A stretch of DNA of 64,000 nucleotides from Waterburya sp. (GTDB lineage: Bacteria; Cyanobacteriota; Cyanobacteriia; Cyanobacteriales; Xenococcaceae), in NCBI GenBank assembly GCA_965217895.1, contig CBDCJV010000002.1, forward strand, positions 3,328,001 to 3,392,000, given 5' to 3'. This document shows, in pieces, positions 1 to 64,000 of the stretch. Every line of letters starts with the position of its first letter. The stretch's first letter is position 1. The notes beneath the pieces are model-generated. The model worked only from the letters and a program-made list of their open reading frames with translations, had not been told where the DNA came from and did not search any database. The position numbers were made by a program, and so were the translations under genes.

Positions 1-690
1 AAGCGATCGCAATAATAAATCTTCATCTGTAGTATCTACTTCTGATTCCTCTGCATCTAAATAAGCTAAACAGGCTTCAGGAATAGCTTGAGTAAATTTA
101 GCCAACCGCACCCGATCTATCTCGCTGTCTATTAATGGTTGCCAGATACCTCGGTAAACATTTTTTTTAGCATCTTGGGCATCAATTCCTGGTAAAAACT
201 TTTGCCTGACAATTAAGTCCAATGCCCAACGATAAACATGGGACCAAAAACAAATATCCCCTGCTAAATATTTGGTTGTTGCCTGCAATGAACTAAGAGA
301 TAAAACCTGCAATAAATCAACAGCTTCAGTAGGAGTTAAGCCAAATCCTTTTACTTCCCAAAGATATAAGTCTAAACTTGACTCAGCTTTGACGATATCT
401 TTGGCATAAACTGGCTGTATTTTTCTGCTTTCTCCTGTACCAGTCACAACAGTAGGCATTCCAATTAGTTGAGTTTGCCAGTTACTTTTATTTAATAATT
501 CGGCAACGTCCAACTCATGGCTTTGAAATAGATCTAGTAATTCTTGACGAGATAAATCAAACGGATGAATAAAATCTCCTGATTTATTTAAAGAGAAATT
601 TTCGTTGACTAGAGATCGCCAAGCTTCCCCCCAGACAAAGAAATAATCTTGTCCTGAATTAACAATCCAACTGCCGTGAATAATTGACAT
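1..690 (-). CDS. SNF2-family helicase, N-terminal part (runs off window)
   Basis: Manual translation from ATG at 690: MSIIHGSWIVNSGQDYFFVWGEAWRS..., resembling the N-terminus of cyanobacterial SNF2 helicases; helicase motifs lie outside the window. Confidence 0.7.
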   Translation of the reverse strand, partial: MSIIHGSWIVNSGQDYFFVWGEAWRSLVNENFSLNKSGDFIHPFDLSRQELLDLFQSHELDVAELLNKSNWQTQLIGMPTVVTGTGESRKIQPVYAKDIVKAESSLDLYLWEVKGFGLTPTEAVDLLQVLSLSSLQATTKYLAGDICFWSHVYRWALDLIVRQKFLPGIDAQDAKKNVYRGIWQPLIDSEIDRVRLAKFTQAIPEACLAYLDAEESEVDTTDEDLLLRSL

Positions 691-1371
691 AATTATCTTG
701 AATACAGGTTATTTATCTACTTTTTAAGCTTTAACCCATAGGTTTTGAGCCTTTAGCCTCTGGTAATTACTGAGCGAATAAATCAGTCCTTAACTCTAGC
801 TCTAGCTAATCTTTTCTGCTTTGTAAAGTTTGGCTATAAACCTCAAATAAATTCTCAGCTTAGAAACGAATAACTAAAAATTGCCTTCCTTTAACTACAT
901 CGTGAGTAAGTCAAAGAAAAACTGAATAATATTACTGATCAGTCTAGCAAGTTTATGTCATATCTAAGCCGAAGCTACTACATTTATATAAATCTATATA
1001 AAATGCAGCTAAAACCAGCTAAAAATCCTGCTTTTTTGTCAGGAGAGAACGGATTTGAGGCTATATTCCTTTTTTATACATTATATAAGCCAAAAAGTTT
1101 TAAAACTCTCTGTATCGCTCAAAATCCGTAAATTACTAGTAAATCCAAAGTTTATTAGCCTACTACTGCTCCTATAGTAGCGCAATTCTTAATTATGTTT
1201 AAAGTGTAACTCAAATTAAGTAATAATTAATAGCTTTTTGATTGTAATTGCAAGTTTAAATATGAAAATAAAATGATTAAAACATGAGGCAAAAATGATA
1301 TTTAGGAGTAAATAAAATTACTAAAATTAAGTAATAATATAAAATTACTGATAAACTTCTATTTTTAATTA

Positions 1372-1935
1372 ATGAACATTTGGGGAATAATTTTTCTAGC
1401 ATTAGGATTGGCTGCTGATGCTTTTGCGGTTTCTCTAACTAGTGGTTTGCTGATTCAAAGAATTAAAATCAATAAAGCTTTAAAAATAGCTTTGTTTTTT
1501 GGTGGTTTTCAATGGCTGATGTTTTTGCTAGGTTGGCGGCTTGGAGTAAACTTCAGTCAACTGATTGCGGATTTTGACCACTGGATAGCTTTTCTACTTT
1601 TAAGCTTAATTGGGGGCAAAATGATCTATGAATCACTGCAATGTGAAGCCGATAAACCAAAGTTCAATCCCTTAGATTTTAATACTCTTTTGGGATTAGC
1701 GATCGCAACTAGTATTGATGCTTTAGTTGCTGGTCTGGGATTATCCTTACTCAAAATTTCGATTATTTATGTGGCAACTTTAATTGGCTTAATTACTTTT
1801 TTGTTGTCTTTTGCGGGGGTATTTATTGGTCACAAGGTTGGCAATAAAATAAATAGCAAAATTGAAATCATGGGTGGTTTAATCTTAATAGCTATTGGTA
1901 GCAAAATTTTAATAGAACATTTATTTTTTCTCTGA
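1372..1935 (+). CDS. mntP: manganese efflux pump MntP family
   Basis: ALGLAADAFAVS, DHWIAF, ATSIDAL motifs; multi-TM 187 aa. Confidence 0.9.
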   Translation: MNIWGIIFLALGLAADAFAVSLTSGLLIQRIKINKALKIALFFGGFQWLMFLLGWRLGVNFSQLIADFDHWIAFLLLSLIGGKMIYESLQCEADKPKFNPLDFNTLLGLAIATSIDALVAGLGLSLLKISIIYVATLIGLITFLLSFAGVFIGHKVGNKINSKIEIMGGLILIAIGSKILIEHLFFL

Positions 1936-2184
1936 AAAAGCCTCATAATCTCCACCCAAAGACTCGACAATTAACTTAGTGTTGGCAACCAGCATTTTGA
2001 TATGGCTATCACCCTCGCTTCCTGGTGCGCCAATGGAGTCAGATAAATAAAAATTAGTTTGTTAATGGAATAGTCAGAAATATTACAGATATAGACTCTA
2101 TAACGCCAAATTTTAGATACTAAAAAACCGACTAACACGAAGTTGTAATTAGTCGGCAACATAATTTAAATATTGATTTTAAAC

Positions 2185-2307
2185 TTATGCTTCTTCTTGA
2201 TTGAAGTATTTTTGTATTTGAGCTATAGCAGCACTACCGATGTTAAATATAGCCCAGCTAGCTGCGATCGCTAGAGGAGCAACGACTATTACTATACGCC
2301 AATCCAT
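2185..2307 (-). CDS. psbY: photosystem II protein Y (not in ORF track)
   Basis: Manual translation [40 protein letters not shown] (40 aa); GGAG SD upstream. Confidence 0.93.
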
Positions 2308-2488
2308 AATTTTATCTCCTTTACAATTTTCAATTTATTTAAAAGGCTTTTTAACGCCAAACCAGACGTAACTATAATCAAATGTACCAGTTTTCTTAAC
2401 CATTTATCCATATTTCTGGTTACGCTTGATGTCTATAGGCTTCGTTTTCAATTTATTGTTTTTAGCGACAAGCTCTAGGCTTTGTAGA

Positions 2489-2522
2489 CAAAAAGAAAAA
2501 CCCCCTCAATGGAAGGGGCTTT
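2489..2522 (-). terminator. intrinsic terminator after DUF1517 gene
   Basis: Minus strand AAAGCCCCTTCCATTGAGGGGGTTTTTCTTTTT: GC stem plus U tract. Confidence 0.6.
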
Positions 2523-2546
2523 GTGTCAAAATTGAGCGAGATTAAC

Positions 2547-3506
2547 CTATACCAATTTGAGGTTAGGATAGTAAGCCAAAATATCATCAGAGGTTAAGGT
2601 GTCGCCGTCTGCTTGGGGTGTCCAAAGAATCTCTACTGCCAATAAGCGATCGCTGCCAATACTGCCTATTTGTTGTAATGCTTGGCGCATATCATCAGGA
2701 TTATTAATTTTGGGCAGGTTCAAATTACCTGTTGCACCCACAATTAGCGTGGCGACAATATATTCTCCATTGTCTCCTTCTCTTAGCTGAATCGCTCCTT
2801 CCTCGGAGTTACCGCCCAGAGCTTTTTGCTCTTCACGATCAATGACATTATTGATATTACTTAGGGTTTCTTCGCTAAACTTACTGCGTTCAGTCAAAGC
2901 TAGCTGATTAAATTTTGCTTCAGCAGCATCTAAGCTAGCTTTTTGCGAGTCTGTTGAACCATATACCCAATATTCAGGGTGACGCAATAAAGCCAAGGTT
3001 GCTTCTTGAACTACGGTGGCTCTACCTGTGGCTGAACTAGTATCAGCAGTCAAAGCCAAACGGTTTAGCTCAGGCTGCAACTCACGAGCATTAGACAATA
3101 AGCCTACCTGTACTTGAGCTACAGATACCTGAGAACTGCTGTTATAACCACCATCTTCGCCAATTCCAGCACTGCGGAAGCTACGGACTAAAAAGCTAGC
3201 GATCGCAAAAAAGATAAGAACTGAAAACAGTCCGCCACCACCGAAGCCAATAAAGGGAAGCAGAAAGGGAAACCCAAATCCGCCACCGCCGTAACCATAG
3301 CCAGGGGATCTATAGCCACCACCACGAGGAGTAGAATAGCTGCGAGAAGGTGCGCGAAATGAACCACCTCCAATTCTGCCACCGCTACGGGCTGCCATTG
3401 CCGTGCTGGCATTGCCAAGCACAAGAACGCCGACAAGTCCTAAAGCTACAATAGATTTGAACCAAAATTCTCGTTTAAAAATCATTTTCATTTGTTTGTT
3501 AATCAT
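2547..3506 (-). CDS. DUF1517 domain protein (FLAP1/FlpA-like)
   Basis: RSGGRIGGGSF Gly-rich N-terminus, TM helix, LLRHPEYW, EILWTPQ motifs. Confidence 0.85.
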   Translation of the reverse strand: MINKQMKMIFKREFWFKSIVALGLVGVLVLGNASTAMAARSGGRIGGGSFRAPSRSYSTPRGGGYRSPGYGYGGGGFGFPFLLPFIGFGGGGLFSVLIFFAIASFLVRSFRSAGIGEDGGYNSSSQVSVAQVQVGLLSNARELQPELNRLALTADTSSATGRATVVQEATLALLRHPEYWVYGSTDSQKASLDAAEAKFNQLALTERSKFSEETLSNINNVIDREEQKALGGNSEEGAIQLREGDNGEYIVATLIVGATGNLNLPKINNPDDMRQALQQIGSIGSDRLLAVEILWTPQADGDTLTSDDILAYYPNLKLV

Positions 3507-3546
3507 CTATCTAAAATATTTTTACTTCTTACTTTTTACTTAATAT

Positions 3547-3768
3547 CTATCCACCGCCAACGATGGTAACAATCTCTAGGCGATCGCCCGAACGCATCTG
3601 CGTCTGTTGCCAATACTGACGATGTAAAATTTCTCCGTTGTATTCTACGGCGATCAGACGAGGATTTAAATCTAATTGGGTTAACAGTTCAGGTAAAGGA
3701 ATTGACGCTACGCAAGTATGAGGTTCTCCGTTGACCTGTATTTTTATTGTATTAGTTACATTTGACAT
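3547..3768 (-). CDS. thiS: sulfur carrier protein ThiS
   Basis: AVEYNGEI, C-terminal VGGG; adjacent to thiE. Confidence 0.95.
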   Translation of the reverse strand: MSNVTNTIKIQVNGEPHTCVASIPLPELLTQLDLNPRLIAVEYNGEILHRQYWQQTQMRSGDRLEIVTIVGGG

Positions 3769-3791
3769 AAATCTAGCCTTAAATGGGGTAA

Positions 3792-4805
3792 TTACCGTCT
3801 AATTAACTGAGATATAAGCTGGCGAGTAATTTGCATTGGTTGCTCTGCTTGCATAATAGCGCGAACTACTGCAACCCTTTGTGCGCCTGTGGTTAGAACT
3901 GCATTTAAATTATTTTGCTCAATACCACCAATGGCAAACCAAGGTACAGGACATTTAGCGTTGACATAATTAATATATTCAGCAGTCAGTGCTGGCTTAC
4001 CTGGCTTGGTAGGAGTCTCATAAAAAGGTCCTACCCCAACGTAGTCGGCTCGTTCAGCGATCGCTTTATCTAACTCTTGCTTATTGGTAGTAGAGCGACC
4101 AACAATTTTGTGTGTCCCTAATACCTCGCGAGCAAAAGCCACTGGTGCATCATGTTGACCCAAATGAACTCCATCTGCATCTACCGCCAGAGCGATATCT
4201 ACTCGATCGTTAACAATAAACAAAGCATTATAATGATGGCATAGCTGGCATAATTGATCGGCTTTGGCAATGCGATCGCTATCTTGACCTTCTTTATCTC
4301 GATACTGCACTAAAGTTAAACCACCTTTTAAAGCAGCTTCAACTATTTTGAGAATTTCTGGTTCAGGAGAAGTCACCAAATACAAAGGAGCATTGTGTAG
4401 CTGCTGAAGACGATAATTGTTTAATAAACTGCTTTCAATTGTGTAAACGCGATAGCGCATCTGTTTACAGGCTGCTGCCATTTCTAACCAATAAAGCTTA
4501 CTATATTCCTCTAAAACTCTTAACGCCTCTTGCGATCGACATAAATTTGCCTGTAGCAATTGTTCAATACTATCTCGTGTTTCTTCTTGGGGATGAGATA
4601 AATCTGTTCCCACATCACCTGGAGTATCTCGCGCCTGACGCAATTCCCAGCTATGCCATTGGGCTAATTCTTGACGTATCTGCTTACATTCTTCAGCTAA
4701 TGGTTGATTATTTAAACCCAGGCGACACCACTCTTCAATAATTCTTAATCCTTCTCTGGCGCGATCGAGATTAGCATCCAAAATACGATAAATAGCTTTT
4801 TTCAT
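3792..4805 (-). CDS. thiE: thiamine-phosphate synthase, cyanobacterial long form
   Basis: RILDANLDRAREGLR N-domain; QYRDK, VNDR, DGVHLGQHD, TPTK, AIGGI; start placed at MKKAIYR. Confidence 0.95.
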   Translation of the reverse strand: MKKAIYRILDANLDRAREGLRIIEEWCRLGLNNQPLAEECKQIRQELAQWHSWELRQARDTPGDVGTDLSHPQEETRDSIEQLLQANLCRSQEALRVLEEYSKLYWLEMAAACKQMRYRVYTIESSLLNNYRLQQLHNAPLYLVTSPEPEILKIVEAALKGGLTLVQYRDKEGQDSDRIAKADQLCQLCHHYNALFIVNDRVDIALAVDADGVHLGQHDAPVAFAREVLGTHKIVGRSTTNKQELDKAIAERADYVGVGPFYETPTKPGKPALTAEYINYVNAKCPVPWFAIGGIEQNNLNAVLTTGAQRVAVVRAIMQAEQPMQITRQLISQLIRR

Positions 4806-5416
4806 CCTAATTAATTTGATAATTAAACAATTTGTCATCCTATCTCATAACTATGAATTGCTTTTGAAGGACAATCAAGAATTAACAATCTGGTAGAAGT
4901 TATTTAATTTTGACAGCTTAGTGTTCACTAAAACTTTATAAAACTAGCTTGATGTTTATTAAAACTTTATAAAATCAAGGTTGTCAATTCTATTTTGAGT
5001 GATTATGATTGTGTTTGAAAACAACCTAAGTATTTTTTCTTAAATATTTATACTTAGACGAACATTAACATTCTTTAATCTTGATAGTTTATTGACCCAA
5101 TATATCCAATATATTTTGCCCAAAACCCGCTCAAGATTAAATAAATTTAGAGAATGCTGGCTTAGATTGCTTTTATTCTAATAAGATTGAAAGCTGTTTG
5201 ATTTGGTATCGCTATTTTCCTGGTATGTGCGTATAAAAATATACATAGTTTTTTCAACTATTTGCAAGTAGCAATTGTATCAACAAATATTTTCAATTCA
5301 TAAATTTGCATAGTCGATCAAAACTACATAAATATCCATATAAATCTCGCGGTTTCAAGCGTATTTCTTTGATGTCTGCGTTTAAATTGCCGATCGCAAC
5401 CTCGACAGTCCTTCTA

Positions 5417-5466
5417 AGGCGAGAAAGGACTTGTCCGCATCTGACCCGCGTAACAGGCTGTCTCGC
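5417..5466 (+). repeat. GC-rich nested micro-repeat
   Basis: AGAAAGGACTTGTCCGCATCT at 5422-5442 is identical to 33112-33132; flanks AGGCGAG/TGACCCGCGT also recur at 33090-33107. Confidence 0.75.
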
Positions 5467-5519
5467 AAAATTACTCAAACTATATATTTCTTATTCCAAT
5501 TATCAATTAGTTAACACCT

Positions 5520-6692
5520 ATGAAAATTGCTGTCCTCGGTGTCAAACAAATTCCTGCTAAACAGGGCGATACAGAACGTCATTGCCAAGAACTATATACA
5601 AAAATTGCAGCACGAGGGCATCAAGTAGATTTGTTTGCTCAACCTAAATATAGCCAAGAAACTAAATCATTGGTTTCCCACTATAAAAGCATTAGAATAA
5701 TTGCTTTGCCATTACTCCCAGAAAGAAAACTATTTTTTTTCCTCAGTGCAGCTATAAATACTGTTCGGGCAACTTTCGGCAATTATGACATAATTCACTT
5801 TTATGGCGTAAAAAGTGCTTTTGTTGTCTGGTTTGCCAAATTGTTCTCTGTTTCTAAGATTGTCGTTTCTTGTCAGCAATTAGATCATCAAAAATATAAA
5901 AGAAAAAAGCCGATTAATCAGCTACTACTTTGGCTTGAGAAAGTAGTGGTTAAAAATGCGGATGAACTTATTGTCGATTCTAAGACTTTAGCCAAATATT
6001 TTGAGCAAAATTATGATCTTTTTGCTAGCCACATACCTAATGCGCCAGTAAGCTATCGACCAAATAAGAATAAAATTAGCTATGTGCCAACTTTTGGATT
6101 AGATAAAAAGCAATATATTCTTTATTTGGGTAAACTTGAGCCTAGTCAAAGACTTGATTTATTAATTCGAGCTTTTATAGAAGTAGAGTCTTTTGGTTGG
6201 CAGCTAGTTATAGCAGGAGATATTGATGATGATGCTGAGTATGCAGTCGCATTACTAAAACTAGCTAAACAGCATGACAAGATTATTTTTATTAATGAAG
6301 TTAGAGGATCTTGTTTAGCAGAAATTCTCCAGTGTGCGGGTTTGTTGGTGTATCTTTCCTCAGAAACCAATTCAAAATTATCTTCGGTGATCTTAGAAGC
6401 TATGGAGTCAGGGACTCCTGTTTTAGCTAGCGATATCCCCGTCCATCGAGAATTAATTGGCAGCGATCGCGGTTTGTTATTTGCCCCAGATCGGCTAGAA
6501 TCATTAAGCTCAAAGCTAAAATGCGCTTTAGCCAACCCAATTTTACTACGGGCAGTGTCCAGGCGATCGCAGACTTATATTGCCATACATCACAACTGGG
6601 ATCGGGTAGTCTACAAAAATTTATTTCTCTATCTCAAAAACGGCGTTAGGACACAGGTAAAAAAACCTAGATATCGGATTTTTGACAACTAA
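5520..6692 (+). CDS. GT4 (GT-B) glycosyltransferase, divergent
   Basis: MKIAVLG, ILYLGKL, LEAMESGTPVLASDIP. Confidence 0.85.
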   Translation: MKIAVLGVKQIPAKQGDTERHCQELYTKIAARGHQVDLFAQPKYSQETKSLVSHYKSIRIIALPLLPERKLFFFLSAAINTVRATFGNYDIIHFYGVKSAFVVWFAKLFSVSKIVVSCQQLDHQKYKRKKPINQLLLWLEKVVVKNADELIVDSKTLAKYFEQNYDLFASHIPNAPVSYRPNKNKISYVPTFGLDKKQYILYLGKLEPSQRLDLLIRAFIEVESFGWQLVIAGDIDDDAEYAVALLKLAKQHDKIIFINEVRGSCLAEILQCAGLLVYLSSETNSKLSSVILEAMESGTPVLASDIPVHRELIGSDRGLLFAPDRLESLSSKLKCALANPILLRAVSRRSQTYIAIHHNWDRVVYKNLFLYLKNGVRTQVKKPRYRIFDN

Positions 6693-6733
6693 ATTGAATC
6701 AAGAAATCCACGCTCATTTATTTTCTAGAATCA

Positions 6734-7804
6734 ATGTCTATTAACTCGCCCAAGGTTTCTGTGGTTATTAGTGCTTGCCACCAAATCCAGCATTTGTCAC
6801 AGACAATTAATAGTGTTTTACAACAAACCTATGCTGATTTTGAAATTCTCCTATTTAGCAACTGTTGTTTATCTGAGCTTAAATCTTTAGATTTACCTCC
6901 AGACAAACGCCTAAAGCTTGTTTTTTCAGGGAATTTGCACACTTTTGAGATTTTTAATTTAGGCATTACTGAAGCCCAAGGAAAATATATAACCTTTATC
7001 AGAATCCAAGATTTATGGCATCCCGATAAGCTGAATAAACAGGTGTTTTGTCTAGATCATTACCCGAACGTTAGTTTAGTTCATTCTTGGGCAGTTTTAA
7101 TCAACCATCACCAAAAATCTTCAGGTAAAATTTGTCAACACAACCTTTCAGGCTGAGTAGAAAAAGAGATCTTAAAACGAAACCAGATTAATTTCTCCTC
7201 AGTAATATTGCGTCGTCATTGTTTAGATACCGTGGGTTTATTTAATCCCCAGTTACAAACAATCCAGGATTGGGATATGTGGATTAGATTAAGTCGCCGT
7301 TACCAGTTTATGGCGATCGCTGAACCTTTAGTTTTTTGTCAACAACACCAAGACAACATCAAAGAACACTGGTTAACCATAGAAACTAATTTACAAACAA
7401 CTATTGAACAAGCTTATGCCTATGCACCTGCAAAACTATTAGCTCTCAAACGCCTCAGCTATGCCTATGCCAGTCTTTATTTAGCGAGGCAAGTTTTGGC
7501 AAATCAAGAAAGCGATCCTGTTATCGCCCATCACTATTGTCGTCAAGCTTTAGAACATGACCCCAACATTAGTTTTGCACCAGATTTCTGGCAAGTTAGC
7601 TTGGCGGTTATGATGCTGCACTATTCAAAAAGCGATCGCTATCATCGATTACGCTTATTTATGCAAACAACTCAACTTCGGGTAACGGCAATCATCAAAG
7701 GGTTTAAAGTATTTAGCAATAGTCTATTGAACTGGGTGCTAGAAGAAGACGACACCATCATTTTTGAGGAAAACCGAGAAATTAAACGACAAGGCAAAGA
7801 CTAA
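6734..7804 (+). pseudogene. GT2 glycosyltransferase interrupted by in-frame TGA (7154-7156)
   Basis: ORFs 6734-7156 and 7208-7804 are in one frame joined by SG*VEKEILKRNQINFSSVILRR; PKVSVVI, SVLQQTY, QDWDMW motifs. Confidence 0.75.
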
Positions 7805-7827
7805 CGTTTTACAAATACTTTCTGTCT

Positions 7828-7852
7828 GGGCGATTTGCGAATCGCCCCTTTT
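7828..7852 (+). terminator. hairpin/terminator after GT2
   Basis: GGGCGATT-TGCG-AATCGCCC followed by CTTTT. Confidence 0.55.
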
Positions 7853-8089
7853 ATTTAAATTGTCTTAATTCATTAATTGGCGCATGAGCAACGTGAATCC
7901 AAAGGTAATTAAGTGCCTAAAATAAAAGGTGCTAAGGTTAAAAAATATAGCCTTAGTACCTTTCTATATCTTGTTTTTACTTATACTTAAGGTCTTTATA
8001 TTTGCTGACCTCATTTAAATCTTTTACTATAATCCCAGGTTTTTTAAACACATCTTTATTTCGTAATATTTTCTTTATATTTAGCTAAA

Positions 8090-8638
8090 TCAAGAATTGT
8101 TGCTTTTTGTGACACTATCTTGATTCGCTGCTAAAGACACGCCAATCAACTCTGATAGCCAAATTTCAAAATCGCGGATGGGATGAGAGCGAACCGCTAT
8201 TAGAGGATCGATCATTGGTTCGACCAAAATGGTAAACATTCCTAAACGATTACCAGCTAAAACATCAGTAAACAAGCGATCGCCAACCATGGCAATTCTT
8301 TCTACGGGTAGTTCCATTGCTTTTGCTGCCTCTCTCAGGCGACGACGAGAAGGTTTTTGAGCAGCAGAAATAAAGGGCAAATCAACAGATTTGGCAATGT
8401 TGCCGATGCGATTATGACTAATATTATTACTAACTAACCAAATAGGAGTTGCTTGTCGAATTTGTGTAATCCACTGCTGTAATTCCTCGGAAGTTTCCCT
8501 TTGCTTAAAAGGAACCAAAGTTTCATCCACATCTAAAATTAACCCGTTAATATTATATTTTTGGAGTATTTGAGGCGTTAAATCAAAAATAGTTGACCCA
8601 AGAATTAAATTTGGTTGCAGTAGGGTAATCACAGACAT
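8090..8638 (-). CDS. YqeG-family HAD IIIA phosphatase
   Basis: DVDETL, VSNN, KP, VGDRLFTDVLAGNRLG. Confidence 0.9.
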   Translation of the reverse strand: MSVITLLQPNLILGSTIFDLTPQILQKYNINGLILDVDETLVPFKQRETSEELQQWITQIRQATPIWLVSNNISHNRIGNIAKSVDLPFISAAQKPSRRRLREAAKAMELPVERIAMVGDRLFTDVLAGNRLGMFTILVEPMIDPLIAVRSHPIRDFEIWLSELIGVSLAANQDSVTKSNNS

Positions 8639-8878
8639 GATATAAAAAAATAAATATTATATAGTAGGAAAATTTTACTCGACGAAAGCTATATTAGCGA
8701 CTTAAGAAGTAGTATGGCTTGGTCTTTGTCTAATTTACCGTTCAGTTACAAAAAAACACTGCCAAGTACTCATGTATAATCGATTAAGTTCTGTATACTC
8801 GTAACAATCAAACCTAAAGAAAAGATATATTGTTAAAATTAGTAAAGAAACTAAAAATTTAAATAAGCTATTAGAACT

Positions 8879-10042
8879 ATGGGTCGTATTGGAGTTTTAC
8901 TACTTAATTTAGGCGGACCCGACAAAATCGAAGATGTCCGTCCTTTTTTATACAATTTGTTTTCTGATCCAGAAATTATTCGCTTACCCGTCAAAGCATT
9001 GCAAAAACCTTTGGCTTGGTTAATTTCAACTTTAAGAGCCAAAACATCTCAAGCAAACTATCTAGAAATTGGCGGTGGTTCTCCTTTAAGACAAATAACT
9101 GAAGCACAGGCAGAGGCTTTAGAAGCAAAACTTAAGGAAATGGGTCAAGATGCCAAAATTTATATTGGTATGCGCTATTGGCATCCCTTTACAGAAGAAG
9201 CAATCTCTCAAATAAAAAGAGACGGCATCAAAGAGGTGGTAGTTTTGCCACTTTATCCACAATTTTCTATTAGCACCAGTGGTTCTAGCTTCCGCATTTT
9301 AGAAGAAATGTGGGATACCGATCAAGTTCTACAGGATGTTAAATATACATTAATTTCCTCTTGGTACGACAATCAAGGCTATCTGCAAGCAATGGCAGAT
9401 TTGATCGGACAAGAGCTAGATAAATTTCCCGACCCAGATCAAGCTCATGTGTTTTTTAGCGCGCACGGTGTTCCCGTCAGCTATGTAGAAGAAGCGGGAG
9501 ATCCCTACCAGCAAGAAATTCAAGAGTGTACTCGCTTGATTATGCAAACTCTGGGACGACCCAACCAATACACCCTAGCATATCAAAGCAAGGTAGGCCC
9601 AGTTGAATGGCTACAGCCATATACCGACGATGCTCTTAGAGAGTTGGGTGAACAAGGAATTGAAGACTTAGCCGTTGTACCCATTAGCTTTGTTTCCGAA
9701 CACATCGAAACGTTACAGGAAATAGATATTGAATATCGTGAAGTAGCAGAAGCAGCGGGAGTCAAAAACTTCCATCGTGTACCTGCCCTTAATGTTCATC
9801 CTGGCTTTATCGATTCACTAGCCCATTTGGTTAAAGATTCATTGGATGCCGCTCCTCATACCTTTGCCGATGTAACTCATCCTAAGAAAAACATGAAAAT
9901 GTATCCTCAGGAAAAATGGCAATGGGGTTTGACTACCGCTGCCGAAGTTTGGAATGGTCGTCTAGCGATGTTGGGCTTTATTGGTTTATTGGTAGAGTTA
10001 ATTAGTGGTAGTGGTCCTCTCCATATGGTAGGCATCTTATAG
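8879..10042 (+). CDS. hemH: ferrochelatase with C-terminal CAB/Hli domain
   Basis: LLNLGGP, LYPQFS, FSAHG, SEHIETL; C-terminal [12 protein letters not shown]. Confidence 0.97.
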
Positions 10043-10066
10043 TAATTATGGCAACCATTTATTTGT

Positions 10067-10113
10067 TTTCAGTACAGCTTCTAAAAACAAGCATAAAACT
10101 GTACTGAAATTTT
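10067..10113 (+). terminator. stem-loop after hemH
   Basis: TTTCAGTACAG...CTGTACTGAAA inverted repeat then TTTT. Confidence 0.5.
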
Positions 10114-10290
10114 GCTGTTTGTAAAAAAGTAATACAAAACAATTCTGAAGGTTTTTTACTAATACTTGCTCCTCAAAATTACGAGTTGTTTTCACACAGG
10201 ACTTTTCGGCTTTTCGTGTAAACCTTGGGTTAGTTTCTCATAAAAAGCGATCGCTTTCCCCTCACTTCCCAGAATTATTAAAAATATTTC

Positions 10291-10320
10291 TTGCCAGGAA
10301 CTCACCCCATCATGTATCAT
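10291..10320 (+). promoter_or_regulatory. candidate sigma70-type promoter of the rplC operon
   Basis: TTGCCA-N18-TATCAT. Confidence 0.4.
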
Positions 10321-10853
10321 TAGTCATTGTGGTTAAAACTGGCAAATCTCACATAATAGATAAAAGTCTAATCATCCCCCCAGTCGTAAGAGACAAGCGA
10401 TCTTCGCTTTTACTTATAAGACTAAATTAGTGAGTTTTCACCGTGTTTATTCACTGTAGAAAACAATCTCGTTACGGGGTTAGTGAGAAATTTTATAGGG
10501 TTTGCTACCTCCTCATAAAGATACTGAAGAAGCAATTTTTCTTTAAGTCTTAGAGGATCGAGGTAACTTTAAGGGTTAGAAACAGCATAAAGCTGAATCG
10601 AATCATAAGATCTTAGAAAAAAATTATATATTTGCTGCTGTACATCTTTGATTAATAGCGGTTTGACCAACAGCGGATTTGTGCAAAAGCATAGATTTAG
10701 TCTAGGTAAGTGCCTATCAAGATGGTTATTTTTTTGCCAGTCGATGTTACACCGTTTTTGAATAGCAGTGATTTGCGGTAATACATCATAACCAGAAGCC
10801 CTTAGCAATAGGGGTTAATCTATTATGTTGCAACTATAGAGGAGTTTAAACTC

Positions 10854-11498
10854 GTGTCTATCGGCATTCTTGGTACTAAAGTTGGCATGACCCAAGTTTT
10901 TGACAAAGAAACAGGAAATGCAGTTCCCGTAACCGTGGTTCAAGCAGGGCCTTGTATCGTAACTCAAATCAAAACTAAAGAGACGGACGGCTATAGTTCA
11001 GTTCAAATTGGCTATAAAGAGGTAAAAGAAAAAGCTTTATCAAAGCCTGAACTGGGTCATCTTAAAAAAGTTGGTGCTAGTCCTCTCCGCCATCTAAAAG
11101 AGTATCGTTTAGAAAAAACTGAAGATTATGAACTAGGCAAAGCTTTAGACATATCGGAAATTTTTAGCATTGACACTACCGTTGATGTTAGTGGTAAAAC
11201 TATGGGTCGTGGTTTTGCTGGTTATCATAAGCGGCACAACTTTAAACGTGGTTTGATGAGTCATGGTTCTAAAAGCCATCGCGCGCCAGGTTCAACTGGT
11301 GCAGGAACAACTCCTGGTCGTGTCTATCCTGGTAAAAAAATGGCAGGACGTTACGGTGGAAAACAGATAACCACCCGCAAATTAAAAGTTGTCAAAATTG
11401 ATGCTGAGCAAAACCTGCTGCTTATTAAAGGAGCAATTCCTGGTAAGCCTGGATCTTTGCTTAGTATCTCTCCCAGCAACATTGTGGGGCAGAAATAA
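10854..11498 (+). CDS. rplC: 50S ribosomal protein L3
   Basis: [27 protein letters not shown] start. Confidence 0.98.
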
Positions 11499-11542
11499 CG
11501 GCTTGTTATTTTAAGAACATAAAGTATAGATAACAAATAACT

Positions 11543-12175
11543 ATGGTTAATTGTGTAGTCAAAAATTGGCAGGGGGAAGATGCTGGAGAGGCAACCCTAG
11601 AACTTAAAGTAGCCAAAGCAGAAAACGCCGAACATATCGTTCATCGTGCCTTAGTTCGTCAGCTAAACAATGCTCGTCAAGGTACGGCATCAAGCAAAAC
11701 TCGTGCCGAAGTTCGCGGTGGTGGACGCAAACCTTGGAGACAAAAAGGAACTGGACGCGCTCGTGCAGGTTCGATTCGTTCTCCATTATGGCGTGGTGGT
11801 GGTGTAATTTTTGGACCAAAACCCAGAGATTTCAGCACCAAGATGAATCGCAAAGAGAGACGTTTAGCCTTGAGAACAGCTTTTAGTTCCCGCGTTGAAG
11901 ATCTGGTTGTTGTCGAGAATTTTGGTTCTGAACTTGACCGCCCTAAAACAAAAGAGGTTTTAGCAGCTCTAGACCGTTGGGGTGTAGATTCTGACTCTAA
12001 GGTTTTATTGATTCTCAAAGAGGTTTCTGATAACGTCAATTTGTCAACTCGCAACATTGCTAAAGTCAAACTGATTAAGGCAACTAACCTCAACGTTCTT
12101 GATGTGCTTCATGCCAACAAAATTGTCATCTCAAAAGATGCTTTAGAACAGATACAGGAGGTTTACGGTGACTAG
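11543..12175 (+). CDS. rplD: 50S ribosomal protein L4
   Basis: [16 protein letters not shown]. Confidence 0.98.
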
Positions 12176-12470
12176 ATATCAAGAGAGAGATTTAGCCGAC
12201 TTGATCCTCAAGCCGATCATTACTGAGAAAGGCACGATGCAGATGGAGCTTGGTAAATATGTTTTTGATGTATTGCCTAAAGCAACCAAGCCCGACATTA
12301 AAGCAGCTATTGAAAGCCTGTTTGATGTCACTGTTGTCAAGGTAAATACCTTGACTTTGCCTCGTAAAAAGCGTCGAGTAGGTAAATTTTTAGGTTACAA
12401 AGCTCAGTACAAAAGAGCAATTGTCACGCTAAAAGATGGGGATTCAATTGCCCTATTCCCTGACGTATAA
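12168..12470 (+). CDS. rplW: 50S ribosomal protein L23
   Basis: [14 protein letters not shown]. Confidence 0.98.
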
Positions 12471-12519
12471 GACGTAGATCAAAATATAGAACTCGAAAAA
12501 GCTAATCTAAAAGCAAATT

Positions 12520-13347
12520 ATGGGTACTCGTTCATTTAGACCATACACACCAGGAACTCGCCAAGCGATAGTTCCCGATTTTTCGGAAATTACCAAAACT
12601 AAGCCAGAAAAATCTTTAACCAAATATAAACATCGTCAAAAAGGACGTAATAACCGCGGTGTAATTACTAGCCGTCGTCGTGGCGGAGGACACAAGCGTC
12701 TTTACCGCATTATCGATTTTCGCCGTGACAAGCGTAATATCCCAGCCGAAGTAATTGCGATCGAATACGATCCCAACCGCAATGCTCGTATTGCTTTAGT
12801 TCAGTATGAAGACGGCGAAAAAAGATACATACTAGCTGCTGTAGGCATGAAAGTTGGCACACCAATTATTGCCAGTGAAGATGCACCAATTGAGGTGGGC
12901 AATGCTTTACCTCTAAGCAAAATGCCTTTGGGTGAAACTGTTCACAACATTGAGCTAATTGCGGGTAAAGGCGGACAAATTGTTCGGGCTGCTGGTGCTG
13001 CTGCCAAGGTCATGGCAAAAGAAGGAGATTATGTAACTATTGGTCTTCCTTCTAAAGAAGTAAGAATGGTTCGCAAAGAATGCTATGCCACTATCGGACA
13101 GGTCGGTAACGTTGAGTACCGTAATCTCAAGCTGGGTAAAGCAGGTAGAATGCGCCATTTGGGTAGAAGACCTGAAGTTCGTGGTAGTGCAATGAACCCC
13201 TGCGATCACCCTCATGGTGGTGGTGAAGGACGCGCTCCTATTGGTAGAAGCGGTCCCGTTTCCCCTTGGGGTAAACCAGCTTTGGGTAAGAAAACTCGCA
13301 AGAAGAACAAACCTAGCAACAGGCTGATTGTTCGTCGTCGTCGTTAA
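12520..13347 (+). CDS. rplB: 50S ribosomal protein L2
   Basis: [25 protein letters not shown]. Confidence 0.99.
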
Positions 13348-13368
13348 TTTATTATTAATTGAAAAAAT

Positions 13369-13647
13369 ATGAGTCGTTCTTTAAAAAAGGGACCATTTAT
13401 CGCCGACAGTCTCCTCAAAAAAATTGAGAGGTTGAACGCTGGTAACAAAAAAGAAGTAATCAAAACCTGGTCGAGAGCTTCAACTATTTTGCCTCTAATG
13501 GTGGGACATACAGTTGCCGTACACAATGGTCGCCAGCACATTCCTGTGTTTATTAGTGATCAGATGGTCGGACATAAACTGGGAGAATTTGCTCCCACCC
13601 GTACTTTTAGGGGTCATTCTAAAAGCGACAAAAAAGGGAGACGCTAG
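13369..13647 (+). CDS. rpsS: 30S ribosomal protein S19
   Basis: [19 protein letters not shown]. Confidence 0.99.
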
Positions 13648-13662
13648 ATATTGAGTACCGCT

Positions 13663-14022
13663 ATGGCAATAGATACTAATAACGAAGTAAAGGCGATCGC
13701 CAAATACATTCGGATGTCTCCTTTTAAGGTCAGACGGGTGTTAGATCAAATTCGTGGTCGCCAATATCGAGAAGCATTAATCATTCTCGAATTCATGCCT
13801 TATAAAGCCTGCGATCCAATTTTAAAAGCATTGCGATCGGCTGTGGCTAACGCAGAACATAACAATGGCTTAGATCCCGCAACTTTGGTAATCAGCAAAG
13901 CTTTTGCTGATGGGGGTCCTGTTCTCAAACGTTATCGTCCTAGAGCGCAAGGTAGGGCTTATCAAATTCGTAAGCCAACCTGTCACATCACTGTGGCTGT
14001 TGCTCCTGAAGTAACCAATTAG
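13663..14022 (+). CDS. rplV: 50S ribosomal protein L22
   Basis: [19 protein letters not shown] 13663 preferred to TTG 13651. Confidence 0.97.
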
Positions 14023-14071
14023 AATCCTTAAATTTCAGAATTTAATTAATTACTATTACGAGGAAACATTT

Positions 14072-14791
14072 GTGGGACAGAAAATACACCCAACGGGCTT
14101 TCGTCTGGGTATTACCAAAGAACACCAATCTTGCTGGTACGCCGATACTAAACGCTATCCAGAATTATTGCTAGAAGATCGTTTAATCAGGGAATACGTT
14201 AACAAAGAACTGAGCAATGCGGGCATTTCTCAAATCAAAATTGAGCGGAAAGCCGATCAAATTGATTTAGCAATTCACACCGCTAGACCTGGTGTAGTTG
14301 TTGGTCGTGGCGGTTCAGGGATTGAGAAATTGAGAACCGAGCTACAGACAAAAGTGGGCAACGCCCGCCAAATTCGGATCAACGTCATAGAAGTACCCCG
14401 CGTGGATGCTGATGCTACCCTAATTGCTGAGTATATTTGTCAGCAGTTAGAGCGAAGAGTTTCTTTTCGTCGAGTAGTTCGTCAAGCAGTTCAAAGAGCG
14501 CAGCGGGCTGAAGTCCTGGGTATTAAGATTCAGGTCAGTGGTCGTTTAAACGGTGCAGAAATTGCCCGTACAGAATGGGTTAGGGAAGGTCGAGTCCCCT
14601 TACACACCCTCAGAGCAGATATTGATTACTCTTATCGCACTGCCTTGACTATTTATGGAATTCTTGGAGTTAAGGTTTGGGTATTTAAAGGCGAAATCAT
14701 TCCAGGACAGGAAGAAGCCGCCGCCGCTGTTCCTAGTCAAGCTCCTCGCCGTCAGCGTCGTCGCCAGAAATTTGACGATCGCTCAGAGTAA
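14072..14791 (+). CDS. rpsC: 30S ribosomal protein S3
   Basis: [26 protein letters not shown]. Confidence 0.99.
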
Positions 14792-14826
14792 CATTAACAA
14801 GACTTATTTAGCAAAATAATACTATT

Positions 14827-15246
14827 ATGCTTAGTCCCAGAAGAACGAAATATCGCAAACAGCATCGCGGTCGCATGAGAGGCATGGCTTATCGCGGTAG
14901 CACCTTAAACTTTGGTGATTTTGCCCTCCAGGCAACAGAGCCTTCTTGGATTACCTCGCGCCAAATTGAGGCTGCTCGTCGAGCTATGACACGCTATGTC
15001 AAACGGGGTGGTAAAATCTGGATTCGCATTTTCCCAGATAAGCCCGTGACAATGCGTCCAGCCGAAACCCGTATGGGTTCTGGTAAAGGTTCTCCCGAAT
15101 TTTGGGTAGCAGTGGTCAAACCAGGCAGAATCATGTTTGAAATGGCTGGTGTAACTGAAGATGTAGCAAAGGAGGCAATGCGTCTAGCGGCTCAAAAGCT
15201 ACCGATCAAGACTAAATTTATTACTCGCGAAGAGGATTATAAGTAA
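14827..15246 (+). CDS. rplP: 50S ribosomal protein L16
   Basis: [16 protein letters not shown]. Confidence 0.99.
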
Positions 15247-15247
15247 T

Positions 15248-15463
15248 ATGGCTTTACCCAAAATTGCCGAAGCCAGAAAACTCAGTGACGAAGAACTGGC
15301 AGAAGAAATTTTAGCAGTTAAGCGACAGTTGTTTCAGTTGAGGCTAGAGCAGGCAACCCGCCGTTTAGAAAAACCACATCTGTTTAAACACGCTAAACAT
15401 CGCATGGCTCAATTACTCACCATAGAACGCGAGCGTGAAATCGCTGCTGCACAAGGAGAATAG
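15248..15463 (+). CDS. rpmC: 50S ribosomal protein L29
   Basis: LFQLRL, KPHLFK; operon position. Confidence 0.97.
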   Translation: MALPKIAEARKLSDEELAEEILAVKRQLFQLRLEQATRRLEKPHLFKHAKHRMAQLLTIEREREIAAAQGE

Positions 15464-15466
15464 ATT

Positions 15467-15715
15467 ATGGCAGTAAAAGAAAGAGTGGGAGAAGTCGTGA
15501 GCGACAAAATGGATAAAACCGTGGTTGTTGCTATCGAAAACCGCTCTCCTCACCCCAAATACGGCAAAATTGTCGTCAGAACCAAAAAATATAAAGCTCA
15601 TGACGCAGAGAACCAATGTAAGATTGGCGATCGCGTGCGGATCAAGGAAACTCGTCCCCTCAGCAAAACCAAACGCTGGACGGTCGAGGAAATTATTGAA
15701 TCCCAAAAATCCTAA
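15467..15715 (+). CDS. rpsQ: 30S ribosomal protein S17
   Basis: [20 protein letters not shown]. Confidence 0.99.
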
Positions 15716-15751
15716 ATTATATTAACCCAATTTTTCTGGTCGAGATCGAAA

Positions 15752-16120
15752 ATGATTCAACAACAGACCTACTTAAATGTCGCTGACAACAGTGGCGCAC
15801 GCAAGCTGATGTGTTTGCGCGTAATTGGTAAAGGCAACAGTCCCTATGCCTTTATTGGTGATGTCGTAGTGGCAGTGGTCAAAGACGCTTTACCCAATAT
15901 GGGGGTCAAAAAATCTGAAGTTGTAAAAGCAGTGATTGTGAGAACTAAACAGTCTGTCAGTCGCCCTAGTGGCATGAGCATCCGCTTTGACGATAATGCT
16001 GCGGTAATTATCAACGAACAGAATAACCCAAGAGGTACTCGTGTTTTTGGTCCTGTAGCCAGAGAATTGAGAGATAGAAACTTTACCAAGATCGTCTCTT
16101 TAGCTCCCGAGGTAATTTAA
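15752..16120 (+). CDS. rplN: 50S ribosomal protein L14
   Basis: [19 protein letters not shown]. Confidence 0.99.
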
Positions 16121-16468
16121 ATGACAAAAACCAAAAAAGCACCCACCCGCTATAAAATGCACGTCAAAAAAGGGGATACCATCCAGGTAATCTCTGGACG
16201 TGATAAAGGCAAGGTCGGTGAGATATCTAGAGTAATCCCTAAAACAAGTCAAGTAGTTGTAGAAGGCGTGAATGTACGTACCAAACACGTCAAACCTCAA
16301 CAAGAAGGAGAATCAGGTCAAATTGTGACTTTTGAAGCTCCAATACACAGTTCTAACGTCATGCTCTATTCCAATAAAGAGAAAACCGTTAGTCGTGTTG
16401 GCTATACCTTCACCGAAGAAGGTCGCAAAGTACGAATGCTCAAAAAGACAGGCGAGATTATCGACTAG
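16121..16468 (+). CDS. rplX: 50S ribosomal protein L24
   Basis: [19 protein letters not shown] motif. Confidence 0.98.
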
Positions 16469-16633
16469 GTCTTTCATTGAACATAGGTCATTGAACATTA
16501 GACATTAAACGTTTTCAATCTTCTAGTTCAAGTTCACTAGATTTGATAAATGCTAAATGTTAAATAGTAAATGATCGGCGCGCCGATAAGTTTAAATTTA
16601 TAGATCCTGACCAAGCCCAGGAAAAAAAACATC

Positions 16634-17179
16634 ATGGCAAAATCGTTAAAATCTCAGTATTTGGAAGATATTGTTCCCAAGCTAAGCGAACAGTTTAGTT
16701 ACGGCAACGTTCATCAAGTTCCCAAAGTAGTCAAAATCGTCATTAACCGTGGTTTAGGAGAAGCATCGCAAAATGCTAAAGCCCTAGAATCATCCCTAAA
16801 CGAACTATCTGTGATTACAGGGCAAAAGCCTGTGGTTACTAGAGCCAAAAAAGCGATCGCTGGTTTTAAAATTCGTCAAGGAATGCCCGTGGGGATGATG
16901 GTTACTCTGCGTGGTGAAAGGATGTATGCCTTTCTAGAGCGGCTGATTTGTCTGGCTCTACCTCGTATTCGCGACTTTCGCGGTATTAGCCCCAAAAGCT
17001 TCGACGGTCGAGGTAACTACTGTTTAGGAGTTAGAGAACAGCTAATGTTTCCCGAAATTGAATACGATAGCATCGATCAAATTAGAGGGATGGATATTTC
17101 AATCGTCACGACCGCCAACAATGATGAAGAAGGACGAGCTTTACTCAAAGAAATGGGAATGCCTTTCCGTGACAACTAA
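16634..17179 (+). CDS. rplE: 50S ribosomal protein L5
   Basis: [15 protein letters not shown]. Confidence 0.99.
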
Positions 17180-17213
17180 ATTCTTAGTATCTAAATATAA
17201 AAAATAGGAAATA

Positions 17214-17615
17214 ATGGCAGCAACCGATACTATTTCAGATATGCTGACCCGCATTCGTAATGCCTGTATGGTCAAGCATCAAACTACTCAAGTTCCTTCC
17301 ACTCGTATGACTAAGGCGATCGCTCTAGTTTTACAAAGTGAAGGATTTATCGACAGCTTTGAAGAAACAGGGGAGTTACCTCAGAAATTCATCGAAATTT
17401 CTCTCAAGTACAAAGGTAGAAATCGTCAACCAATTATTAGCACCCTCAAGCGGGTAAGCAAACCAGGACTGAGAGTCTACTCTCGTAAAAAAGATATTCC
17501 TCGTGTCCTTGGCGGTATTGGTATTGCGATCGTTTCCACTTCCCGTGGAGTAATGACCGATAGAGAAGCTCGCAGCCAAGGAGTTGGTGGCGAAATCCTC
17601 TGTTATGTTTGGTAA
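17214..17615 (+). CDS. rpsH: 30S ribosomal protein S8
   Basis: [26 protein letters not shown]. Confidence 0.99.
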
Positions 17616-17635
17616 CAAAAGAAGAGGACTAAATT

Positions 17636-18175
17636 ATGTCTCGTATTGGCAAACAGCCTATTCCCATTCCTGAAAAAGTAAGCGCGCAGATTTCAGGACA
17701 GCACGTCACAATTAAAGGACCAAAAGGTACTTTAGAGCGCGATATCCCTAAACCTATTGAGGTAAAACAAGAGGGTGACACTATTGTTGTAAAACCGACT
17801 GATGATTCCCGTATTGGTCGTCAACGTTATGGTCTTTGTCGTACCTTAGTTGCCAACATGGTAGATGGAGTATCTCAAGGATTTCAAAAGCGTCTGGCAA
17901 TTCAAGGGGTAGGTTATAGAGCGCAGGCTCAAGGCAAAAAGCTAACTCTCAACGTTGGCTATAGTAATCCTGTTGAGATAGAAATGCCAGACGGTATAGA
18001 TGTGGCAGTAGAAAATAGAAATACTGAAGTTATTGTCAGCGGCATCGATAAAGAAATAGTAGGCAATATTGCTGCTCAAATTCGAGGAGTTAGACCTCCA
18101 GAGCCTTATAAAGGAAAAGGAATCCGCTACTTTGATGAGCAGGTCAAACGCAAAGCTGGTAAGACAGGTAAGTAG
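17636..18175 (+). CDS. rplF: 50S ribosomal protein L6
   Basis: [17 protein letters not shown]. Confidence 0.99.
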
Positions 18176-18180
18176 AAATT

Positions 18181-18528
18181 ATGAAGCTTTCACGTAGAGA
18201 ATTAGTCAAACGTCGTCACCGTCGAGTGCGCAAAGCAGTAAATGGTACGCCTGAACGTCCTCGTTTATGCGTTTTCCGTTCAAATAATCATATTTATGCT
18301 CAAGTTATTGATGATGTGGCACAGCACACTTTGGCAGCAGCATCGGACTTTAACGTCAAATCTGGTGGTGCTACTTGCGAAGTCTCGGCAGAAGTCGGCA
18401 AACTTGTAGCTCAAAAAGCTATAGAGAAAGGAATTGCTAAAGTAGTCTTTGATAGAGGAGGAAACCTTTATCATGGTCGAGTAAAAGCTTTAGCTGATGC
18501 TGCTCGCGAAGCAGGGTTAGATTTTTAA
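18181..18528 (+). CDS. rplR: 50S ribosomal protein L18
   Basis: [22 protein letters not shown]. Confidence 0.99.
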
Positions 18529-18550
18529 ATCAAAACAGTAATATTAAACT

Positions 18551-19078
18551 ATGGCTAAATCCAACTCACGTAAAAAAAATCGCTCTAGAGAAAAAGATTC
18601 TAACTGGCAAGAACGAGTAGTTCAAATTCGTCGCGTCAGTAAAGTGGTCAAAGGCGGTAAAAAACTTAGTTTTCGCGCCATTGTCGTTGTGGGCAATGAA
18701 AAGGGACAAGTAGGTGTAGGCGTAGGTAAGGCTGCTGATGTCATCGGCGCAGTACGTAAAGGCGTTGCTGATGCCAAAAAGCAGTTAGTTGAAGTCTCTC
18801 TTACCAAAGCCAGTTCCATTGTTCATATAACTAACGGTGTTGCTGGTGGGGCAAAAGTATTTATGCGTCCTGCTGCTCCGGGTACTGGGGTAATCGCAGG
18901 TGGCGCAGTCCGTACTGTTTTAGAACTAGCTGGGATAAAAAATATTTTGGCAAAGCAACTAGGTTCTAACAGCCCTCTCAACAATGCTAGGGCAGCTATG
19001 AATGCTCTAGAAGGTTTGCGTACCTTTGCCGAAGTGGCAAGAGAAAGAGATATTCCCTTAGAACAGCTATACGCCTAA
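18551..19078 (+). CDS. rpsE: 30S ribosomal protein S5
   Basis: [21 protein letters not shown]. Confidence 0.99.
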
Positions 19079-19111
19079 TCATTGAACATTTATCATTGAA
19101 TATTTATCACC

Positions 19112-19561
19112 ATGAAGCTAGAACATCTTAGTCCTAAAGAGGGATCAAAAAGGCGCAAAAAAAGAGTGGGTCGCGGAATTGCAGCGGGACAGGGAGCTAG
19201 CTGTGGTTTTGGTATGCGTGGTCAAAAATCTCGTTCAGGTACAGGAACCAAGGCTGGCTTTGAAGGGGGACAAATGCCTCTTTATCGCCGAGTTCCCAAA
19301 TTAAAGCACTTTACTCTCATCAACCAAAAGCACTATACCACAGTTAATGTAGAAGCTTTAAGCTCTCTATCTGCTAACACAGAAGTGACCTTAGACTCTC
19401 TATTAAAGAACGGCATTGTTACTACTAACGATGGTCTTCTTAAAATTTTGGGGAATGGTGAACTAAAGGTAGCCCTAAACGTCAAAGCAGCAGCTTTTAC
19501 TAAGAGTGCAATTCAAAAAATAGAAGCTGCTGGTGGTAGCTGCGAAGTAATTACTAAGTAG
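19112..19561 (+). CDS. rplO: 50S ribosomal protein L15
   Basis: [15 protein letters not shown]. Confidence 0.99.
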
Positions 19562-19723
19562 GTGAAAAACTACTCCACTTTATTCTTAAGGGAAGCTATG
19601 GGTTATTGCAGCTAGACATCACGATTGGTTTATCATAATAACCTAAGGTAGAAAATTAAATTTATATAATGTTTCTCCGCAAATAACTTAATTTAGCACC
19701 AAGTATATAAGAGGTAAACCTGT

Positions 19724-21052
19724 ATGGTTAGAGAAAAAACTCCATCAGCCCAGGAAACATTTTTACAAATGGCAAAAGCTGCTGGTCTTCGAGGCAGGCT
19801 GCTTGTAACCATTGGTCTTCTGGTATTGGTGAGACTGGGGGTATTTATACCCGTTCCAGGAATTGACCGCGAGGTCTTCGGCAATTTTATTAATGGTTCA
19901 GGAAATTCTTCAATCGTCGGATTTTTGGACATTTTTACTGGCGGTGGTATTTCTGCCTTGGGAATATTTGCCCTGGGAATCTTACCCTTTATTAATGCTT
20001 CTATTATTATGCAGTTGCTGGCAACCGCTATTCCTAGCCTGGAAGATCTGCAAAAAAATGAGGGAGAAGCAGGAAGACGTAAAATTTCCCAGATTACTCG
20101 TTACGTTGCTTTGGGCGGAGCTATTATTCAGAGTTTTGGTATCACTCTAGGTCTACTCGTTAATAACGGCATTATTGAAAAAAGTATTTTTCCTATTGGC
20201 GAAACCGTACTGGCTTTAACCGCTGGTTCAATGTTCGTTATGTGGATATCTGAGCTGATCACCGAAAAGGGCATTGGCAACGGGGCTTCACTCTTAATTT
20301 TTGTTAATATTGTAGCGGTATTACCCAGAACCTTAGGAACTACAATTGAATTTGCTCAAAGCGGTGGCAGAAGCGAGATTGCTCAGGTAGTAGTTCTCTT
20401 GCTAGTCTTTTTGGCAATGATTATAGGCATTGTATTCATCCAAGAAGGAACTCGCCGTATTCCCATTATTTCTGCTCGCCGTCAGGTTGGCAGAAGAGTA
20501 TACCGTGAAAGAAGTAATTATCTGCCTTTGAGATTAAATCAGGGTGGAGTAATGCCAATTATTTTTGCATCTTCAGTGCTGTTTCTTCCCGCTCAGCTAA
20601 TTGGATTTATACCTGGTAATGGGACAGTTAAAAATGTGTTTAATCAGATTGCAGCAGCAGTGCAGCCTGGAAACTGGGCTTATGTAGCGGTTTATCTGGT
20701 TCTAATTTTGTTTTTTAGCTATTTTTATGCTTCTTTGATCGTTAATCCTGTAGATATGTCTCAAAATCTTAAAAAAATGGGCGCATCTATTCCAGGGATT
20801 AGACCAGGTAAAGCAACTAGTGCTTATTTAGAAAAGGTACTTAATCGTTTAACACTTTTGGGCGCAATTTTCTTGGGGTTAGTGGCAACTATACCTACTT
20901 TAGTAGAGAGTACTATTCCCGCAGGTACTACTGTATTTAGTGGATTTGGTGCGACATCTTTACTTATTTTGGTAGGCGTAGCAATTGACACGGCTAAACA
21001 AATACAAACCTATGTAATTTCTCAACGTTACGAAGGTATGGTTAAGCAGTAA
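19724..21052 (+). CDS. secY: preprotein translocase SecY
   Basis: LGILPFINASII, GVMPIIFA, IPGIRPG. Confidence 0.99.
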   Translation: MVREKTPSAQETFLQMAKAAGLRGRLLVTIGLLVLVRLGVFIPVPGIDREVFGNFINGSGNSSIVGFLDIFTGGGISALGIFALGILPFINASIIMQLLATAIPSLEDLQKNEGEAGRRKISQITRYVALGGAIIQSFGITLGLLVNNGIIEKSIFPIGETVLALTAGSMFVMWISELITEKGIGNGASLLIFVNIVAVLPRTLGTTIEFAQSGGRSEIAQVVVLLLVFLAMIIGIVFIQEGTRRIPIISARRQVGRRVYRERSNYLPLRLNQGGVMPIIFASSVLFLPAQLIGFIPGNGTVKNVFNQIAAAVQPGNWAYVAVYLVLILFFSYFYASLIVNPVDMSQNLKKMGASIPGIRPGKATSAYLEKVLNRLTLLGAIFLGLVATIPTLVESTIPAGTTVFSGFGATSLLILVGVAIDTAKQIQTYVISQRYEGMVKQ

Positions 21053-21148
21053 AGCTGTTTAATACCGATAAACATATTAAACCACTAGCTTTCGGTTTTT
21101 GGCTTGAGGCTTTGAGACTGTCAAATTTAGGTAGTTTCTTAATTAGCT

Positions 21149-21178
21149 GATAGCTAATAGCTAATAGCTAATAGCTAA
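21149..21178. repeat. heptamer tandem repeat (TAGCTAA)x4, STRR-like
   Basis: tagctaa tagctaa tagctaa tagctaa between secY and adk. Confidence 0.8.
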
Positions 21179-21198
21179 CCGCAAAGCGGTTTTACGAT

Positions 21199-21753
21199 AT
21201 GACAAAGCGATTAATATTTTTGGGACCTCCTGGTGCGGGAAAGGGAACTCAAGCCCAAACATTATCTGAATATCATCATATTCCCCATGTATCCACTGGA
21301 GATATCCTAAGAGCAGCCGTAGCTCAACAAACTCCCCTGGGAAAACAGGCTAAAGATTATATGGATAGGGGAGAACTAGTTCCTGACACCCTAATTCTCA
21401 ACTTGATTCAAGACCGACTATCCTATGATGATACTGCTAACGGCTGGATACTTGATGGCTTTCCTAGAAATGTAAACCAAGCTACCTTTTTAGAGGAACT
21501 ATTGATTGAATTGAACCAGAATGCTGACTGCGTTCTTAATTTGGAAGTTCCTGATGATGTTTTAGTAGAGAGACTGCTGGCAAGACAGCGTAAAGATGAT
21601 AATGAAGAAACTATTCGTCGTCGTCTAGAAGTTTATCATCAGGACACTGTTCCAGTAATTGACTTTTATCAAAAGAAGCAGACATTGAAAACTATTGATG
21701 GGAATCAAGAAATGGAACAGGTAACTAAATCTTTAAGTGAAGTAGTATCTTAA
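21199..21753 (+). CDS. adk: adenylate kinase (short LID)
   Basis: [21 protein letters not shown]. Confidence 0.98.
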
Positions 21754-21935
21754 ACAGTTTAACGTTAGACGGTGCTGGTTATATTTATGGCTTTTACCGC
21801 CTAGGATAGATAAAAATGTAAGATATATATAGGTTGCTGTATTGAAAAAATGCTCAAGGCATTTGCCAAGTAAACCGATGAATAGTAAGAGTTGCCGTTA
21901 GCTATTCATCTTAAAAATAGCGGAGAACATGAATA

Positions 21936-22160
21936 TTGGCTAAACAAGACTTAATTGAAATGGAAGGGACTGTGACCGAATCTCTCCCTAATGCAATGTT
22001 TCGCGTCGACTTGGATAACGACTTTAATGTATTAGCTCATATTTCAGGTAAAATTCGACGAAACTACATTAAAATTCTACCAGGCGATCGCGTCAAAGTT
22101 GAATTAACTCCTTACGATTTGACTAAGGGAAGAATAACTTATCGCCTCAAAAATAAGTAA
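21936..22160 (+). CDS. infA: translation initiation factor IF-1
   Basis: [18 protein letters not shown] start. Confidence 0.99.
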
Positions 22161-22248
22161 AACGCTTTTTTTGATGCTTTAATTGTATTTGACACAAAAA
22201 CAAATTAATAGATATAATAGTAGGCTTGCAGTGTGGCCAAAATAAGGC

Positions 22249-22365
22249 ATGAAAGTTAGACCATCAGTAAAAAAAATGTGTGAAAAATGTCGCGTAATCA
22301 AAAGACGTGGCAGAGTAATGGTGATTTGTAGCAGTAATCCTAAGCATAAACAGCGTCAAGGATAA
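22249..22365 (+). CDS. rpmJ: 50S ribosomal protein L36 (not in ORF track)
   Basis: Manual translation [38 protein letters not shown]. Confidence 0.98.
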
Positions 22366-22450
22366 CTGCTAGTCGCTACACTATGTATGATGCTTAACAT
22401 ATTTACATTTAAGCAGTCAAAAAAATTAAAAAGATTAAGGAGATAAAAAC

Positions 22451-22834
22451 GTGGCAAGGATTTCTGGCGTAGACCTTCCTCGTGACAAGCGTGTGGAAAT
22501 CGCGCTAACCTACATTTTTGGTGTAGGTCTATCACGAGCGCAAAAGGCGATCGCTGAAACTGGAGTTAATCCAGATACTAGGGTTCGAGATCTTGATGAT
22601 GAAGATACAGCGAAGCTTAGAGCATATATTGAAGATAACTATCAGGTAGAAGGTGACTTGAGACGTTGGGAATCAATGAATATCAAGCGTCTGGCAGATA
22701 TTGGTACATATCGCGGTCGTCGTCATCGTATGGGTTTGCCTCTTCGAGGTCAAAGAACTCGCACCAATGCTCGTACTAGAAGAGGCAGAAGGCTTACCGT
22801 AGCTGGTAAGAAGAAAGCTCCAGGTAAGAAGTAG
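22451..22834 (+). CDS. rpsM: 30S ribosomal protein S13
   Basis: [20 protein letters not shown]. Confidence 0.99.
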
Positions 22835-22883
22835 GTAACTATTTCATCATATTTAAGTATAACCACATCACACGAAAAGTAAA

Positions 22884-23276
22884 ATGGCGCAACCAAAAAG
22901 AAGAAGCGGCGCAAAGAAAAGCAAAAAAAACGTTCCCAACGGTGTGGCTCATATTCAGTCCACCTTCAATAATACCATTGTAACAATTTCTGATACCAGA
23001 GGAGACGTAATATCCTGGTCTTCTGCTGGTGCTAGTGGTTTTAAAGGAGCAAAAAAAGGCACTCCTTTTGCGGCACAAACAGCAGCAGACAGCGCAGGAA
23101 GACGGGCAATGGATCAAGGAATGCGTCAAGTTGAGGTTATGGTAAGTGGTCCTGGGGCTGGAAGAGAGACAGCTATAAGAGCCTTACAGGGTGTAGGGCT
23201 AGAAATTACCTTAATCCGTGACGTCACACCTATCCCTCATAATGGCTGTCGTCCGCCTAAAAGACGAAGAGTATAG
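22884..23276 (+). CDS. rpsK: 30S ribosomal protein S11
   Basis: [23 protein letters not shown]. Confidence 0.99.
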
Positions 23277-23376
23277 CTTTAGTTAGCAATTATCAAATTG
23301 CGACTAGATACGAGCATTTATTTAATTTCTATCTTGATTTACCAGATCGCTTGTCGAATAGAAGGGAGAATAGCCT

Positions 23377-24363
23377 GTGGCGCAATTTCAAATTGAGTGT
23401 GTAGAATCTAAAACCCTAAAAAATCAACACCAATATAGCAAGTTTATGCTCGAGCCTCTAGATAGAGGACAAGGTATTACTTTGGGTAATGCCTTGAGAA
23501 GAGTTTTGTTATCAAACTTAGAGGGTGCAGCTGTTACAGCAATCCGCATTGGTGGAGGCATGGCAAAAGATGGCAGCAAACAAGAACATAAGTTTGGGTT
23601 TGCTACTCATGAATTTGCCACCATTGAAGGAGTTAGAGAGGACGTTTTAGAGATTATTCTCAATATGAAGGAAATAGTCCTCAAAAGTTATACTAATCAA
23701 CCCCAAATAGGTCGTTTGGTTGCTACTGGACCAGGAACTGTAACCGCTGCCCAGTTTGAGTTACCTTCTGAGATAGAAACCGTAGACTCTAATCAGTATG
23801 TGGCTACTATAGCAGAAGGCACGAGTTTAGAGATGGAATTTCGGGTTGAAAAGGGCAAAGGCTACCGTGCAGTAGAAAGAGGCAAAGAAGAAGGTAGTTC
23901 CCTAGACTTCCTCCAAATTGACGCTGTGTTTATGCCTGTGACTAAGGTTAACTATAGCGTTGAAGATGCTCGTGTAGATGGTTCAGGAATCCGCGAACGT
24001 CTAATTATGGAAATTTGGACTAACGGTAGCGTCAAGCCCGAAGAGGCGTTGTCCCAAGCTGCTGGAATTGTCGTGGAATTATTTAATCCCTTAAAAGATC
24101 TGACTTTAGAGGCAATTGAACCCGACTATATAGAGGACGAAGATCCCACCAGCCAAATACCCATCGAAGAATTGCAGTTGTCGGTTAGAGCCTATAACTG
24201 TTTGAAGCGAGCGCAAATTAATTCTGTATCTGACTTACTTGATTATACCCAAGAAGACCTTTTGGAGATTAAAAACTTTGGGCAAAAATCTGCTGATGAG
24301 GTGATTGAAGCTTTGCAGCAGCGTCTTGGAATTACTCTATCTCAAGAAAAATCAGCAAAATAA
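23377..24363 (+). CDS. rpoA: RNA polymerase alpha subunit
   Basis: [43 protein letters not shown]. Confidence 0.99.
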
Positions 24364-24386
24364 ACATCAACAAAACATTATCAATC

Positions 24387-24737
24387 ATGCGTCATCGATG
24401 TAAAGTACCACGACTAGGATTGCCAGCCGATCAAAGGAAAGCTTTGTTACGTTCCTTGGCAACTGAAATTATTCGTCATGGTCAAATCAAAACTACCAAA
24501 ACTCGTGCTAAAGCAGTCCGTAGTGAGGTTGAAAAAATAATCAGCCTAGCTAAAGATGGTTCATTAGCAGCTAGAAGGAGAGCTTTAGGCTATATTTATG
24601 ACAAAGATCTAGTTAGCGAGCTTTTTAAAGCCGTTCAGGAACGTTATGGCGATCGCCAGGGCGGTTATACTCGGATTGTCAGAACCAAAAGTCGTCGTGG
24701 CGACAATGCAGAAATGGCAATTATCGAGCTAGTTTAA
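24387..24737 (+). CDS. rplQ: 50S ribosomal protein L17
   Basis: [19 protein letters not shown]. Confidence 0.99.
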
Positions 24738-24752
24738 CTGGATGTTGCGCAA

Positions 24753-25583
24753 ATGGCTGTAGTCTGTCAAGCTTCAAGAAACCCCTCAATTAGAATAGCC
24801 TTAGTTATTCAGTATTTAGGGACTAACTTTCACGGCTGGCAAAAACAACCGAATATTATCAGCATTCAGGGCTGTATTGAAAAGGCAATTTCTGAAGTTG
24901 TTGGTCATTCAGTGCGGGTTTACGGGGCAGGTAGAACTGATTCAGGTGTTCATGCAGCTGCTCAAGTTGCTCATTTTGAGTGCAAAGGTTCGATTCCTGC
25001 CGATAAGTGGGCGAAGATTATTAACGCCAGACTGCCAGAGGGGATACTAATCAGAGCATCCGCTCAGGTAAACGATAGCTGGCACGCTCGTTTTTCTGCT
25101 GTTTGGCGACGTTACCGCTATACCATTTATACAGATAAGCAACCTAATATATTTGTCAGTCAAACATGCTGGCATTATTATCAGTCAATCTTGCAGGAGT
25201 CTTTAATTCAAGAAGCTTTATATCCTTTGGTTGGCGAACATGACCTATCAGCTTTTAAGCGTACAGGTTCAGATAGAGCCGATGCAAAGGTAGAAGTACA
25301 GACTGTACAATGTTATCGTCAAGGAGCATTCTTGTATCTAGAGATTCAAGCAAACGGATTTTTGTACGGTATGGTGCGCCTTCTGGTGGGAATGTTGGTA
25401 GAGGTAGGAATTGGCAAGCGATCGCCCAAAAGCTTTACTGAAATCTGGCAAAACCAACGTCGAGATCTGGTTAAGTACTCTGCTCCTGCTAAGGGCTTAT
25501 GTTTGCTGAGGGTTGGTTATCCCGAATTTCCTTTTGCTAAACACCTCTGGTTTGATACCCAACCAAATTTTCTTCTAGCTTAA
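24753..25583 (+). CDS. truA: tRNA pseudouridine(38-40) synthase
   Basis: GRTDSGVHA, FLYGMVR. Confidence 0.98.
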   Translation: MAVVCQASRNPSIRIALVIQYLGTNFHGWQKQPNIISIQGCIEKAISEVVGHSVRVYGAGRTDSGVHAAAQVAHFECKGSIPADKWAKIINARLPEGILIRASAQVNDSWHARFSAVWRRYRYTIYTDKQPNIFVSQTCWHYYQSILQESLIQEALYPLVGEHDLSAFKRTGSDRADAKVEVQTVQCYRQGAFLYLEIQANGFLYGMVRLLVGMLVEVGIGKRSPKSFTEIWQNQRRDLVKYSAPAKGLCLLRVGYPEFPFAKHLWFDTQPNFLLA

Positions 25584-25632
25584 ATGAAGTTTTTATTTAA
25601 AATAATTCACAAAATACTATCACTCTGAATCA

Positions 25633-26085
25633 ATGAACAAAACCCCCTTACCAAACCAACAAAATATAGAGCGCAAATGGTATATAGTTGATGCCGAAGG
25701 ACAACGCTTAGGTCGTTTAGCTACCGAGATTGCTATGATCCTGCGAGGCAAAAACAAGCCCAGCTTTACTCCCAATATAGATACTGGAGACTTTGTAGTA
25801 GTCATCAACGCCGAGAAAGTCGTAGTCACAGGCAGAAAAAACGAGCAAAAGCTCTATCGTCGTCACTCTGGTAGACCTGGAGGCATGAAGACTGAAACTT
25901 TCGACCAGCTACAAAGAAGAATTCCTGAACGCATTGTTGAAAAAGCGGTCAAAGGAATGCTGCCCAAAAACGTCATGGGACGCAAACTATTTACCAAACT
26001 CAAAGTTTACACAGGTGCAGATCATCCCCATGCTGCCCAAATTCCCGAAACTTTAAACATTAATACCATTCCAGCGAGGAACTAG
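25633..26085 (+). CDS. rplM: 50S ribosomal protein L13
   Basis: [22 protein letters not shown]. Confidence 0.99.
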
Positions 26086-26088
26086 AAC

Positions 26089-26496
26089 ATGGAAGGAACA
26101 CAAGATAAGGTAGTATACTGGGGTACAGGTCGTCGCAAATCGGCGATCGCCAGAGTCCGTTTAGTACCAGGCGAAGGAAATCTGACCGTTAACGGCAAAA
26201 CGGGAGATGATTATTTTAATCGTATTCCCAGCTATTTGATGTCTATCAAAGGTCCTTTAGAAACCTTGGGTTTTGAAAATGAGTACGATATTCTCGTCAA
26301 TGCTCATGGCGGTGGTTTAACTGGTCAAGCAGATGCTGTTAAACTAGGTGTTGCTAGGGCATTGTGTAAACAAGACCCCAATAATCGTCAGCCACTAAAA
26401 ACAGAAGGATATCTAACCCGCGATCCTCGTTGTAAAGAACGGAAAAAATACGGTTTGAAAAAAGCTCGTAAAGCTCCTCAGTTCTCTAAACGATAA
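26089..26496 (+). CDS. rpsI: 30S ribosomal protein S9
   Basis: [17 protein letters not shown]. Confidence 0.99.
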
Positions 26497-26630
26497 TTTT
26501 TTAAGCTATTAGCTTTAAGCCATTAGCTTTTAGCTTAACGATTGCACTTTTGAGCTAGTAACAACTTAAATTAGAATTAGTTAATCGCTATATTTTGAAG
26601 TAATCAATACATTTTTTGAAAGAAAAAACT

Positions 26631-26873
26631 ATGCCTAAACCTGATATACACCCAACCTGGTATCCAGATGCCAAAGTGATCTGTAATGGTGAAGTCGTCA
26701 TGACTGTCGGTTCAACTCAACCCGAAATTAGCGTTGATGTCTGGTCTGGTAATCATCCTTTTTATACTGGAACTCAAAAAATCATTGATACAGAAGGTCG
26801 AGTCGATCGCTTTTTACGTAAATACGGTATGCTCGATGCCAGCAGCGATGCTGAGTCTGACGTAAAAAAATAG
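26631..26873 (+). CDS. rpmE: 50S ribosomal protein L31
   Basis: MPKPDIHP, SGNHPFYTG, GRVDRF; ATG at 26631. Confidence 0.98.
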   Translation: MPKPDIHPTWYPDAKVICNGEVVMTVGSTQPEISVDVWSGNHPFYTGTQKIIDTEGRVDRFLRKYGMLDASSDAESDVKK

Positions 26874-26893
26874 CCATTTAAGACAAAGTATAG

Positions 26894-26930
26894 ACCCAGT
26901 AGTTAGCTTAAATTGACTGCTGGGTTTGTT
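26894..26930 (+). terminator. terminator-like hairpin after rpmE
   Basis: ACCCAGTAGTTA...TGACTGCTGGGT followed by TTGTT. Confidence 0.55.
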
Positions 26931-26986
26931 GTATTTAAATTAATTTTTTTAATAAATCATTTTATTTTTTACGGGAGATTAAAATT

Positions 26987-28096
26987 ATGGCTGAAGCATA
27001 CCTATTAGACAAATTAAAATCTGTAGAGCAAACTTTTCAAGAACTTACCCATCGCTTGGCAGATCCCGACATTGCTACTAACCCAGATGAACTACAAAAA
27101 GTAGCCAAAGCTCGTTCTTCCCTAGAAGAAACTGTAATGGCTTATCAAGAATGGCAGCAAGCAACAGAAGAGTTAGCAGGGGCAAAAGAAATTTTTAAAG
27201 AAGCGAAAGATCCTGAGATGAAGGAAATGGCTAGCATGGAAGCAAGTGAGCTTGAATCACAGCTTGAGCAGCTAGAAGCCAAACTTAAAGTTCTTTTATT
27301 GCCTCGCGATCCTAATGACGATAAAAACATTATGCTAGAAATTCGGGCAGGTACAGGAGGCGACGAAGCTAGTATTTGGGCAGGAGATCTAGTCAGAATG
27401 TACTCTAGATATGCCGAAAGCCAAAACTGGAAAGTATTTCTGCTTAGTGAATCAGCAGCAGATATGGGTGGTTTTAAAGAAGCTATTCTCGAAGTGACAG
27501 GAGACTCTGTATACAGCAAGCTAAAGTTTGAAGCGGGAGTACATCGAGTACAGCGAGTTCCTCAAACCGAAGCAGGAGGAAGAGTTCATACCTCGACGGC
27601 TACAGTGGCGGTGATGCCAGAAGTAGATGATGTTGAAGTGCAAATCGATCCTAAAGATATAGAGCTTAAAACTGCTCGTTCTGGTGGTGCTGGAGGACAA
27701 AACGTCAACAAGGTAGAAACTGCCGTCGATTTAATTCATAAACCAACAGGAATTAGAATCTTTTGTACCGAAGAGCGATCGCAACTACAAAACCGCGAGC
27801 GAGCAATGCAGATTTTAAGAGCCAAGCTGTACGATATTAAGTTGGCAGAACAGCAAAAGGAAGTCAGAGGTTTAAGGCTGTCTCAGGTAGGAACAGGCGC
27901 ACGATCTGAGAAAATTCGTACTTATAACTACAAAGACAATCGTATTACGGATCATCGTCTGGGACAAAACTTTGCTTTAGCTAACTCTCTTGAAGGAGAT
28001 ATCGATGTCATGATTCAATCTTGTATCTCTCAAGATCAGCAAGATAGATTAGAAGAATTGGCTAGCTCTCCAGATACTGCTCAGGCTTTAATTTAA
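26987..28096 (+). CDS. prfA: peptide chain release factor 1
   Basis: PQT anticodon motif (PxT), GGQ motif. Confidence 0.98.
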
Positions 28097-28201
28097 TTTA
28101 GAAATAATTGCTACACTCAAATATTACGACTTGGATGGATCGATAAATATTCTGAATGTCAATGTTCTTTCTAAGCTAATGTCTTCTCAGCAAGAAAAAC
28201 C

Positions 28202-28828
28202 ATGCTGCTAAAAGTTAAAAGAATTATAGTTCCGCCAGGACAAACAGTAGTTTTAGAAAACATTAGTTGGCAAGAATTTGAAGCTATTCTAGAAGATTTA
28301 GGAGAGAGTCGCGGCTCTCGAATAGCCTATGACAATGGAAAGCTAGAAATAATGACACCTTTGCCAAAACATGAGGCTAATAAAGAATACATCAGCGACT
28401 TTGTAAAAGTTTTACTGGAAGAACTAAACATAGAATTTTGTCCGCTGGGATCTACCACTTTTAAAAACCAGATAATGTTCAAAGGAATTGAACCTGATAG
28501 CTGTTTCTATATCCAAAATGAAGCAGTAATTAGAGGTGAAAACAGGTTAGATCTAACAATCGATCCACCACCAGATTTAGCTTTAGAAATAGACATCACT
28601 AATCGTAGTCATCCAGAGATATATCAATCTTTAGGTGTTCCTGAACTATGGCAATACAAAAAAGGCGAACTAAAGTTTTTGTTATTAGTAAACGGTAAAT
28701 ATATTGAGTCTGAGACGAGCTTCAATTTTTCCTTACTTAAAATAATTCCCCAATATTTAAACCAATGTCGCGCTGAGGGCAGAAATAAAGGCATGAATGC
28801 TTTTCGTAGTTGGATAAGAGAGCAGTAA
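28202..28828 (+). CDS. Uma2-family (PD-(D/E)xK) endonuclease
   Basis: ISWQEF, EPDSCFY, PPDLALEIDIT, GVPELW. Confidence 0.9.
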   Translation: MLLKVKRIIVPPGQTVVLENISWQEFEAILEDLGESRGSRIAYDNGKLEIMTPLPKHEANKEYISDFVKVLLEELNIEFCPLGSTTFKNQIMFKGIEPDSCFYIQNEAVIRGENRLDLTIDPPPDLALEIDITNRSHPEIYQSLGVPELWQYKKGELKFLLLVNGKYIESETSFNFSLLKIIPQYLNQCRAEGRNKGMNAFRSWIREQ

Positions 28829-28960
28829 AATGAGCATTTCGCAGGTAAATTAGCAGATTAGATAATATTTTAGGCAAAGGTTTTCCAGGAAACGTAAAAT
28901 CTTCAGTCGAGCGTCAGTAAGATTAGAAACTTGTAGTTGATGATTAAAGTGAACAAATGG
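28829..28960 (-). mobile_element. probable IS1634-family transposase 3' remnant
   Basis: Minus strand reads FVHFNHQLQVSNLTDARLKILRFLENLCLKYYLIC* then CCTGCGAAATG, resembling the end of cyanobacterial IS1634 elements (recognition only). Confidence 0.45.
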
Positions 28961-29574
28961 TGCTTGACTTTTTTCTAAAATACTTAACTTGTCAGCAATG
29001 CCTAATAATTGAATAATTCAGTCGCACATTTCTCTTTCTCCTTGTATTTGCTTAGTTTGCCAAAGACAAATACAGAATAAGAAATAGCTCGATCTAAGAT
29101 CAATCCCCTAATAAGTGTAAAAATCTACCTATGTTTGGCTTTAAAAATAGAAATAGGTAGTCTTTTTGTGTCACTTTTTGAGATAGATCCCTAATTCATT
29201 ACTGACTCAGATAGGATGGCAATCGCGCATTCAAAGTATTATTACTATCTAAGAATTAACAGATTGGTACAGCAGAGAAGAAAATATCATCTTTTGCTAA
29301 GAAACAATCTATTAGAAAATATTAGAGAACAAATTCAGCTAAAAGCCCCTTCAGTTGATAATAAAGAATTTAATGAGTTTGTCAAAGAAAGAGGATATGA
29401 CTAAATTCAATGTGATAATTGAAAATCTTTTTATATTAAGTAATTAAATAAACGAGTAACAACCAGAAGACTAGTTCTCAATAATTGATAATTGATACAG
29501 TAGGAAATATTACCTTTCCGTTATAATCCAATGATAGATGTTATGAAAGAACAGCTTCACTAAATAACGATGTT

Positions 29575-30432
29575 GTGGAGGAGACGACATTGGACGAACT
29601 AAAGGCAGGATTAGGATTAGCTACAGAAGAAGAACTACAGCAGATCACGCAAATATTATTTCATCGCCGTTTTAATCCCCTAGATTATTGGCAAACCCCC
29701 GAACCTTTGCAAATTCAAAGTCAAGATTGGAATGTATGGATTGATTCATTGGATCGACGGTTTCGTTACCTAGCAGCAGATGGGATGACCGTATTACGAG
29801 GGCGCACTCAAGAAGTATCCTATCGAGAAATATTAATTAAAGTCTGTCACTATCTGAAGATTCCCTATTCGGTAAGGATGAATGCGATTGATATTGAGGC
29901 AGAGATTTTTCTGCATTTAGTTAGTAAAGCCTGGGACAAGCTACCGACTCAAGAACAAAACTCGCTAAAAGCTCAAATTGGTAATTCTTTAGCAGCAGCA
30001 AATCCGCCTGAACCTTTGCCAGTTCAATTGCAGCATAGCCCAATAAAAATGTTAGCAACAGGCGGTAGTATTGTAGCAGTCAGCACAATTTTAAAATCTT
30101 GGCTGCTTAAACATATTGCTCAACAGTTTGCGATTCACTTTGCTACTTATCAAGCAGCCAAGTCAGCCATTATTAAAGGAGGAACAACCGCAGTTGCAGG
30201 TTTGGGCAATCAATTGGCACTTCAGGCAGCAAAAAAAGGTATGGCGGTAAATGCAGCGCGTTATGGAGCAACCAGAGGCGTTTTTAGTTTTTTAGGTCCT
30301 GTGATTTGGGGTTACTTTGTCGCCGATTTAGGCTGGAAAGCGATCGCCACTAACTATGGTCGTGTAATTCCCATTGTTTTTACTTTGGCACAGATTCGCC
30401 TAATTCGTGGAGACTATCTGGCAATAAGTTAA
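29575..30432 (+). CDS. YaaW-family protein
   Basis: RFNPLDY, RFRYLAADG, ADLGWKAIATNYGRVIP. Confidence 0.75.
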   Translation: MEETTLDELKAGLGLATEEELQQITQILFHRRFNPLDYWQTPEPLQIQSQDWNVWIDSLDRRFRYLAADGMTVLRGRTQEVSYREILIKVCHYLKIPYSVRMNAIDIEAEIFLHLVSKAWDKLPTQEQNSLKAQIGNSLAAANPPEPLPVQLQHSPIKMLATGGSIVAVSTILKSWLLKHIAQQFAIHFATYQAAKSAIIKGGTTAVAGLGNQLALQAAKKGMAVNAARYGATRGVFSFLGPVIWGYFVADLGWKAIATNYGRVIPIVFTLAQIRLIRGDYLAIS

Positions 30433-30665
30433 GTATTTTAGATAATTGCTTGCACTTTCTCATAAAACCAACTTGGCTAAAATAAGCTCTTTGCCTTTGT
30501 CTATGAGCAATTAGATTCTGTTAACATCTTAGATAATTAAGCTAATTCTTTCTCATAAATCAGCAAGGCATAAACAATTTGTTAAGAATGCCCAGAGATC
30601 ATTAAATACCCTAGAACATAATTAAGTAAGAAAGGAATTTTATCAGGTTTTTGCTCTTTCAATTT

Positions 30666-32267
30666 ATGACACACTTTCCTTGGTTAACTACGTGCATTCT
30701 ATTTCCTATTGCTGCCTCTCTATTTTTGCCGATAATTCCTGACAAGGAAGGTAAGACTGTTCGTTGGTATGCTTTAATCATCGGCTTAATTGATTTTGCC
30801 ATCATGGTTTATGGTTTTTACCAAGACTATGACTTTAGTAACCCTAATTTACAGCTAGTTGAAAGCTATGCTTGGATACCCCAGCTAGATCTTAATTGGT
30901 CAGTTGGTGCAGACGGGCTATCAATGCCCTTAATTTTGCTAACGGGTTTTATTACTACCTTAGCAATGATGGCAGCTTGGCCAGTCACCTATAAGCCCAA
31001 GCTGTTTTATTTTCTCATGCTGGCAATGTATGGCGGACAAATTGCTGTTTTTGCCGTACAGGATATGCTGCTGTTTTTCTTAGTCTGGGAACTAGAACTA
31101 GTTCCTGTCTATCTCATTTTGTCTATTTGGGGTGGAAAAAAACGCCTCTATGCAGCGACCAAGTTTATTCTCTATACCGCAGGAGGATCGCTGTTTATTT
31201 TGGTTGCAGCTTTGACTATGGCATTTTATGGCGATACCGTTACTTTTAACATGAGTGCGATCGCAGCTAAAGATTATGCCTTTAATCTGCAATTATTTTT
31301 ATATGCTGGCTTCCTCATTGCCTATGGTGTTAAACTGCCGATCTTCCCTCTCCATACCTGGCTACCCGATGCCCACGGTGAAGCAACTGCCCCAGCCCAT
31401 ATGTTACTAGCGGGTATTCTCCTAAAAATGGGGGGATATGCTCTATTACGGATGAATGCAGGAATGCTGCCCGATGCCCACGCTTTCTTTGCCCCTGTCT
31501 TAGTCATTTTAGGGGTAGTCAACATTGTCTATGCAGCCTTAACCTCTTTTGCCCAACGTAACCTCAAGCGCAAAATTGCCTACTCATCTATTTCCCACAT
31601 GGGTTTTGTGCTAATTGGCATAGCCTCCTTTACAGACTTGGGAACAAGTGGGGCAATGCTACAGATGATTTCTCATGGTTTAATTGGGGCAAGTCTTTTC
31701 TTTATGGTTGGGGCTACCTATGATCGTAGCCATACCCTAATGCTGGATGAAATGGGTGGTGTAGGTCAAAAGATGAAAAAAATCTTTGCCATGTGGACTA
31801 CCTGTTCTTTTGCCTCTTTAGCATTACCAGGAATGAGCGGTTTTGTAGCTGAGTTGATGGTGTTTGTTGGTTTTGCTACCAGTGATGCCTACAACTCTAC
31901 TTTTAAAGTCTGTATTATTTTCTTAGCTGCGGTAGGGGTGATACTAACTCCCATCTACTTACTTTCTATGCTGCGAGAAATGCTTTATGGTCCAGAAAAT
32001 AAAGAATTAGTCAATCACACTAATTTAGTGGATGCTGAACCTAGAGAAGTATTTATTATCGCTTGTCTTCTTATACCTATTATCGGTATCGGTTTGTATC
32101 CTAAGTTAGTTACTCAGATTTATGATTCTAGTATCACTCAACTAACTGCCAGATTGCGTGCTTCTGTACCTAGCTTAACTCAATCAGCCAAGGCTAAAGC
32201 ACCAGCTAGCTTTTATTCGATGGTGTCTCTAACCGCACCCGAAATTGAAGCGGTAAGCGGTAAATAA
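30666..32267 (+). CDS. ndhD: NAD(P)H-quinone oxidoreductase subunit 4 (NdhD1-type)
   Basis: [30 protein letters not shown] 30666 preferred. Confidence 0.96.
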
Positions 32268-32624
32268 ATTAAATACAAATTGATTTTTTGATAAGGGTTT
32301 GGCAATGCTAAATCCTTATTTGTTTTCTAGTGATACGCCTGAGAGTACGGCGATCCTACGCATTTTCCCTCAATAGACTTGAAGTGTTTCGGTTTTCTGA
32401 CTTGAGTAAAGTAGAAATTTACTCACAAACTACTGCTAATTTTTACAACAATTCACTCAAAACCCATTTAAATCTAAGGTTTTTCAGTTCAGTCGATGTA
32501 AATCATTATTCAGTTCTATCCTCTTAAATTTAAAACTATCAAAAAGTTAGTTTGTAAATTTATTGCAACAAAAATTTATATTATCTAAAATAGTAAGTGA
32601 CATATCTTAATGAGGCTACAACTA

Positions 32625-32768
32625 ATGGAAAACCCAGAAAACAAATTCGGCTTTACTAAATTCGCAGAAGACTGGAATGGTCGTCTAGCTATGTTGGGCT
32701 TTGTGATTGGCGTTGCTGTTGAATACTTTACTGGTCAAGGAATTCTCAGCCAGTTGGGAATTATGTAA
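32625..32768 (+). CDS. hli: high-light-inducible protein (Hli/Scp), 47 aa (not in ORF track)
   Basis: [47 protein letters not shown]; ExxNGRxAM motif. Confidence 0.95.
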   Translation: MENPENKFGFTKFAEDWNGRLAMLGFVIGVAVEYFTGQGILSQLGIM

Positions 32769-32822
32769 TTCTCTCCAGAGACTGTCAATTGCACTCATAA
32801 ATAAATTCTAATCACTATCACT

Positions 32823-32867
32823 AAAGGAGTTTGGTACAACAAGAAATTGTTTTATCAAACTCCTTTG
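32823..32867 (+). terminator. stem-loop after hli
   Basis: AAAGGAGTTTG...CAAACTCCTTT inverted repeat. Confidence 0.55.
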
Positions 32868-33010
32868 CTATGGTAGCTAAAGCCAAGTTTATATTTAGAC
32901 ATCGCCAAAAACTTCGATTTTTGGTCAACAGCTTATTTTGGCTAGACAAGTCTTAATTTAAGCTAAATTACTGATTTACCTGAATCTAACTAAGAGTATG
33001 ATTATTGAGG

Positions 33011-33225
33011 TCGGTTCTAATGAGAAACAGTCATTAGAAGTAATGGGGAAAGATTGGTGTAAATCCAACGCTGTCCCGCAACTGTAATGAGGCGAGTGAC
33101 CCCGCGTCGGCAGAAAGGACTTGTCCGCATCTAAGGCTTTAGCCGCATCTAGACGCAAGACAAAGGCCTAAGTCGCATATACGCGCGAGATATCTCTAAA
33201 GTCTCTGAGTCAGAATGCCCACCGA
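33011..33225 (+). ncRNA. cobalamin riboswitch
   Basis: TCGGT...GGGGAAAG-TTGGTG-AAATCCAA-GCTGTCCCGCAACTGTAA...GAGTCAGAATGCCCACCGA B12-box architecture upstream of cbiX. Confidence 0.92.
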
Positions 33226-33265
33226 TTAAAATAATTAACCCAGTTAACAAATCTGCGAGGTACGG

Positions 33266-34243
33266 ATGGTTTTTGTCAATTCTCTTGAATCAAATATTAA
33301 ACAAATTCAGTTACAGCCATTACCTTATCAAAGACCTTTATTAATGATTGGTCATGGTACAAGAAATGAACGAGGTAGACAAACCTTTATGGATTTTGTC
33401 GAAACCTATAAAAAATTGGATACTTCTCGTCCTGTTATTCCTTGCTTTTTAGAGCTTACGCAGCCGACAATTCAAGAGGGGGTAGAAGCTTGTGTTAAAC
33501 AAGGTTATACAGAAATTACGGCTTTGCCAATTTTGTTGTTTGCTGCTAGACACAATAAATTTGACGTTACCAACGAGCTAGACCGATCGCGATCGCCTTA
33601 TCCTCAGTTAAACTTTAATTATGGTCGCCATTTCGGTATTACTCCCAAGATAATCGAACTATGGCGCGATCGCTTGGCAGAGTTAGACAAGCCAGAACGT
33701 AACCCCCGTAATATCTCCTGCGAAGATACTGTATTGCTATTTGTCGGTAGGGGTTCGAGCGATCCTGATGCCAATGGTGATGTGTGCAAACTAGCACGCA
33801 TAATGTGGGAAGGTAGTGGCTACAAAACAGTAGAAACCTGCTTTATCGGTATTACACATCCTCGTTTAGAAGCAGGTTTTAGTCGGGCATATTTGCATCA
33901 GGCTAAACGGGTAATTGTCCTGCCCTATTTCTTGTTTACAGGTACGTTGATGGAGAAAATTTTTGATATAACTGCCCAACAAGAAGAACAACATCCTGAA
34001 ATTGATTTTGCTTGCTTACCAGAAATGGGAATTACCTCCCAGCTATTAGAAGTAATCAGGGAAAGAGAAATTGAGGCACAGCTAGGTCAAGTTGCTATGA
34101 ACTGTGAAATGTGTAAGTTTCGCCTAGCAGCAGCAGATGGACACGGACACGGGCATGATCATGGACATCACCATCATCACGATAATAGCGATCCTTATGC
34201 CAAGGTAGAAGACTATCATCAACGTATCTGGAAAACACCGTAG
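33266..34243 (+). CDS. cbiX: sirohydrochlorin cobaltochelatase with His-rich tail
   Basis: [29 protein letters not shown], His-rich C-terminus; B12 riboswitch upstream. Confidence 0.93.
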
Positions 34244-34813
34244 TTATATAAACTCCCAATAAAAAATGATACGAATCAGGTAACGGGGTAAATCTTAGTA
34301 ATTTCTAATTATTAAAAGAAACTTTGAGGACTTAAATTAATTAGCCTCATATTTTATCAGTACCCGATGCACAATTAAATTCATCGCTAATGACTGGGAG
34401 AAGTAATTCGAGCATTATATGCAAACAAAGGCGCACTTTTGCATATAATGCTCACCAAGACGCTTTGTTCAGATTCACTGGTTTTGGGCGATCGCCTATT
34501 AGCTACTACAATCTTTGCATAAAGTTCGACTCAATAAGCTACACAAACACCAAAATTGATTTAAAAATACAGCTCAATTAAAGCTTTTTTAAATTCACAT
34601 TTTCAACATATTGTTTTTAGAAAAACATCTATCGATTTAGATATTTACAACTATTGCCAACTCATTTATTATTTATATTTATAAATATTTTAAAAACAAG
34701 TGTTTTTGCAGAGCAATTATGCAAATAATTTGCTTAGGCATACCATGTTTTTTTGTTAGGTAAAAATTTATTATCTAGCTTTGTTAAGCAAAACACAACT
34801 TATAATTTTTGTC

Positions 34814-35608
34814 ATGTCACTCCTATTTAATTCTCCTTTTGAGTCTATAGTCAGGCGCAATTCAAGAACCCTTTTTAACAATCACAATCCTAAAAAATTG
34901 ATTGTACATTGTTGTTATCATAAAGTTGGTACAGCTTGGTTTATTCGGGTTTTAAGGGCAATTTCTCGTTGCTATGGACTAAAGTTCCAACAATGTAGCC
35001 AAAACGATCTCAAACGAAATACAGATATTTTTATGGAATATATGAGCCGCATTGATGTAGCAAAATTACCAAATTATGTAGGCTCTCACATGATACGCGA
35101 TCCTAGAGATGTAGTTATTTCTGCTTATTTCTATCATCTATGGACAAAAGAAGAATGGGCGCATATTCCCAGAAATAGCTTAAATAACCAAACTTATCAA
35201 GAATACCTTAATTCACTAAGCCAAGAAGAGGGTTTATTAGCGGAGATGGAAGGAACTTCCAAAGAAGTAATAGAGGAAATGTCACAATGGAACTATAATA
35301 ATCCTAATTTTTTTGAATTTAAGTATGAAGATATTATTACAAATGAACCAGAAGTTTTCTCCAAGATTTTTCAACATTATCAGTTTAATCAAGAAGCAGT
35401 TGAAAACTGCATAAAAATTGCTGGTAAATTTAGTTTTAAAAATAAAAGTAATCGTCAAGAAGGAATTATAAACCAAAAAAGCCATTTACGTTCAGGTCGC
35501 ATTGGAGAATGGCAAGAAGTATTTAATCAACATCATAAACGCCGATTTAAGGAATTATTTGGCGACCTTCTAATTAACTTAGGATATGAAGCTGATAATA
35601 ATTGGTAA
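34814..35608 (+). CDS. sulfotransferase-family protein
   Basis: HKVGT (5'-PSB), IRDPRDVVIS (3'-PB), KYED, RSGRIGEW. Confidence 0.85.
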   Translation: MSLLFNSPFESIVRRNSRTLFNNHNPKKLIVHCCYHKVGTAWFIRVLRAISRCYGLKFQQCSQNDLKRNTDIFMEYMSRIDVAKLPNYVGSHMIRDPRDVVISAYFYHLWTKEEWAHIPRNSLNNQTYQEYLNSLSQEEGLLAEMEGTSKEVIEEMSQWNYNNPNFFEFKYEDIITNEPEVFSKIFQHYQFNQEAVENCIKIAGKFSFKNKSNRQEGIINQKSHLRSGRIGEWQEVFNQHHKRRFKELFGDLLINLGYEADNNW

Positions 35609-35658
35609 ACAATTTACTCGTTACTTGAGTAACGAGACTATCTTCTAATTAATTTGTC

Positions 35659-37623
35659 CTACCTACTACTGACAGCAGGTAAAGTTTGCTGAAGCTGAGG
35701 TTGAGGAGTTGTCTTTTCTAATAACAAATTTCTAATTAGCCTAGCCGCCATTTTTTGAGTTAATTTTCCTGCTACTTTTTGTCCCATTTCCTGAGTTTCT
35801 GGTTTAGAAATAATTTTGGCAACGATAGAAACTAAACGAGTAGGGTCAAAACCTGGAGTTTGTTGCAGAATACTGACAATATTTTTTAGGTGAGTCATAG
35901 TATAGGAATCTTCTCGAAAATCTACAGGAGTTTCTTGAACCGTTAAGCCTACCTGTTGGCGAAAAGCAGTAGAAATATTGAATATAGTTCTCCGTCCAAA
36001 ACCGTCGATAACGTTGACTAATTCTTCGGCAAGGCGATCGCGAATAAATATACCGCGATCGCTGTAAAGATATTCTAGAGCCTGATCTACTACGCCGTCA
36101 AAATCGTAGTCTCTAGAATCTGTAGCATTCTTGAGCAAGTTTTCTAAACGATGCCAGCGGAAACCCTCTTCTTTAAACAGCAAATCTTTTAAAGATGCCC
36201 GTAATTCAGGTGCAGGATCGGTCAAGAGACGTTTAGCAATATAAGGATAGGCTTTACTCAAAACCTTAAACTCTGGATCGATGCCGATCGCAATCCCTTC
36301 TAAAGTTACCATCGAACGGATAATTAAAGCATAATAAGCAGGGACGGTAAAGGGAAATTCATACATCATTGCCGACATTTGATCGGTGATACTTTTGAAG
36401 TTTAATTCTGCCACCGTTGCTCCCAAAGCATTTCCAAAGACGTTAGCTAATGCAGGAACTATAGGCTGTAAATTCACATCAGGGGTCAAAAAGTCTAGCT
36501 TGACATAATCTTTTGCTAACGCCTCGAAATCGCGGTTAACTAAGTGAACTACCGCTTCAATTAAACCGTACCTTTGATAAGATTTGATACGGCTCATCAT
36601 GCCAAAATCCAAATAAGCCAGTCTGCCGTCTGCCATTGCTAATAAATTGCCAGGGTGCGGGTCGGCATGAAAAAAACCATGCTCTAGAAGCTGTCTCAAG
36701 GAACATTCTACTCCTATCTCTACTAGGTGAGTTGCATCAATGCCCTGTGCTTGGACAGCATCAACATCGGTCAACTTAGTCCCCTCGATCCATTCCATGG
36801 TTAGAACGCGCTTACCCGTATAATCCCAATAAATTTTAGGTACATAAATTTCTTCTATGTAGCCATAGAGCTTTTGAAACTTGTCAGCGTTACGTCCTTC
36901 TTGGTTGTAGTTAGTCTCTTCAAAAATACGTTCTGCCAATTCATCGATAATTGAGCGTAGATTAGAACGTACCTGCTTCACATTGTCCTGTACCCACCCT
37001 GCAAGGATACGCATGATATAAATATCTAGGGTAATACGACGATTCAAGTCGGGACGTTGAACTTTTACTGCTACCTCTTCTCCTGTTTTCAGTCTACCTT
37101 TATATACCTGCCCTAAAGAAGCTGCGGCAATAGGCTCAGGAGAAAGCTCGGCATAGATTTCCTCTGGTGGCTTACCTAATTCTTCTTGAATAAAGCGAAA
37201 CGCTACTTCATTCGGGAAAGAGGGAATTTTATCTTGCAGGGTTGTCAATTCTTCCAAATAAGCAGGAGGAACAACGTCAGGTCTGGTAGACAACGCCTGA
37301 CCAATTTTGATATAAGCAGGACCTAACTTAGTTAGGATTTTGATTAATTGATGCGCTCTCTTTTTTTGTTTGGGAATAGAGTTACCTTTAAAATTGTCCC
37401 ACCATACCCCTAAAGCAAAACGGCTAAAAGGAAACAAAATACTAATTAATCGAGCCAGTACCGTAAAAGGACGGTTGCGGTATCTAGCATTATTTGTGAC
37501 TGGGTTGTAACGCCAGTCTGCATTTGGTTCATCATAAGCGAGATCGGTATCTTCGTATTGGTCTATCGCCTGAGAATTGACGGTAATAGTATTTTGTGTG
37601 GGTAACAATGTCTGCTGAGGCAT
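35659..37623 (-). CDS. ABC1/AarF/UbiB atypical kinase
   Basis: IKIGQALSTRPD, AAASLGQVY, VAVKVQRP, HADPHPGN, DFG. Confidence 0.95.
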   Translation of the reverse strand: MPQQTLLPTQNTITVNSQAIDQYEDTDLAYDEPNADWRYNPVTNNARYRNRPFTVLARLISILFPFSRFALGVWWDNFKGNSIPKQKKRAHQLIKILTKLGPAYIKIGQALSTRPDVVPPAYLEELTTLQDKIPSFPNEVAFRFIQEELGKPPEEIYAELSPEPIAAASLGQVYKGRLKTGEEVAVKVQRPDLNRRITLDIYIMRILAGWVQDNVKQVRSNLRSIIDELAERIFEETNYNQEGRNADKFQKLYGYIEEIYVPKIYWDYTGKRVLTMEWIEGTKLTDVDAVQAQGIDATHLVEIGVECSLRQLLEHGFFHADPHPGNLLAMADGRLAYLDFGMMSRIKSYQRYGLIEAVVHLVNRDFEALAKDYVKLDFLTPDVNLQPIVPALANVFGNALGATVAELNFKSITDQMSAMMYEFPFTVPAYYALIIRSMVTLEGIAIGIDPEFKVLSKAYPYIAKRLLTDPAPELRASLKDLLFKEEGFRWHRLENLLKNATDSRDYDFDGVVDQALEYLYSDRGIFIRDRLAEELVNVIDGFGRRTIFNISTAFRQQVGLTVQETPVDFREDSYTMTHLKNIVSILQQTPGFDPTRLVSIVAKIISKPETQEMGQKVAGKLTQKMAARLIRNLLLEKTTPQPQLQQTLPAVSSR

Positions 37624-37658
37624 AATTTATAAGTAAGACTGACGTTAACAACTCTTTC

Positions 37659-37676
37659 TTTGTAAATAATTGTAAC
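37659..37676 (-). promoter_or_regulatory. HLR1 (RpaB-binding) direct repeat
   Basis: Minus strand GTTACAAT-TA-TTTACAAA matches KTTACAWW-N2-KTTACAWW, 36-53 nt upstream of the ABC1 kinase start. Confidence 0.65.
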
Positions 37677-37977
37677 AAGAGATAGAGGTAAACAACTCTC
37701 TCTTAAGATTAAAGTCTTAAAAGCTGCTCTGAAAATTGGGTATTACCGAATCTGCCCGTATTTCCAGAAAGGTGACGTTGGTAAATGCGTAATATTGTGA
37801 AGTCCAAAATCAATGAAATTAATATAGGGCGATACTTTTAAACTGCTTGGACTGTTGAAATAGTCTCAATAAGAAATTTAGAGCTTGAAAATATAATTGT
37901 AATAACCAATAACCATTGGAGTACGCAAACGGTAAAATAAAAATATACCTTTTATATCTTTTTACTGGTTGCCAATT

Positions 37978-38232
37978 ATGGATGCAATTACCTACACTCA
38001 AGCAAGAAAAAACTTTTCAACCGTTATGAACCAAGTTTGTGACGACCACACACCAATTATAATTACTCGTCAGTCAGAACGTCCCGTAGTAATTATGTCA
38101 CTTGAAGACTACAGCGCAATTGAAGAAACGATGTATTTATTAAAAAGTCCTGCGAATGCTCAACGTCTTTATGAAGCATTAGAACAACTCAAAAAAGGTA
38201 ATTATCAAAAGCATGAACTAATAGAAGAATAA
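37978..38232 (+). CDS. yefM: antitoxin YefM (Phd family)
   Basis: YTQARKNF, IIITRQ, EETMYLLKSPANA. Confidence 0.93.
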   Translation: MDAITYTQARKNFSTVMNQVCDDHTPIIITRQSERPVVIMSLEDYSAIEETMYLLKSPANAQRLYEALEQLKKGNYQKHELIEE

Positions 38233-38239
38233 ATCTAAG

Positions 38240-38494
38240 ATGAACATTATGTTTTTGGATGATGCTTGGCAGGATTATTTATATTGGCAAAAAGTAGATA
38301 AGAAAATACTTAAACGAATTAATCAACTGATTAAAGATATTCAAAGAAGTCCAGTTAAAGGCTTAGGCAAACCAGAACCTTTGAAGTTTGATATGTCTGG
38401 TTTATGGTCACGTCGGATTAGCCAAGAACATCGTTTAATTTATCAGGTTAAAGATGAATACGTGGTTATTGTTCAATGTCAATATCATTATTAA
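38240..38494 (+). CDS. yoeB: toxin YoeB/Txe
   Basis: AWQDYLYWQ, GKPEPLK, WSRRISQEHRLIY, C-terminal YHY. Confidence 0.95.
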   Translation: MNIMFLDDAWQDYLYWQKVDKKILKRINQLIKDIQRSPVKGLGKPEPLKFDMSGLWSRRISQEHRLIYQVKDEYVVIVQCQYHY

Positions 38495-38662
38495 AAATTT
38501 TGCTGTTCTGCTCGTATCACTCGTCAAATTGAAAAGAATACAAAATATTTTAAAAACGAAAGTGAACTAGAATCTATAGTCCACTTAAATTGTTTTTGTT
38601 AAATAGTTTAAAATTTTTAGTCGCCAAGAATTTGCAGATGTTGAATTACCTGAAACAGTTAT

Positions 38663-39013
38663 TTAGTTAGGTGCGATGGGCAATGTTCTTCCTTCTACTT
38701 GATCGAAGTAAGGCATTACCTCTTCAGTGTAGTCAATAGGCAAGACAGCACAGACGTTTTCATGAGGGCGAGGAATAATTACCCAAGATTCTAAAGTTGC
38801 TCCTTCTGCTTTTTTTACTGCCTCAATTCCCGCAGCCATAGCCGTCTTTACTTCAGATACATCACCGCGAATATTGACGTTAAAGCGCGCACTACCTACA
38901 CGAATATAGCCAACTAAGGTCACTCGACCCGCTTTAACCATAGCATCGGCTGCTGCTAAAATACCTGGGAATCCTTTGGTTTCAATCGATCCTACCGCAG
39001 ATTGAGACGGCAT
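38663..39013 (-). CDS. ccmK4: carboxysome shell protein CcmK4
   Basis: AVGSIETKGFPGILAAADAMVKAGRV BMC domain; downstream of ccmK3. Confidence 0.88.
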   Translation of the reverse strand: MPSQSAVGSIETKGFPGILAAADAMVKAGRVTLVGYIRVGSARFNVNIRGDVSEVKTAMAAGIEAVKKAEGATLESWVIIPRPHENVCAVLPIDYTEEVMPYFDQVEGRTLPIAPN

Positions 39014-39203
39014 AAATTTACTCCTTGAAATTATTAATTATAAATACAAATAAAAGTAATGCTTGATTACATTTAAAGGTTACAGCAGGCTTGGTCATTT
39101 TATCTCGATTCACTTGATAAAAAGAGCGTAATAATCTGTAACGAATACTAATTTTAGCTGACTAACGGCAATTTTATATACTTAGTTTTCGCCGAATAGT
39201 AAA

Positions 39204-39518
39204 TTAAAAGCGATATTGCTCTACTTCTTCGGTGTAATCTATAGGCAAAACAGCAACTACATTATCTGGTGGGTTAGGTACAATATAGTGAGTAGTCACT
39301 TCGCCACCAAAAGTATTTTCTGCTGCTAATAGACCTGCCTCCATCGAAGGTCTGACCTCAGCAACAGGCCCACGAATAGCAATTACAAAAGTGCCGCTTT
39401 CTCCTTTATCAAAATATACCAGAGTGACGCGACCAGCCTTTAGCATCGCATCAGAAGCAGCTAAAACAGCAGGAAAACCTAGGGTTTGGATTACTCCAAC
39501 TGCGTGTTGTTGAGACAT
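39204..39518 (-). CDS. ccmK3: carboxysome shell protein CcmK3
   Basis: MSQQHAVGVIQTLGFPAVLAASDAMLK; start reassigned to ATG 39518. Confidence 0.88.
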   Translation of the reverse strand: MSQQHAVGVIQTLGFPAVLAASDAMLKAGRVTLVYFDKGESGTFVIAIRGPVAEVRPSMEAGLLAAENTFGGEVTTHYIVPNPPDNVVAVLPIDYTEEVEQYRF

Positions 39519-39570
39519 AAATATTTTCGACTTAAAATTGAGATGGCGATCGTGATAGTTAATTAAACTA

Positions 39571-40179
39571 CTATATCTTGATTGCGCTCGGTTCGGATAT
39601 AGTTGCAATAATGCGATCGCAACCCGACTTTGGTTTTGCCCACTGATAGATATGTTCTTGGGGTTTTCCCCAACATAAACCGAGATAAATTTCTGTGCGG
39701 GCTGCGTCTATTTCTGCCCATTCTGTTTGTTGAACTAGCTTTTGCAGATAGCCAAAGGTAATTTTTTGATGGTGACTACCATTATTATCAAGACGATTGT
39801 TAACTAGCCAGAAATTCATTTTGTCCGTCATTGAATACCAAAAATCAAGAATTTTAGTTCGGGCTGCAATTAAAATATCTTTATCTCCTGAGACAGGAAT
39901 CAATTGATTATGTATTTCTGGATAGGTTATGCTTTGTCCAGCAAAAGTACAGGTGCGCCAAATAATTCCTGATACTTCGTGCTGTCGCTGATATTTATGG
40001 ATTTGAGAACGAAAATCGCGATAAGCAAATACTTTATTGACCTGATTCATATCTAAGGCTTTTGCTACGACAGGATCGTTTAGCCTTTTCGCTGATGATA
40101 AGACAATTCGTTTACCTTTCCAGTTTTCTTTTAGCTCGCAGTCTAATATTTGGATTAGTTCGTCAGTAGTATAAATCAT
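39571..40179 (-). CDS. hypothetical protein
   Basis: 202-aa ORF, no recognised domain. Confidence 0.7.
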   Translation of the reverse strand: MIYTTDELIQILDCELKENWKGKRIVLSSAKRLNDPVVAKALDMNQVNKVFAYRDFRSQIHKYQRQHEVSGIIWRTCTFAGQSITYPEIHNQLIPVSGDKDILIAARTKILDFWYSMTDKMNFWLVNNRLDNNGSHHQKITFGYLQKLVQQTEWAEIDAARTEIYLGLCWGKPQEHIYQWAKPKSGCDRIIATISEPSAIKI

Positions 40180-40389
40180 CAGTCAAATAGCAGCTATAGC
40201 CTTTATACTTTTTATTGTATATCTGCTCTCCACTTACTAGACAGGGTTTTATTTTTGATTAAGCTTATTTTTTAGCAACCTGAAATGATAAACGGCGTTT
40301 TTAAGACCACATTAAGGGGCTTACACGCTTTTGATGCAGCCGAGACAGGCTCGCTATTTTATTTTAAGCTCAAGTTATAGACAACACAA

Positions 40390-40632
40390 CTAATTATAAT
40401 TACGCCGAAAACGAGAATCAAAATGATGTTTTTTCCTTAGATTACATCGGCTGCATAATACTTGCAGGTTGCTAAGGTCATTACTTCCGCCCTTAGCCAG
40501 AGGAATAATATGATCTATATTTAGTCGGGCTTCGGTATTCTTTTTACCGCAGCTTTGGCATTGGTGGTTATTTCGCTGCAATACATATTTTTTAACAGGC
40601 TGAGGAATGTTAATTCTCTGTATTTTAGACAT
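40390..40632 (-). CDS. HNH endonuclease
   Basis: CQSC...DHIIPLAKGGSNDLSNLQVLCSRCN. Confidence 0.92.
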   Translation of the reverse strand: MSKIQRINIPQPVKKYVLQRNNHQCQSCGKKNTEARLNIDHIIPLAKGGSNDLSNLQVLCSRCNLRKKHHFDSRFRRNYN

Positions 40633-40634
40633 TA

Positions 40635-41012
40635 CTAAGAAATGGTTTGACGAATATCATCTAAAGAATTGCTGTTTTGTTCAGCACTATTAATTGTTGC
40701 ATCTTCTGGTTCATCAGGGCAAAATTCTAAAATGACTCTCAGTCTCATCTTGCCTTTTTTCCATTCTCCAGACTGCGGTTCTAATATTTCGGCATCAACA
40801 CTATTGTTCCAGAGATCGCTTTTATAATCTGGAGGACTTCCTAAACCAGCTTGATTTAACTTTTCTGATAATTTATGGAGTACTAAAATTTTTAAAAAGT
40901 TATTTAATTGTTCCATAAGCTTGCTAACTTTAAATGTCGTTCCATTATTAAAAGAAACAACCGCATTAGAGTCTTCGTGTTCCATTTGCTTGAAATTAAT
41001 TTCTGAGTTCAT
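40635..41012 (-). CDS. KGK-domain protein (copy 4)
   Basis: AEILEPQSGEWKKGKMRLRVILEFCPDEP...SLDDIRQ; ATG 41012 preferred because the TTG at 41090 lies inside the repeat. Confidence 0.88.
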   Translation of the reverse strand: MNSEINFKQMEHEDSNAVVSFNNGTTFKVSKLMEQLNNFLKILVLHKLSEKLNQAGLGSPPDYKSDLWNNSVDAEILEPQSGEWKKGKMRLRVILEFCPDEPEDATINSAEQNSNSLDDIRQTIS

Positions 41013-41040
41013 GTTGATAATTCTGGTAAATTTATAAAAA

Positions 41041-41172
41041 GTTGTCTGAGAAGTATAGATTATCATTTGAAAGCACCCTAAATCCCCCAAGCTTGGGGAA
41101 CTTGAAGTTATTTTTCTCCTCCAAGTTTGGGGGCTAGGGAGCTAAACCAGGATCTTAGATGTACCATATTGG
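41041..41172. mobile_element. MITE-like palindromic dispersed repeat (boundaries approximate)
   Basis: CCCTAAATCCCCCAA...TTGGGGGCTAGGG outer stem with internal CCCCAAGCTTGGGG palindrome (41085-41098). Confidence 0.65.
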
Positions 41173-41330
41173 TCAATCCATTTCTCTTTTTTATTGCGAT
41201 CGATATTTTCTCCTAATCTATTTAAAAACTCTTCAGCTTTATAAGTATGATGACCAACTAAAACATTATCTTCTTTATCATTAATTGAAATTACTTCATC
41301 GCCATTGATAAATTTATTTGCTTCTTCCAT
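41142..41330 (-). pseudogene. KGK-domain protein (copy 3), 3'-truncated
   Basis: N-half (DEVISI...TYKAEEF...KWID) resembles neighbours but runs into the repeat before the WxKGK motif. Confidence 0.7.
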
Positions 41331-41356
41331 TATTAATTACTTTCTAGTTTATCTTT

Positions 41357-41689
41357 TTAGTTAGCAGTATCTATTTGCTGGCGAATGTCATCTAGAGAAT
41401 TTGGTTTATTATTACTTTCATCTTCTTCAGGTTCAAACTGAACTACAAATTTGATTTTTCCTTTTCTCCACCCTTTTGAATTATTGTCTTGTCTTAAAAC
41501 TTGGCATTCAATACCTTGAGTGCAAATTTCTGAGTTATTTACATTTTCAGTTTCTACCTTGATGTATCCTTCGTACTCTGCAATTAACTGTTGTACTTTT
41601 AATGTATCACCCGAAGCAAACCTTCCTGCATCATGCTTGAATACCGAAATAACATCATCATTGTTTAAAATTTCCAAATCTTTACTCAT
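41357..41689 (-). CDS. KGK-domain protein (copy 2)
   Basis: GIECQVLRQDNNSKGWRKGKIKFVVQFEPE...SLDDIRQ. Confidence 0.88.
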   Translation of the reverse strand: MSKDLEILNNDDVISVFKHDAGRFASGDTLKVQQLIAEYEGYIKVETENVNNSEICTQGIECQVLRQDNNSKGWRKGKIKFVVQFEPEEDESNNKPNSLDDIRQQIDTAN

Positions 41690-41708
41690 AATTGATCTCT
41701 CTTAGTTA

Positions 41709-42125
41709 TTAGTTGTTTTGAATCACCTCTTGACGAACATCATCAAGAGGTGATTCAACAGATTCAGATTCATAAGGAATAAATTCTAGTGTTACATTAA
41801 TTTTAATTTTTCCTTTCTGCCATCCTTTAGAACCAGCTTTTAGTATTTCGCATTCTTCTCCTTGAAAAAACCATGAATACATTTTGCTTATATCATTTAA
41901 ATCAGAGTTTTGTGCTATGTGAGTGACAACGGACTCAATACCAGCACTATAAAAAGACTGATATATAATATCTTTTAGTTTGCTAACACTAATCCATTTT
42001 TTTGATTCAAAAGATATAACGTCTTTTGAGTCGCATTGAGTTAAATATTCGTTAATATCTAAGTAAAATTCAGATTTGGAATTTGAGATGAAATAATTTG
42101 GTGTGATTCTAGATGCCATAATCAA
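41709..42125 (-). CDS. KGK-domain protein (copy 1)
   Basis: GEECEILKAGSKGWQKGKIKINVTLEFIP...SPLDDVRQ. Confidence 0.9.
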   Translation of the reverse strand: MIMASRITPNYFISNSKSEFYLDINEYLTQCDSKDVISFESKKWISVSKLKDIIYQSFYSAGIESVVTHIAQNSDLNDISKMYSWFFQGEECEILKAGSKGWQKGKIKINVTLEFIPYESESVESPLDDVRQEVIQNN

Positions 42126-42143
42126 TTTACTTTTTTAATAATC

Positions 42144-44612
42144 TTACATATCTGTCGTAGCAGTTACCGAATCTAGATGACTGTGATCTCCGTTATCTTT
42201 ATTAGAAGTTTGAGTTTTCGGTTCAATATTAATTACTATTTCTTGTCGATCAATAACTGGTAATTGATGGTCAGGTAATTCTAGCGATCGCAAGCATTTA
42301 TTCAAGCCATTTACTGACTGGTTATACTGTTTTATTTTCTCTTTTACTTCTAACTGCAATTTTTGATTTAGGGCAATTTTAGTAATAGCTTCTTGTTCTA
42401 AAGTTTGTTCTAGAAATGCTCTTGCTTGAGGATAATACTGCACTATTTTCTCTGCCTGTTGTTGCGCCATTGGCAACAATTGAGTCTTGATAGTTTGATT
42501 GATAGTTTGACGAAAATTACGACGAATTGTGGTCGAAACTTTTGGTTCAAAGTCTAACTTTAATAGCTGACGGATAGCAGGTTCGGCTTCTACCATGCTG
42601 GCGCAGTCATAACCTTGAGAAGTCTGCTGTAATGTCTGACGAAACTGATAGATAGAAAACGTTCCTTCATCATAAAAGCGTGGACTTTCCCGAACATAGC
42701 GATCGCATTCTGTTTTGGCTTCACTAACCAGGGCATGAATTAATTTAACTTCTAATTCTTTTAATTCTGCTTGAATACCAGTATCTTCACCCAGCAAACG
42801 ATCTAGTTGACGGTAATAGTCTTGTTGTTTAAAGCGATCGCTCAAACGCTGACAAAAGTTTTGAACCAGTACTTCTGATGCTGAAACTAAAATAACCTCA
42901 AGTTCGTTAGCCAAGTAGTACAAAGCTTCTACCAATACAGCAATAAGAGGCGCGGTTGCATTACGGGGATGGGATAAGGTAGCGCGACTATAGGCATCTT
43001 GTACTGAAAAGGTTTGCAGGAGTTCATCGAGACGACTTACCATTTGCGCTTTCAGCTTCTGAAAGTCTGATTCAAATTCAGAATTTTGGTTAGTAACGAT
43101 GGAATTTACTTCGCTGGCTAAATGTTGCGAGAATTCTTTACCAATTATCTGTAGCTTTTGGTTGAGTAGCGTTAACTCCTGAGTTTTCATCGCCTCAATC
43201 TCTTGGGGTTGATTATCCAACTTTTGAAGCTGCTTTAGGTAATGCTGTTTAAGATCGCTACAGATAGGCTTGAGATCTTCAGCTAAGTTAGCAAAAAGCT
43301 GAGGGCGTTTTTCTTCTGTCAGGTAGCGACTAATGGCACTACGAAATTCTTCAATGCCACTATCGGCAATCAATTGTTCAATTAAGGGCGTACCAAATTC
43401 ACTGAGAATACGAGTGTAGTTTTCATTCTGTGTTTCGTAGCTATTGACGGATACTCGAAAGTTCGTGCGAGTAAGTTTACCTGAGTTGGCGCAGTAATTG
43501 TTAAATTCACTCACAAACTGGGGTGTTTCTTCCTCTCCGCCAATGCCTTTGACACTTTCAGCAAATAGGGAATTTAAACCAAAGCGATCGCTGCTGCTGG
43601 TAGACTTAACTTGACTACCGTAGAATCCCAATAAGCCACTGGTTTTATATACCCGCTTGTTACCTCTAAACTCAGTTTGAATTAAGCTATCCAAACGCTG
43701 TCTTAATTGTCCGTTATACCAAGTCTGATCGATGCGATTAAAGACATAAAAAACGCGATCGCGTATTCCTAGATTAGACTTCATCTTTTCCATTAACTCG
43801 GTTTCTTCGGAAGTCATTTCTCCAGCAGAGGCAGGTTTAAGAACACAGATTACCGCCGAAGTATCGGGATGTTCGATTTTGCTGTAGGTAAGTTCGGCAT
43901 CTTTCTTAACGGGTGCGTCAATACCTGGCATATCTACGAGAACATTACCGTCTTCTAAAAGCGGATGATGACAGTAATATTCAACCTTAGTCAGTACCGC
44001 GCTATTGCTACCCCGTCTAGCATAAGTAGCTGCTTGAGATAAATTAGAGAAATTAAATTCCTCCATCGAATAAGTATTATTTTTCTGGGCATCAATGCGA
44101 TCGCGATTTGCTGCAAATCCTTTTAGCAGTAAAGCTAAAGCATTAGCCTTTTTTGCCCTTTCTGACTTACTTACACCGCCTTCTTGTTCAATAATTACAG
44201 CACAAGCCTGATGCAGTAAATTGATTATTTCTGGTTCATTAATATTATCTTTTGCTGATAATCCCAAATGCTGGCATAAACTAAGGGCTTGCTGTTTAAT
44301 TTCTGCTTCACTCAGAAAAGTCAGAACTACTCTCTCGGCTTCAGGTTCAGCGTATTCTATATAGCATTCTGTGCCTGTGGCGTGTCCTTCGGCACTATAA
44401 AGCAATTCCCGTTCCAGCAGTGCATTAATCAACATTGATTTACCTGCACTAAAAGCCCCTGCAAAAACAATTTCAAACTTAGGGGCGATCGCTTTTTTCA
44501 AAGAAGCTTCGGCAACTCGAACTTGCTGATTTGTATTTAATTCCGCTACTAAATCTAAAATGCTATTGACGTTATGGGCTAGTTGAGAACATTGAGGAAG
44601 AAGAAAACTCAT
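42144..44612 (-). CDS. dynamin-like GTPase (SynDLP/Slr0869-type)
   Basis: G1 GAFSAGKS, G2 GHATGT, G3 DMPG, G4 NRID; helical stalk with HPRN motif; 822 aa. Confidence 0.9.
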   Translation of the reverse strand: MSFLLPQCSQLAHNVNSILDLVAELNTNQQVRVAEASLKKAIAPKFEIVFAGAFSAGKSMLINALLERELLYSAEGHATGTECYIEYAEPEAERVVLTFLSEAEIKQQALSLCQHLGLSAKDNINEPEIINLLHQACAVIIEQEGGVSKSERAKKANALALLLKGFAANRDRIDAQKNNTYSMEEFNFSNLSQAATYARRGSNSAVLTKVEYYCHHPLLEDGNVLVDMPGIDAPVKKDAELTYSKIEHPDTSAVICVLKPASAGEMTSEETELMEKMKSNLGIRDRVFYVFNRIDQTWYNGQLRQRLDSLIQTEFRGNKRVYKTSGLLGFYGSQVKSTSSSDRFGLNSLFAESVKGIGGEEETPQFVSEFNNYCANSGKLTRTNFRVSVNSYETQNENYTRILSEFGTPLIEQLIADSGIEEFRSAISRYLTEEKRPQLFANLAEDLKPICSDLKQHYLKQLQKLDNQPQEIEAMKTQELTLLNQKLQIIGKEFSQHLASEVNSIVTNQNSEFESDFQKLKAQMVSRLDELLQTFSVQDAYSRATLSHPRNATAPLIAVLVEALYYLANELEVILVSASEVLVQNFCQRLSDRFKQQDYYRQLDRLLGEDTGIQAELKELEVKLIHALVSEAKTECDRYVRESPRFYDEGTFSIYQFRQTLQQTSQGYDCASMVEAEPAIRQLLKLDFEPKVSTTIRRNFRQTINQTIKTQLLPMAQQQAEKIVQYYPQARAFLEQTLEQEAITKIALNQKLQLEVKEKIKQYNQSVNGLNKCLRSLELPDHQLPVIDRQEIVINIEPKTQTSNKDNGDHSHLDSVTATTDM

Positions 44613-44805
44613 AAAACTAAATAGGTTGTACTACTTAATCTAGAGTTCCCCCGCATCAATGATAAATATCTATTTGATTATGATTTTGTTGAATGGTGCG
44701 ATCGCATTTTCTAAGCAGAACTTTTTGATTAATACATTTATATTGTATTAATTTTGCAATACTGACAGATTTATTGTATAAAGATTTGAAGTAATTAAGA
44801 AATAT

Positions 44806-45327
44806 ATGATGCTAGGAGAAAACCATTATTTTGATAGGGGAGAAGTATATTTTCACGATCCTGACAATCCAGCAATACTTGCTTACAAAACCAAAGATTA
44901 TGTGATTGTTCGCAATAGTGAAATTATCAAGTTTTCAGTGTATCCTCACTCTATTTCCCATAAAAAAGTTATTGAATGGCTAAAAGGCTCAATCAGTTAC
45001 AAAGATAAAATAGTTACACCTGGTGGTAGAACGCTATCTTCAGATGGAAAGACTATCAGAAATAATACTGAATTTATCTACTTTATTTTTAATGCTGATA
45101 GCAATGCCATCAAAATTGGTAAAGCAAAAAATGTTTATAAAAGAATGAAGTCTTTACAAACTGCCACTCCTGCTTATCTAAAACTACTTAAAATTATAGA
45201 TGAAAAAGCTGGCAAAGAGGCAAGAGATACTGAACAATCATTGCACAGACAATTTAAACATCTAAAATTATTAGGAGAGTGGTTTAAATTTAATGATGAA
45301 TTACAAGAATTTATCAGACAACTTTGA
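44806..45327 (+). CDS. GIY-YIG nuclease (T5orf172/MUG113-like), copy 1
   Basis: FIYFI...IKIG...KRMKSLQT...EQSLHRQF...GEWF. Confidence 0.85.
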   Translation: MMLGENHYFDRGEVYFHDPDNPAILAYKTKDYVIVRNSEIIKFSVYPHSISHKKVIEWLKGSISYKDKIVTPGGRTLSSDGKTIRNNTEFIYFIFNADSNAIKIGKAKNVYKRMKSLQTATPAYLKLLKIIDEKAGKEARDTEQSLHRQFKHLKLLGEWFKFNDELQEFIRQL

Positions 45328-45339
45328 GGACAGATTGAT

Positions 45340-45927
45340 ATGAAAACGATAGGAATTTCATATGCAAGAGCTTGGAAATATAGTAAGCCTAGTTTAATGA
45401 ATAAAATTGAGCTTGGAAAGATATATTTTTTCATTGGCGGAAGCGCATACTTTCATAATCCTCAAATACCAGTCAGATTGAGTTACAAACACAAAGAGTT
45501 CTTCTTGATTAGAAAAAACCTCAAAATAAAAATTTCTATTTATCCTCGTTCACTTTCTAATCAGAAAATTATCGAATGGTTTAAAGCTTGGATTAGTAAA
45601 GAAGATATTTTATTTACTCCAGGTGGCGTAAAAATATTATCAAACGAAAAAGCTATATCAAATACACAAGAATATATTTATTTCATATTAAATATTGATA
45701 GTAACGCAGTCAAGATTGGCAGAGCAAAAGACGTTTTAAAGAGGCAAAGATCGCTTCAAGTTGCAAATCCTATGGAATTAATTCTGTTAAAGACTGTCCA
45801 AGTCAATTCTAGCAATGAAGCAAGGGAAAAAGAAAAAGCAGTTCATAATCAGTTTGATGATCTAAGGTTACTAGGTGAATGGTTTAAGTATGATGAGAAA
45901 TTACGTGAATTTATTGAAACTATCTAA
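45340..45927 (+). CDS. GIY-YIG nuclease (T5orf172/MUG113-like), copy 2
   Basis: YIYFI...VKIG...KRQRSLQV...EKAVHNQF...GEWF; start may be ATG 45397. Confidence 0.85.
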   Translation: MKTIGISYARAWKYSKPSLMNKIELGKIYFFIGGSAYFHNPQIPVRLSYKHKEFFLIRKNLKIKISIYPRSLSNQKIIEWFKAWISKEDILFTPGGVKILSNEKAISNTQEYIYFILNIDSNAVKIGRAKDVLKRQRSLQVANPMELILLKTVQVNSSNEAREKEKAVHNQFDDLRLLGEWFKYDEKLREFIETI

Positions 45928-46000
45928 AGCTTCTTAGTATGTATAGTATTACGTATAAACGTGTTTTACATTTTGTAAATTACTACTCTTTACTCTCTAC

Positions 46001-46056
46001 TCTCGCGCTAAAGAATACTTTCCGATGTTGAACCATGCGCGGGGGTCGCTCGCCTA
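46001..46056 (-). repeat. GC-rich micro-repeat related to the riboswitch insert
   Basis: Minus strand AGGCGAGCGACCCCCGCG...GCGCGAGA shares both ends with 33090-33190. Confidence 0.6.
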
Positions 46057-46106
46057 CTTACGAACCTATAGTTTTTGTGTCTTCATCCAATTTTATACGA
46101 CTATAA

Positions 46107-47156
46107 CTATTCATTCTCATTGTTAATTCCTCTAGACTTAAGGAGGCGCAAACGCTTTTTACGGGCAATTTCCTGTAAGTCTACATTGCGATCGGTTTCA
46201 TCGACAATTTCTCCTGTGAGAACTTCTAAAACATCTTCTAGGGTAACTACTCCTGCCACGCCACCATATTCATCCAACACCACCGCCAAGTGTTCGCGGT
46301 TTTCCTGGAATACTTTGAGAAGTTTGTCGGCGCGATTAGTTTCGGGGACAAAATGAACAGGACGCTTGAGGGTATTAATTTGGCGATCGCCATTTCCTGT
46401 AATCATAGCGGTTAATAGTTCATCTTTTAGCACCAAACCCGTCACGTTATCAATAGTGTCATCAATGACTAAAATGCGAGTATGCTGAGATTTAATAATA
46501 TCCTGTTGGGATTGATCCAAAGTTTGATCGCCTTTTAAGTAGGTAATAATAATTCGGGGAGTCATCAAATCCGAGGCGTTGAGGTCGTTTAGCTGAAATA
46601 CCCTTTGAATCATCTCCGCTTCGTCATCTTCAATTACTCCTTCTTGAAAACCAATATTAGTCAAAAATTTAATTTCTGCTTCATCGGTAGTGGGAAGTTT
46701 TTTTCCTTGGGTAAATGGCGCAGTAGCGTATTCAACTAACATGACTATAGGCGTAAAAATTACCGTTAAATATTTAACAGGAATTGCCATAAATAAACAA
46801 ATTGGTTCAGCATAGCGTTGACAGATTGTTTTAGGTGCGATTTCACCAAAAACTATAATCAAAAAAGTAAAAATCCCTGAAAAAACACCCAACCAAGCAT
46901 CTCCCAAAACTTTTGTAGTCAGATTACCAATAAAAATACTGCCGACGATATTAAAAATATTGTTGAGAATTACAATTGTGGCGAGAGGTCGATTTATCTT
47001 GAGACGAATGCTTGCCAAGGCTAAGGCTGCGGGCTTCTTAGTTTGAGCCAGTTGTCTAACTTTAATGGGAGAAATGGTTAGTAGTGCCGTTTCCGTTCCC
47101 GAACAAATAGCCGAACCAAGTATAACTATGGCGACGACAATAATCAGAGCAAGCAT
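46107..47156 (-). CDS. CNNM/CBS-pair (hemolysin/CorC-like) membrane protein
   Basis: SGTETAL, FGEIAPK, MTPR, DEYGGVAGVVTLEDVLE. Confidence 0.9.
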   Translation of the reverse strand: MLALIIVVAIVILGSAICSGTETALLTISPIKVRQLAQTKKPAALALASIRLKINRPLATIVILNNIFNIVGSIFIGNLTTKVLGDAWLGVFSGIFTFLIIVFGEIAPKTICQRYAEPICLFMAIPVKYLTVIFTPIVMLVEYATAPFTQGKKLPTTDEAEIKFLTNIGFQEGVIEDDEAEMIQRVFQLNDLNASDLMTPRIIITYLKGDQTLDQSQQDIIKSQHTRILVIDDTIDNVTGLVLKDELLTAMITGNGDRQINTLKRPVHFVPETNRADKLLKVFQENREHLAVVLDEYGGVAGVVTLEDVLEVLTGEIVDETDRNVDLQEIARKKRLRLLKSRGINNENE

Positions 47157-47270
47157 ATAAAAAATTGATTGTTAATTCTAATATAATCTAAAAGCAAAGA
47201 TAAACATGATTACTTATACTAAATTTGATTCAGGTAGGTTACTTAACTTTCGATTAGTAAGTAGTAGGTG

Positions 47271-47372
47271 GTTAGTCGTTTGTAGTTTTTGGCGGCTACG
47301 AACTACAAAGGAGACTTGCCTTTGCGCCTGACGGCGACGCAGGCTTCCTCCTTCAAACTACGAACGACTAAC
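47271..47372. repeat. nested inverted-repeat element
   Basis: GTTAGTCGTTTGTAGTTT / AAACTACGAACGACTAAC (18 bp, 1 mismatch) enclosing an AAGGAG...CTCCTT-bounded GC-rich insert. Confidence 0.6.
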
Positions 47373-47408
47373 TTAATGTTTAAGGTATTTTCCCAATCGG
47401 ATTTAGTA

Positions 47409-50321
47409 TTACTCTAATAATTCAACAATTCCTGTTAGACCATCTATTCTTACCCTTTGACCGTTTTGAAGTAAACTAGTAGCATTAGTAATATCCATCA
47501 CCGCAGGAATCTTATATTCCCTGGCAACAATTGCCCCATGGGATAAACGACCACCAACTTCTGAAATCAGTCCCCCTGCACGGGCTAAAACGGGTGACCA
47601 ACCAGCATCAGTATAGGGAACAACCAGGATAGTCTGGCCGTCAATCTTGGTCATTTGTTCCAGACTAGATACAATTTTGATCACTCCTTCTACCTGACCA
47701 ACACTAGTACCTATTCCTTGAAACTTTCGTTGAGAATTAGATACTGCTGGTGTAATTAAGGCTGAAGCTTCAGGCTTACCATAGATAAGCTTGGGCATGG
47801 AAGTTAATTTTTTGTCTTGCTGCCACTGTTGTTTTCTCTGCTTAACTAACTCAGGTAATTGCTCAACTGCCTGAGCATCTTGTTCAATTAAAGCAACAAT
47901 TTCTTCGAGCTTGAGTAAAAATATATCTCCTGAATTGTCAATCAAACCTCGATCTAACCACTGCTGCTCTAGTGCTAAAAAGCTCCAGCGTAGATTTGCC
48001 AACAGTTTATTATATGTCTCCCCGACTACGGCTTTAAGATCTAATCTTTTTTGGATTAACTTAGCTTTCCAAGACTGCTGAAGAATCACTGATGATTGAG
48101 CCTGTTTTGCTCCTTGAGCATCAAAGAAAAATCGCGTAAACATTTGCCTGGGAATACTGGGCTTATCTCGCCAACGAGGGACGGCGATATCTGTCGCTAT
48201 TTCACTAAGATAGCCATACTCAGAGAGCCAAAGATTAAATCGATCCATAATACTCGTTCCCTCTGGATTCTCAGCAATATGAGCAAAAAGAGACGCACTA
48301 GAATCAAAGGTAATTTTTTCGGCGGTTAACAATTTGCGAGTTTGGGTAGCAACCTCCGCCAAAGTTTTGACGGCTTTGACTTCTGGTATTTGACTATTAT
48401 CTAATTCGGCTTCATTTACTTTAAAAATTGCTTGACGTATTGCCAAACTCAAAGGTGCAAGAATATTGTAGTAGGTAACTTTATCCAGTAACCCTAAAAT
48501 AGTGTTGATGCGGTCAATAAGTTCGGCTGAGGATAACTCATTAGCAGGTTGTGTTCCAATCACAGATAAAATCGGTTCAAACTTAAGGCGATCGCCTTCA
48601 AAGCTTTTACCTAAATTCCACTCTCGCTTAAATAGTCGCCACAGCCCAGGTAAGTTCTTGATTGTAGACATCAAGGGCGGCTTACTAAATGCTGAGCCTC
48701 TGGTCAGAAATTCTAAACTTTCTGGAGGTAAACCCATGCGACGAAAGATAGTTCCTAACAGGGTTACATTAAAATAGGCACTGGCAAAATGCAGAGTTGC
48801 AGTCTCTTCAAAGTTTAAATCTCTAGCACGATCGCCTAAAACAATTGTAAATAGTTTACCCCATACACCGCAGGTTAAGGGTTGGTTGATTGACCAAGTA
48901 AGAGGGCGAATCTTGCCAGGAATAACTTCGGCGGCGATTCGTCTTGTCCAAATCGGCTGAAGGTTAGTAATTGGACGCACCTGTAACAGCCACAGCTTAT
49001 CACCATCGTAAGTCCATTCAAGATCTTGGGGAATGCCTTCAAAAAGGTCTTCCATTTCTCTTGCCAGAAGTGCTGCTGATTCAATAATATCTGCGGGAAT
49101 AATTGCCCTATCATCCTGAATATTTTCTGCGGTTACGGTTATAGTTGCATCAGCCAAAGAAGCTTCAGGAATCGCTACTCGATATCTTTGAGGCGTAAAC
49201 CTGCCTGAAACAATTTTAGAAGCTTTACCAGGTAGAGCTTCTACTGCTACGGTATCGTTTAGCCGATCTACAGGATCGCGACTAAAAGCCACCCCGCTAT
49301 ATATTCCTTCAATCTGCTTTTGAATTAAAACCGCCATTGACTCGTCCGATTGCCGACTATGACGACGATAATCTTTAGCATGAGTATTGGTATAAGAACT
49401 TTGACAGCTAATAATAGCCGAACGTAGTTTCTTCTTACTAGTAACATTTAAAATACTTAAATACTGTCCCGCAGCCGAAGCGGTTGCCGAGTCTTCCCCC
49501 ACGGCTGAAGAGCGTACAATTAAAGGAGATTTAGGCGATGGCTCAAGGGCAGCCACCAAAGCTTCTAGATTATCTCCTGGGCGCAATACCCAACCTTCTA
49601 CCACAGGATATCCTTTTCTTTTGAGCAGAGAAAGATTAGCTGCTTTTGCACCTACCTGATTGGCATTCAATCGACTGTTGAGATTAATAATACTAGTGTC
49701 TCCCTGAAAAAAACGAAACATTTTATTAGTGCTAGCTTGTGCAGCAGTATTGGATAAATCAAGATCATCTGGTATGTTTTGATAAATCCAAGCCAACAAA
49801 CTAGCTAAAGCAAAAGTAGCTACCGCATACTCTAAGTGATCTGGATTACGTAAGCCAATAATTATCACCAGTAAAACTAATGCACCATATTTACCCGTAG
49901 TGCGATTGCGAATTATGGTAAAGCTAACTAGACTAATCAACCATGTTAGCCCCGCAGCAATCGGATCGTGTGCCACAATTCCCCAGACGGCATTAGTTGT
50001 CCCCGCGCTTTTGCCAATCCAGTAACGCCCCATTACTAAAGCAATTATCGCCACAATCTCCCACACTGAACCAACAGGAAAAAAAATTCTGGCTAACAAA
50101 ACTGCAATAATTCCCTTTGCTGCTTCGGAGAGTATAGCCAAGATTCCTGCTAGCTTGCCACCATGATAAAAAGCTGCCGAGACTGAAATATTACCAGTTC
50201 CCAATTTTCTTAGCTGGCGACCAGTTATTGTATATGTAATCCAGTCTATCAGAGGAATTCCCCCCAACAATGGACAGACAATAAAAATGGTAAGGCAACC
50301 CCAAATGGGTGTCAGGTTCAT
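47409..50321 (-). CDS. PlsY-like acyltransferase fused to PEP-synthase-type ATP-grasp and phospho-His domains
   Basis: N-terminal TM domain with GTGNIS; GAKAANL, VRSSAVGED, SAAGQY, DLEW, LQVRPIT; C-terminal GGRLSHGAIVARE. Confidence 0.88.
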   Translation of the reverse strand: MNLTPIWGCLTIFIVCPLLGGIPLIDWITYTITGRQLRKLGTGNISVSAAFYHGGKLAGILAILSEAAKGIIAVLLARIFFPVGSVWEIVAIIALVMGRYWIGKSAGTTNAVWGIVAHDPIAAGLTWLISLVSFTIIRNRTTGKYGALVLLVIIIGLRNPDHLEYAVATFALASLLAWIYQNIPDDLDLSNTAAQASTNKMFRFFQGDTSIINLNSRLNANQVGAKAANLSLLKRKGYPVVEGWVLRPGDNLEALVAALEPSPKSPLIVRSSAVGEDSATASAAGQYLSILNVTSKKKLRSAIISCQSSYTNTHAKDYRRHSRQSDESMAVLIQKQIEGIYSGVAFSRDPVDRLNDTVAVEALPGKASKIVSGRFTPQRYRVAIPEASLADATITVTAENIQDDRAIIPADIIESAALLAREMEDLFEGIPQDLEWTYDGDKLWLLQVRPITNLQPIWTRRIAAEVIPGKIRPLTWSINQPLTCGVWGKLFTIVLGDRARDLNFEETATLHFASAYFNVTLLGTIFRRMGLPPESLEFLTRGSAFSKPPLMSTIKNLPGLWRLFKREWNLGKSFEGDRLKFEPILSVIGTQPANELSSAELIDRINTILGLLDKVTYYNILAPLSLAIRQAIFKVNEAELDNSQIPEVKAVKTLAEVATQTRKLLTAEKITFDSSASLFAHIAENPEGTSIMDRFNLWLSEYGYLSEIATDIAVPRWRDKPSIPRQMFTRFFFDAQGAKQAQSSVILQQSWKAKLIQKRLDLKAVVGETYNKLLANLRWSFLALEQQWLDRGLIDNSGDIFLLKLEEIVALIEQDAQAVEQLPELVKQRKQQWQQDKKLTSMPKLIYGKPEASALITPAVSNSQRKFQGIGTSVGQVEGVIKIVSSLEQMTKIDGQTILVVPYTDAGWSPVLARAGGLISEVGGRLSHGAIVAREYKIPAVMDITNATSLLQNGQRVRIDGLTGIVELLE

Positions 50322-50524
50322 GGTTCTAAATCAATACTCTCAATAATCAAATCTTCTTCTCAATTTACTATGCCGATGATTGTATTGCCTTATTGTATCT
50401 ATTTGTAATTAATCGAGAGGTTTAGTCAATAAAATTAAAATTAGCTGGATAACGCCAAAACTTTTTTATTTTCTATTTGACAATAGTTTCGTTAACGTTA
50501 ATCTATAAACTTTACTCGTTAAAA

Positions 50525-51133
50525 ATGCAAGAATACTTAACTTCAACAACGATCATAGATTGGCAGAAGCCCAATATTCTGCAATTAGCCCAACAATTAG
50601 GAGCGTCTGATGCAAATACAACTGCTAAAGTCTGTTTTGAATGGGTTCGAGATAATATTTTTCACAGTAGCGATTATAAAATGAATCCTCTAACCTGTAA
50701 GGCTTCAGAGGTATTACAGCATAAAACTGGCTATTGCTATGGCAAGAGTCATCTGTTGGCAGCTTTGTTACGTGCTAATTCTATTCCCGCAGGCTTATGT
50801 TATCAAAGACTAAGCGTGTTCGATAATGGTACGCCCTATTCTTTGCATGGGTTTAATGCTGTTTATTTGCCTGAATATGGCTGGTATCGCTTAGATGCAC
50901 GGGGTAACAAAATGGGAGTAAATGCTCAATTCACACCACCCCAAGAACAATTAGCCTTTGGAATTAATTTTCCTGAAGAATTTGACTGCCAGCATATTTT
51001 TGCTGAACCTTTGCCAGAAGTAGTTGAAGCACTACAAAGCCATACTACTTGGGATGGGATGTTACATAATTTACCTAATGTTGAGCGGAATTATTTAGCT
51101 GCATTTGAGTCTAAAAATATTAAAAGTGTCTAG
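50525..51133 (+). CDS. transglutaminase-like protein
   Basis: GYCYGKSHLLAALLR, HG, WYRLD Cys-His-Asp triad; ATG 50525 preferred. Confidence 0.88.
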   Translation: MQEYLTSTTIIDWQKPNILQLAQQLGASDANTTAKVCFEWVRDNIFHSSDYKMNPLTCKASEVLQHKTGYCYGKSHLLAALLRANSIPAGLCYQRLSVFDNGTPYSLHGFNAVYLPEYGWYRLDARGNKMGVNAQFTPPQEQLAFGINFPEEFDCQHIFAEPLPEVVEALQSHTTWDGMLHNLPNVERNYLAAFESKNIKSV

Positions 51134-51224
51134 CTAATCTACATACAGGTACAAAATCATAATCATAGAAAGAACGGTTTCCAGGCTGTACCTATAACTA
51201 GCTGTACTGTTGAATTGCGATCGC
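51131..51224. repeat. direct repeat copy A (degenerate duplicate of a gene 3' end)
   Basis: Aligns with 52753-52841 from TAGCTAATCTACA to GAATTGCGATCGC. Confidence 0.85.
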
Positions 51225-51260
51225 TCTTTCTCAAAGTCAACTATACTTACTAACTATTTA

Positions 51261-51608
51261 TTAGCCCATGTTTTCTAACCGTTTTAGCTTATCGACAAGA
51301 TGGCATCTAAACTCTTGAAGTTGACTAATCTTCTCATCCATTTCGGCGATTTTGCTGCGAGTGAGCCGAGCTTTATCTTTGGGTGAAAGTAAGTCCCACT
51401 CATCCATCGCTTTCTTAATTTCCCTGAGTGTAAATCCCAGGGCTTTTCCATGCTTGATAAATTCTAAACGCGATACATCTTCATCATCGTAGTGACGATA
51501 GTTATTTTCTCTACGCTTGTTGTTTGAGTTTAGGAGTCCAGCTTTCTCGTAAAAACGAAGCGTGTCTTTCGATACTCCTGCTTTTTGGGAGAGTTCACTA
51601 ATCAACAT
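51261..51608 (-). CDS. MerR-family transcriptional regulator
   Basis: ISELS, TLRFYEKAGLL, NYRHY, LGFTLREI. Confidence 0.95.
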   Translation of the reverse strand: MLISELSQKAGVSKDTLRFYEKAGLLNSNNKRRENNYRHYDDEDVSRLEFIKHGKALGFTLREIKKAMDEWDLLSPKDKARLTRSKIAEMDEKISQLQEFRCHLVDKLKRLENMG

Positions 51609-51641
51609 AAAATACTGAGCTAAGGAGTTTAAAATTAGTCC

Positions 51642-51673
51642 TTGACATTGGAGTATACTCCATACTTTAAGTT
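51642..51673 (+). promoter_or_regulatory. MerR-type promoter/operator for the SDR gene
   Basis: TTGACA, 19-20 bp spacer containing perfect palindrome TGGAGTATACTCCA (51649-51662), then TAAGTT. Confidence 0.8.
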
Positions 51674-51706
51674 TGACATAGTTCTTAAATTTACGGGTTA
51701 GACACT

Positions 51707-52666
51707 ATGCAAAATTCAACCAAAGCAAGCAAAACAGTGATCATTACAGGCGCAACCAGTGGTTTAGGCTATTACTGCGCTGAGGCGATCGCCAGATCTG
51801 GGCAAGACTGGCACATCATCATCGCTAGTCGAAATCTGTCCAGAGTTGAAGAAGCTGTTTGTACCTTGATAGCTGAAACTGAATATCCACATATTGAGGG
51901 AATGGCTCTCGATTTGGCATCACTGGCATCTGTTCGTCAGTTCGCACAGGATTTCATAACCAGAGAACGCCCGCCTTTACAGGCGATCGTTTGTAATGCA
52001 GGAGTTCAAATCGTTTCAGATACGCTCTACACAGAAGATGGGTTTGAGATGACGTTTGGTGTAAATCATTTAGGACACTTTCTACTCGTCAATCTGCTTT
52101 TGCCACAGTTGGGCGATCGCTCTCGCATTGTATTTGTCAGCAGTGGCACACACGATCCAGATACAAACACTGGAATGCCAAAACCGCAATATCAACCTGC
52201 GAAACTTCTTGCCTTCCCTGACAATAATAACCATTACACAGATATTGGGAATACGGGACGAAGACGCTATACCACTTCTAAACTCTGCAATCTTCTCTGT
52301 ACTTACGAGCTTTCACGTCGCTTGCAAAAGCAACAGTCAAATATTACGGCGAATGCTTTCGAGCCAGGTTTAATGCTCGACACAAACCTTGGTCGAGACT
52401 ATAGCGAAGCAGAACTCTCTGCTTTAGGTACAGCCATTCCACGGTCTGTTTTAGAGAACGCTAAAGACTCTAAAACTATGGGAAGTATCCTTGCTAAACT
52501 TGTTCTCGATCCCTCACTTGATCGTGTTACAGGTCAATATTTCGATGGACTGGAGGAAGTTAGATCTTCTGATGAATCCTATGATGAACAGAAAGCAACC
52601 GAACTTTGGGAATCTAGTGCGAAGTTGATCGAACTTTCACCCAAAGAAGCAAGTCTTCTGCAATAA
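51707..52666 (+). CDS. SDR oxidoreductase (protochlorophyllide reductase/RDH-like)
   Basis: TGATSGLG, CNAG, NHLGHFLL, VSSGTH, YTTSK. Confidence 0.9.
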   Translation: MQNSTKASKTVIITGATSGLGYYCAEAIARSGQDWHIIIASRNLSRVEEAVCTLIAETEYPHIEGMALDLASLASVRQFAQDFITRERPPLQAIVCNAGVQIVSDTLYTEDGFEMTFGVNHLGHFLLVNLLLPQLGDRSRIVFVSSGTHDPDTNTGMPKPQYQPAKLLAFPDNNNHYTDIGNTGRRRYTTSKLCNLLCTYELSRRLQKQQSNITANAFEPGLMLDTNLGRDYSEAELSALGTAIPRSVLENAKDSKTMGSILAKLVLDPSLDRVTGQYFDGLEEVRSSDESYDEQKATELWESSAKLIELSPKEASLLQ

Positions 52667-52756
52667 GCCAGTTCGTCTGAAATTGAGGAGCGATAGTCAT
52701 CACTAATGCTTCTCTTTATATAGAAAGATAAACAGGCTAAAGGAATTAAAGATAGC

Positions 52757-52920
52757 TAATCTACAGGTACAAAATCATAGCCATAAGAAGAACGATTTCC
52801 AGGCTGTACCTTAACTAACTGTACTGCCGAATTGCGATCGCCTGATGGTAAAAACTTCACTGTACCCGATGCTCCCTCAAAAGAAAATCCTTACTGAGAT
52901 AAAGTTTGCTGTATTCCTTG
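52757..52920 (-). pseudogene. 3' remnant of a periplasmic-binding-protein type 1 (branched-chain amino acid SBP-like) gene; includes repeat copy B
   Basis: Minus strand QGIQQTLSQ*GFSFEGASGTVKFLPSGDRNSAVQLVKVQPGNRSSYGYDFVPVD*; internal stop, cut by IS at 52921. Confidence 0.65.
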
Positions 52921-54118
52921 GGGAGCAAGTCAGTTTTGACAGAACAAATGAACTAAAGTGAATAAAAAAGTAGAAGGTAGAATAAAGCCAAAGTTAGCAG
53001 TGACAAAATAAAAATAAATGACTCCTGAAACAGAACAAAAGTTAGCGCAACACATAGAAGCTATTGCTGCTTTACTTTATCAAGAAACTGAAGCAGAACA
53101 AGTAGAGAGTCTAGGTAAAATAGAAGCGACAATTAGAGAACAAACTCTTGAATACATTACCCCTCAATTGGGCATTTTTTTATTCAGCAAACTACAGGAA
53201 CAAAAGCAGGAAGAGTAAGAAACATCAAGAGTATCATTGGAAAACTGCCAATTAGCGAAAAACAAGGTCATAGACTAAAAATAAAATCTCATCAAAGAAT
53301 TAGTCCTTATTTAACGGAATGCTGCCTCAGAGCTAGTGCCAATGTCTCTTATGAGAGTGCATCTCAAGATGTAGCAAGATACACAGGAATGATAGTTTCA
53401 GAGAAAACTCAACAGAGATTGGTTCATCGACATCAATTTAGGGAAGCTAACTGTGAAGCGAAAGTATCAGAGATTAGTGTTGACGGAGGAAAAGTACGTC
53501 TGAGAACGGAACGCAAAGGCCAATCCTGTATCTGGAGAGACTATAAAGCAGTCTGTATTGATTCACAATCAAGAATGGCATGGTTTCAGGAGAATGAAGA
53601 ACTAGTTAAAGGGGTCAATCAACAACCCTTTGATGTGTGTTGAATTGTGTGGCAGATGGTCATCAAGGAATTTGGAATCTAATGAACCAGTTCAATCGCG
53701 AAGGTGAAACTAGACAAATTCTAGACTGGTTTCATCTCGTAGAGAATCTTTATAAAGTCGGCGGTTCAAATAAACGCATCGAGCAAGGAAAAAGTCTTTT
53801 ATGGCAGGGAAAAGTTAATGAAACTTTAGCTTTATTTTCGCCTTTAAAAAAGAAACAAGCACAAAACTTTTGTACTTATTTAGAAAATCATCGCGATCGC
53901 ATTGTCAACTATGATTATTATCAAGCAGAAAATATTTGTGCCATTGCTTCAGGTGGGGTGGAGTCTACCGTTAAGCAGATAGACCGAAGACTAAAAATTT
54001 CAGGCGCGCAATGGAAAATTGAAAATGTACCACAAGTCTTAAAACATCGATGCGCCTATCTCAACAATACTCTTTTTACTCAGTAGTACTTATGTTCTTG
54101 CATAATTGACTTGCTCCC
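52921..54118 (+). mobile_element. ISKra4-family-like insertion sequence
   Basis: Terminal IRs GGGAGCAAGTCAGTTTTGACAGAACA / GGGAGCAAGTCAATTATGCAAGAACA (revcomp); transposase with DGGK, DGHQGIWN, DWFHL, SGGVESTVK. Confidence 0.85.
53018..54086 (+). pseudogene. transposase, frameshifted
   Basis: Three ORF pieces; slippery T7 run at 53175-53181 (probably programmed) plus a second frame break near 53637. Confidence 0.8.
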
Positions 54119-54963
54119 TTACTATTGGTCTAAATTTGTGATAGTGCAATTGTCCGTTGCTGCTCCCCAATTTCTCTTTGTAGTAAAAATTGCTCCAATT
54201 CAGCTCGATTTTTAAATGCTTGGACGATACTTTCTGGCAAAGAAAGTTTCCAAATACCAGCTTCTTCGATAGCATCAGCTGCAGCTAAATTAGCATTCTG
54301 TGAGATGCCTAAGGTTTCTGTTAGCTGTCGGCGTGCAATTTCCTGATTAGCCAGAGCAGTGACCAAATTTTGCTTAGATCTATCTAATTCCACTCTGGCT
54401 CTCAATACATCAAATTTAGTACCAACCCCTGCTTCAGTTAGAAGTTGAGCGTCTCTCAAAGTTCGAGTCGCATCTCTTACGGCTGCTGACTGAATTTCAA
54501 CTTGAGCGTCACCGTTCTGTAGAGCATAGTAATCCGTAGAAACTTGAAGGCGAGTATCCTCAACAGTTGTTGACAAATCTAATTCTGTAATATGCAGTTG
54601 CTTTTCGGCAGAGCGAATTGAAGCCCCTCTAAAACCACCGTCATAAATATTATACCTAAGATCCAAGCGGGGATTAAAATCAAACTTTTCGGCACTCATG
54701 CTTTGCAAAACAGCACCTTGCGGACTACTTGGTGCTATACTCGCTTGAGCAGCCTGTTCGGATACAGTATCTAAAAAACCGTTATTTTCATAGCTTAAGA
54801 TACTAGGACTTGTGCCGCTTCTAAAGTCTAAGGTAGGAAATAGTGCAGCTTTTTGTTGTCTTAAGGCGAATTGCGATCGCTTTATCCGAATCCTAGCTTC
54901 GATGATATTTTTGTTGTTCTTAAGTGATAGTTGTATTGCCTGTTTTATAGTAATGGATCGCAT
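54119..54963 (-). pseudogene. TolC-family outer membrane protein, truncated
   Basis: YNIYDGG, AGVGTKFDVLRA; extra T before the stop (QI-RPIV in the other frame), then IS end; second TolC repeat absent. Confidence 0.75.
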
Positions 54964-55049
54964 TTCTTTGATGCGATTGCCTTGCTCGTGTGAGGACTCT
55001 CCAATCTTCTATCTCAAAACATTTGGCTATTTAATCGAACCTAGTATTA

Positions 55050-55967
55050 ATGGGTAAATATGGTTTCGCTATTGTTTATCATCCTGACTATGTTGCGCCT
55101 CTACCTGATGCCCATCGGTTTCCCATGCCCAAATTTAAAATATTGCGAGATTTATTGCTGAAGGATGAAGTAATTAAGCCTGAACAGATCTATCAGCCAG
55201 AATTACCTGATTTAGAATTAATTCAGCTAGTTCATACTCCTGAATACGTTCAGGCATACTGCAACGGGACATTAGATCATAAGGCACAACGTCGCATTGG
55301 TTTACCTTGGAGTGAGGCTTTGGCTCATCGTACCCGTATTGCTATTGGTGGGACTATCTTAGCTGCGAAATTAGCTTTAGAGTATGGTTGTGCCTGCAAC
55401 ACCGCAGGGGGAACACATCATGCTTTTCCTAGCTATGGATCGGGTTTTTGTATCTTTAACGATCTGGCGATCGCATCTCGCGTATTGCTAGATCGAGGAT
55501 TAGTTGACAAAATTTTAATTGTCGATCTCGATGTCCACCAGGGAGACGGTACGGCCTTTATTTTTCAAGATGACAACAGTGTATTTACTTTTTCGATGCA
55601 CTGCGAGGCAAATTTTCCAGGTAAAAAACAACAAAGCGATTTTGACGTTCCATTGCCTGTAGGTTTAGATGACAATAGCTATTTGCAAATCTTAGCCAAT
55701 CACTTGTCAGACTTACTTACTCAGGTAAACCCAGACTTAGTATTATTTGATGCGGGAGTAGATATCCATGCAAGCGATCGCCTTGGTAAACTATCTCTTA
55801 CCGACTGGGGTATTTATCGACGGGAAAGAATGGTTTTAAGCACCTGTAAAGCGATCGGCTATCCCGTGGCTAGCGTCATCGGTGGTGGCTATGGTAAGGA
55901 TATGTCGGCATTGGTTTATCGTCATTCCCTGTTGTATCGTGCAGCTAAAGAAGTTTATTCAAGATAA
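55050..55967 (+). CDS. histone deacetylase-family protein
   Basis: HRFP, GGTHHA, GFCIFND, DLDVHQGDGT, GGGY. Confidence 0.93.
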   Translation: MGKYGFAIVYHPDYVAPLPDAHRFPMPKFKILRDLLLKDEVIKPEQIYQPELPDLELIQLVHTPEYVQAYCNGTLDHKAQRRIGLPWSEALAHRTRIAIGGTILAAKLALEYGCACNTAGGTHHAFPSYGSGFCIFNDLAIASRVLLDRGLVDKILIVDLDVHQGDGTAFIFQDDNSVFTFSMHCEANFPGKKQQSDFDVPLPVGLDDNSYLQILANHLSDLLTQVNPDLVLFDAGVDIHASDRLGKLSLTDWGIYRRERMVLSTCKAIGYPVASVIGGGYGKDMSALVYRHSLLYRAAKEVYSR

Positions 55968-55976
55968 CAACTCACA

Positions 55977-56453
55977 ATGATCGATGAACAATTGGCAACT
56001 TTTGGTGCAGGCTGTTTTTGGAAAACCGAACATAAATTTTTACGAGTGCCAGGAGTGATCGAAACTTCGGTAGGATACATGGGGGGAGACTTTCCTAATC
56101 CTTCTTATTTGGATGTAGTGGCGAGAATTACGGGTCATGCAGAAGTAGCTCAGATTAAATATGATCCAGAGATAGTCAGCTATGAGGAGTTGCTAAATAT
56201 ATTTTGGCAAATGCACGATCCAACTAGCCTTAATCGTCAGGGTGCAGACAGGGGGGAACAATATCGCTCAGTAATTTTTTATCACAATACTGAGCAAGAG
56301 CAAGTTGCCCACAGATCGAAGCAGCAGCTACAGCAATCAGGTAAATACGACAAAAATATCGTTACCCAGATTAAACCAGCTAAGGATTATTATCTCGCTA
56401 CCGAAGACCATCAGCAATATCTAGCGAAGAAGAATAGAGTAGCTAAAAATTAA
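55977..56453 (+). CDS. msrA: peptide-methionine (S)-S-oxide reductase
   Basis: GAGCFW, TGHAE, HDPT, QYRS, HQQYL. Confidence 0.95.
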   Translation: MIDEQLATFGAGCFWKTEHKFLRVPGVIETSVGYMGGDFPNPSYLDVVARITGHAEVAQIKYDPEIVSYEELLNIFWQMHDPTSLNRQGADRGEQYRSVIFYHNTEQEQVAHRSKQQLQQSGKYDKNIVTQIKPAKDYYLATEDHQQYLAKKNRVAKN

Positions 56454-56698
56454 TGTAATTGTTTCAGTTTTTAGTTGGCAAAGTTCATCATCATAAAAGA
56501 TGCTTGTGTTCTTTCTATTTGACTAGATAGTACTGCATTTTTAGCAGCGATCGCCACATTTAGCTGTTGTTAAGTTTGCAACTAAGTATTAAAGACTAAT
56601 CAAAAAACTAACTAGATTGGCTCTATGATGAAAAATTAAGTGTAAACACTGATTAGGTCTACCAAAAAAATTGTGTAAGTGTTAAGGAGTAAGATTTT

Positions 56699-57706
56699 AT
56701 GGCTGTATCTACCAGGGTTAATGGAGTACTGAGTCCTGGTGCTTGTTTGGCAAGTGGGGAATATAGAATCAATAAACCTTTGGGACAAGGAGGCTTTGGC
56801 ATTACCTACCGAGGTATTGACACCAGATTAAATCGTGCCGTAGCGGTAAAAGAGTTTTTTCCCGAAGGCTGCTGGCGAGAGGGAGCAACGGTCGTATCCG
56901 CAGGTAAATGGAATTATGATACTTACAGCAATGCTAAACAAAAATTTCTTCTCGAAGGTCAAACTTTAGGACAGTTTAATCATGCGGGAATTGTTCAGGT
57001 TTTTTATTATTTTGAAGAAAACAACACCGCTTACATGGTGATGGAATATCTTCAGGGAAAAACCTTGGCGCAACTGCTCAAACAGCGTCAGGGCAAACTA
57101 CCCCAAGCAGAAGCTTTAAAATATATCGCCAAAATTAGCGCAGCCTTAGAAGTTTTACATCAGGCTCAATTTTTACATCGAGATATCAAGCCTGATAATA
57201 TTATGCTGACAAATGATGGCAGGGTCGTCTTAATTGATTTTGGCGCAGCTAAAGACTTCACCGCCAGCAGCACCGATAAATACTCGACGATGTTGACTCC
57301 TGGATATGCACCCCTAGAACAGTATGGACGTAGGCTTAAGTCTGGGGCATTCACAGATATGTATGCCCTAGGTTCAACTTTATATCATCTATTAACTGGA
57401 AAAGCTCCCGTTTCCGCCATTGAAAGAGCAGCAGGAGTTAAACTAAAAACTGTTAAAGAGATTACCCCCCAGGTTAGTTCTCATGTAAGTGAAGCGATCG
57501 CCAAATCAATGCTCATGGATGTAACCCAAAGATTACAGTCGGTAGGCGAATTTTTGGATTTATTGCGTCTAGACTCTGGTAAACTACCTGTCAAAATTAA
57601 CGCCAACAATTTTTATAGTGCAGTAAAAGATCCTTGGAACGCTTTTAATCATACAGAGGCTGTTTCTTCTGGGTCAGCTTATGCCAAAACCAGTAAATGG
57701 TTTTAG
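56699..57706 (+). CDS. Hanks-type Ser/Thr protein kinase (soluble)
   Basis: GQGGFG, VAVKE, HRDIKPDN, DFG, GYAPLEQ. Confidence 0.95.
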   Translation: MAVSTRVNGVLSPGACLASGEYRINKPLGQGGFGITYRGIDTRLNRAVAVKEFFPEGCWREGATVVSAGKWNYDTYSNAKQKFLLEGQTLGQFNHAGIVQVFYYFEENNTAYMVMEYLQGKTLAQLLKQRQGKLPQAEALKYIAKISAALEVLHQAQFLHRDIKPDNIMLTNDGRVVLIDFGAAKDFTASSTDKYSTMLTPGYAPLEQYGRRLKSGAFTDMYALGSTLYHLLTGKAPVSAIERAAGVKLKTVKEITPQVSSHVSEAIAKSMLMDVTQRLQSVGEFLDLLRLDSGKLPVKINANNFYSAVKDPWNAFNHTEAVSSGSAYAKTSKWF

Positions 57707-58689
57707 AGAACATGAAACTCGAAAATATCAAGATTGCCATGTTAGGCACGACTGGTGCGGGAAAAACCAGCTATATGCTGGGAATGTATGCAGTAATGCA
57801 AACGGGAATCCAAGGATTCACCCTCGCAGCCAAAGATATGGACTTAGATTTAGAATTAACCCAAAGATGGGAAAAATTAATTTCTGTTGAAGGAGAAGAC
57901 CGCTGGCCCACACCCAACGCAGCGACAATAGAATATTATAAGTTTGACTTTAGCTACGGCTATCGTCCTTTGATGGGATTTGAATGGTTAGATTATCGGG
58001 GTTTAGCATTAAGCGATCGCTCTACCGAGCAAGATGTATCAGACTTGGCTCAGTATATAACTGAATCTGACTGTTTATTTCTGTGTATCTCAGGGGAACA
58101 TTTAGTTAATGAAATTACTCCTAGCACCGTGCGGGAATTAAAAAGCGATCGCCTGAATCAGTTTATTCAGCAATATGTGAGCGTCAATAAAAATCCTGAC
58201 CCCCAAAAACCTTTTCCAATCGCGATCGTCATCACTAAATACGATCTTTGCCATCATCGAGAAAGAGATGACATTATTAACGACGTTAAAAAGCTTTTCC
58301 AGGCACTATTTACTCCCAATTCAGGCTGGCTAGTTATGGTTTGCCCTGTAAGTTTGGGACGAGAATTGTGTGACGACCCCGACGGAGGAAAAATTATTCC
58401 TGTCAATGCTCATTTGCCGATTATATTTGCTATTTATGCCCAGCTAAGAGCCAATAATTTAAAATTAAAAGCACAGAGAGAGCATCAAACCGTAGCTATT
58501 AACGCTCTCAAGCAGACAAGCCCACTCGTCCAGCTATTTAAGGCTTCAGAATTAAAAGAACAGACTAGCCAACTGCAAACCTCCGAAACCGAAATTATTG
58601 CTATTGAAGAGAACATGAAGCTTTTGTCTCAAGAATTACAGCAGGCTTCTTTGTACTTTAACGGTAGCGAGGTAACAGCCGATGTCTAA
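57697..58689 (+). CDS. TRAFAC-class P-loop GTPase with C-terminal coiled coil
   Basis: G1 GTTGAGKT, G3 DYRG, G4 TKYD; start may be ATG 57712. Confidence 0.8.
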   Translation: MVLENMKLENIKIAMLGTTGAGKTSYMLGMYAVMQTGIQGFTLAAKDMDLDLELTQRWEKLISVEGEDRWPTPNAATIEYYKFDFSYGYRPLMGFEWLDYRGLALSDRSTEQDVSDLAQYITESDCLFLCISGEHLVNEITPSTVRELKSDRLNQFIQQYVSVNKNPDPQKPFPIAIVITKYDLCHHRERDDIINDVKKLFQALFTPNSGWLVMVCPVSLGRELCDDPDGGKIIPVNAHLPIIFAIYAQLRANNLKLKAQREHQTVAINALKQTSPLVQLFKASELKEQTSQLQTSETEIIAIEENMKLLSQELQQASLYFNGSEVTADV

Positions 58690-59722
58690 ACAAGATTGGG
58701 CGGCAATTGTTTATGGACGTAGTTTTCATCTAGATTTTCGCTACATTACTGTTCCTCATGATTTTACTGCCAAAGACATCACCTGGGCATCAGCCCATAT
58801 CTTAGCCACAACTCATCAGGCTCATAACCTTGGGAATTATCCTCGTTGGTCATTGTTCAAAAATAATGACCACTGCATAGTTGGTGTTACCTGCATGGTG
58901 CGAGATTTGATTGGACAACTGGACAAAGATTCAATTGAAGTGATGGCAAAAGACGATCAGGGTAGACCCCTGTATATATTTGTTGGTTATGTTACTCAGC
59001 TATGTCAGCAAAAAAGCCTTTTGAATTTTCCTGCCTACACAGAAAAACACCTAGAGGGTTTTAAGTCTCTTTATCAACAAATAGAAAAAGTCTGGTTAGT
59101 TAAAGATTATGACCAGAAAAGTAGACAACCTCTGCTGAGTCAATATCAATCATTAAACTCTTCTGTAGAATTGATTCAGCCTGACAAAAAAATTGATTCT
59201 ATTCCCGAAATAAACAATTTTCTAAAACAGCCTGACAAAACATATTCCTGGTGCAACTCAAATCAGCAAAATAATCAGCTATGGATGGCTGCTGCTAAAT
59301 GTTCAGTCGAGACTTCTTTGTGCTTAAACATTAAAGCAAAGGTTATTTCCAATAGTCCCTTTTTGAATCAGACTATCACTCAACTAGATAGTTTCACCAT
59401 CAGCGATCGCATTTCCACCCAAAAACTCCGTTTAGCTTCGGCGCAACCGAATCATCAAAAGCAGGAATTAAATAAACAGCTTCAGACTCATCAGTCATTG
59501 CCCCAGATAATTTCAACCAGGGCAAAAGAAGATTTTGACCTAACTTTAAAACACGCTGCTAAAGTAACAACTGCCAGCCAAGAATTAATCAATAACTTTA
59601 CCAATCAATTTGACCAACCCTCAGAGATTACTCCCAAAACGGATAAATCTAGTGACATAGAGAATTTTGGCTTTAAAACTAAAATACAGTCACCCACTAC
59701 GGTTAAAAAAGATTGGTTTTGA
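58682..59722 (+). CDS. hypothetical GTPase-associated protein
   Basis: 346-aa ORF overlapping the GTPase stop; globular-looking N-terminus (IVYGRSFHLDFR, KDDQGRPLYIFVGY) and low-complexity tail. Confidence 0.75.
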   Translation: MSKQDWAAIVYGRSFHLDFRYITVPHDFTAKDITWASAHILATTHQAHNLGNYPRWSLFKNNDHCIVGVTCMVRDLIGQLDKDSIEVMAKDDQGRPLYIFVGYVTQLCQQKSLLNFPAYTEKHLEGFKSLYQQIEKVWLVKDYDQKSRQPLLSQYQSLNSSVELIQPDKKIDSIPEINNFLKQPDKTYSWCNSNQQNNQLWMAAAKCSVETSLCLNIKAKVISNSPFLNQTITQLDSFTISDRISTQKLRLASAQPNHQKQELNKQLQTHQSLPQIISTRAKEDFDLTLKHAAKVTTASQELINNFTNQFDQPSEITPKTDKSSDIENFGFKTKIQSPTTVKKDWF

Positions 59723-59745
59723 TGCTTAAATTTATGGTATCTGCT

Positions 59746-59877
59746 GTGACGGGGTGACAAGGTGACGGGAGTGTTTGGGGTGTTTGGAGTAGTGAGGTTT
59801 TTACTCTACCTCCACCATCTTCTCTATCTCCACTACTTTTCTACCTCTCCAAGTCCCCAAGTCCCCAAGTCTTCAAG
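59746..59877. repeat. short tandem repeats between convergent genes
   Basis: G-rich GTGAC/GTGTTTGG units then C-rich (CCAAGTCC)x~3. Confidence 0.6.
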
Positions 59878-59910
59878 CCTTACAGATCGATAAGCGCGTC
59901 ACATTAAATA

Positions 59911-61155
59911 TCAATTGTTATTTGAGGGTGTCAAACTGCCAGTCAGTTGTCTTAAATAGTGAAGAATAATCATGCCAACTATTACAGAGGCAGCACACCC
60001 AAACCAAAAGTAATTAGTCAATTGCGGATGATCTAACGCCCAACCTCCCAAAGGAGGTCCAATAAAGTAGCCGATCGCCCAACATTGAGAACTAATAGAA
60101 AAATAGACCCCCCGCAAAGACTCAGGGGCTAATTCTGCTACCAAGCCCGAAGCAATAGGGGTGTAAGTTACCATGCCCAAAGACATAATTCCTAGAGTTA
60201 AAATTGCCCAATTCAAAGTATTGCTTGATACACTACCCGTTACCCAAACCAAAATAAAGGCCATTCCCCACAGGACTAGAGAAACAGTCAATCCTGTAAT
60301 GCGACTAAAGCGATTGAGTATCCAGGCTGCGGGTAGTTGACAAACAGCAGCAAAGACAATGTGCCAGGTAAATAAACCACTAATAACCTTATCCGAAAAA
60401 CCTGTTCCCGTATCTCCTAGCTGCACAAAGTTTTTGAGGTATAAAGGCATGGTGCTTTGTACCTGAGAAAGATAGATAGTAAATAAGATATTTACCGCCA
60501 CGTATACCATTAAAGCGCGATCGCGCAATGCCAAAGACCAGCCATTCTGTTTTTTTACTTCTGGTTGGGACTGAAATTGAAAAGTTTCGGCGATCGCAAA
60601 GTAAATAACGGCAAAAAAGACAACAAAAGAAATCCCATCAATAGCAAATAAAGCTCGGTAATTACCAGAATTGGCAATCAATGCCCCACCTAATACCACC
60701 CCTAAACTTAAGCCCAAACTGTCAGCTAACCGCGTTATAGCAAAAGCTTCGTTACGCTGTTCGGGAGTTGTCAGATCGATAATTGCTGCTTCGGTGGCGG
60801 GCCAATATATACCAATGCCAAGGCCCATCAGCATATTACCCAAAATCAAGGTGGGAAAATTACTAGTTAAAGCTAAAACCACGTCTGCTATTACAGATAC
60901 GGCAGCAGCAGTCAAAAGAGTTTTTCTCCGTCCCCATTTAGGAGAATCTGCCCATTGTCCCCCCAGAAATCTGCCTGCAACCCCAGAAACCGAGCCACTA
61001 CCTAAAGCAATTCCTACCAAAGTAGCAGAAAGCCCTACCTGATTAACAAAAAAAATCGGCGCGTAAAATAACGTAAAGCCAGTGCCGATTTCTGATAACA
61101 GCCTACCTGCTGCTAAAATCCAAACCTTAAAACTAAAATTTAGTATTCGAGACAT
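59911..61155 (-). CDS. MFS transporter
   Basis: GGQWADSPKWGRR motif A variant; about 12 hydrophobic segments. Confidence 0.9.
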   Translation of the reverse strand: MSRILNFSFKVWILAAGRLLSEIGTGFTLFYAPIFFVNQVGLSATLVGIALGSGSVSGVAGRFLGGQWADSPKWGRRKTLLTAAAVSVIADVVLALTSNFPTLILGNMLMGLGIGIYWPATEAAIIDLTTPEQRNEAFAITRLADSLGLSLGVVLGGALIANSGNYRALFAIDGISFVVFFAVIYFAIAETFQFQSQPEVKKQNGWSLALRDRALMVYVAVNILFTIYLSQVQSTMPLYLKNFVQLGDTGTGFSDKVISGLFTWHIVFAAVCQLPAAWILNRFSRITGLTVSLVLWGMAFILVWVTGSVSSNTLNWAILTLGIMSLGMVTYTPIASGLVAELAPESLRGVYFSISSQCWAIGYFIGPPLGGWALDHPQLTNYFWFGCAASVIVGMIILHYLRQLTGSLTPSNNN

Positions 61156-61265
61156 TCAATTCATCTAATAATTTTTTGCTTTTAAGGCATATTTATTCTA
61201 ATTTTAGGTTTATTTGCCCAAGCAAGTTGTAAAAATCAGGAAATATGGATTATAAATGATGGATT

Positions 61266-62063
61266 ATGACAATAACTCCTGCACAAGAAGCGATCGCCAA
61301 TTTAATCAATCTTGCCGAACGAGGGGAAATCGATCCTTGGGATGTTCCCGTAATTAGTATTATTGACCGTTTCTTAACAGAACTTGGGCTGATGGGCGAA
61401 ACCGACCTCCCACAGCAAGAAGCCGATCTTCCTCGTTCTGGTCAAGCATTTCTCTGGGCATCAATGCTAGTCCTGTTTAAAGCCGACAGTTTGCAATTAT
61501 TAGAAGAAGAACTGGTAGAAATCGAAGAGGAATTTTTAGAAGAAGAATTTTTAGAAGAAGTAGAAAGAAGAACTCTACCCGCAAATTTAGAACAGCATCT
61601 GCGCCGACGTACCTCGATCCAACCAGTAGGAAAACGCCGTGTCACTCTGCAAGAATTAATTGAACAGCTAGAACACATTGCAGCAGAAATAGAGGCAGCA
61701 GCCACCGATGGTTCTCCCCGTCGTTCCCAACGCTCTCGTAGTGCAGCCATCAAAGCGATCGCCCAACTGGCGCATAACGAAAATTTGACCGAGTTAGCCG
61801 CTCAGTTAGAAAGTTTTTTACATATTCATTTAACTCAATTGTCCTCAAACAATGATTGTGTAGATTGGGAACAGCTATTACAAAGATGGCATCTTGCCGA
61901 ATCTACCAAACTCAAAGATGAGGATAATCACGGAGATCTAGACAGGGCGGGAGTATTTTGGGCTTTGTTGCTGCTCTCTGCCCAATCTAAAGTAGAACTG
62001 TTTCAAGAAGAATTTTATCAAGACCTTAGTATTCGTCCCTTAAACTCCTGTATACAAACATGA
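61266..62063 (+). CDS. scpA: segregation and condensation protein A (kleisin)
   Basis: EIDPWDV, VTLQELI, FWALLLLSAQSKVELFQEEFYQD. Confidence 0.88.
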   Translation: MTITPAQEAIANLINLAERGEIDPWDVPVISIIDRFLTELGLMGETDLPQQEADLPRSGQAFLWASMLVLFKADSLQLLEEELVEIEEEFLEEEFLEEVERRTLPANLEQHLRRRTSIQPVGKRRVTLQELIEQLEHIAAEIEAAATDGSPRRSQRSRSAAIKAIAQLAHNENLTELAAQLESFLHIHLTQLSSNNDCVDWEQLLQRWHLAESTKLKDEDNHGDLDRAGVFWALLLLSAQSKVELFQEEFYQDLSIRPLNSCIQT

Positions 62064-62138
62064 GTTTACCGCAGCCATTGTTGATACACTGGAATAGTTG
62101 AAATAGTTACTATTAAGTCTGGTTGAGGAGAAGCTTTA

Positions 62139-63305
62139 ATGAAAGCCATGATTTTGGCGGCTGGTAAAGGCACTCGCGTTCGTCCCATAACATACACAAT
62201 ACCCAAACCCCTAATTCCGATTTTGCAAAAGCCAGTCATGGAGTTTTTACTCGAACTTCTAAGACAGCATGGTTTCGATCAAATTATGGTCAACGTTAGC
62301 CATTTAGCTTACGAGATCGAAGGGTATTTTCGCGATGGTCAACGTTTTGGTGTTGATATTGGCTATTCTTTTGAAGGCAGTATCGTTGATGGTCAACTAG
62401 TCGGGGAAGCAGTTGGCTCCGCTGGCGGTTTGCGAAAAATTCAGGACTTTAATGCTTTTTTTGACGATACCTTTGTAGTCTTGTGTGGTGATGCTTTAAT
62501 CGATCTAGACTTAACCGCAGCAGTAGAGCAACACAAAGCCAAAGGCGCGATCGCAACTGTAGTAACAAAAAAAGTTCCCAAAGAAGAAGTTTCCAGCTAC
62601 GGTGTAGTGGTCACTGACGAACAAGGACGGATTCAATCTTTCCAGGAAAAACCTGCCGTCGAAGAGGCTTTGAGTCGAGATATTAATACAGGCATCTATA
62701 TCTTTGAGCCAGAAATATTTGATTATATTCCCCCTAACCAAGAATACGATATTGGTGGAGAATTATTTCCCAAGCTGGTTGCCAAAGAAGCTCCTTTTTT
62801 TGCGGTTTCGATGGATTTTGAATGGGTTGATATTGGCAAAGTTCCCGACTATTGGCACGCTATTCGCGGAGTGCTAACCAGGCAAATTAAAAACGTTAAT
62901 ATTCCTGGTACAGAAGTTGCTCCTGGGATTTATATAGGGCTAAATGTAGCCGTTAACTGGGATAAAGTAGATATTACTGGTCCTGTTTACATCGGCGGAA
63001 TGACCAAAATTGAAGACGGTGCCAAAATTATCGGTCCAGCTATGATTGGTCCTAACTGCTACATCTGTAGTGGTGCAACGGTAGATAACAGCGTTATTTT
63101 TGAATATTCTCGCTTAGGTGAGGGCATTCGCTTAATAGATAAGCTGGTATTTGGTCGTTACTGCGTTGACAAAACAGGTGCCGCGATCGATTTACAGGCA
63201 GCAGCTTTAGACTGGCTAATTACCGATACTCGCAACAATCCTTCAGAACAAGAACTAGATGAACACAAAGTGATCAAAGATTTTTTGAAAGAAGATAGCG
63301 AGTAG
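62139..63305 (+). CDS. cugP: NDP-sugar pyrophosphorylase, probably cyanobacterial UDP-glucose pyrophosphorylase CugP
   Basis: LAAGKGTRVRPITYTIPKP, FQEKP, WVDIG, C-terminal left-handed beta-helix. Confidence 0.8.
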   Translation: MKAMILAAGKGTRVRPITYTIPKPLIPILQKPVMEFLLELLRQHGFDQIMVNVSHLAYEIEGYFRDGQRFGVDIGYSFEGSIVDGQLVGEAVGSAGGLRKIQDFNAFFDDTFVVLCGDALIDLDLTAAVEQHKAKGAIATVVTKKVPKEEVSSYGVVVTDEQGRIQSFQEKPAVEEALSRDINTGIYIFEPEIFDYIPPNQEYDIGGELFPKLVAKEAPFFAVSMDFEWVDIGKVPDYWHAIRGVLTRQIKNVNIPGTEVAPGIYIGLNVAVNWDKVDITGPVYIGGMTKIEDGAKIIGPAMIGPNCYICSGATVDNSVIFEYSRLGEGIRLIDKLVFGRYCVDKTGAAIDLQAAALDWLITDTRNNPSEQELDEHKVIKDFLKEDSE

Positions 63306-63446
63306 CAAATCAAATATATTGGCTCAAATGTACAACCGAGGCGTTCTCTGTTTTAGAATGCGCCTTCTGCTGTTAGGATAGTCGAGAATTGGTATAATAT
63401 TCTTTTCAAACTAAGAACATCTTAAGAATATTATGAGGAGTAAGCC

Positions 63447-64000
63447 ATTTATACGCCTCCTTTAGCTCGCTTAATTGAGCAGCTACAGCTTTTACCAGGA
63501 GTAGGACCAAAAACAGCCCAAAGACTAGCACTACACCTGCTCAAACGCCCTGAAACAGAAGTTCAAGCTTTAGCTCAAGCTTTAGTTGCAGCCAAACAAA
63601 AAGTTGGTTTTTGTCGCGTCTGTTTTCATCTTTCTGCCGAGCCTGTATGTGCAATTTGTAATAATAAAAATCGCGATCGCTCTACAGTATGCGTCGTTGC
63701 CGATTCTCGCGACATTATTGCCCTAGAAAAAATTAGAGAATATAGCGGTTTATATCATGTTTTGGGTGGTGTAATTTCGCCTATGGATGGTATTGGACCA
63801 GAACAGCTTAATATTGAGGCTTTGGTTCGCAGAGTTACCAAAGAGCAAATCAAAGAAATTATTCTAGCAATTAATCCTAGTGTGGAAGGAGAAACTACTA
63901 CTCTATACATTAATGAGTTGCTAAAGCATTTTCCTTTTGCCAAAGTAACCAGAATTGCCTTTGGTTTGCCGATGGGTGGAGATTTGGAATACGCTGACGA
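63447..64000 (+). CDS. recR: recombination protein RecR (partial, runs off window; ATT start)
   Basis: Manual translation (I/M)[27 protein letters not shown]...CRVC...CAIC...[16 protein letters not shown]...EGETT...[12 protein letters not shown]. Confidence 0.93.

Follow-up and report, generated by a model that had tools for sequence, protein, structure and literature searches.

Promoter motif and published expression of a relative suggest motile-stage use of a cyanobacterial dynamin-KGK-HNH operon

What might a dynamin-like GTPase, a row of KGK proteins and a minimal nuclease do together? The question is raised by six minus-strand genes at positions 40390..44612 of a 64,000-nt stretch of a Waterburya sp. 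genome (contig CBDCJV010000002.1; the window). The initial annotation had read them as a diversifying conflict system, with interchangeable KGK sensors or adaptors and an HNH effector. The promoter and the published expression of a relative suggest an operon switched on at the motile, pilus-bearing stage, not a fast-diversifying anti-phage cassette.

Layout of the locus and state of its genes

ORF calls and Pfam profiles both support the co-oriented six-gene layout, in the order dynamin-KGK1-KGK2-KGK3-KGK4-HNH. Gaps measure 18 nt from dynamin to KGK1 (24 to the KGK1 ATG), 19 nt from KGK1 to KGK2, 26 nt from KGK2 to KGK3 and 2 nt from KGK4 to HNH; the KGK3-KGK4 gap is larger and holds a dispersed repeat. 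With the gathering cut-off of Pfam KGK (PF08872) at 25.6 bits, KGK1, KGK2 and KGK4 pass at 89, 50 and 98 bits; Dynamin_N and HNH also pass the Pfam cut-off, and KGK3 gives no hit. Judged by sequence, this is the already published 'KGK clade' cluster, in which a dynamin gene is accompanied by genes for small KGK proteins and by a very short nuclease gene.

The dynamin (42144..44612, minus strand; 822 aa) matches the Dynamin_N profile and aligns over residues 1-794 with 7zw6_A (SynDLP) at 1127 bits. Its proposed place in the KGK clade, as an orthologue of SynDLP/Slr0869, was borne out by full-length similarity to Slr0869 and by the KGK gene directly 3'. The extended P-loop GxxxxGKSxL/INALL is present (GAFSAGKSMLINALL at residue 52), and in the alignment to 7zw6 C8 and C773 occupy the positions of the BSE disulfide pair and HPRN lies at 548. 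An extended P-loop, the cysteine pair and the HPRN oligomer motif are described features of SynDLP (PMC5827413; PMC10104851). GTPase activity, oligomerisation and liposome fusion are published for SynDLP only, and the protein is dispensable for standard growth (PMC10104851).

Four co-oriented KGK copies, three of them intact, had been proposed, and four are there, one of them broken. KGK1 (41709..42119, minus strand) encodes 136 aa from its ATG, its ORF opening at a TTG at 42125, and KGK2 (41357..41689, minus strand) encodes 110 aa. KGK3 (41142..41330, minus strand) is a 62-aa pseudogene, as DNA-level alignment to intact KGK3 genes indicates; intact relatives have about 95 aa, and here the 3' third is replaced by a dispersed palindromic repeat of about 75 nt (41073..41148). 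The left half of this element has 15-16 copies in the genome, itself included (BLAST), and its exact 14-nt arm occurs 26 times. The same lesion is present in the related locus L197. KGK4 (40635..41012, minus strand) encodes 125 aa from the ATG at 41012, where its relatives start; a longer ORF of 151 aa opens at a TTG inside the repeat.

The N-halves of the KGK copies were said to differ strongly. This holds for the middle helix/loop, with a mean column identity of 0.21, but all copies have a common D-V-[IV]-S-F...T-[FLY]-K motif (0.37), and Pfam KGK matches begin at model positions 2-23. Identity is 0.58 in the core and 0.61 in the tail. The KGK1 tail is very unlike that of locus L032, whose KGK1 N-half is identical, and a 19-bp near-perfect inverted repeat (41718..41758) spans the tail codons. 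Across related loci KGK1-4 form orthologous classes in a fixed order; by their alignment, the four paralogs are old classes.

Modeling of a natural KGK-KGK fusion (P0001) gave a pTM of 0.67 with both long strands fully ordered, whereas the long strand is broken in the KGK monomer model (pTM 0.58). Fold searches gave no clear match: the highest Z was 4.5 for the KGK4 monomer, where just a helix aligned, and 3.7 for the tandem fusion, with PAS-like sheets. A KGK sequence search of the PDB gave none either; this is not proof of a new fold. The ESM Atlas returned KGK clusters alone, and among 8000 scored candidates for KGK fusions we found two proteins with acidic low-complexity tails and no effector domain. 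A predicted complex of dynamin 1-790 with KGK1 scored 0.04 against a mark of 0.32; controls were not folded and the result counts neither way. The SPLDDIR tail was rejected as a mark of dynamin-linked KGKs: among the matches listed, it also occurs on stand-alone KGKs (L112, L113, L117, L119-L124, L129, L137-L139, L144).

The last gene (40390..40632, minus strand) encodes a predicted minimal, zinc-binding HNH nuclease of 80 aa, assigned by profile and alignment. The D-H dyad, conserved Asn, second N/H and two CxxC motifs are all present. Over 39 aligned sequences D40, N55, N64 and C25/28/60/63 are invariant and H41 occurs in at least 90%, and by this alignment the active site is intact. The termini are basic, and no export signal is visible in the sequence.

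Promoter motif and expression in a hormogonium-forming relative

A predicted J-box-like extended -10 element, GGGAACTCT (44642..44650, minus strand), matches 38 nt 5' of the dynamin ATG. The J-box, with the published consensus GGGaAtacT, is the motif of the SigJ regulon (PMC6495340), and a pilB-type gene of the same genome also has this element, at -40. Of 76 non-redundant regions upstream of the dynamin, 20 have a J-box between -30 and -60; shifted windows give 2, and 300 shuffles average 0.9 (maximum 4). The motif was spotted by eye first and tested afterwards, and about half of the 20 carriers are close kin. Genome-wide, motif hits are most frequent from -50 to -30, where two bins hold 30 of them, compared with 1-7 in each other bin. 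A second motif, that of clusters 10/11, is moderately enriched (12/76 regions; shifted control 7; shuffle mean 1.9), and 44 of the 76 regions have neither. A search of the genome for group 3 sigma factors gave two SigB/F/G-like frames; they are 264-267 aa long and score under the cut-off of TIGR02980. Going by this motif match, the connection of the J-box with the dynamin operon is new in this analysis.

Scans for sigma-70 promoters and terminators remained at chance level. A LexA box, in what we take to be its cyanobacterial form, was rejected as a conserved dynamin upstream feature (0/90 exact, 5/90 with one mismatch). The genes slr0868-slr0871 are jointly up 6-16-fold in a Synechocystis lexA mutant; ssr1473 and ssl1577 are likewise up.

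Published data for Nostoc punctiforme show when a relative of the operon is expressed. The dynamin orthologue is Npun_R1152, annotated as 'hypothetical protein': of the 80 nt published for its promoter and start, 77 agree with the dynamin start in locus L152, and the gene order R1152-R1151-LD-carboxypeptidase-FAD oxidoreductase is that of L110 and L150-L152. Npun_F0558, a dynamin gene with a called J-box, had first been taken as the orthologue and was rejected because the genes beside it are not the ones that flank the orthologue at Nostoc-like loci. In wild-type hormogonia Npun_R1152 expression runs 6, 142, 368, 894, 879 (about 150-fold), with maxima of 41 without sigJ, 28 without sigC and near wild type without sigF. 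Hormogonium induction of Npun_R1152 thus needs SigJ and SigC; the gene belongs to the sigJ+sigC cluster 11, without a called J-box (PMC6495340).

Three probable KGK genes, assigned by synteny or promoter alone, rise as well. Npun_R1151 (synteny) goes from 0 to 198, and Npun_R1663 from 60 to 2786 with at most 15 without sigJ; the R1663 promoter element precedes a KGK gene in 5/5 matches from the five genomes searched. Npun_F5957 lies in the ccsA-tilS slot, a known site of KGK genes in the loci compared, and goes up from 1 to 29. Three other N. punctiforme dynamins are also hormogonium-induced and sigJ-dependent. The presumed HNH orthologue, Npun_F6302, is unlinked and shows no hormogonium induction.

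Based on this, an operon that remodels membranes at the motile stage, with KGK dimers as accessory proteins, has, in our judgement, an even chance of being the right description. The operon would be vertically inherited but dispensable, part of a cyanobacterial motile-stage programme, the motile stage being hormogonia in filamentous species and presumably baeocytes or piliated cells in the host lineage. A SigJ/SigF-type sigma factor may turn it on via the J-box; the motif is seen here, the induction in the relative only. The dynamin would then bind, remodel or reseal membranes as cell architecture and division change. As modelled on the natural tandem fusion, KGK proteins may form homo- or heterodimers in which the long C-terminal strands pair; with the acidic SPLDDIR tail, these could serve as accessory regulators or adaptors, for example by restraining dynamin oligomerisation. 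HNH would be ancestral as the last gene, its active site intact and its coupling looser, its likeliest job being DNA clearance in the motile stage. Regulon membership gives the timing of use, not function, and a model built on membranes alone does not account for the HNH protein.

Inheritance of the locus and alternative roles

Of 251 genomes, 78 carry the dynamin, as a single copy; in two large families the figures are 30/34 and 12/13. Within the genus it is intact or near-intact in 14 of 29 genomes, with remnants in 3, and dynamin, KGK and HNH are mostly lost as one block. This pattern is also compatible with defence genes, and the retention in only 14 genus genomes leaves room for a stage-specific defence.

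Neither of the first two findings that the initial annotation had named as speaking against it, an invariant KGK number and an HNH gene that is not co-conserved, was obtained. KGK number varies over 60 loci (0 in 22, 1 in 22, 2 in 12, 4 in 3 and 5 in 1; 1-4 inside the genus), and HNH lies no more than 5 kb downstream of the dynamin in 46 of the 65 genomes with both. An anti-phage or anti-DNA module, possibly of the piliated stage, in which membrane resealing or sensing falls to the dynamin and acidic KGK dimers (pI 4.6-4.8; KGK1 4.8) gate a basic HNH protein (pI 10.4) that cuts invading or own DNA, is nevertheless a reading we hold to be rather unlikely. In its favour, the HNH subfamily is nearly confined to genomes with a SynDLP-type dynamin (65/68; a pooled Fisher test was left unused because kin are not independent), HNH directly follows the dynamin at 4 of 60 loci, all without KGK genes, and its catalytic and zinc residues are conserved. 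The patchy presence and block loss, the 1626 KGK clusters at 50% identity and the reported limiting of phage spread by B. subtilis DynA (PMC10104851) point the same way. On the other hand, no region has a dN/dS near 1, and the KGK paralog order is fixed. Locus flanks are mostly metabolic or housekeeping genes. The survey took 62 representatives from 133 nearest neighbours and added 5 inserted genes; one was skipped and 65 were scanned, and no defence-island context was seen, Uma2 and toxin-antitoxin genes excepted. Neither the dynamin against 72,556 plasmids nor KGK4 against 50,697 phage records gave a match, and PADLOC Leo models give P-loop-level hits only. The idea of an HNH effector is weakened by the 19/65 genomes in which HNH is unlinked, the 6/68 that keep it without any KGK match, and N. 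punctiforme, where it is unlinked and not co-induced with the dynamin.

More speculatively, and in our view unlikely, the operon may be a developmentally timed immune module, in which the pilus sigma factor also turns on a membrane-resealing dynamin and strand-swapped KGK homo- and heterodimers, the minimal HNH nuclease being gated by their acidic tails and by the way they combine. If so, piliated, DNA-taking cells would be armed just when pilus-using phages and foreign DNA threaten.

Loose co-location, with dynamin, KGK and HNH acting separately and inherited together as an old block, we regard as improbable. All pairwise splits are seen, among them dynamin alone in 18/60 loci and KGK-HNH apart from dynamin at L132, and stand-alone KGK genes occupy the ccsA-tilS slot and other sites. 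However, the dynamin-KGK-HNH order is retained over many families while the flanks change, KGK and dynamin co-occur at genome level (70/80 and 70/78), and two dynamins (L109, L133) terminate in the KGK tail motif.

Quite improbable, too, is a DNA-handling accessory of the type IV pilus or competence machinery, with HNH trimming or degrading DNA that is imported or released and the dynamin mending the envelope where pili stand or DNA is taken up. The promoter class common to pilB, the intact HNH with its basic termini and the Crp site reported upstream of slr0869 (PMC3159480) fit it. Competence genes, though, are not recurrent neighbours (a single PLD/helix-hairpin-helix gene in Microcystis loci), and HNH neither shows an export signal in its sequence nor is up in hormogonia.

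The diversifying-defence reading, with its interchangeable KGK sensors, is weak, the fixed orthologous classes being under purifying selection without positive selection at region level: dN/dS is 0.31-0.45 in the KGK N-halves, at most 0.59 in every estimable sub-region and 0.09 for the dynamin (NG86 by region, 4-7 orthologues per gene; the KGK3 middle region and the HNH set are saturated).

Comparison with known systems

B. subtilis DynA and Eleos/LeoABC also include a membrane-acting dynamin-family GTPase. The likeness to Eleos/LeoABC is confined to the P-loop (32.7 bits to NF052648, whose cut-off is 1600; LeoA and LeoBC about 30 bits); the dynamin of the window has a single GTPase domain and lacks Leo partners. 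Streptomyces DynAB reportedly keep Z rings stable during the synchronous septation of sporulation. By analogy, this too may be a dynamin turned on for a developmental stage in which cells divide synchronously, but DynAB are a tandem pair of another clade, without KGK and HNH.

The closest known system is SynDLP (Slr0869, Synechocystis sp. PCC 6803; PDB 7zw6), a full-length orthologue with the same extended P-loop, HPRN, two cysteines and downstream KGK gene; the window differs in its four-gene KGK array with one pseudogene. The 2018 supplement gives HNH as the downstream gene of 3/19 KGK-clade members (PMC5827413); the main texts of PMC5827413 and PMC10104851 do not mention HNH, and KGK copy number and a sigma-factor link were not found in them.

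For regulation, the comparison is with the SigJ regulon and J-box promoters that PMC6495340 describes for hormogonia of N. punctiforme, and with the SigF promoters of Synechocystis (PMC2532724). Motif and pilB-like distance to the start agree, and the orthologue and probable KGK genes are sigJ-dependent in the published data. In contrast, the N. punctiforme orthologue is a cluster 11 'hypothetical protein' without a called J-box, and the host of the window, judged by the names of its relatives, does not form hormogonia. Our literature search, in main texts from mostly open journals, found no earlier link of a SynDLP-type dynamin or KGK to the hormogonium programme. All four dynamin genes in the N. 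punctiforme data set share this developmental programme, and Npun_R1152 as orthologue offers a tractable strain, condition and phenotype for a SynDLP-type dynamin and its probable KGK partner.

The operon and its surroundings

The six co-oriented genes described in the initial annotation are borne out in presence, orientation and spacing: on the minus strand, a dynamin-like GTPase (44612-42144) is followed by four KGK genes and an HNH nuclease (40632-40390), and Pfam recovers Dynamin_N, three KGK domains and HNH. The dynamin matches SynDLP (Slr0869 of Synechocystis; 7zw6) along its entire length and retains the clade P-loop, HPRN motif and cysteine pair, confirming its proposed membership of the SynDLP/KGK clade. 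KGK3 is broken, its 3' third replaced by a dispersed repeat. The related locus L197 shares this lesion, a second relative (L032) carries an independent stop, and other relatives keep a KGK3 gene of about 95 aa. Over the KGK1 N-half (41900-42100) the window is 100% identical to L032, against 65-96% in adjoining regions, a sequence pattern that suggests recent homologous exchange. A near-perfect 19-bp inverted repeat lies within the KGK1 tail codons (41718-41758).

Divergent from the dynamin, two tandem T5orf172/MUG113 (GIY-YIG-like) genes (44806-45927, plus strand) occupy an AT-rich stretch (GC 0.30) and are missing from the corresponding place in L032, L196 and L197, all relatives. A 202-aa gene (39571-40179, minus strand), with zero matches in Pfam, NCBIfam and PADLOC, is 98% identical in L196 and L197; it is a fixed flank in the closest relatives only and lies outside the operon. 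A YefM-YoeB toxin-antitoxin pair (37969-38494, plus strand) sits beyond two BMC (ccmK-type) genes.

Distribution, KGK paralogs and the defence proposal

Sampling one genome for each species, a scan recovered 79 loci. For the 60 whose sequence extends 2.5 kb or more beyond the dynamin on its downstream side, KGK and HNH genes were counted; Rivularia and Microcystis are over-represented in this set. KGK number varied as had been anticipated, from 0 to 5 (none in 22 loci, one in 22, two in 12, four in 3, five in 1), and HNH lay within 5 kb in 37/60. These numbers leave uncounted a divergent KGK-like second gene of Rivularia (L049-L072; 104-188 aa, without the WxKGK motif), which sits between KGK and HNH. 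One locus (L178) has three KGK genes downstream of the dynamin and a divergent HNH upstream.

An even draw of 251 genomes across the phylum held the dynamin in 78, KGK in 80 and the HNH subfamily in 68, the HNH model being built from dynamin-linked genes; its weakest match (G106) is probably another HNH. Dynamin and KGK co-occurred in 70 genomes and dynamin and HNH in 65; in 46 of these 65, HNH lies downstream of the dynamin on the same strand, no more than 5 kb away. The 115 genomes of family f35 and the 13 of f27 yielded no match to any of the three. Among 29 genomes of the window's own genus, the dynamin is intact or near-intact in 14 (13 with KGK, 12 with a linked HNH, one of these 12 frameshifted), a remnant in 3 and a distant paralog in 1, and 10 show no dynamin, KGK or HNH. 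Distant full-length paralogs (31-33% identity) occur at L208 (G280), with neither KGK nor HNH nearby, and at L028 (G011), where 1.5 kb of flank was visible. Stand-alone KGK genes recur at sites such as NHL/thioredoxin-DUF952 and ccsA-tilS, where some KGK domains carry long acidic tails of low complexity as fusions (244-492 aa; L126, L128, L129, L130, L131; P0066, P0151, P0152).

The operon had been proposed as a diversifying defence system, with KGK proteins as sensors or adaptors and HNH as effector. Its patchy presence, the breadth of the KGK family (1626 clusters) and the retention of an intact nuclease fit that proposal, but the genes closest to it are for the most part metabolic or regulatory, the others being Uma2 and, now and then, toxin-antitoxin or transposase genes. 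The dynamin had zero matches in a plasmid collection and KGK4 zero in a phage collection, and the PADLOC and NCBIfam dynamin models matched at the P-loop only. Nor does the array appear to diversify. A tree built from 162 KGK domains, leaving aside duplicate loci and most copies from Rivularia, places the three intact window paralogs each with the genes at the equivalent position in relatives, and a fourth group is made up of intact KGK3 genes (support 0.94-0.98); within the genus, members are lost and reordering was never seen. The KGK and dynamin genes are under purifying selection: pooled dN/dS is 0.31-0.45 in the KGK N-halves, 0.38-0.54 in the KGK middle, 0.10-0.16 in the KGK core and, in the dynamin, 0.09, values that are rough because synonymous sites are near saturation. 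The claimed contrast between variable N-halves and a constant C-terminus holds in part: a variable part exists, but it is the middle, and the N-halves have a common motif.

In the KGK monomer model (pLDDT 79, pTM 0.58) the long KGKxRxxLEF strand is broken, while a natural tandem fusion (P0001; pTM 0.67) shows a 16-residue continuous strand in both copies, as read from the secondary-structure string rather than contacts. The models suggest that KGK is a strand-paired dimer, and paralogs could therefore form heterodimers. Two dynamins (L109, L133) have the KGK tail motif as their terminus, a hint that this tail functions beside the dynamin, though in L109 a neutral deletion could also account for it.

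A J-box and hormogonium expression

On looking through upstream regions, we noticed a recurring GGGAAnnnT about 40 nt upstream of the dynamins. It fits the J-box, described in PMC6495340 as the extended -10 motif of hormogonium promoters that depend on SigJ; in strains lacking SigJ, SigF is thought to read it. Of 123 regions, 47 were removed as near-duplicate or too short; the J-box is present in 20 of the remaining 76, compared with 2 in shifted windows, and upstream of the window dynamin at 44642..44650 (minus strand). The window's own genome has a J-box peak at the same distance, and a J-box also precedes a pilB-type gene. Nostocales mostly carry instead, about 70 nt upstream, a GTAA-n-TACTG element that resembles the cluster 10/11 motif of that paper; its enrichment is weaker (12/76; shifted control 7), and no region of the 76 holds both motifs. 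In a Nostoc-like genus, stand-alone KGK genes (L112, L113, L121, L122, L191-L195) are preceded, at a distance of about 70 nt, by a conserved element consisting of a J-box and then a short hairpin.

In Nostoc punctiforme, Npun_F0558 bears the dynamin name but is not the orthologue. That place goes, on sequence and synteny, to Npun_R1152, labelled hypothetical: 77/80 nt agree with L152 across promoter and first codons, and the downstream gene order agrees with the compared loci. The orthologue's expression is stage-specific and sigJ/sigC-dependent: in the PMC6495340 data it climbs from 6 to about 890 over the hormogonium time course and requires sigJ and sigC, not sigF. In the same data the next gene, Npun_R1151, predicted to be a KGK by synteny with L110, tracks it, and R1663 and F5957, probable KGK genes, are also induced. 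All three other N. punctiforme dynamins, Npun_F0558 and the structurally studied BDLP pair Npun_R6512/R6513, are hormogonium-induced as well, strongly and in a sigJ-dependent manner (Data Set S1 of PMC6495340), and our literature search found no paper treating this for these genes. The HNH of N. punctiforme, Npun_F6302, identified via its oxidoreductase neighbour and unlinked in that genus, stays flat (11-22) in the same time course.

We propose that the J-box would serve as a promoter in Waterburya sp., that the dynamin would remodel membrane in a motile stage and that KGK dimers may act as regulators, any HNH role being putative.

Relation to known systems

In PMC4759255, slr0868-slr0871 go up together in a Synechocystis lexA mutant. 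PMC3159480, PMC12454622, PMC8875361 and PMC9950537 also mention slr0869, and PMC8272380 mentions slr0868; PMC11345509 and PMC7766704 yielded nothing on the dynamin-KGK locus. What gives the finding its value is the sigma-factor link, through which an open question becomes testable; the cassette itself is not new. The dynamin-KGK-HNH operon belongs to a known kind: PMC5827413 defines the KGK clade and lists HNH downstream of 3/19 members, and SynDLP is the protein characterised in PMC10104851.

Follow-up and report, generated by a model that had tools for sequence, protein, structure and literature searches.

A kinase-GTPase-partner cassette conserved across a cyanobacterial family, a likely remnant of larger multi-GTPase loci

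The closest described systems

Conflict systems that pair DO-GTPases with GAP1 proteins (represented here by Pfam families PF19993, PF19975 and PF20012-14) are the first point of comparison for the locus described below. DO-GTPases are defined by a Walker B glutamate, and the portion of the defining account used here describes DO-GTPase/GAP1 systems as nearly absent from cyanobacteria (Kaur et al. 2020, PMC7159879). The second is TagF, a T6SS accessory protein (PDB 9t0n, 6iz8 and 2qnu) described as an adaptor or inhibitor (PMC5995506; bioRxiv 10.64898/2025.12.08.692957). Mutagenesis has linked its residues G8K9, D15F16, D30/W32 and D81/R85 to partner binding or function (PMC5995506), and its loop residues were also examined in the A. 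baylyi preprint (bioRxiv 10.64898/2025.12.08.692957).

Longin/DENN regulators (NPRL2, FLCN-FNIP2, SMCR8-C9orf72, DENND1/10 and the Loki longin 8yqg) form a third group. Longin arginine fingers are located before the fifth strand. The finger lies in the longin domain and two such domains form a pocket (PMC8213707, PMC12290439, bioRxiv 2020.04.15.042515); a GP motif has been reported for GAP-type longins (PMC12290439). Longins have been derived from MglB-like domains in a study whose relevant portion names no bacterial DENN (PMC3521125). Finally, one study connects the C-terminus of DnaK3 with membrane binding (PMC7281324).

Our literature search, which covers few subscription papers, found no paper on the cassette, its tails or a GAP1-DENN link, and no experiment on predicted GTPase-GAP1 systems; unpublished associations between profilin-longin and GTPases are mentioned in a 2026 preprint. 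New in this work are the fixation of the cassette across the family, the addition of a kinase, and the proposed tail code.

Layout and conservation of the cassette

The window, a stretch of 64,000 nucleotides from Waterburya sp., encodes a kinase, a GTPase and a third protein, ORF3, in succession (Table 1). A preliminary description, made from the sequence alone, had reported three overlapping or abutting ORFs; all three genes are intact and the coordinates agree, as does the 8-nt overlap between the GTPase gene and ORF3. At the kinase/GTPase junction the genes overlap by 10 nt if the first ATG is used or are separated by a 5-nt gap if the ATG at 57712 is used; we favour the latter because it matches the 325-aa length of most homologue records.

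Table 1. Features of the cassette, with positions counted from the first letter of the window
Feature	Position	Strand	Length	Description
Kinase ORF	56699-57706	+	335 aa	soluble Hanks-type Ser/Thr kinase
Kinase tail end and stop	57689..57706	+		terminal Trp-Phe
GTPase ORF	57697-58689	+	330 aa from first ATG	probable start 57712
ORF3	58682-59722	+	346 aa	
ORF3 residues 1-245	58682..59416	+		predicted longin-like domain (1-160) and small alpha/beta subdomain
ORF3 tail	59417..59722	+		linker, single long helix (273-309), FGFK motif, terminal (D)WF

The cassette consists of these three genes only. Its neighbours in the window are msrA-like and MFS genes rather than a defence island, and inspection of the window from 48 to 64 kb revealed no T6SS genes. 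A promoter/terminator scan returned 16 promoter-like sites (8.8 +/- 2.9 in shuffles), no convincing + strand promoter upstream of the cassette and no terminator 3' of ORF3. Among viral contigs, none of 53 pattern matches was confirmed.

An ORF3 profile matched 57 of the 61 genomes of the window's cyanobacterial family (41/44 of those near-complete), in single copy; two genomes with two matches are accounted for by a split contig and one long gene. Loci were examined in 51 of the 57 positive genomes: 45 encode kinase, GTPase and ORF3, five lie at a contig edge, and one (G406) lacks the kinase. Gene order is kept across genera, and the four family genomes without ORF3 have no orthologous kinase or GTPase either. 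The neighbourhood that the preliminary description took for an operon is thus co-conserved, in joint presence and in joint absence. When compared with three close relatives, dN/dS was 0.08-0.13 for the kinase domain, 0.08-0.15 for the GTPase and 0.17-0.20 for ORF3 residues 1-245. The conserved order and these low ratios speak against a chance arrangement of reading frames. A family-wide, single-copy cassette with low dN/dS has the pattern of a fixed gene set; a defence island would look different.

The relatives that carry names are records of Waterburya, Pleurocapsa and Chondrocystis (with homologues in Chondrocystis sp. NIES-4102 and Waterburya agarophytonicola), which we take to belong to the baeocyte-forming cyanobacteria (PMC8580901, PMC7381351). 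The cassette is not a universal baeocyte gene set, being absent from three near-complete genomes of one genus of the family.

Co-transcription of the three genes through history alone, without physical coupling, would account for the absence of the kinase from G406 and from most distant loci. It is hardly credible, however, given the joint presence and absence of the genes, their conserved overlap, and the common invariant tails described below.

The three proteins and their tails

The kinase had been described as intact, soluble and without a sensor domain, and so it proved. Pfam assigns a single Pkinase domain (148.8 bits) at about residues 1-292, followed by a 43-residue tail, and all catalytic features are intact (Gly loop, K51, E86, HRDIKPDN, DFG); 5 of 17 aligned kinase sequences have Gln or Leu in place of the HRD Arg. 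An N-terminal zinc ribbon, absent from the window kinase, is present in some orthologues and retained in two family genomes (genus g156). At E<=1e-100 a kinase profile matched 12 of 13 other family genomes and, among the matches listed, none of 237 genomes outside the family, G644 (see below) not being among those listed. The kinase lies immediately 5' of the GTPase in 45 of the 46 loci that extend that far. In the other, that of family member G406 (81% complete), it is cleanly deleted and GTPase and ORF3 remain. No kinase was detected in 42 divergent metagenome loci (the 45 lowest-ranked of 79, minus three close ones). The kinase is a non-universal part of the cassette and probably an add-on. 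Kinase matches in PADLOC and NCBIfam were generic, those in NCBIfam all falling under the cut-off.

The GTPase motifs given in the preliminary description (G1 GTTGAGKT, G3 DYRG, G4 TKYD) are all present and satisfy the G1, DxxG and [NT]KxD signatures of TRAFAC-type GTPases; the C-terminal third, there called a coiled-coil tail, reads by eye as a helical hairpin. Its match to Pfam DO-GTPase2 (PF19993) is marginal (30.2 bits against a cut-off of 27; model positions 3-192 of 226). The Walker B Glu or Gln is missing, with DYRGL in 118/120 homologues; a canonical protein, from locus L110, has DTAGE at the same motif. At switch I, as positioned by alignment, the Thr of outgroup orthologues is replaced by Asn in all 120 near homologues. 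On its sequence, the protein resembles a member of a DO-GTPase pair in setting yet fails DO-GTPase membership. Since both the switch I Thr and the catalytic Gln/Glu are absent, it may not hydrolyse GTP, and turnover may be either partner-dependent or lost. A PDB sequence search with the GTPase profile returned P-loop fragments only (best E 0.002). The switch I replacement and the absent Walker B Glu had been overlooked in the preliminary description, as had the terminal Trp-Phe common to the other two proteins.

These substitutions bear on another possibility: a GTPase that stays GTP-bound or does not cycle would serve as a scaffold, with ORF3 as an adaptor of the TagF kind, and the whole would be a kinase-targeting platform rather than a switch. 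The Asn in 120 of 120 sequences and the missing Walker B residue are what such a scaffold would show, and TagF itself is reported to act as an adaptor or inhibitor. Against it stand G1, G3, G4 and the switch arginines R64 and R96, none of which varies among 56 sequences, and we consider a scaffold quite unlikely.

ORF3 had been called an unknown protein, and no known unrelated family claims it: no Pfam, NCBIfam or PADLOC match exceeded the cut-off, and the TagF_N family (PF09867) was not matched in Pfam. Neither PF20012 nor PF20013 was found in the genome G000 or among the first 25 of 56 families for 69 divergent members. Pfam searches with 10 and with 69 ORF3 members yielded isolated, scattered matches, and a PARP2 match in a PDB sequence search was due to low complexity. 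The conserved residues are G12-R13, D18-F19-R20, W35 and D91-x3-R95, with R95 in 142 of 145 sequences.

An AlphaFold2 model of ORF3 built from 145 sequences has pLDDT of 88-98 per block over residues 1-240 and a loose tail, the terminal WF (about 51) not being placed with confidence. With the tail attached, this model retrieved TagF first in Foldseek (E 2e-4) and NPRL2 next. VIA gave TagF at Z 6.5 (175 aligned, rmsd 5.5), the Loki longin at 5.6, Npr2 at 4.9 and the VAMP7 longin and DENND10 at 4.7, with FNIP2 also among the fold matches (longin/DENN Z 4.5-5.6, rmsd 3.6-5.1); scores below Z 8 with rmsd of 4.3-5.5 A lie in the range that the tool flags as a possible common arrangement. In a second look with VIA, the best 13 rows were all TagF or longin-bearing chains. 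Residues 1-245 are thus predicted, from the model, to adopt a longin/TagF-like fold.

As a control, the canonical GAP1-N2+M protein of L110 was folded and searched in the same way. Foldseek retrieved TagF (E 8e-5), DENND1B (E 8e-4) and also FLCN/FNIP2, and VIA retrieved the folliculin DENN (Z 9.2), DENND1A (Z 8.5, 230 residues), the Loki longin (Z 8.3) and TagF (Z 7.4); N aligns on longin and M on DENN. The canonical model scores higher than ORF3 on the common folds (Z 7-9 versus 4.5-6.5). The ORF3 and canonical GAP1 profiles are colinear over 192 columns with a score of 20.3, which is not significant (2/30 shuffles as high), and ORF3 is too short to leave space for GAP1-C. The ESM Atlas leads to GAP1-N clusters at 0.82-0.87. 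A predicted complex of GTPase and ORF3 scored 0.02 and bears neither way. The preliminary suggestion that ORF3 regulates the GTPase is plausible.

TagF is the best structural match of ORF3, and the conserved loop residues occur in the same order in both: the near-invariant G12/R13, D18/F19, W35 and D91/R95 of ORF3 parallel those of TagF by order and near spacing, not by superposition. TagF also occurs in a kinase-regulated setting, but the cassette has neither T6SS genes nor a TagF_N match, and TagF, in the accounts drawn on here, binds Fha/Hcp and not a GTPase. To the longin/DENN regulators ORF3 is linked by its predicted longin topology and by a near-invariant Arg in the loop preceding the fifth strand, and large relatives of the cassette encode two partner paralogues, reminiscent of longin heterodimers. 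In contrast to those regulators, ORF3 reaches a Z of only 4.5-5.6, its second subdomain is small, inspection of its first hairpin found no GP motif, and the cassette GTPase is not of the Ras family with a catalytic Gln.

The kinase ends in WF in 45/45 loci and ORF3 in 51/51 (118 of 120 homologues), although the two are unrelated proteins. Each has a second aromatic patch upstream: an internal DPWxxF-type motif in the kinase (45/45) and FGFK in ORF3 (110/120). The kinase tail linker shows dN/dS of 0.76-1.06 over 43 codons and the WF is nonetheless invariant. An artefact of overlap with the GTPase start codon is rejected because, of 41 loci that could be evaluated, 13 have the kinase Trp codon in a different frame from the GTPase, and a DNA-level motif is unlikely because both Phe codons and differing stops occur. 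Genome-wide, WF endings are not rarer than chance (4 of 4239 ORFs, 2.3 expected), and the ending is informative through its conservation only.

In eight large loci, 26 of 59 genes of the cassettes encode a similar tail but none of the 53 genes flanking them does (genome background 59/3457), tail pattern and cassette borders both having been defined after the data were seen. One plasmid has the WF ending on Hsp70, on both partners and on GTPase b. In the 42 metagenome loci tails were found on 29/48 partners, 15/28 second GTPases and 15/179 other ORFs, and on 2/43 orthologues of the cassette GTPase, one of these two being a misclassified second GTPase. Tail style varies by locus and is shared within a locus (WF, PWxL or basic ends). 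Across 21 hand-deduplicated loci, partner and second-GTPase tails are more alike within than between loci by shuffling (p=0.0006), a value that overstates the case because the pattern was defined post hoc and the loci are related; exact identity of the last two residues (4/21, p=0.066) is not significant. The cassette GTPase has no aromatic tail and, as the sole constantly tail-less protein, is the natural candidate for a receptor; the globular region of ORF3 is the other candidate.

The tail of cyanobacterial DnaK3 likewise ends in Trp-Phe, with a polar linker and another aromatic patch before it. A DnaK3-like Hsp70 with an acidic WF/WL tail is encoded in the window's own genome and also in 5/5 genomes that had no ORF3 match, which makes a receptor serving the whole host, or a role at the membrane, an alternative. 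The three-part switch would then be the same, with tails that are host targeting signals in common with DnaK3 (to the thylakoid membrane or a common receptor) and no internal docking. We regard this as somewhat unlikely: the DnaK3-type tail has a long acidic run that the kinase tail lacks, and tail style differs between loci and is shared within them.

Relatives outside the family and a proposed role

In an order-wide sample, ORF3 matches were found in 10 of 366 genomes outside the family. There, GTPase-partner pairs are part of larger loci that also contain one or two further GTPases and often a second partner, accompanied by genes for Hsp70-like, double AAA, radical SAM-like and zinc-ribbon coiled-coil proteins, and further by CHAT, vWA, PP2C, C39 peptidase and dynamin genes; NB-ARC-TPR genes also lie near relatives. 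Three plasmids carry multi-GTPase loci. A patchy, plasmid-borne distribution is seen only outside the family, and no relatives but distant ones have effector-like genes.

A tree of 35 GTPases groups the 13 from the family in one clade (100/99), sister (99/96) to that of G644, the root being unsure because the outgroup branches are long. The G644 GTPase also has the switch I Thr-to-Asn change. The gene order of its locus (L094) is zinc-ribbon kinase, GTPase b1, partner, GTPase b2, GTPase a, partner; the kinase is of the same type and ends in WF, as do both partners, and besides the two extra GTPases there are CHAT, vWA and kinase-PP2C genes. If the three genes in the middle of L094 and its flanking effectors are left out, the gene order of the window results. 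The cassette is likely a cut-down derivative of a larger mobile multi-GTPase locus of defence type, and we infer that the change ran from the large locus to three genes.

Like the DO-GTPase/GAP1 systems, the cassette has a related GTPase with a dedicated partner directly 3', and its partner and GAP1 models match the same folds; its relatives, like those systems as described in part of the literature, come with paired GTPases, Hsp70, zinc-ribbon kinases, PP2C, vWA and caspase-like genes. Unlike them, it has one GTPase, with Asn for the switch I Thr and no Walker B Glu, no GASH or FNIII gene, no effector, and a 346-aa partner with neither GAP1-C nor a Pfam GAP1 match; it is fixed in a cyanobacterial family and carries common aromatic tails. 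The preliminary description had placed the locus among predicted conflict systems. Kinship stands, on the marginal DO-GTPase2 match, the ESM Atlas link to GAP1-N and the common folds; identity as a conflict system does not fit the absent Walker B Glu, the lack of an effector and a fixed single copy instead of a patchy island.

The cassette might nevertheless still act in anti-phage defence or programmed death, kinase activation or membrane damage by the GTPase stopping infected cells, and have become fixed by protecting cell packets. Neighbours of its relatives do include CHAT, NB-ARC-TPR, dynamin and C39 peptidase genes, some relatives are plasmid-borne, and lone kinases are known abortive-infection effectors, the PD-T4-6 and Mad6 matches being generic to any Hanks kinase. 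We think this unlikely, however, for a single-copy cassette of constant order and low dN/dS with no variable part, whose window neighbours are msrA-like and MFS genes and which has no viral contig match.

The reading that we prefer, and hold tentatively, is a family-fixed, cut-down switch in which the partner controls the GTPase, the WF tails dock kinase and partner, and the output is a host process. The GTPase would be the hub, its nucleotide state set by the longin/DENN-like partner, which may contact the switch regions through the conserved GR..DF and D-x3-R loops with R95 as a candidate finger. The WF tails would form a docking code read within the system by one pocket, most likely on the GTPase. 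The tethered, sensor-less kinase might phosphorylate GTPase or partner and so tune the cycle, as an add-on and not part of the core. Because no effector is left, the output would be a membrane host process, for example a checkpoint in stress or in cell division, and the system would not kill directly. In its boldest form, which we consider a long shot, a kinase-GTPase-longin/DENN module taken from mobile conflict systems would be a core switch of the major baeocyte-forming cyanobacteria, gating multiple fission or its membrane remodelling; the GTPase would read a locus-specific aromatic code, and R95 would be a true longin arginine finger, the bacterial counterpart of the GATOR1/FLCN/SMCR8 GAPs.

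Among predicted GTPase-GAP1 systems the cassette offers the smallest soluble form, with three proteins each under 350 aa, and its shared tails are an easy way into the question of how variable parts are recruited. Longin/DENN folds as regulators of bacterial GTPases would bear on how eukaryotic GAPs and GEFs arose. That one family has fixed the cassette suggests an uncommon event, the conversion of a conflict module into lineage-specific signalling.

Variation and surroundings of the cassette

Three genomes carried variant forms of the kinase-GTPase-ORF3 cassette: the kinase gene was cleanly deleted in one (L074, G406), an insertion of ~200 nt separated kinase from GTPase in another (L041, G446), and ORF3 was longer, at 416 aa, in the third (L083, G447). 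The flanking features in the window are listed with the other loci below.

Positions and content of the features described
Feature	Position	Content or remark
Two transposase-like fragments (by eye)	window 53389-54963	beside TolC-like gene, apparently truncated
Short tandem and purine/pyrimidine-biased repeats	window 59745-59880	between ORF3 and convergent MFS gene
L094 locus	G644:C57	kinase-PP2C; vWA; CHAT-GTPase fusion; two zinc-ribbon kinases; three more GTPases
Anabaena sp. 90 plasmid locus	L125:8202-19552	Hsp70, two partners, one GTPase, all with terminal WF
Consecutive genes	L033:5198-11906	dynamin-like; GTPase with Walker B Glu; small unknown gene; kinase-FGE
Canonical GAP1-N2+M protein	L110:3-869	predicted structure, longin + DENN
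Hsp70	L126:937-3207 (G000:C2:98936)	757 aa, acidic tail, terminal WF

Related multi-GTPase loci and GAP1

The closest relative of the cassette was the large locus L094, in which one of the two zinc-ribbon kinases carried TPR and CHAT. A second cyanobacterial subfamily (L029-L032) combined tandem GTPases with a partner, some members having WD40 fusions; by hhalign, this partner showed a weak relationship to ORF3 (P=0.001). The canonical GAP1-N2+M model resolved into a longin and a DENN domain; its contig was GC-rich, came from a bin with 7% contamination, and may be mis-binned.

Aromatic protein ends

Downstream of the WF-tailed genes on the Anabaena plasmid were a C39 peptidase and two dynamin-family genes. 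In the window's own genome (G000), a J-domain-like gene followed the WF-tailed Hsp70 gene, and the pair is probably DnaK3-DnaJ3; the acidic Hsp70 tail was also present in five other genomes. In several unrelated G000 proteins (G000:C2:1437986, 2609768, 2184291, and others), the chain finishes with an acidic stretch and then Trp, which suggests that a terminal motif of this kind is more widespread in cyanobacteria.
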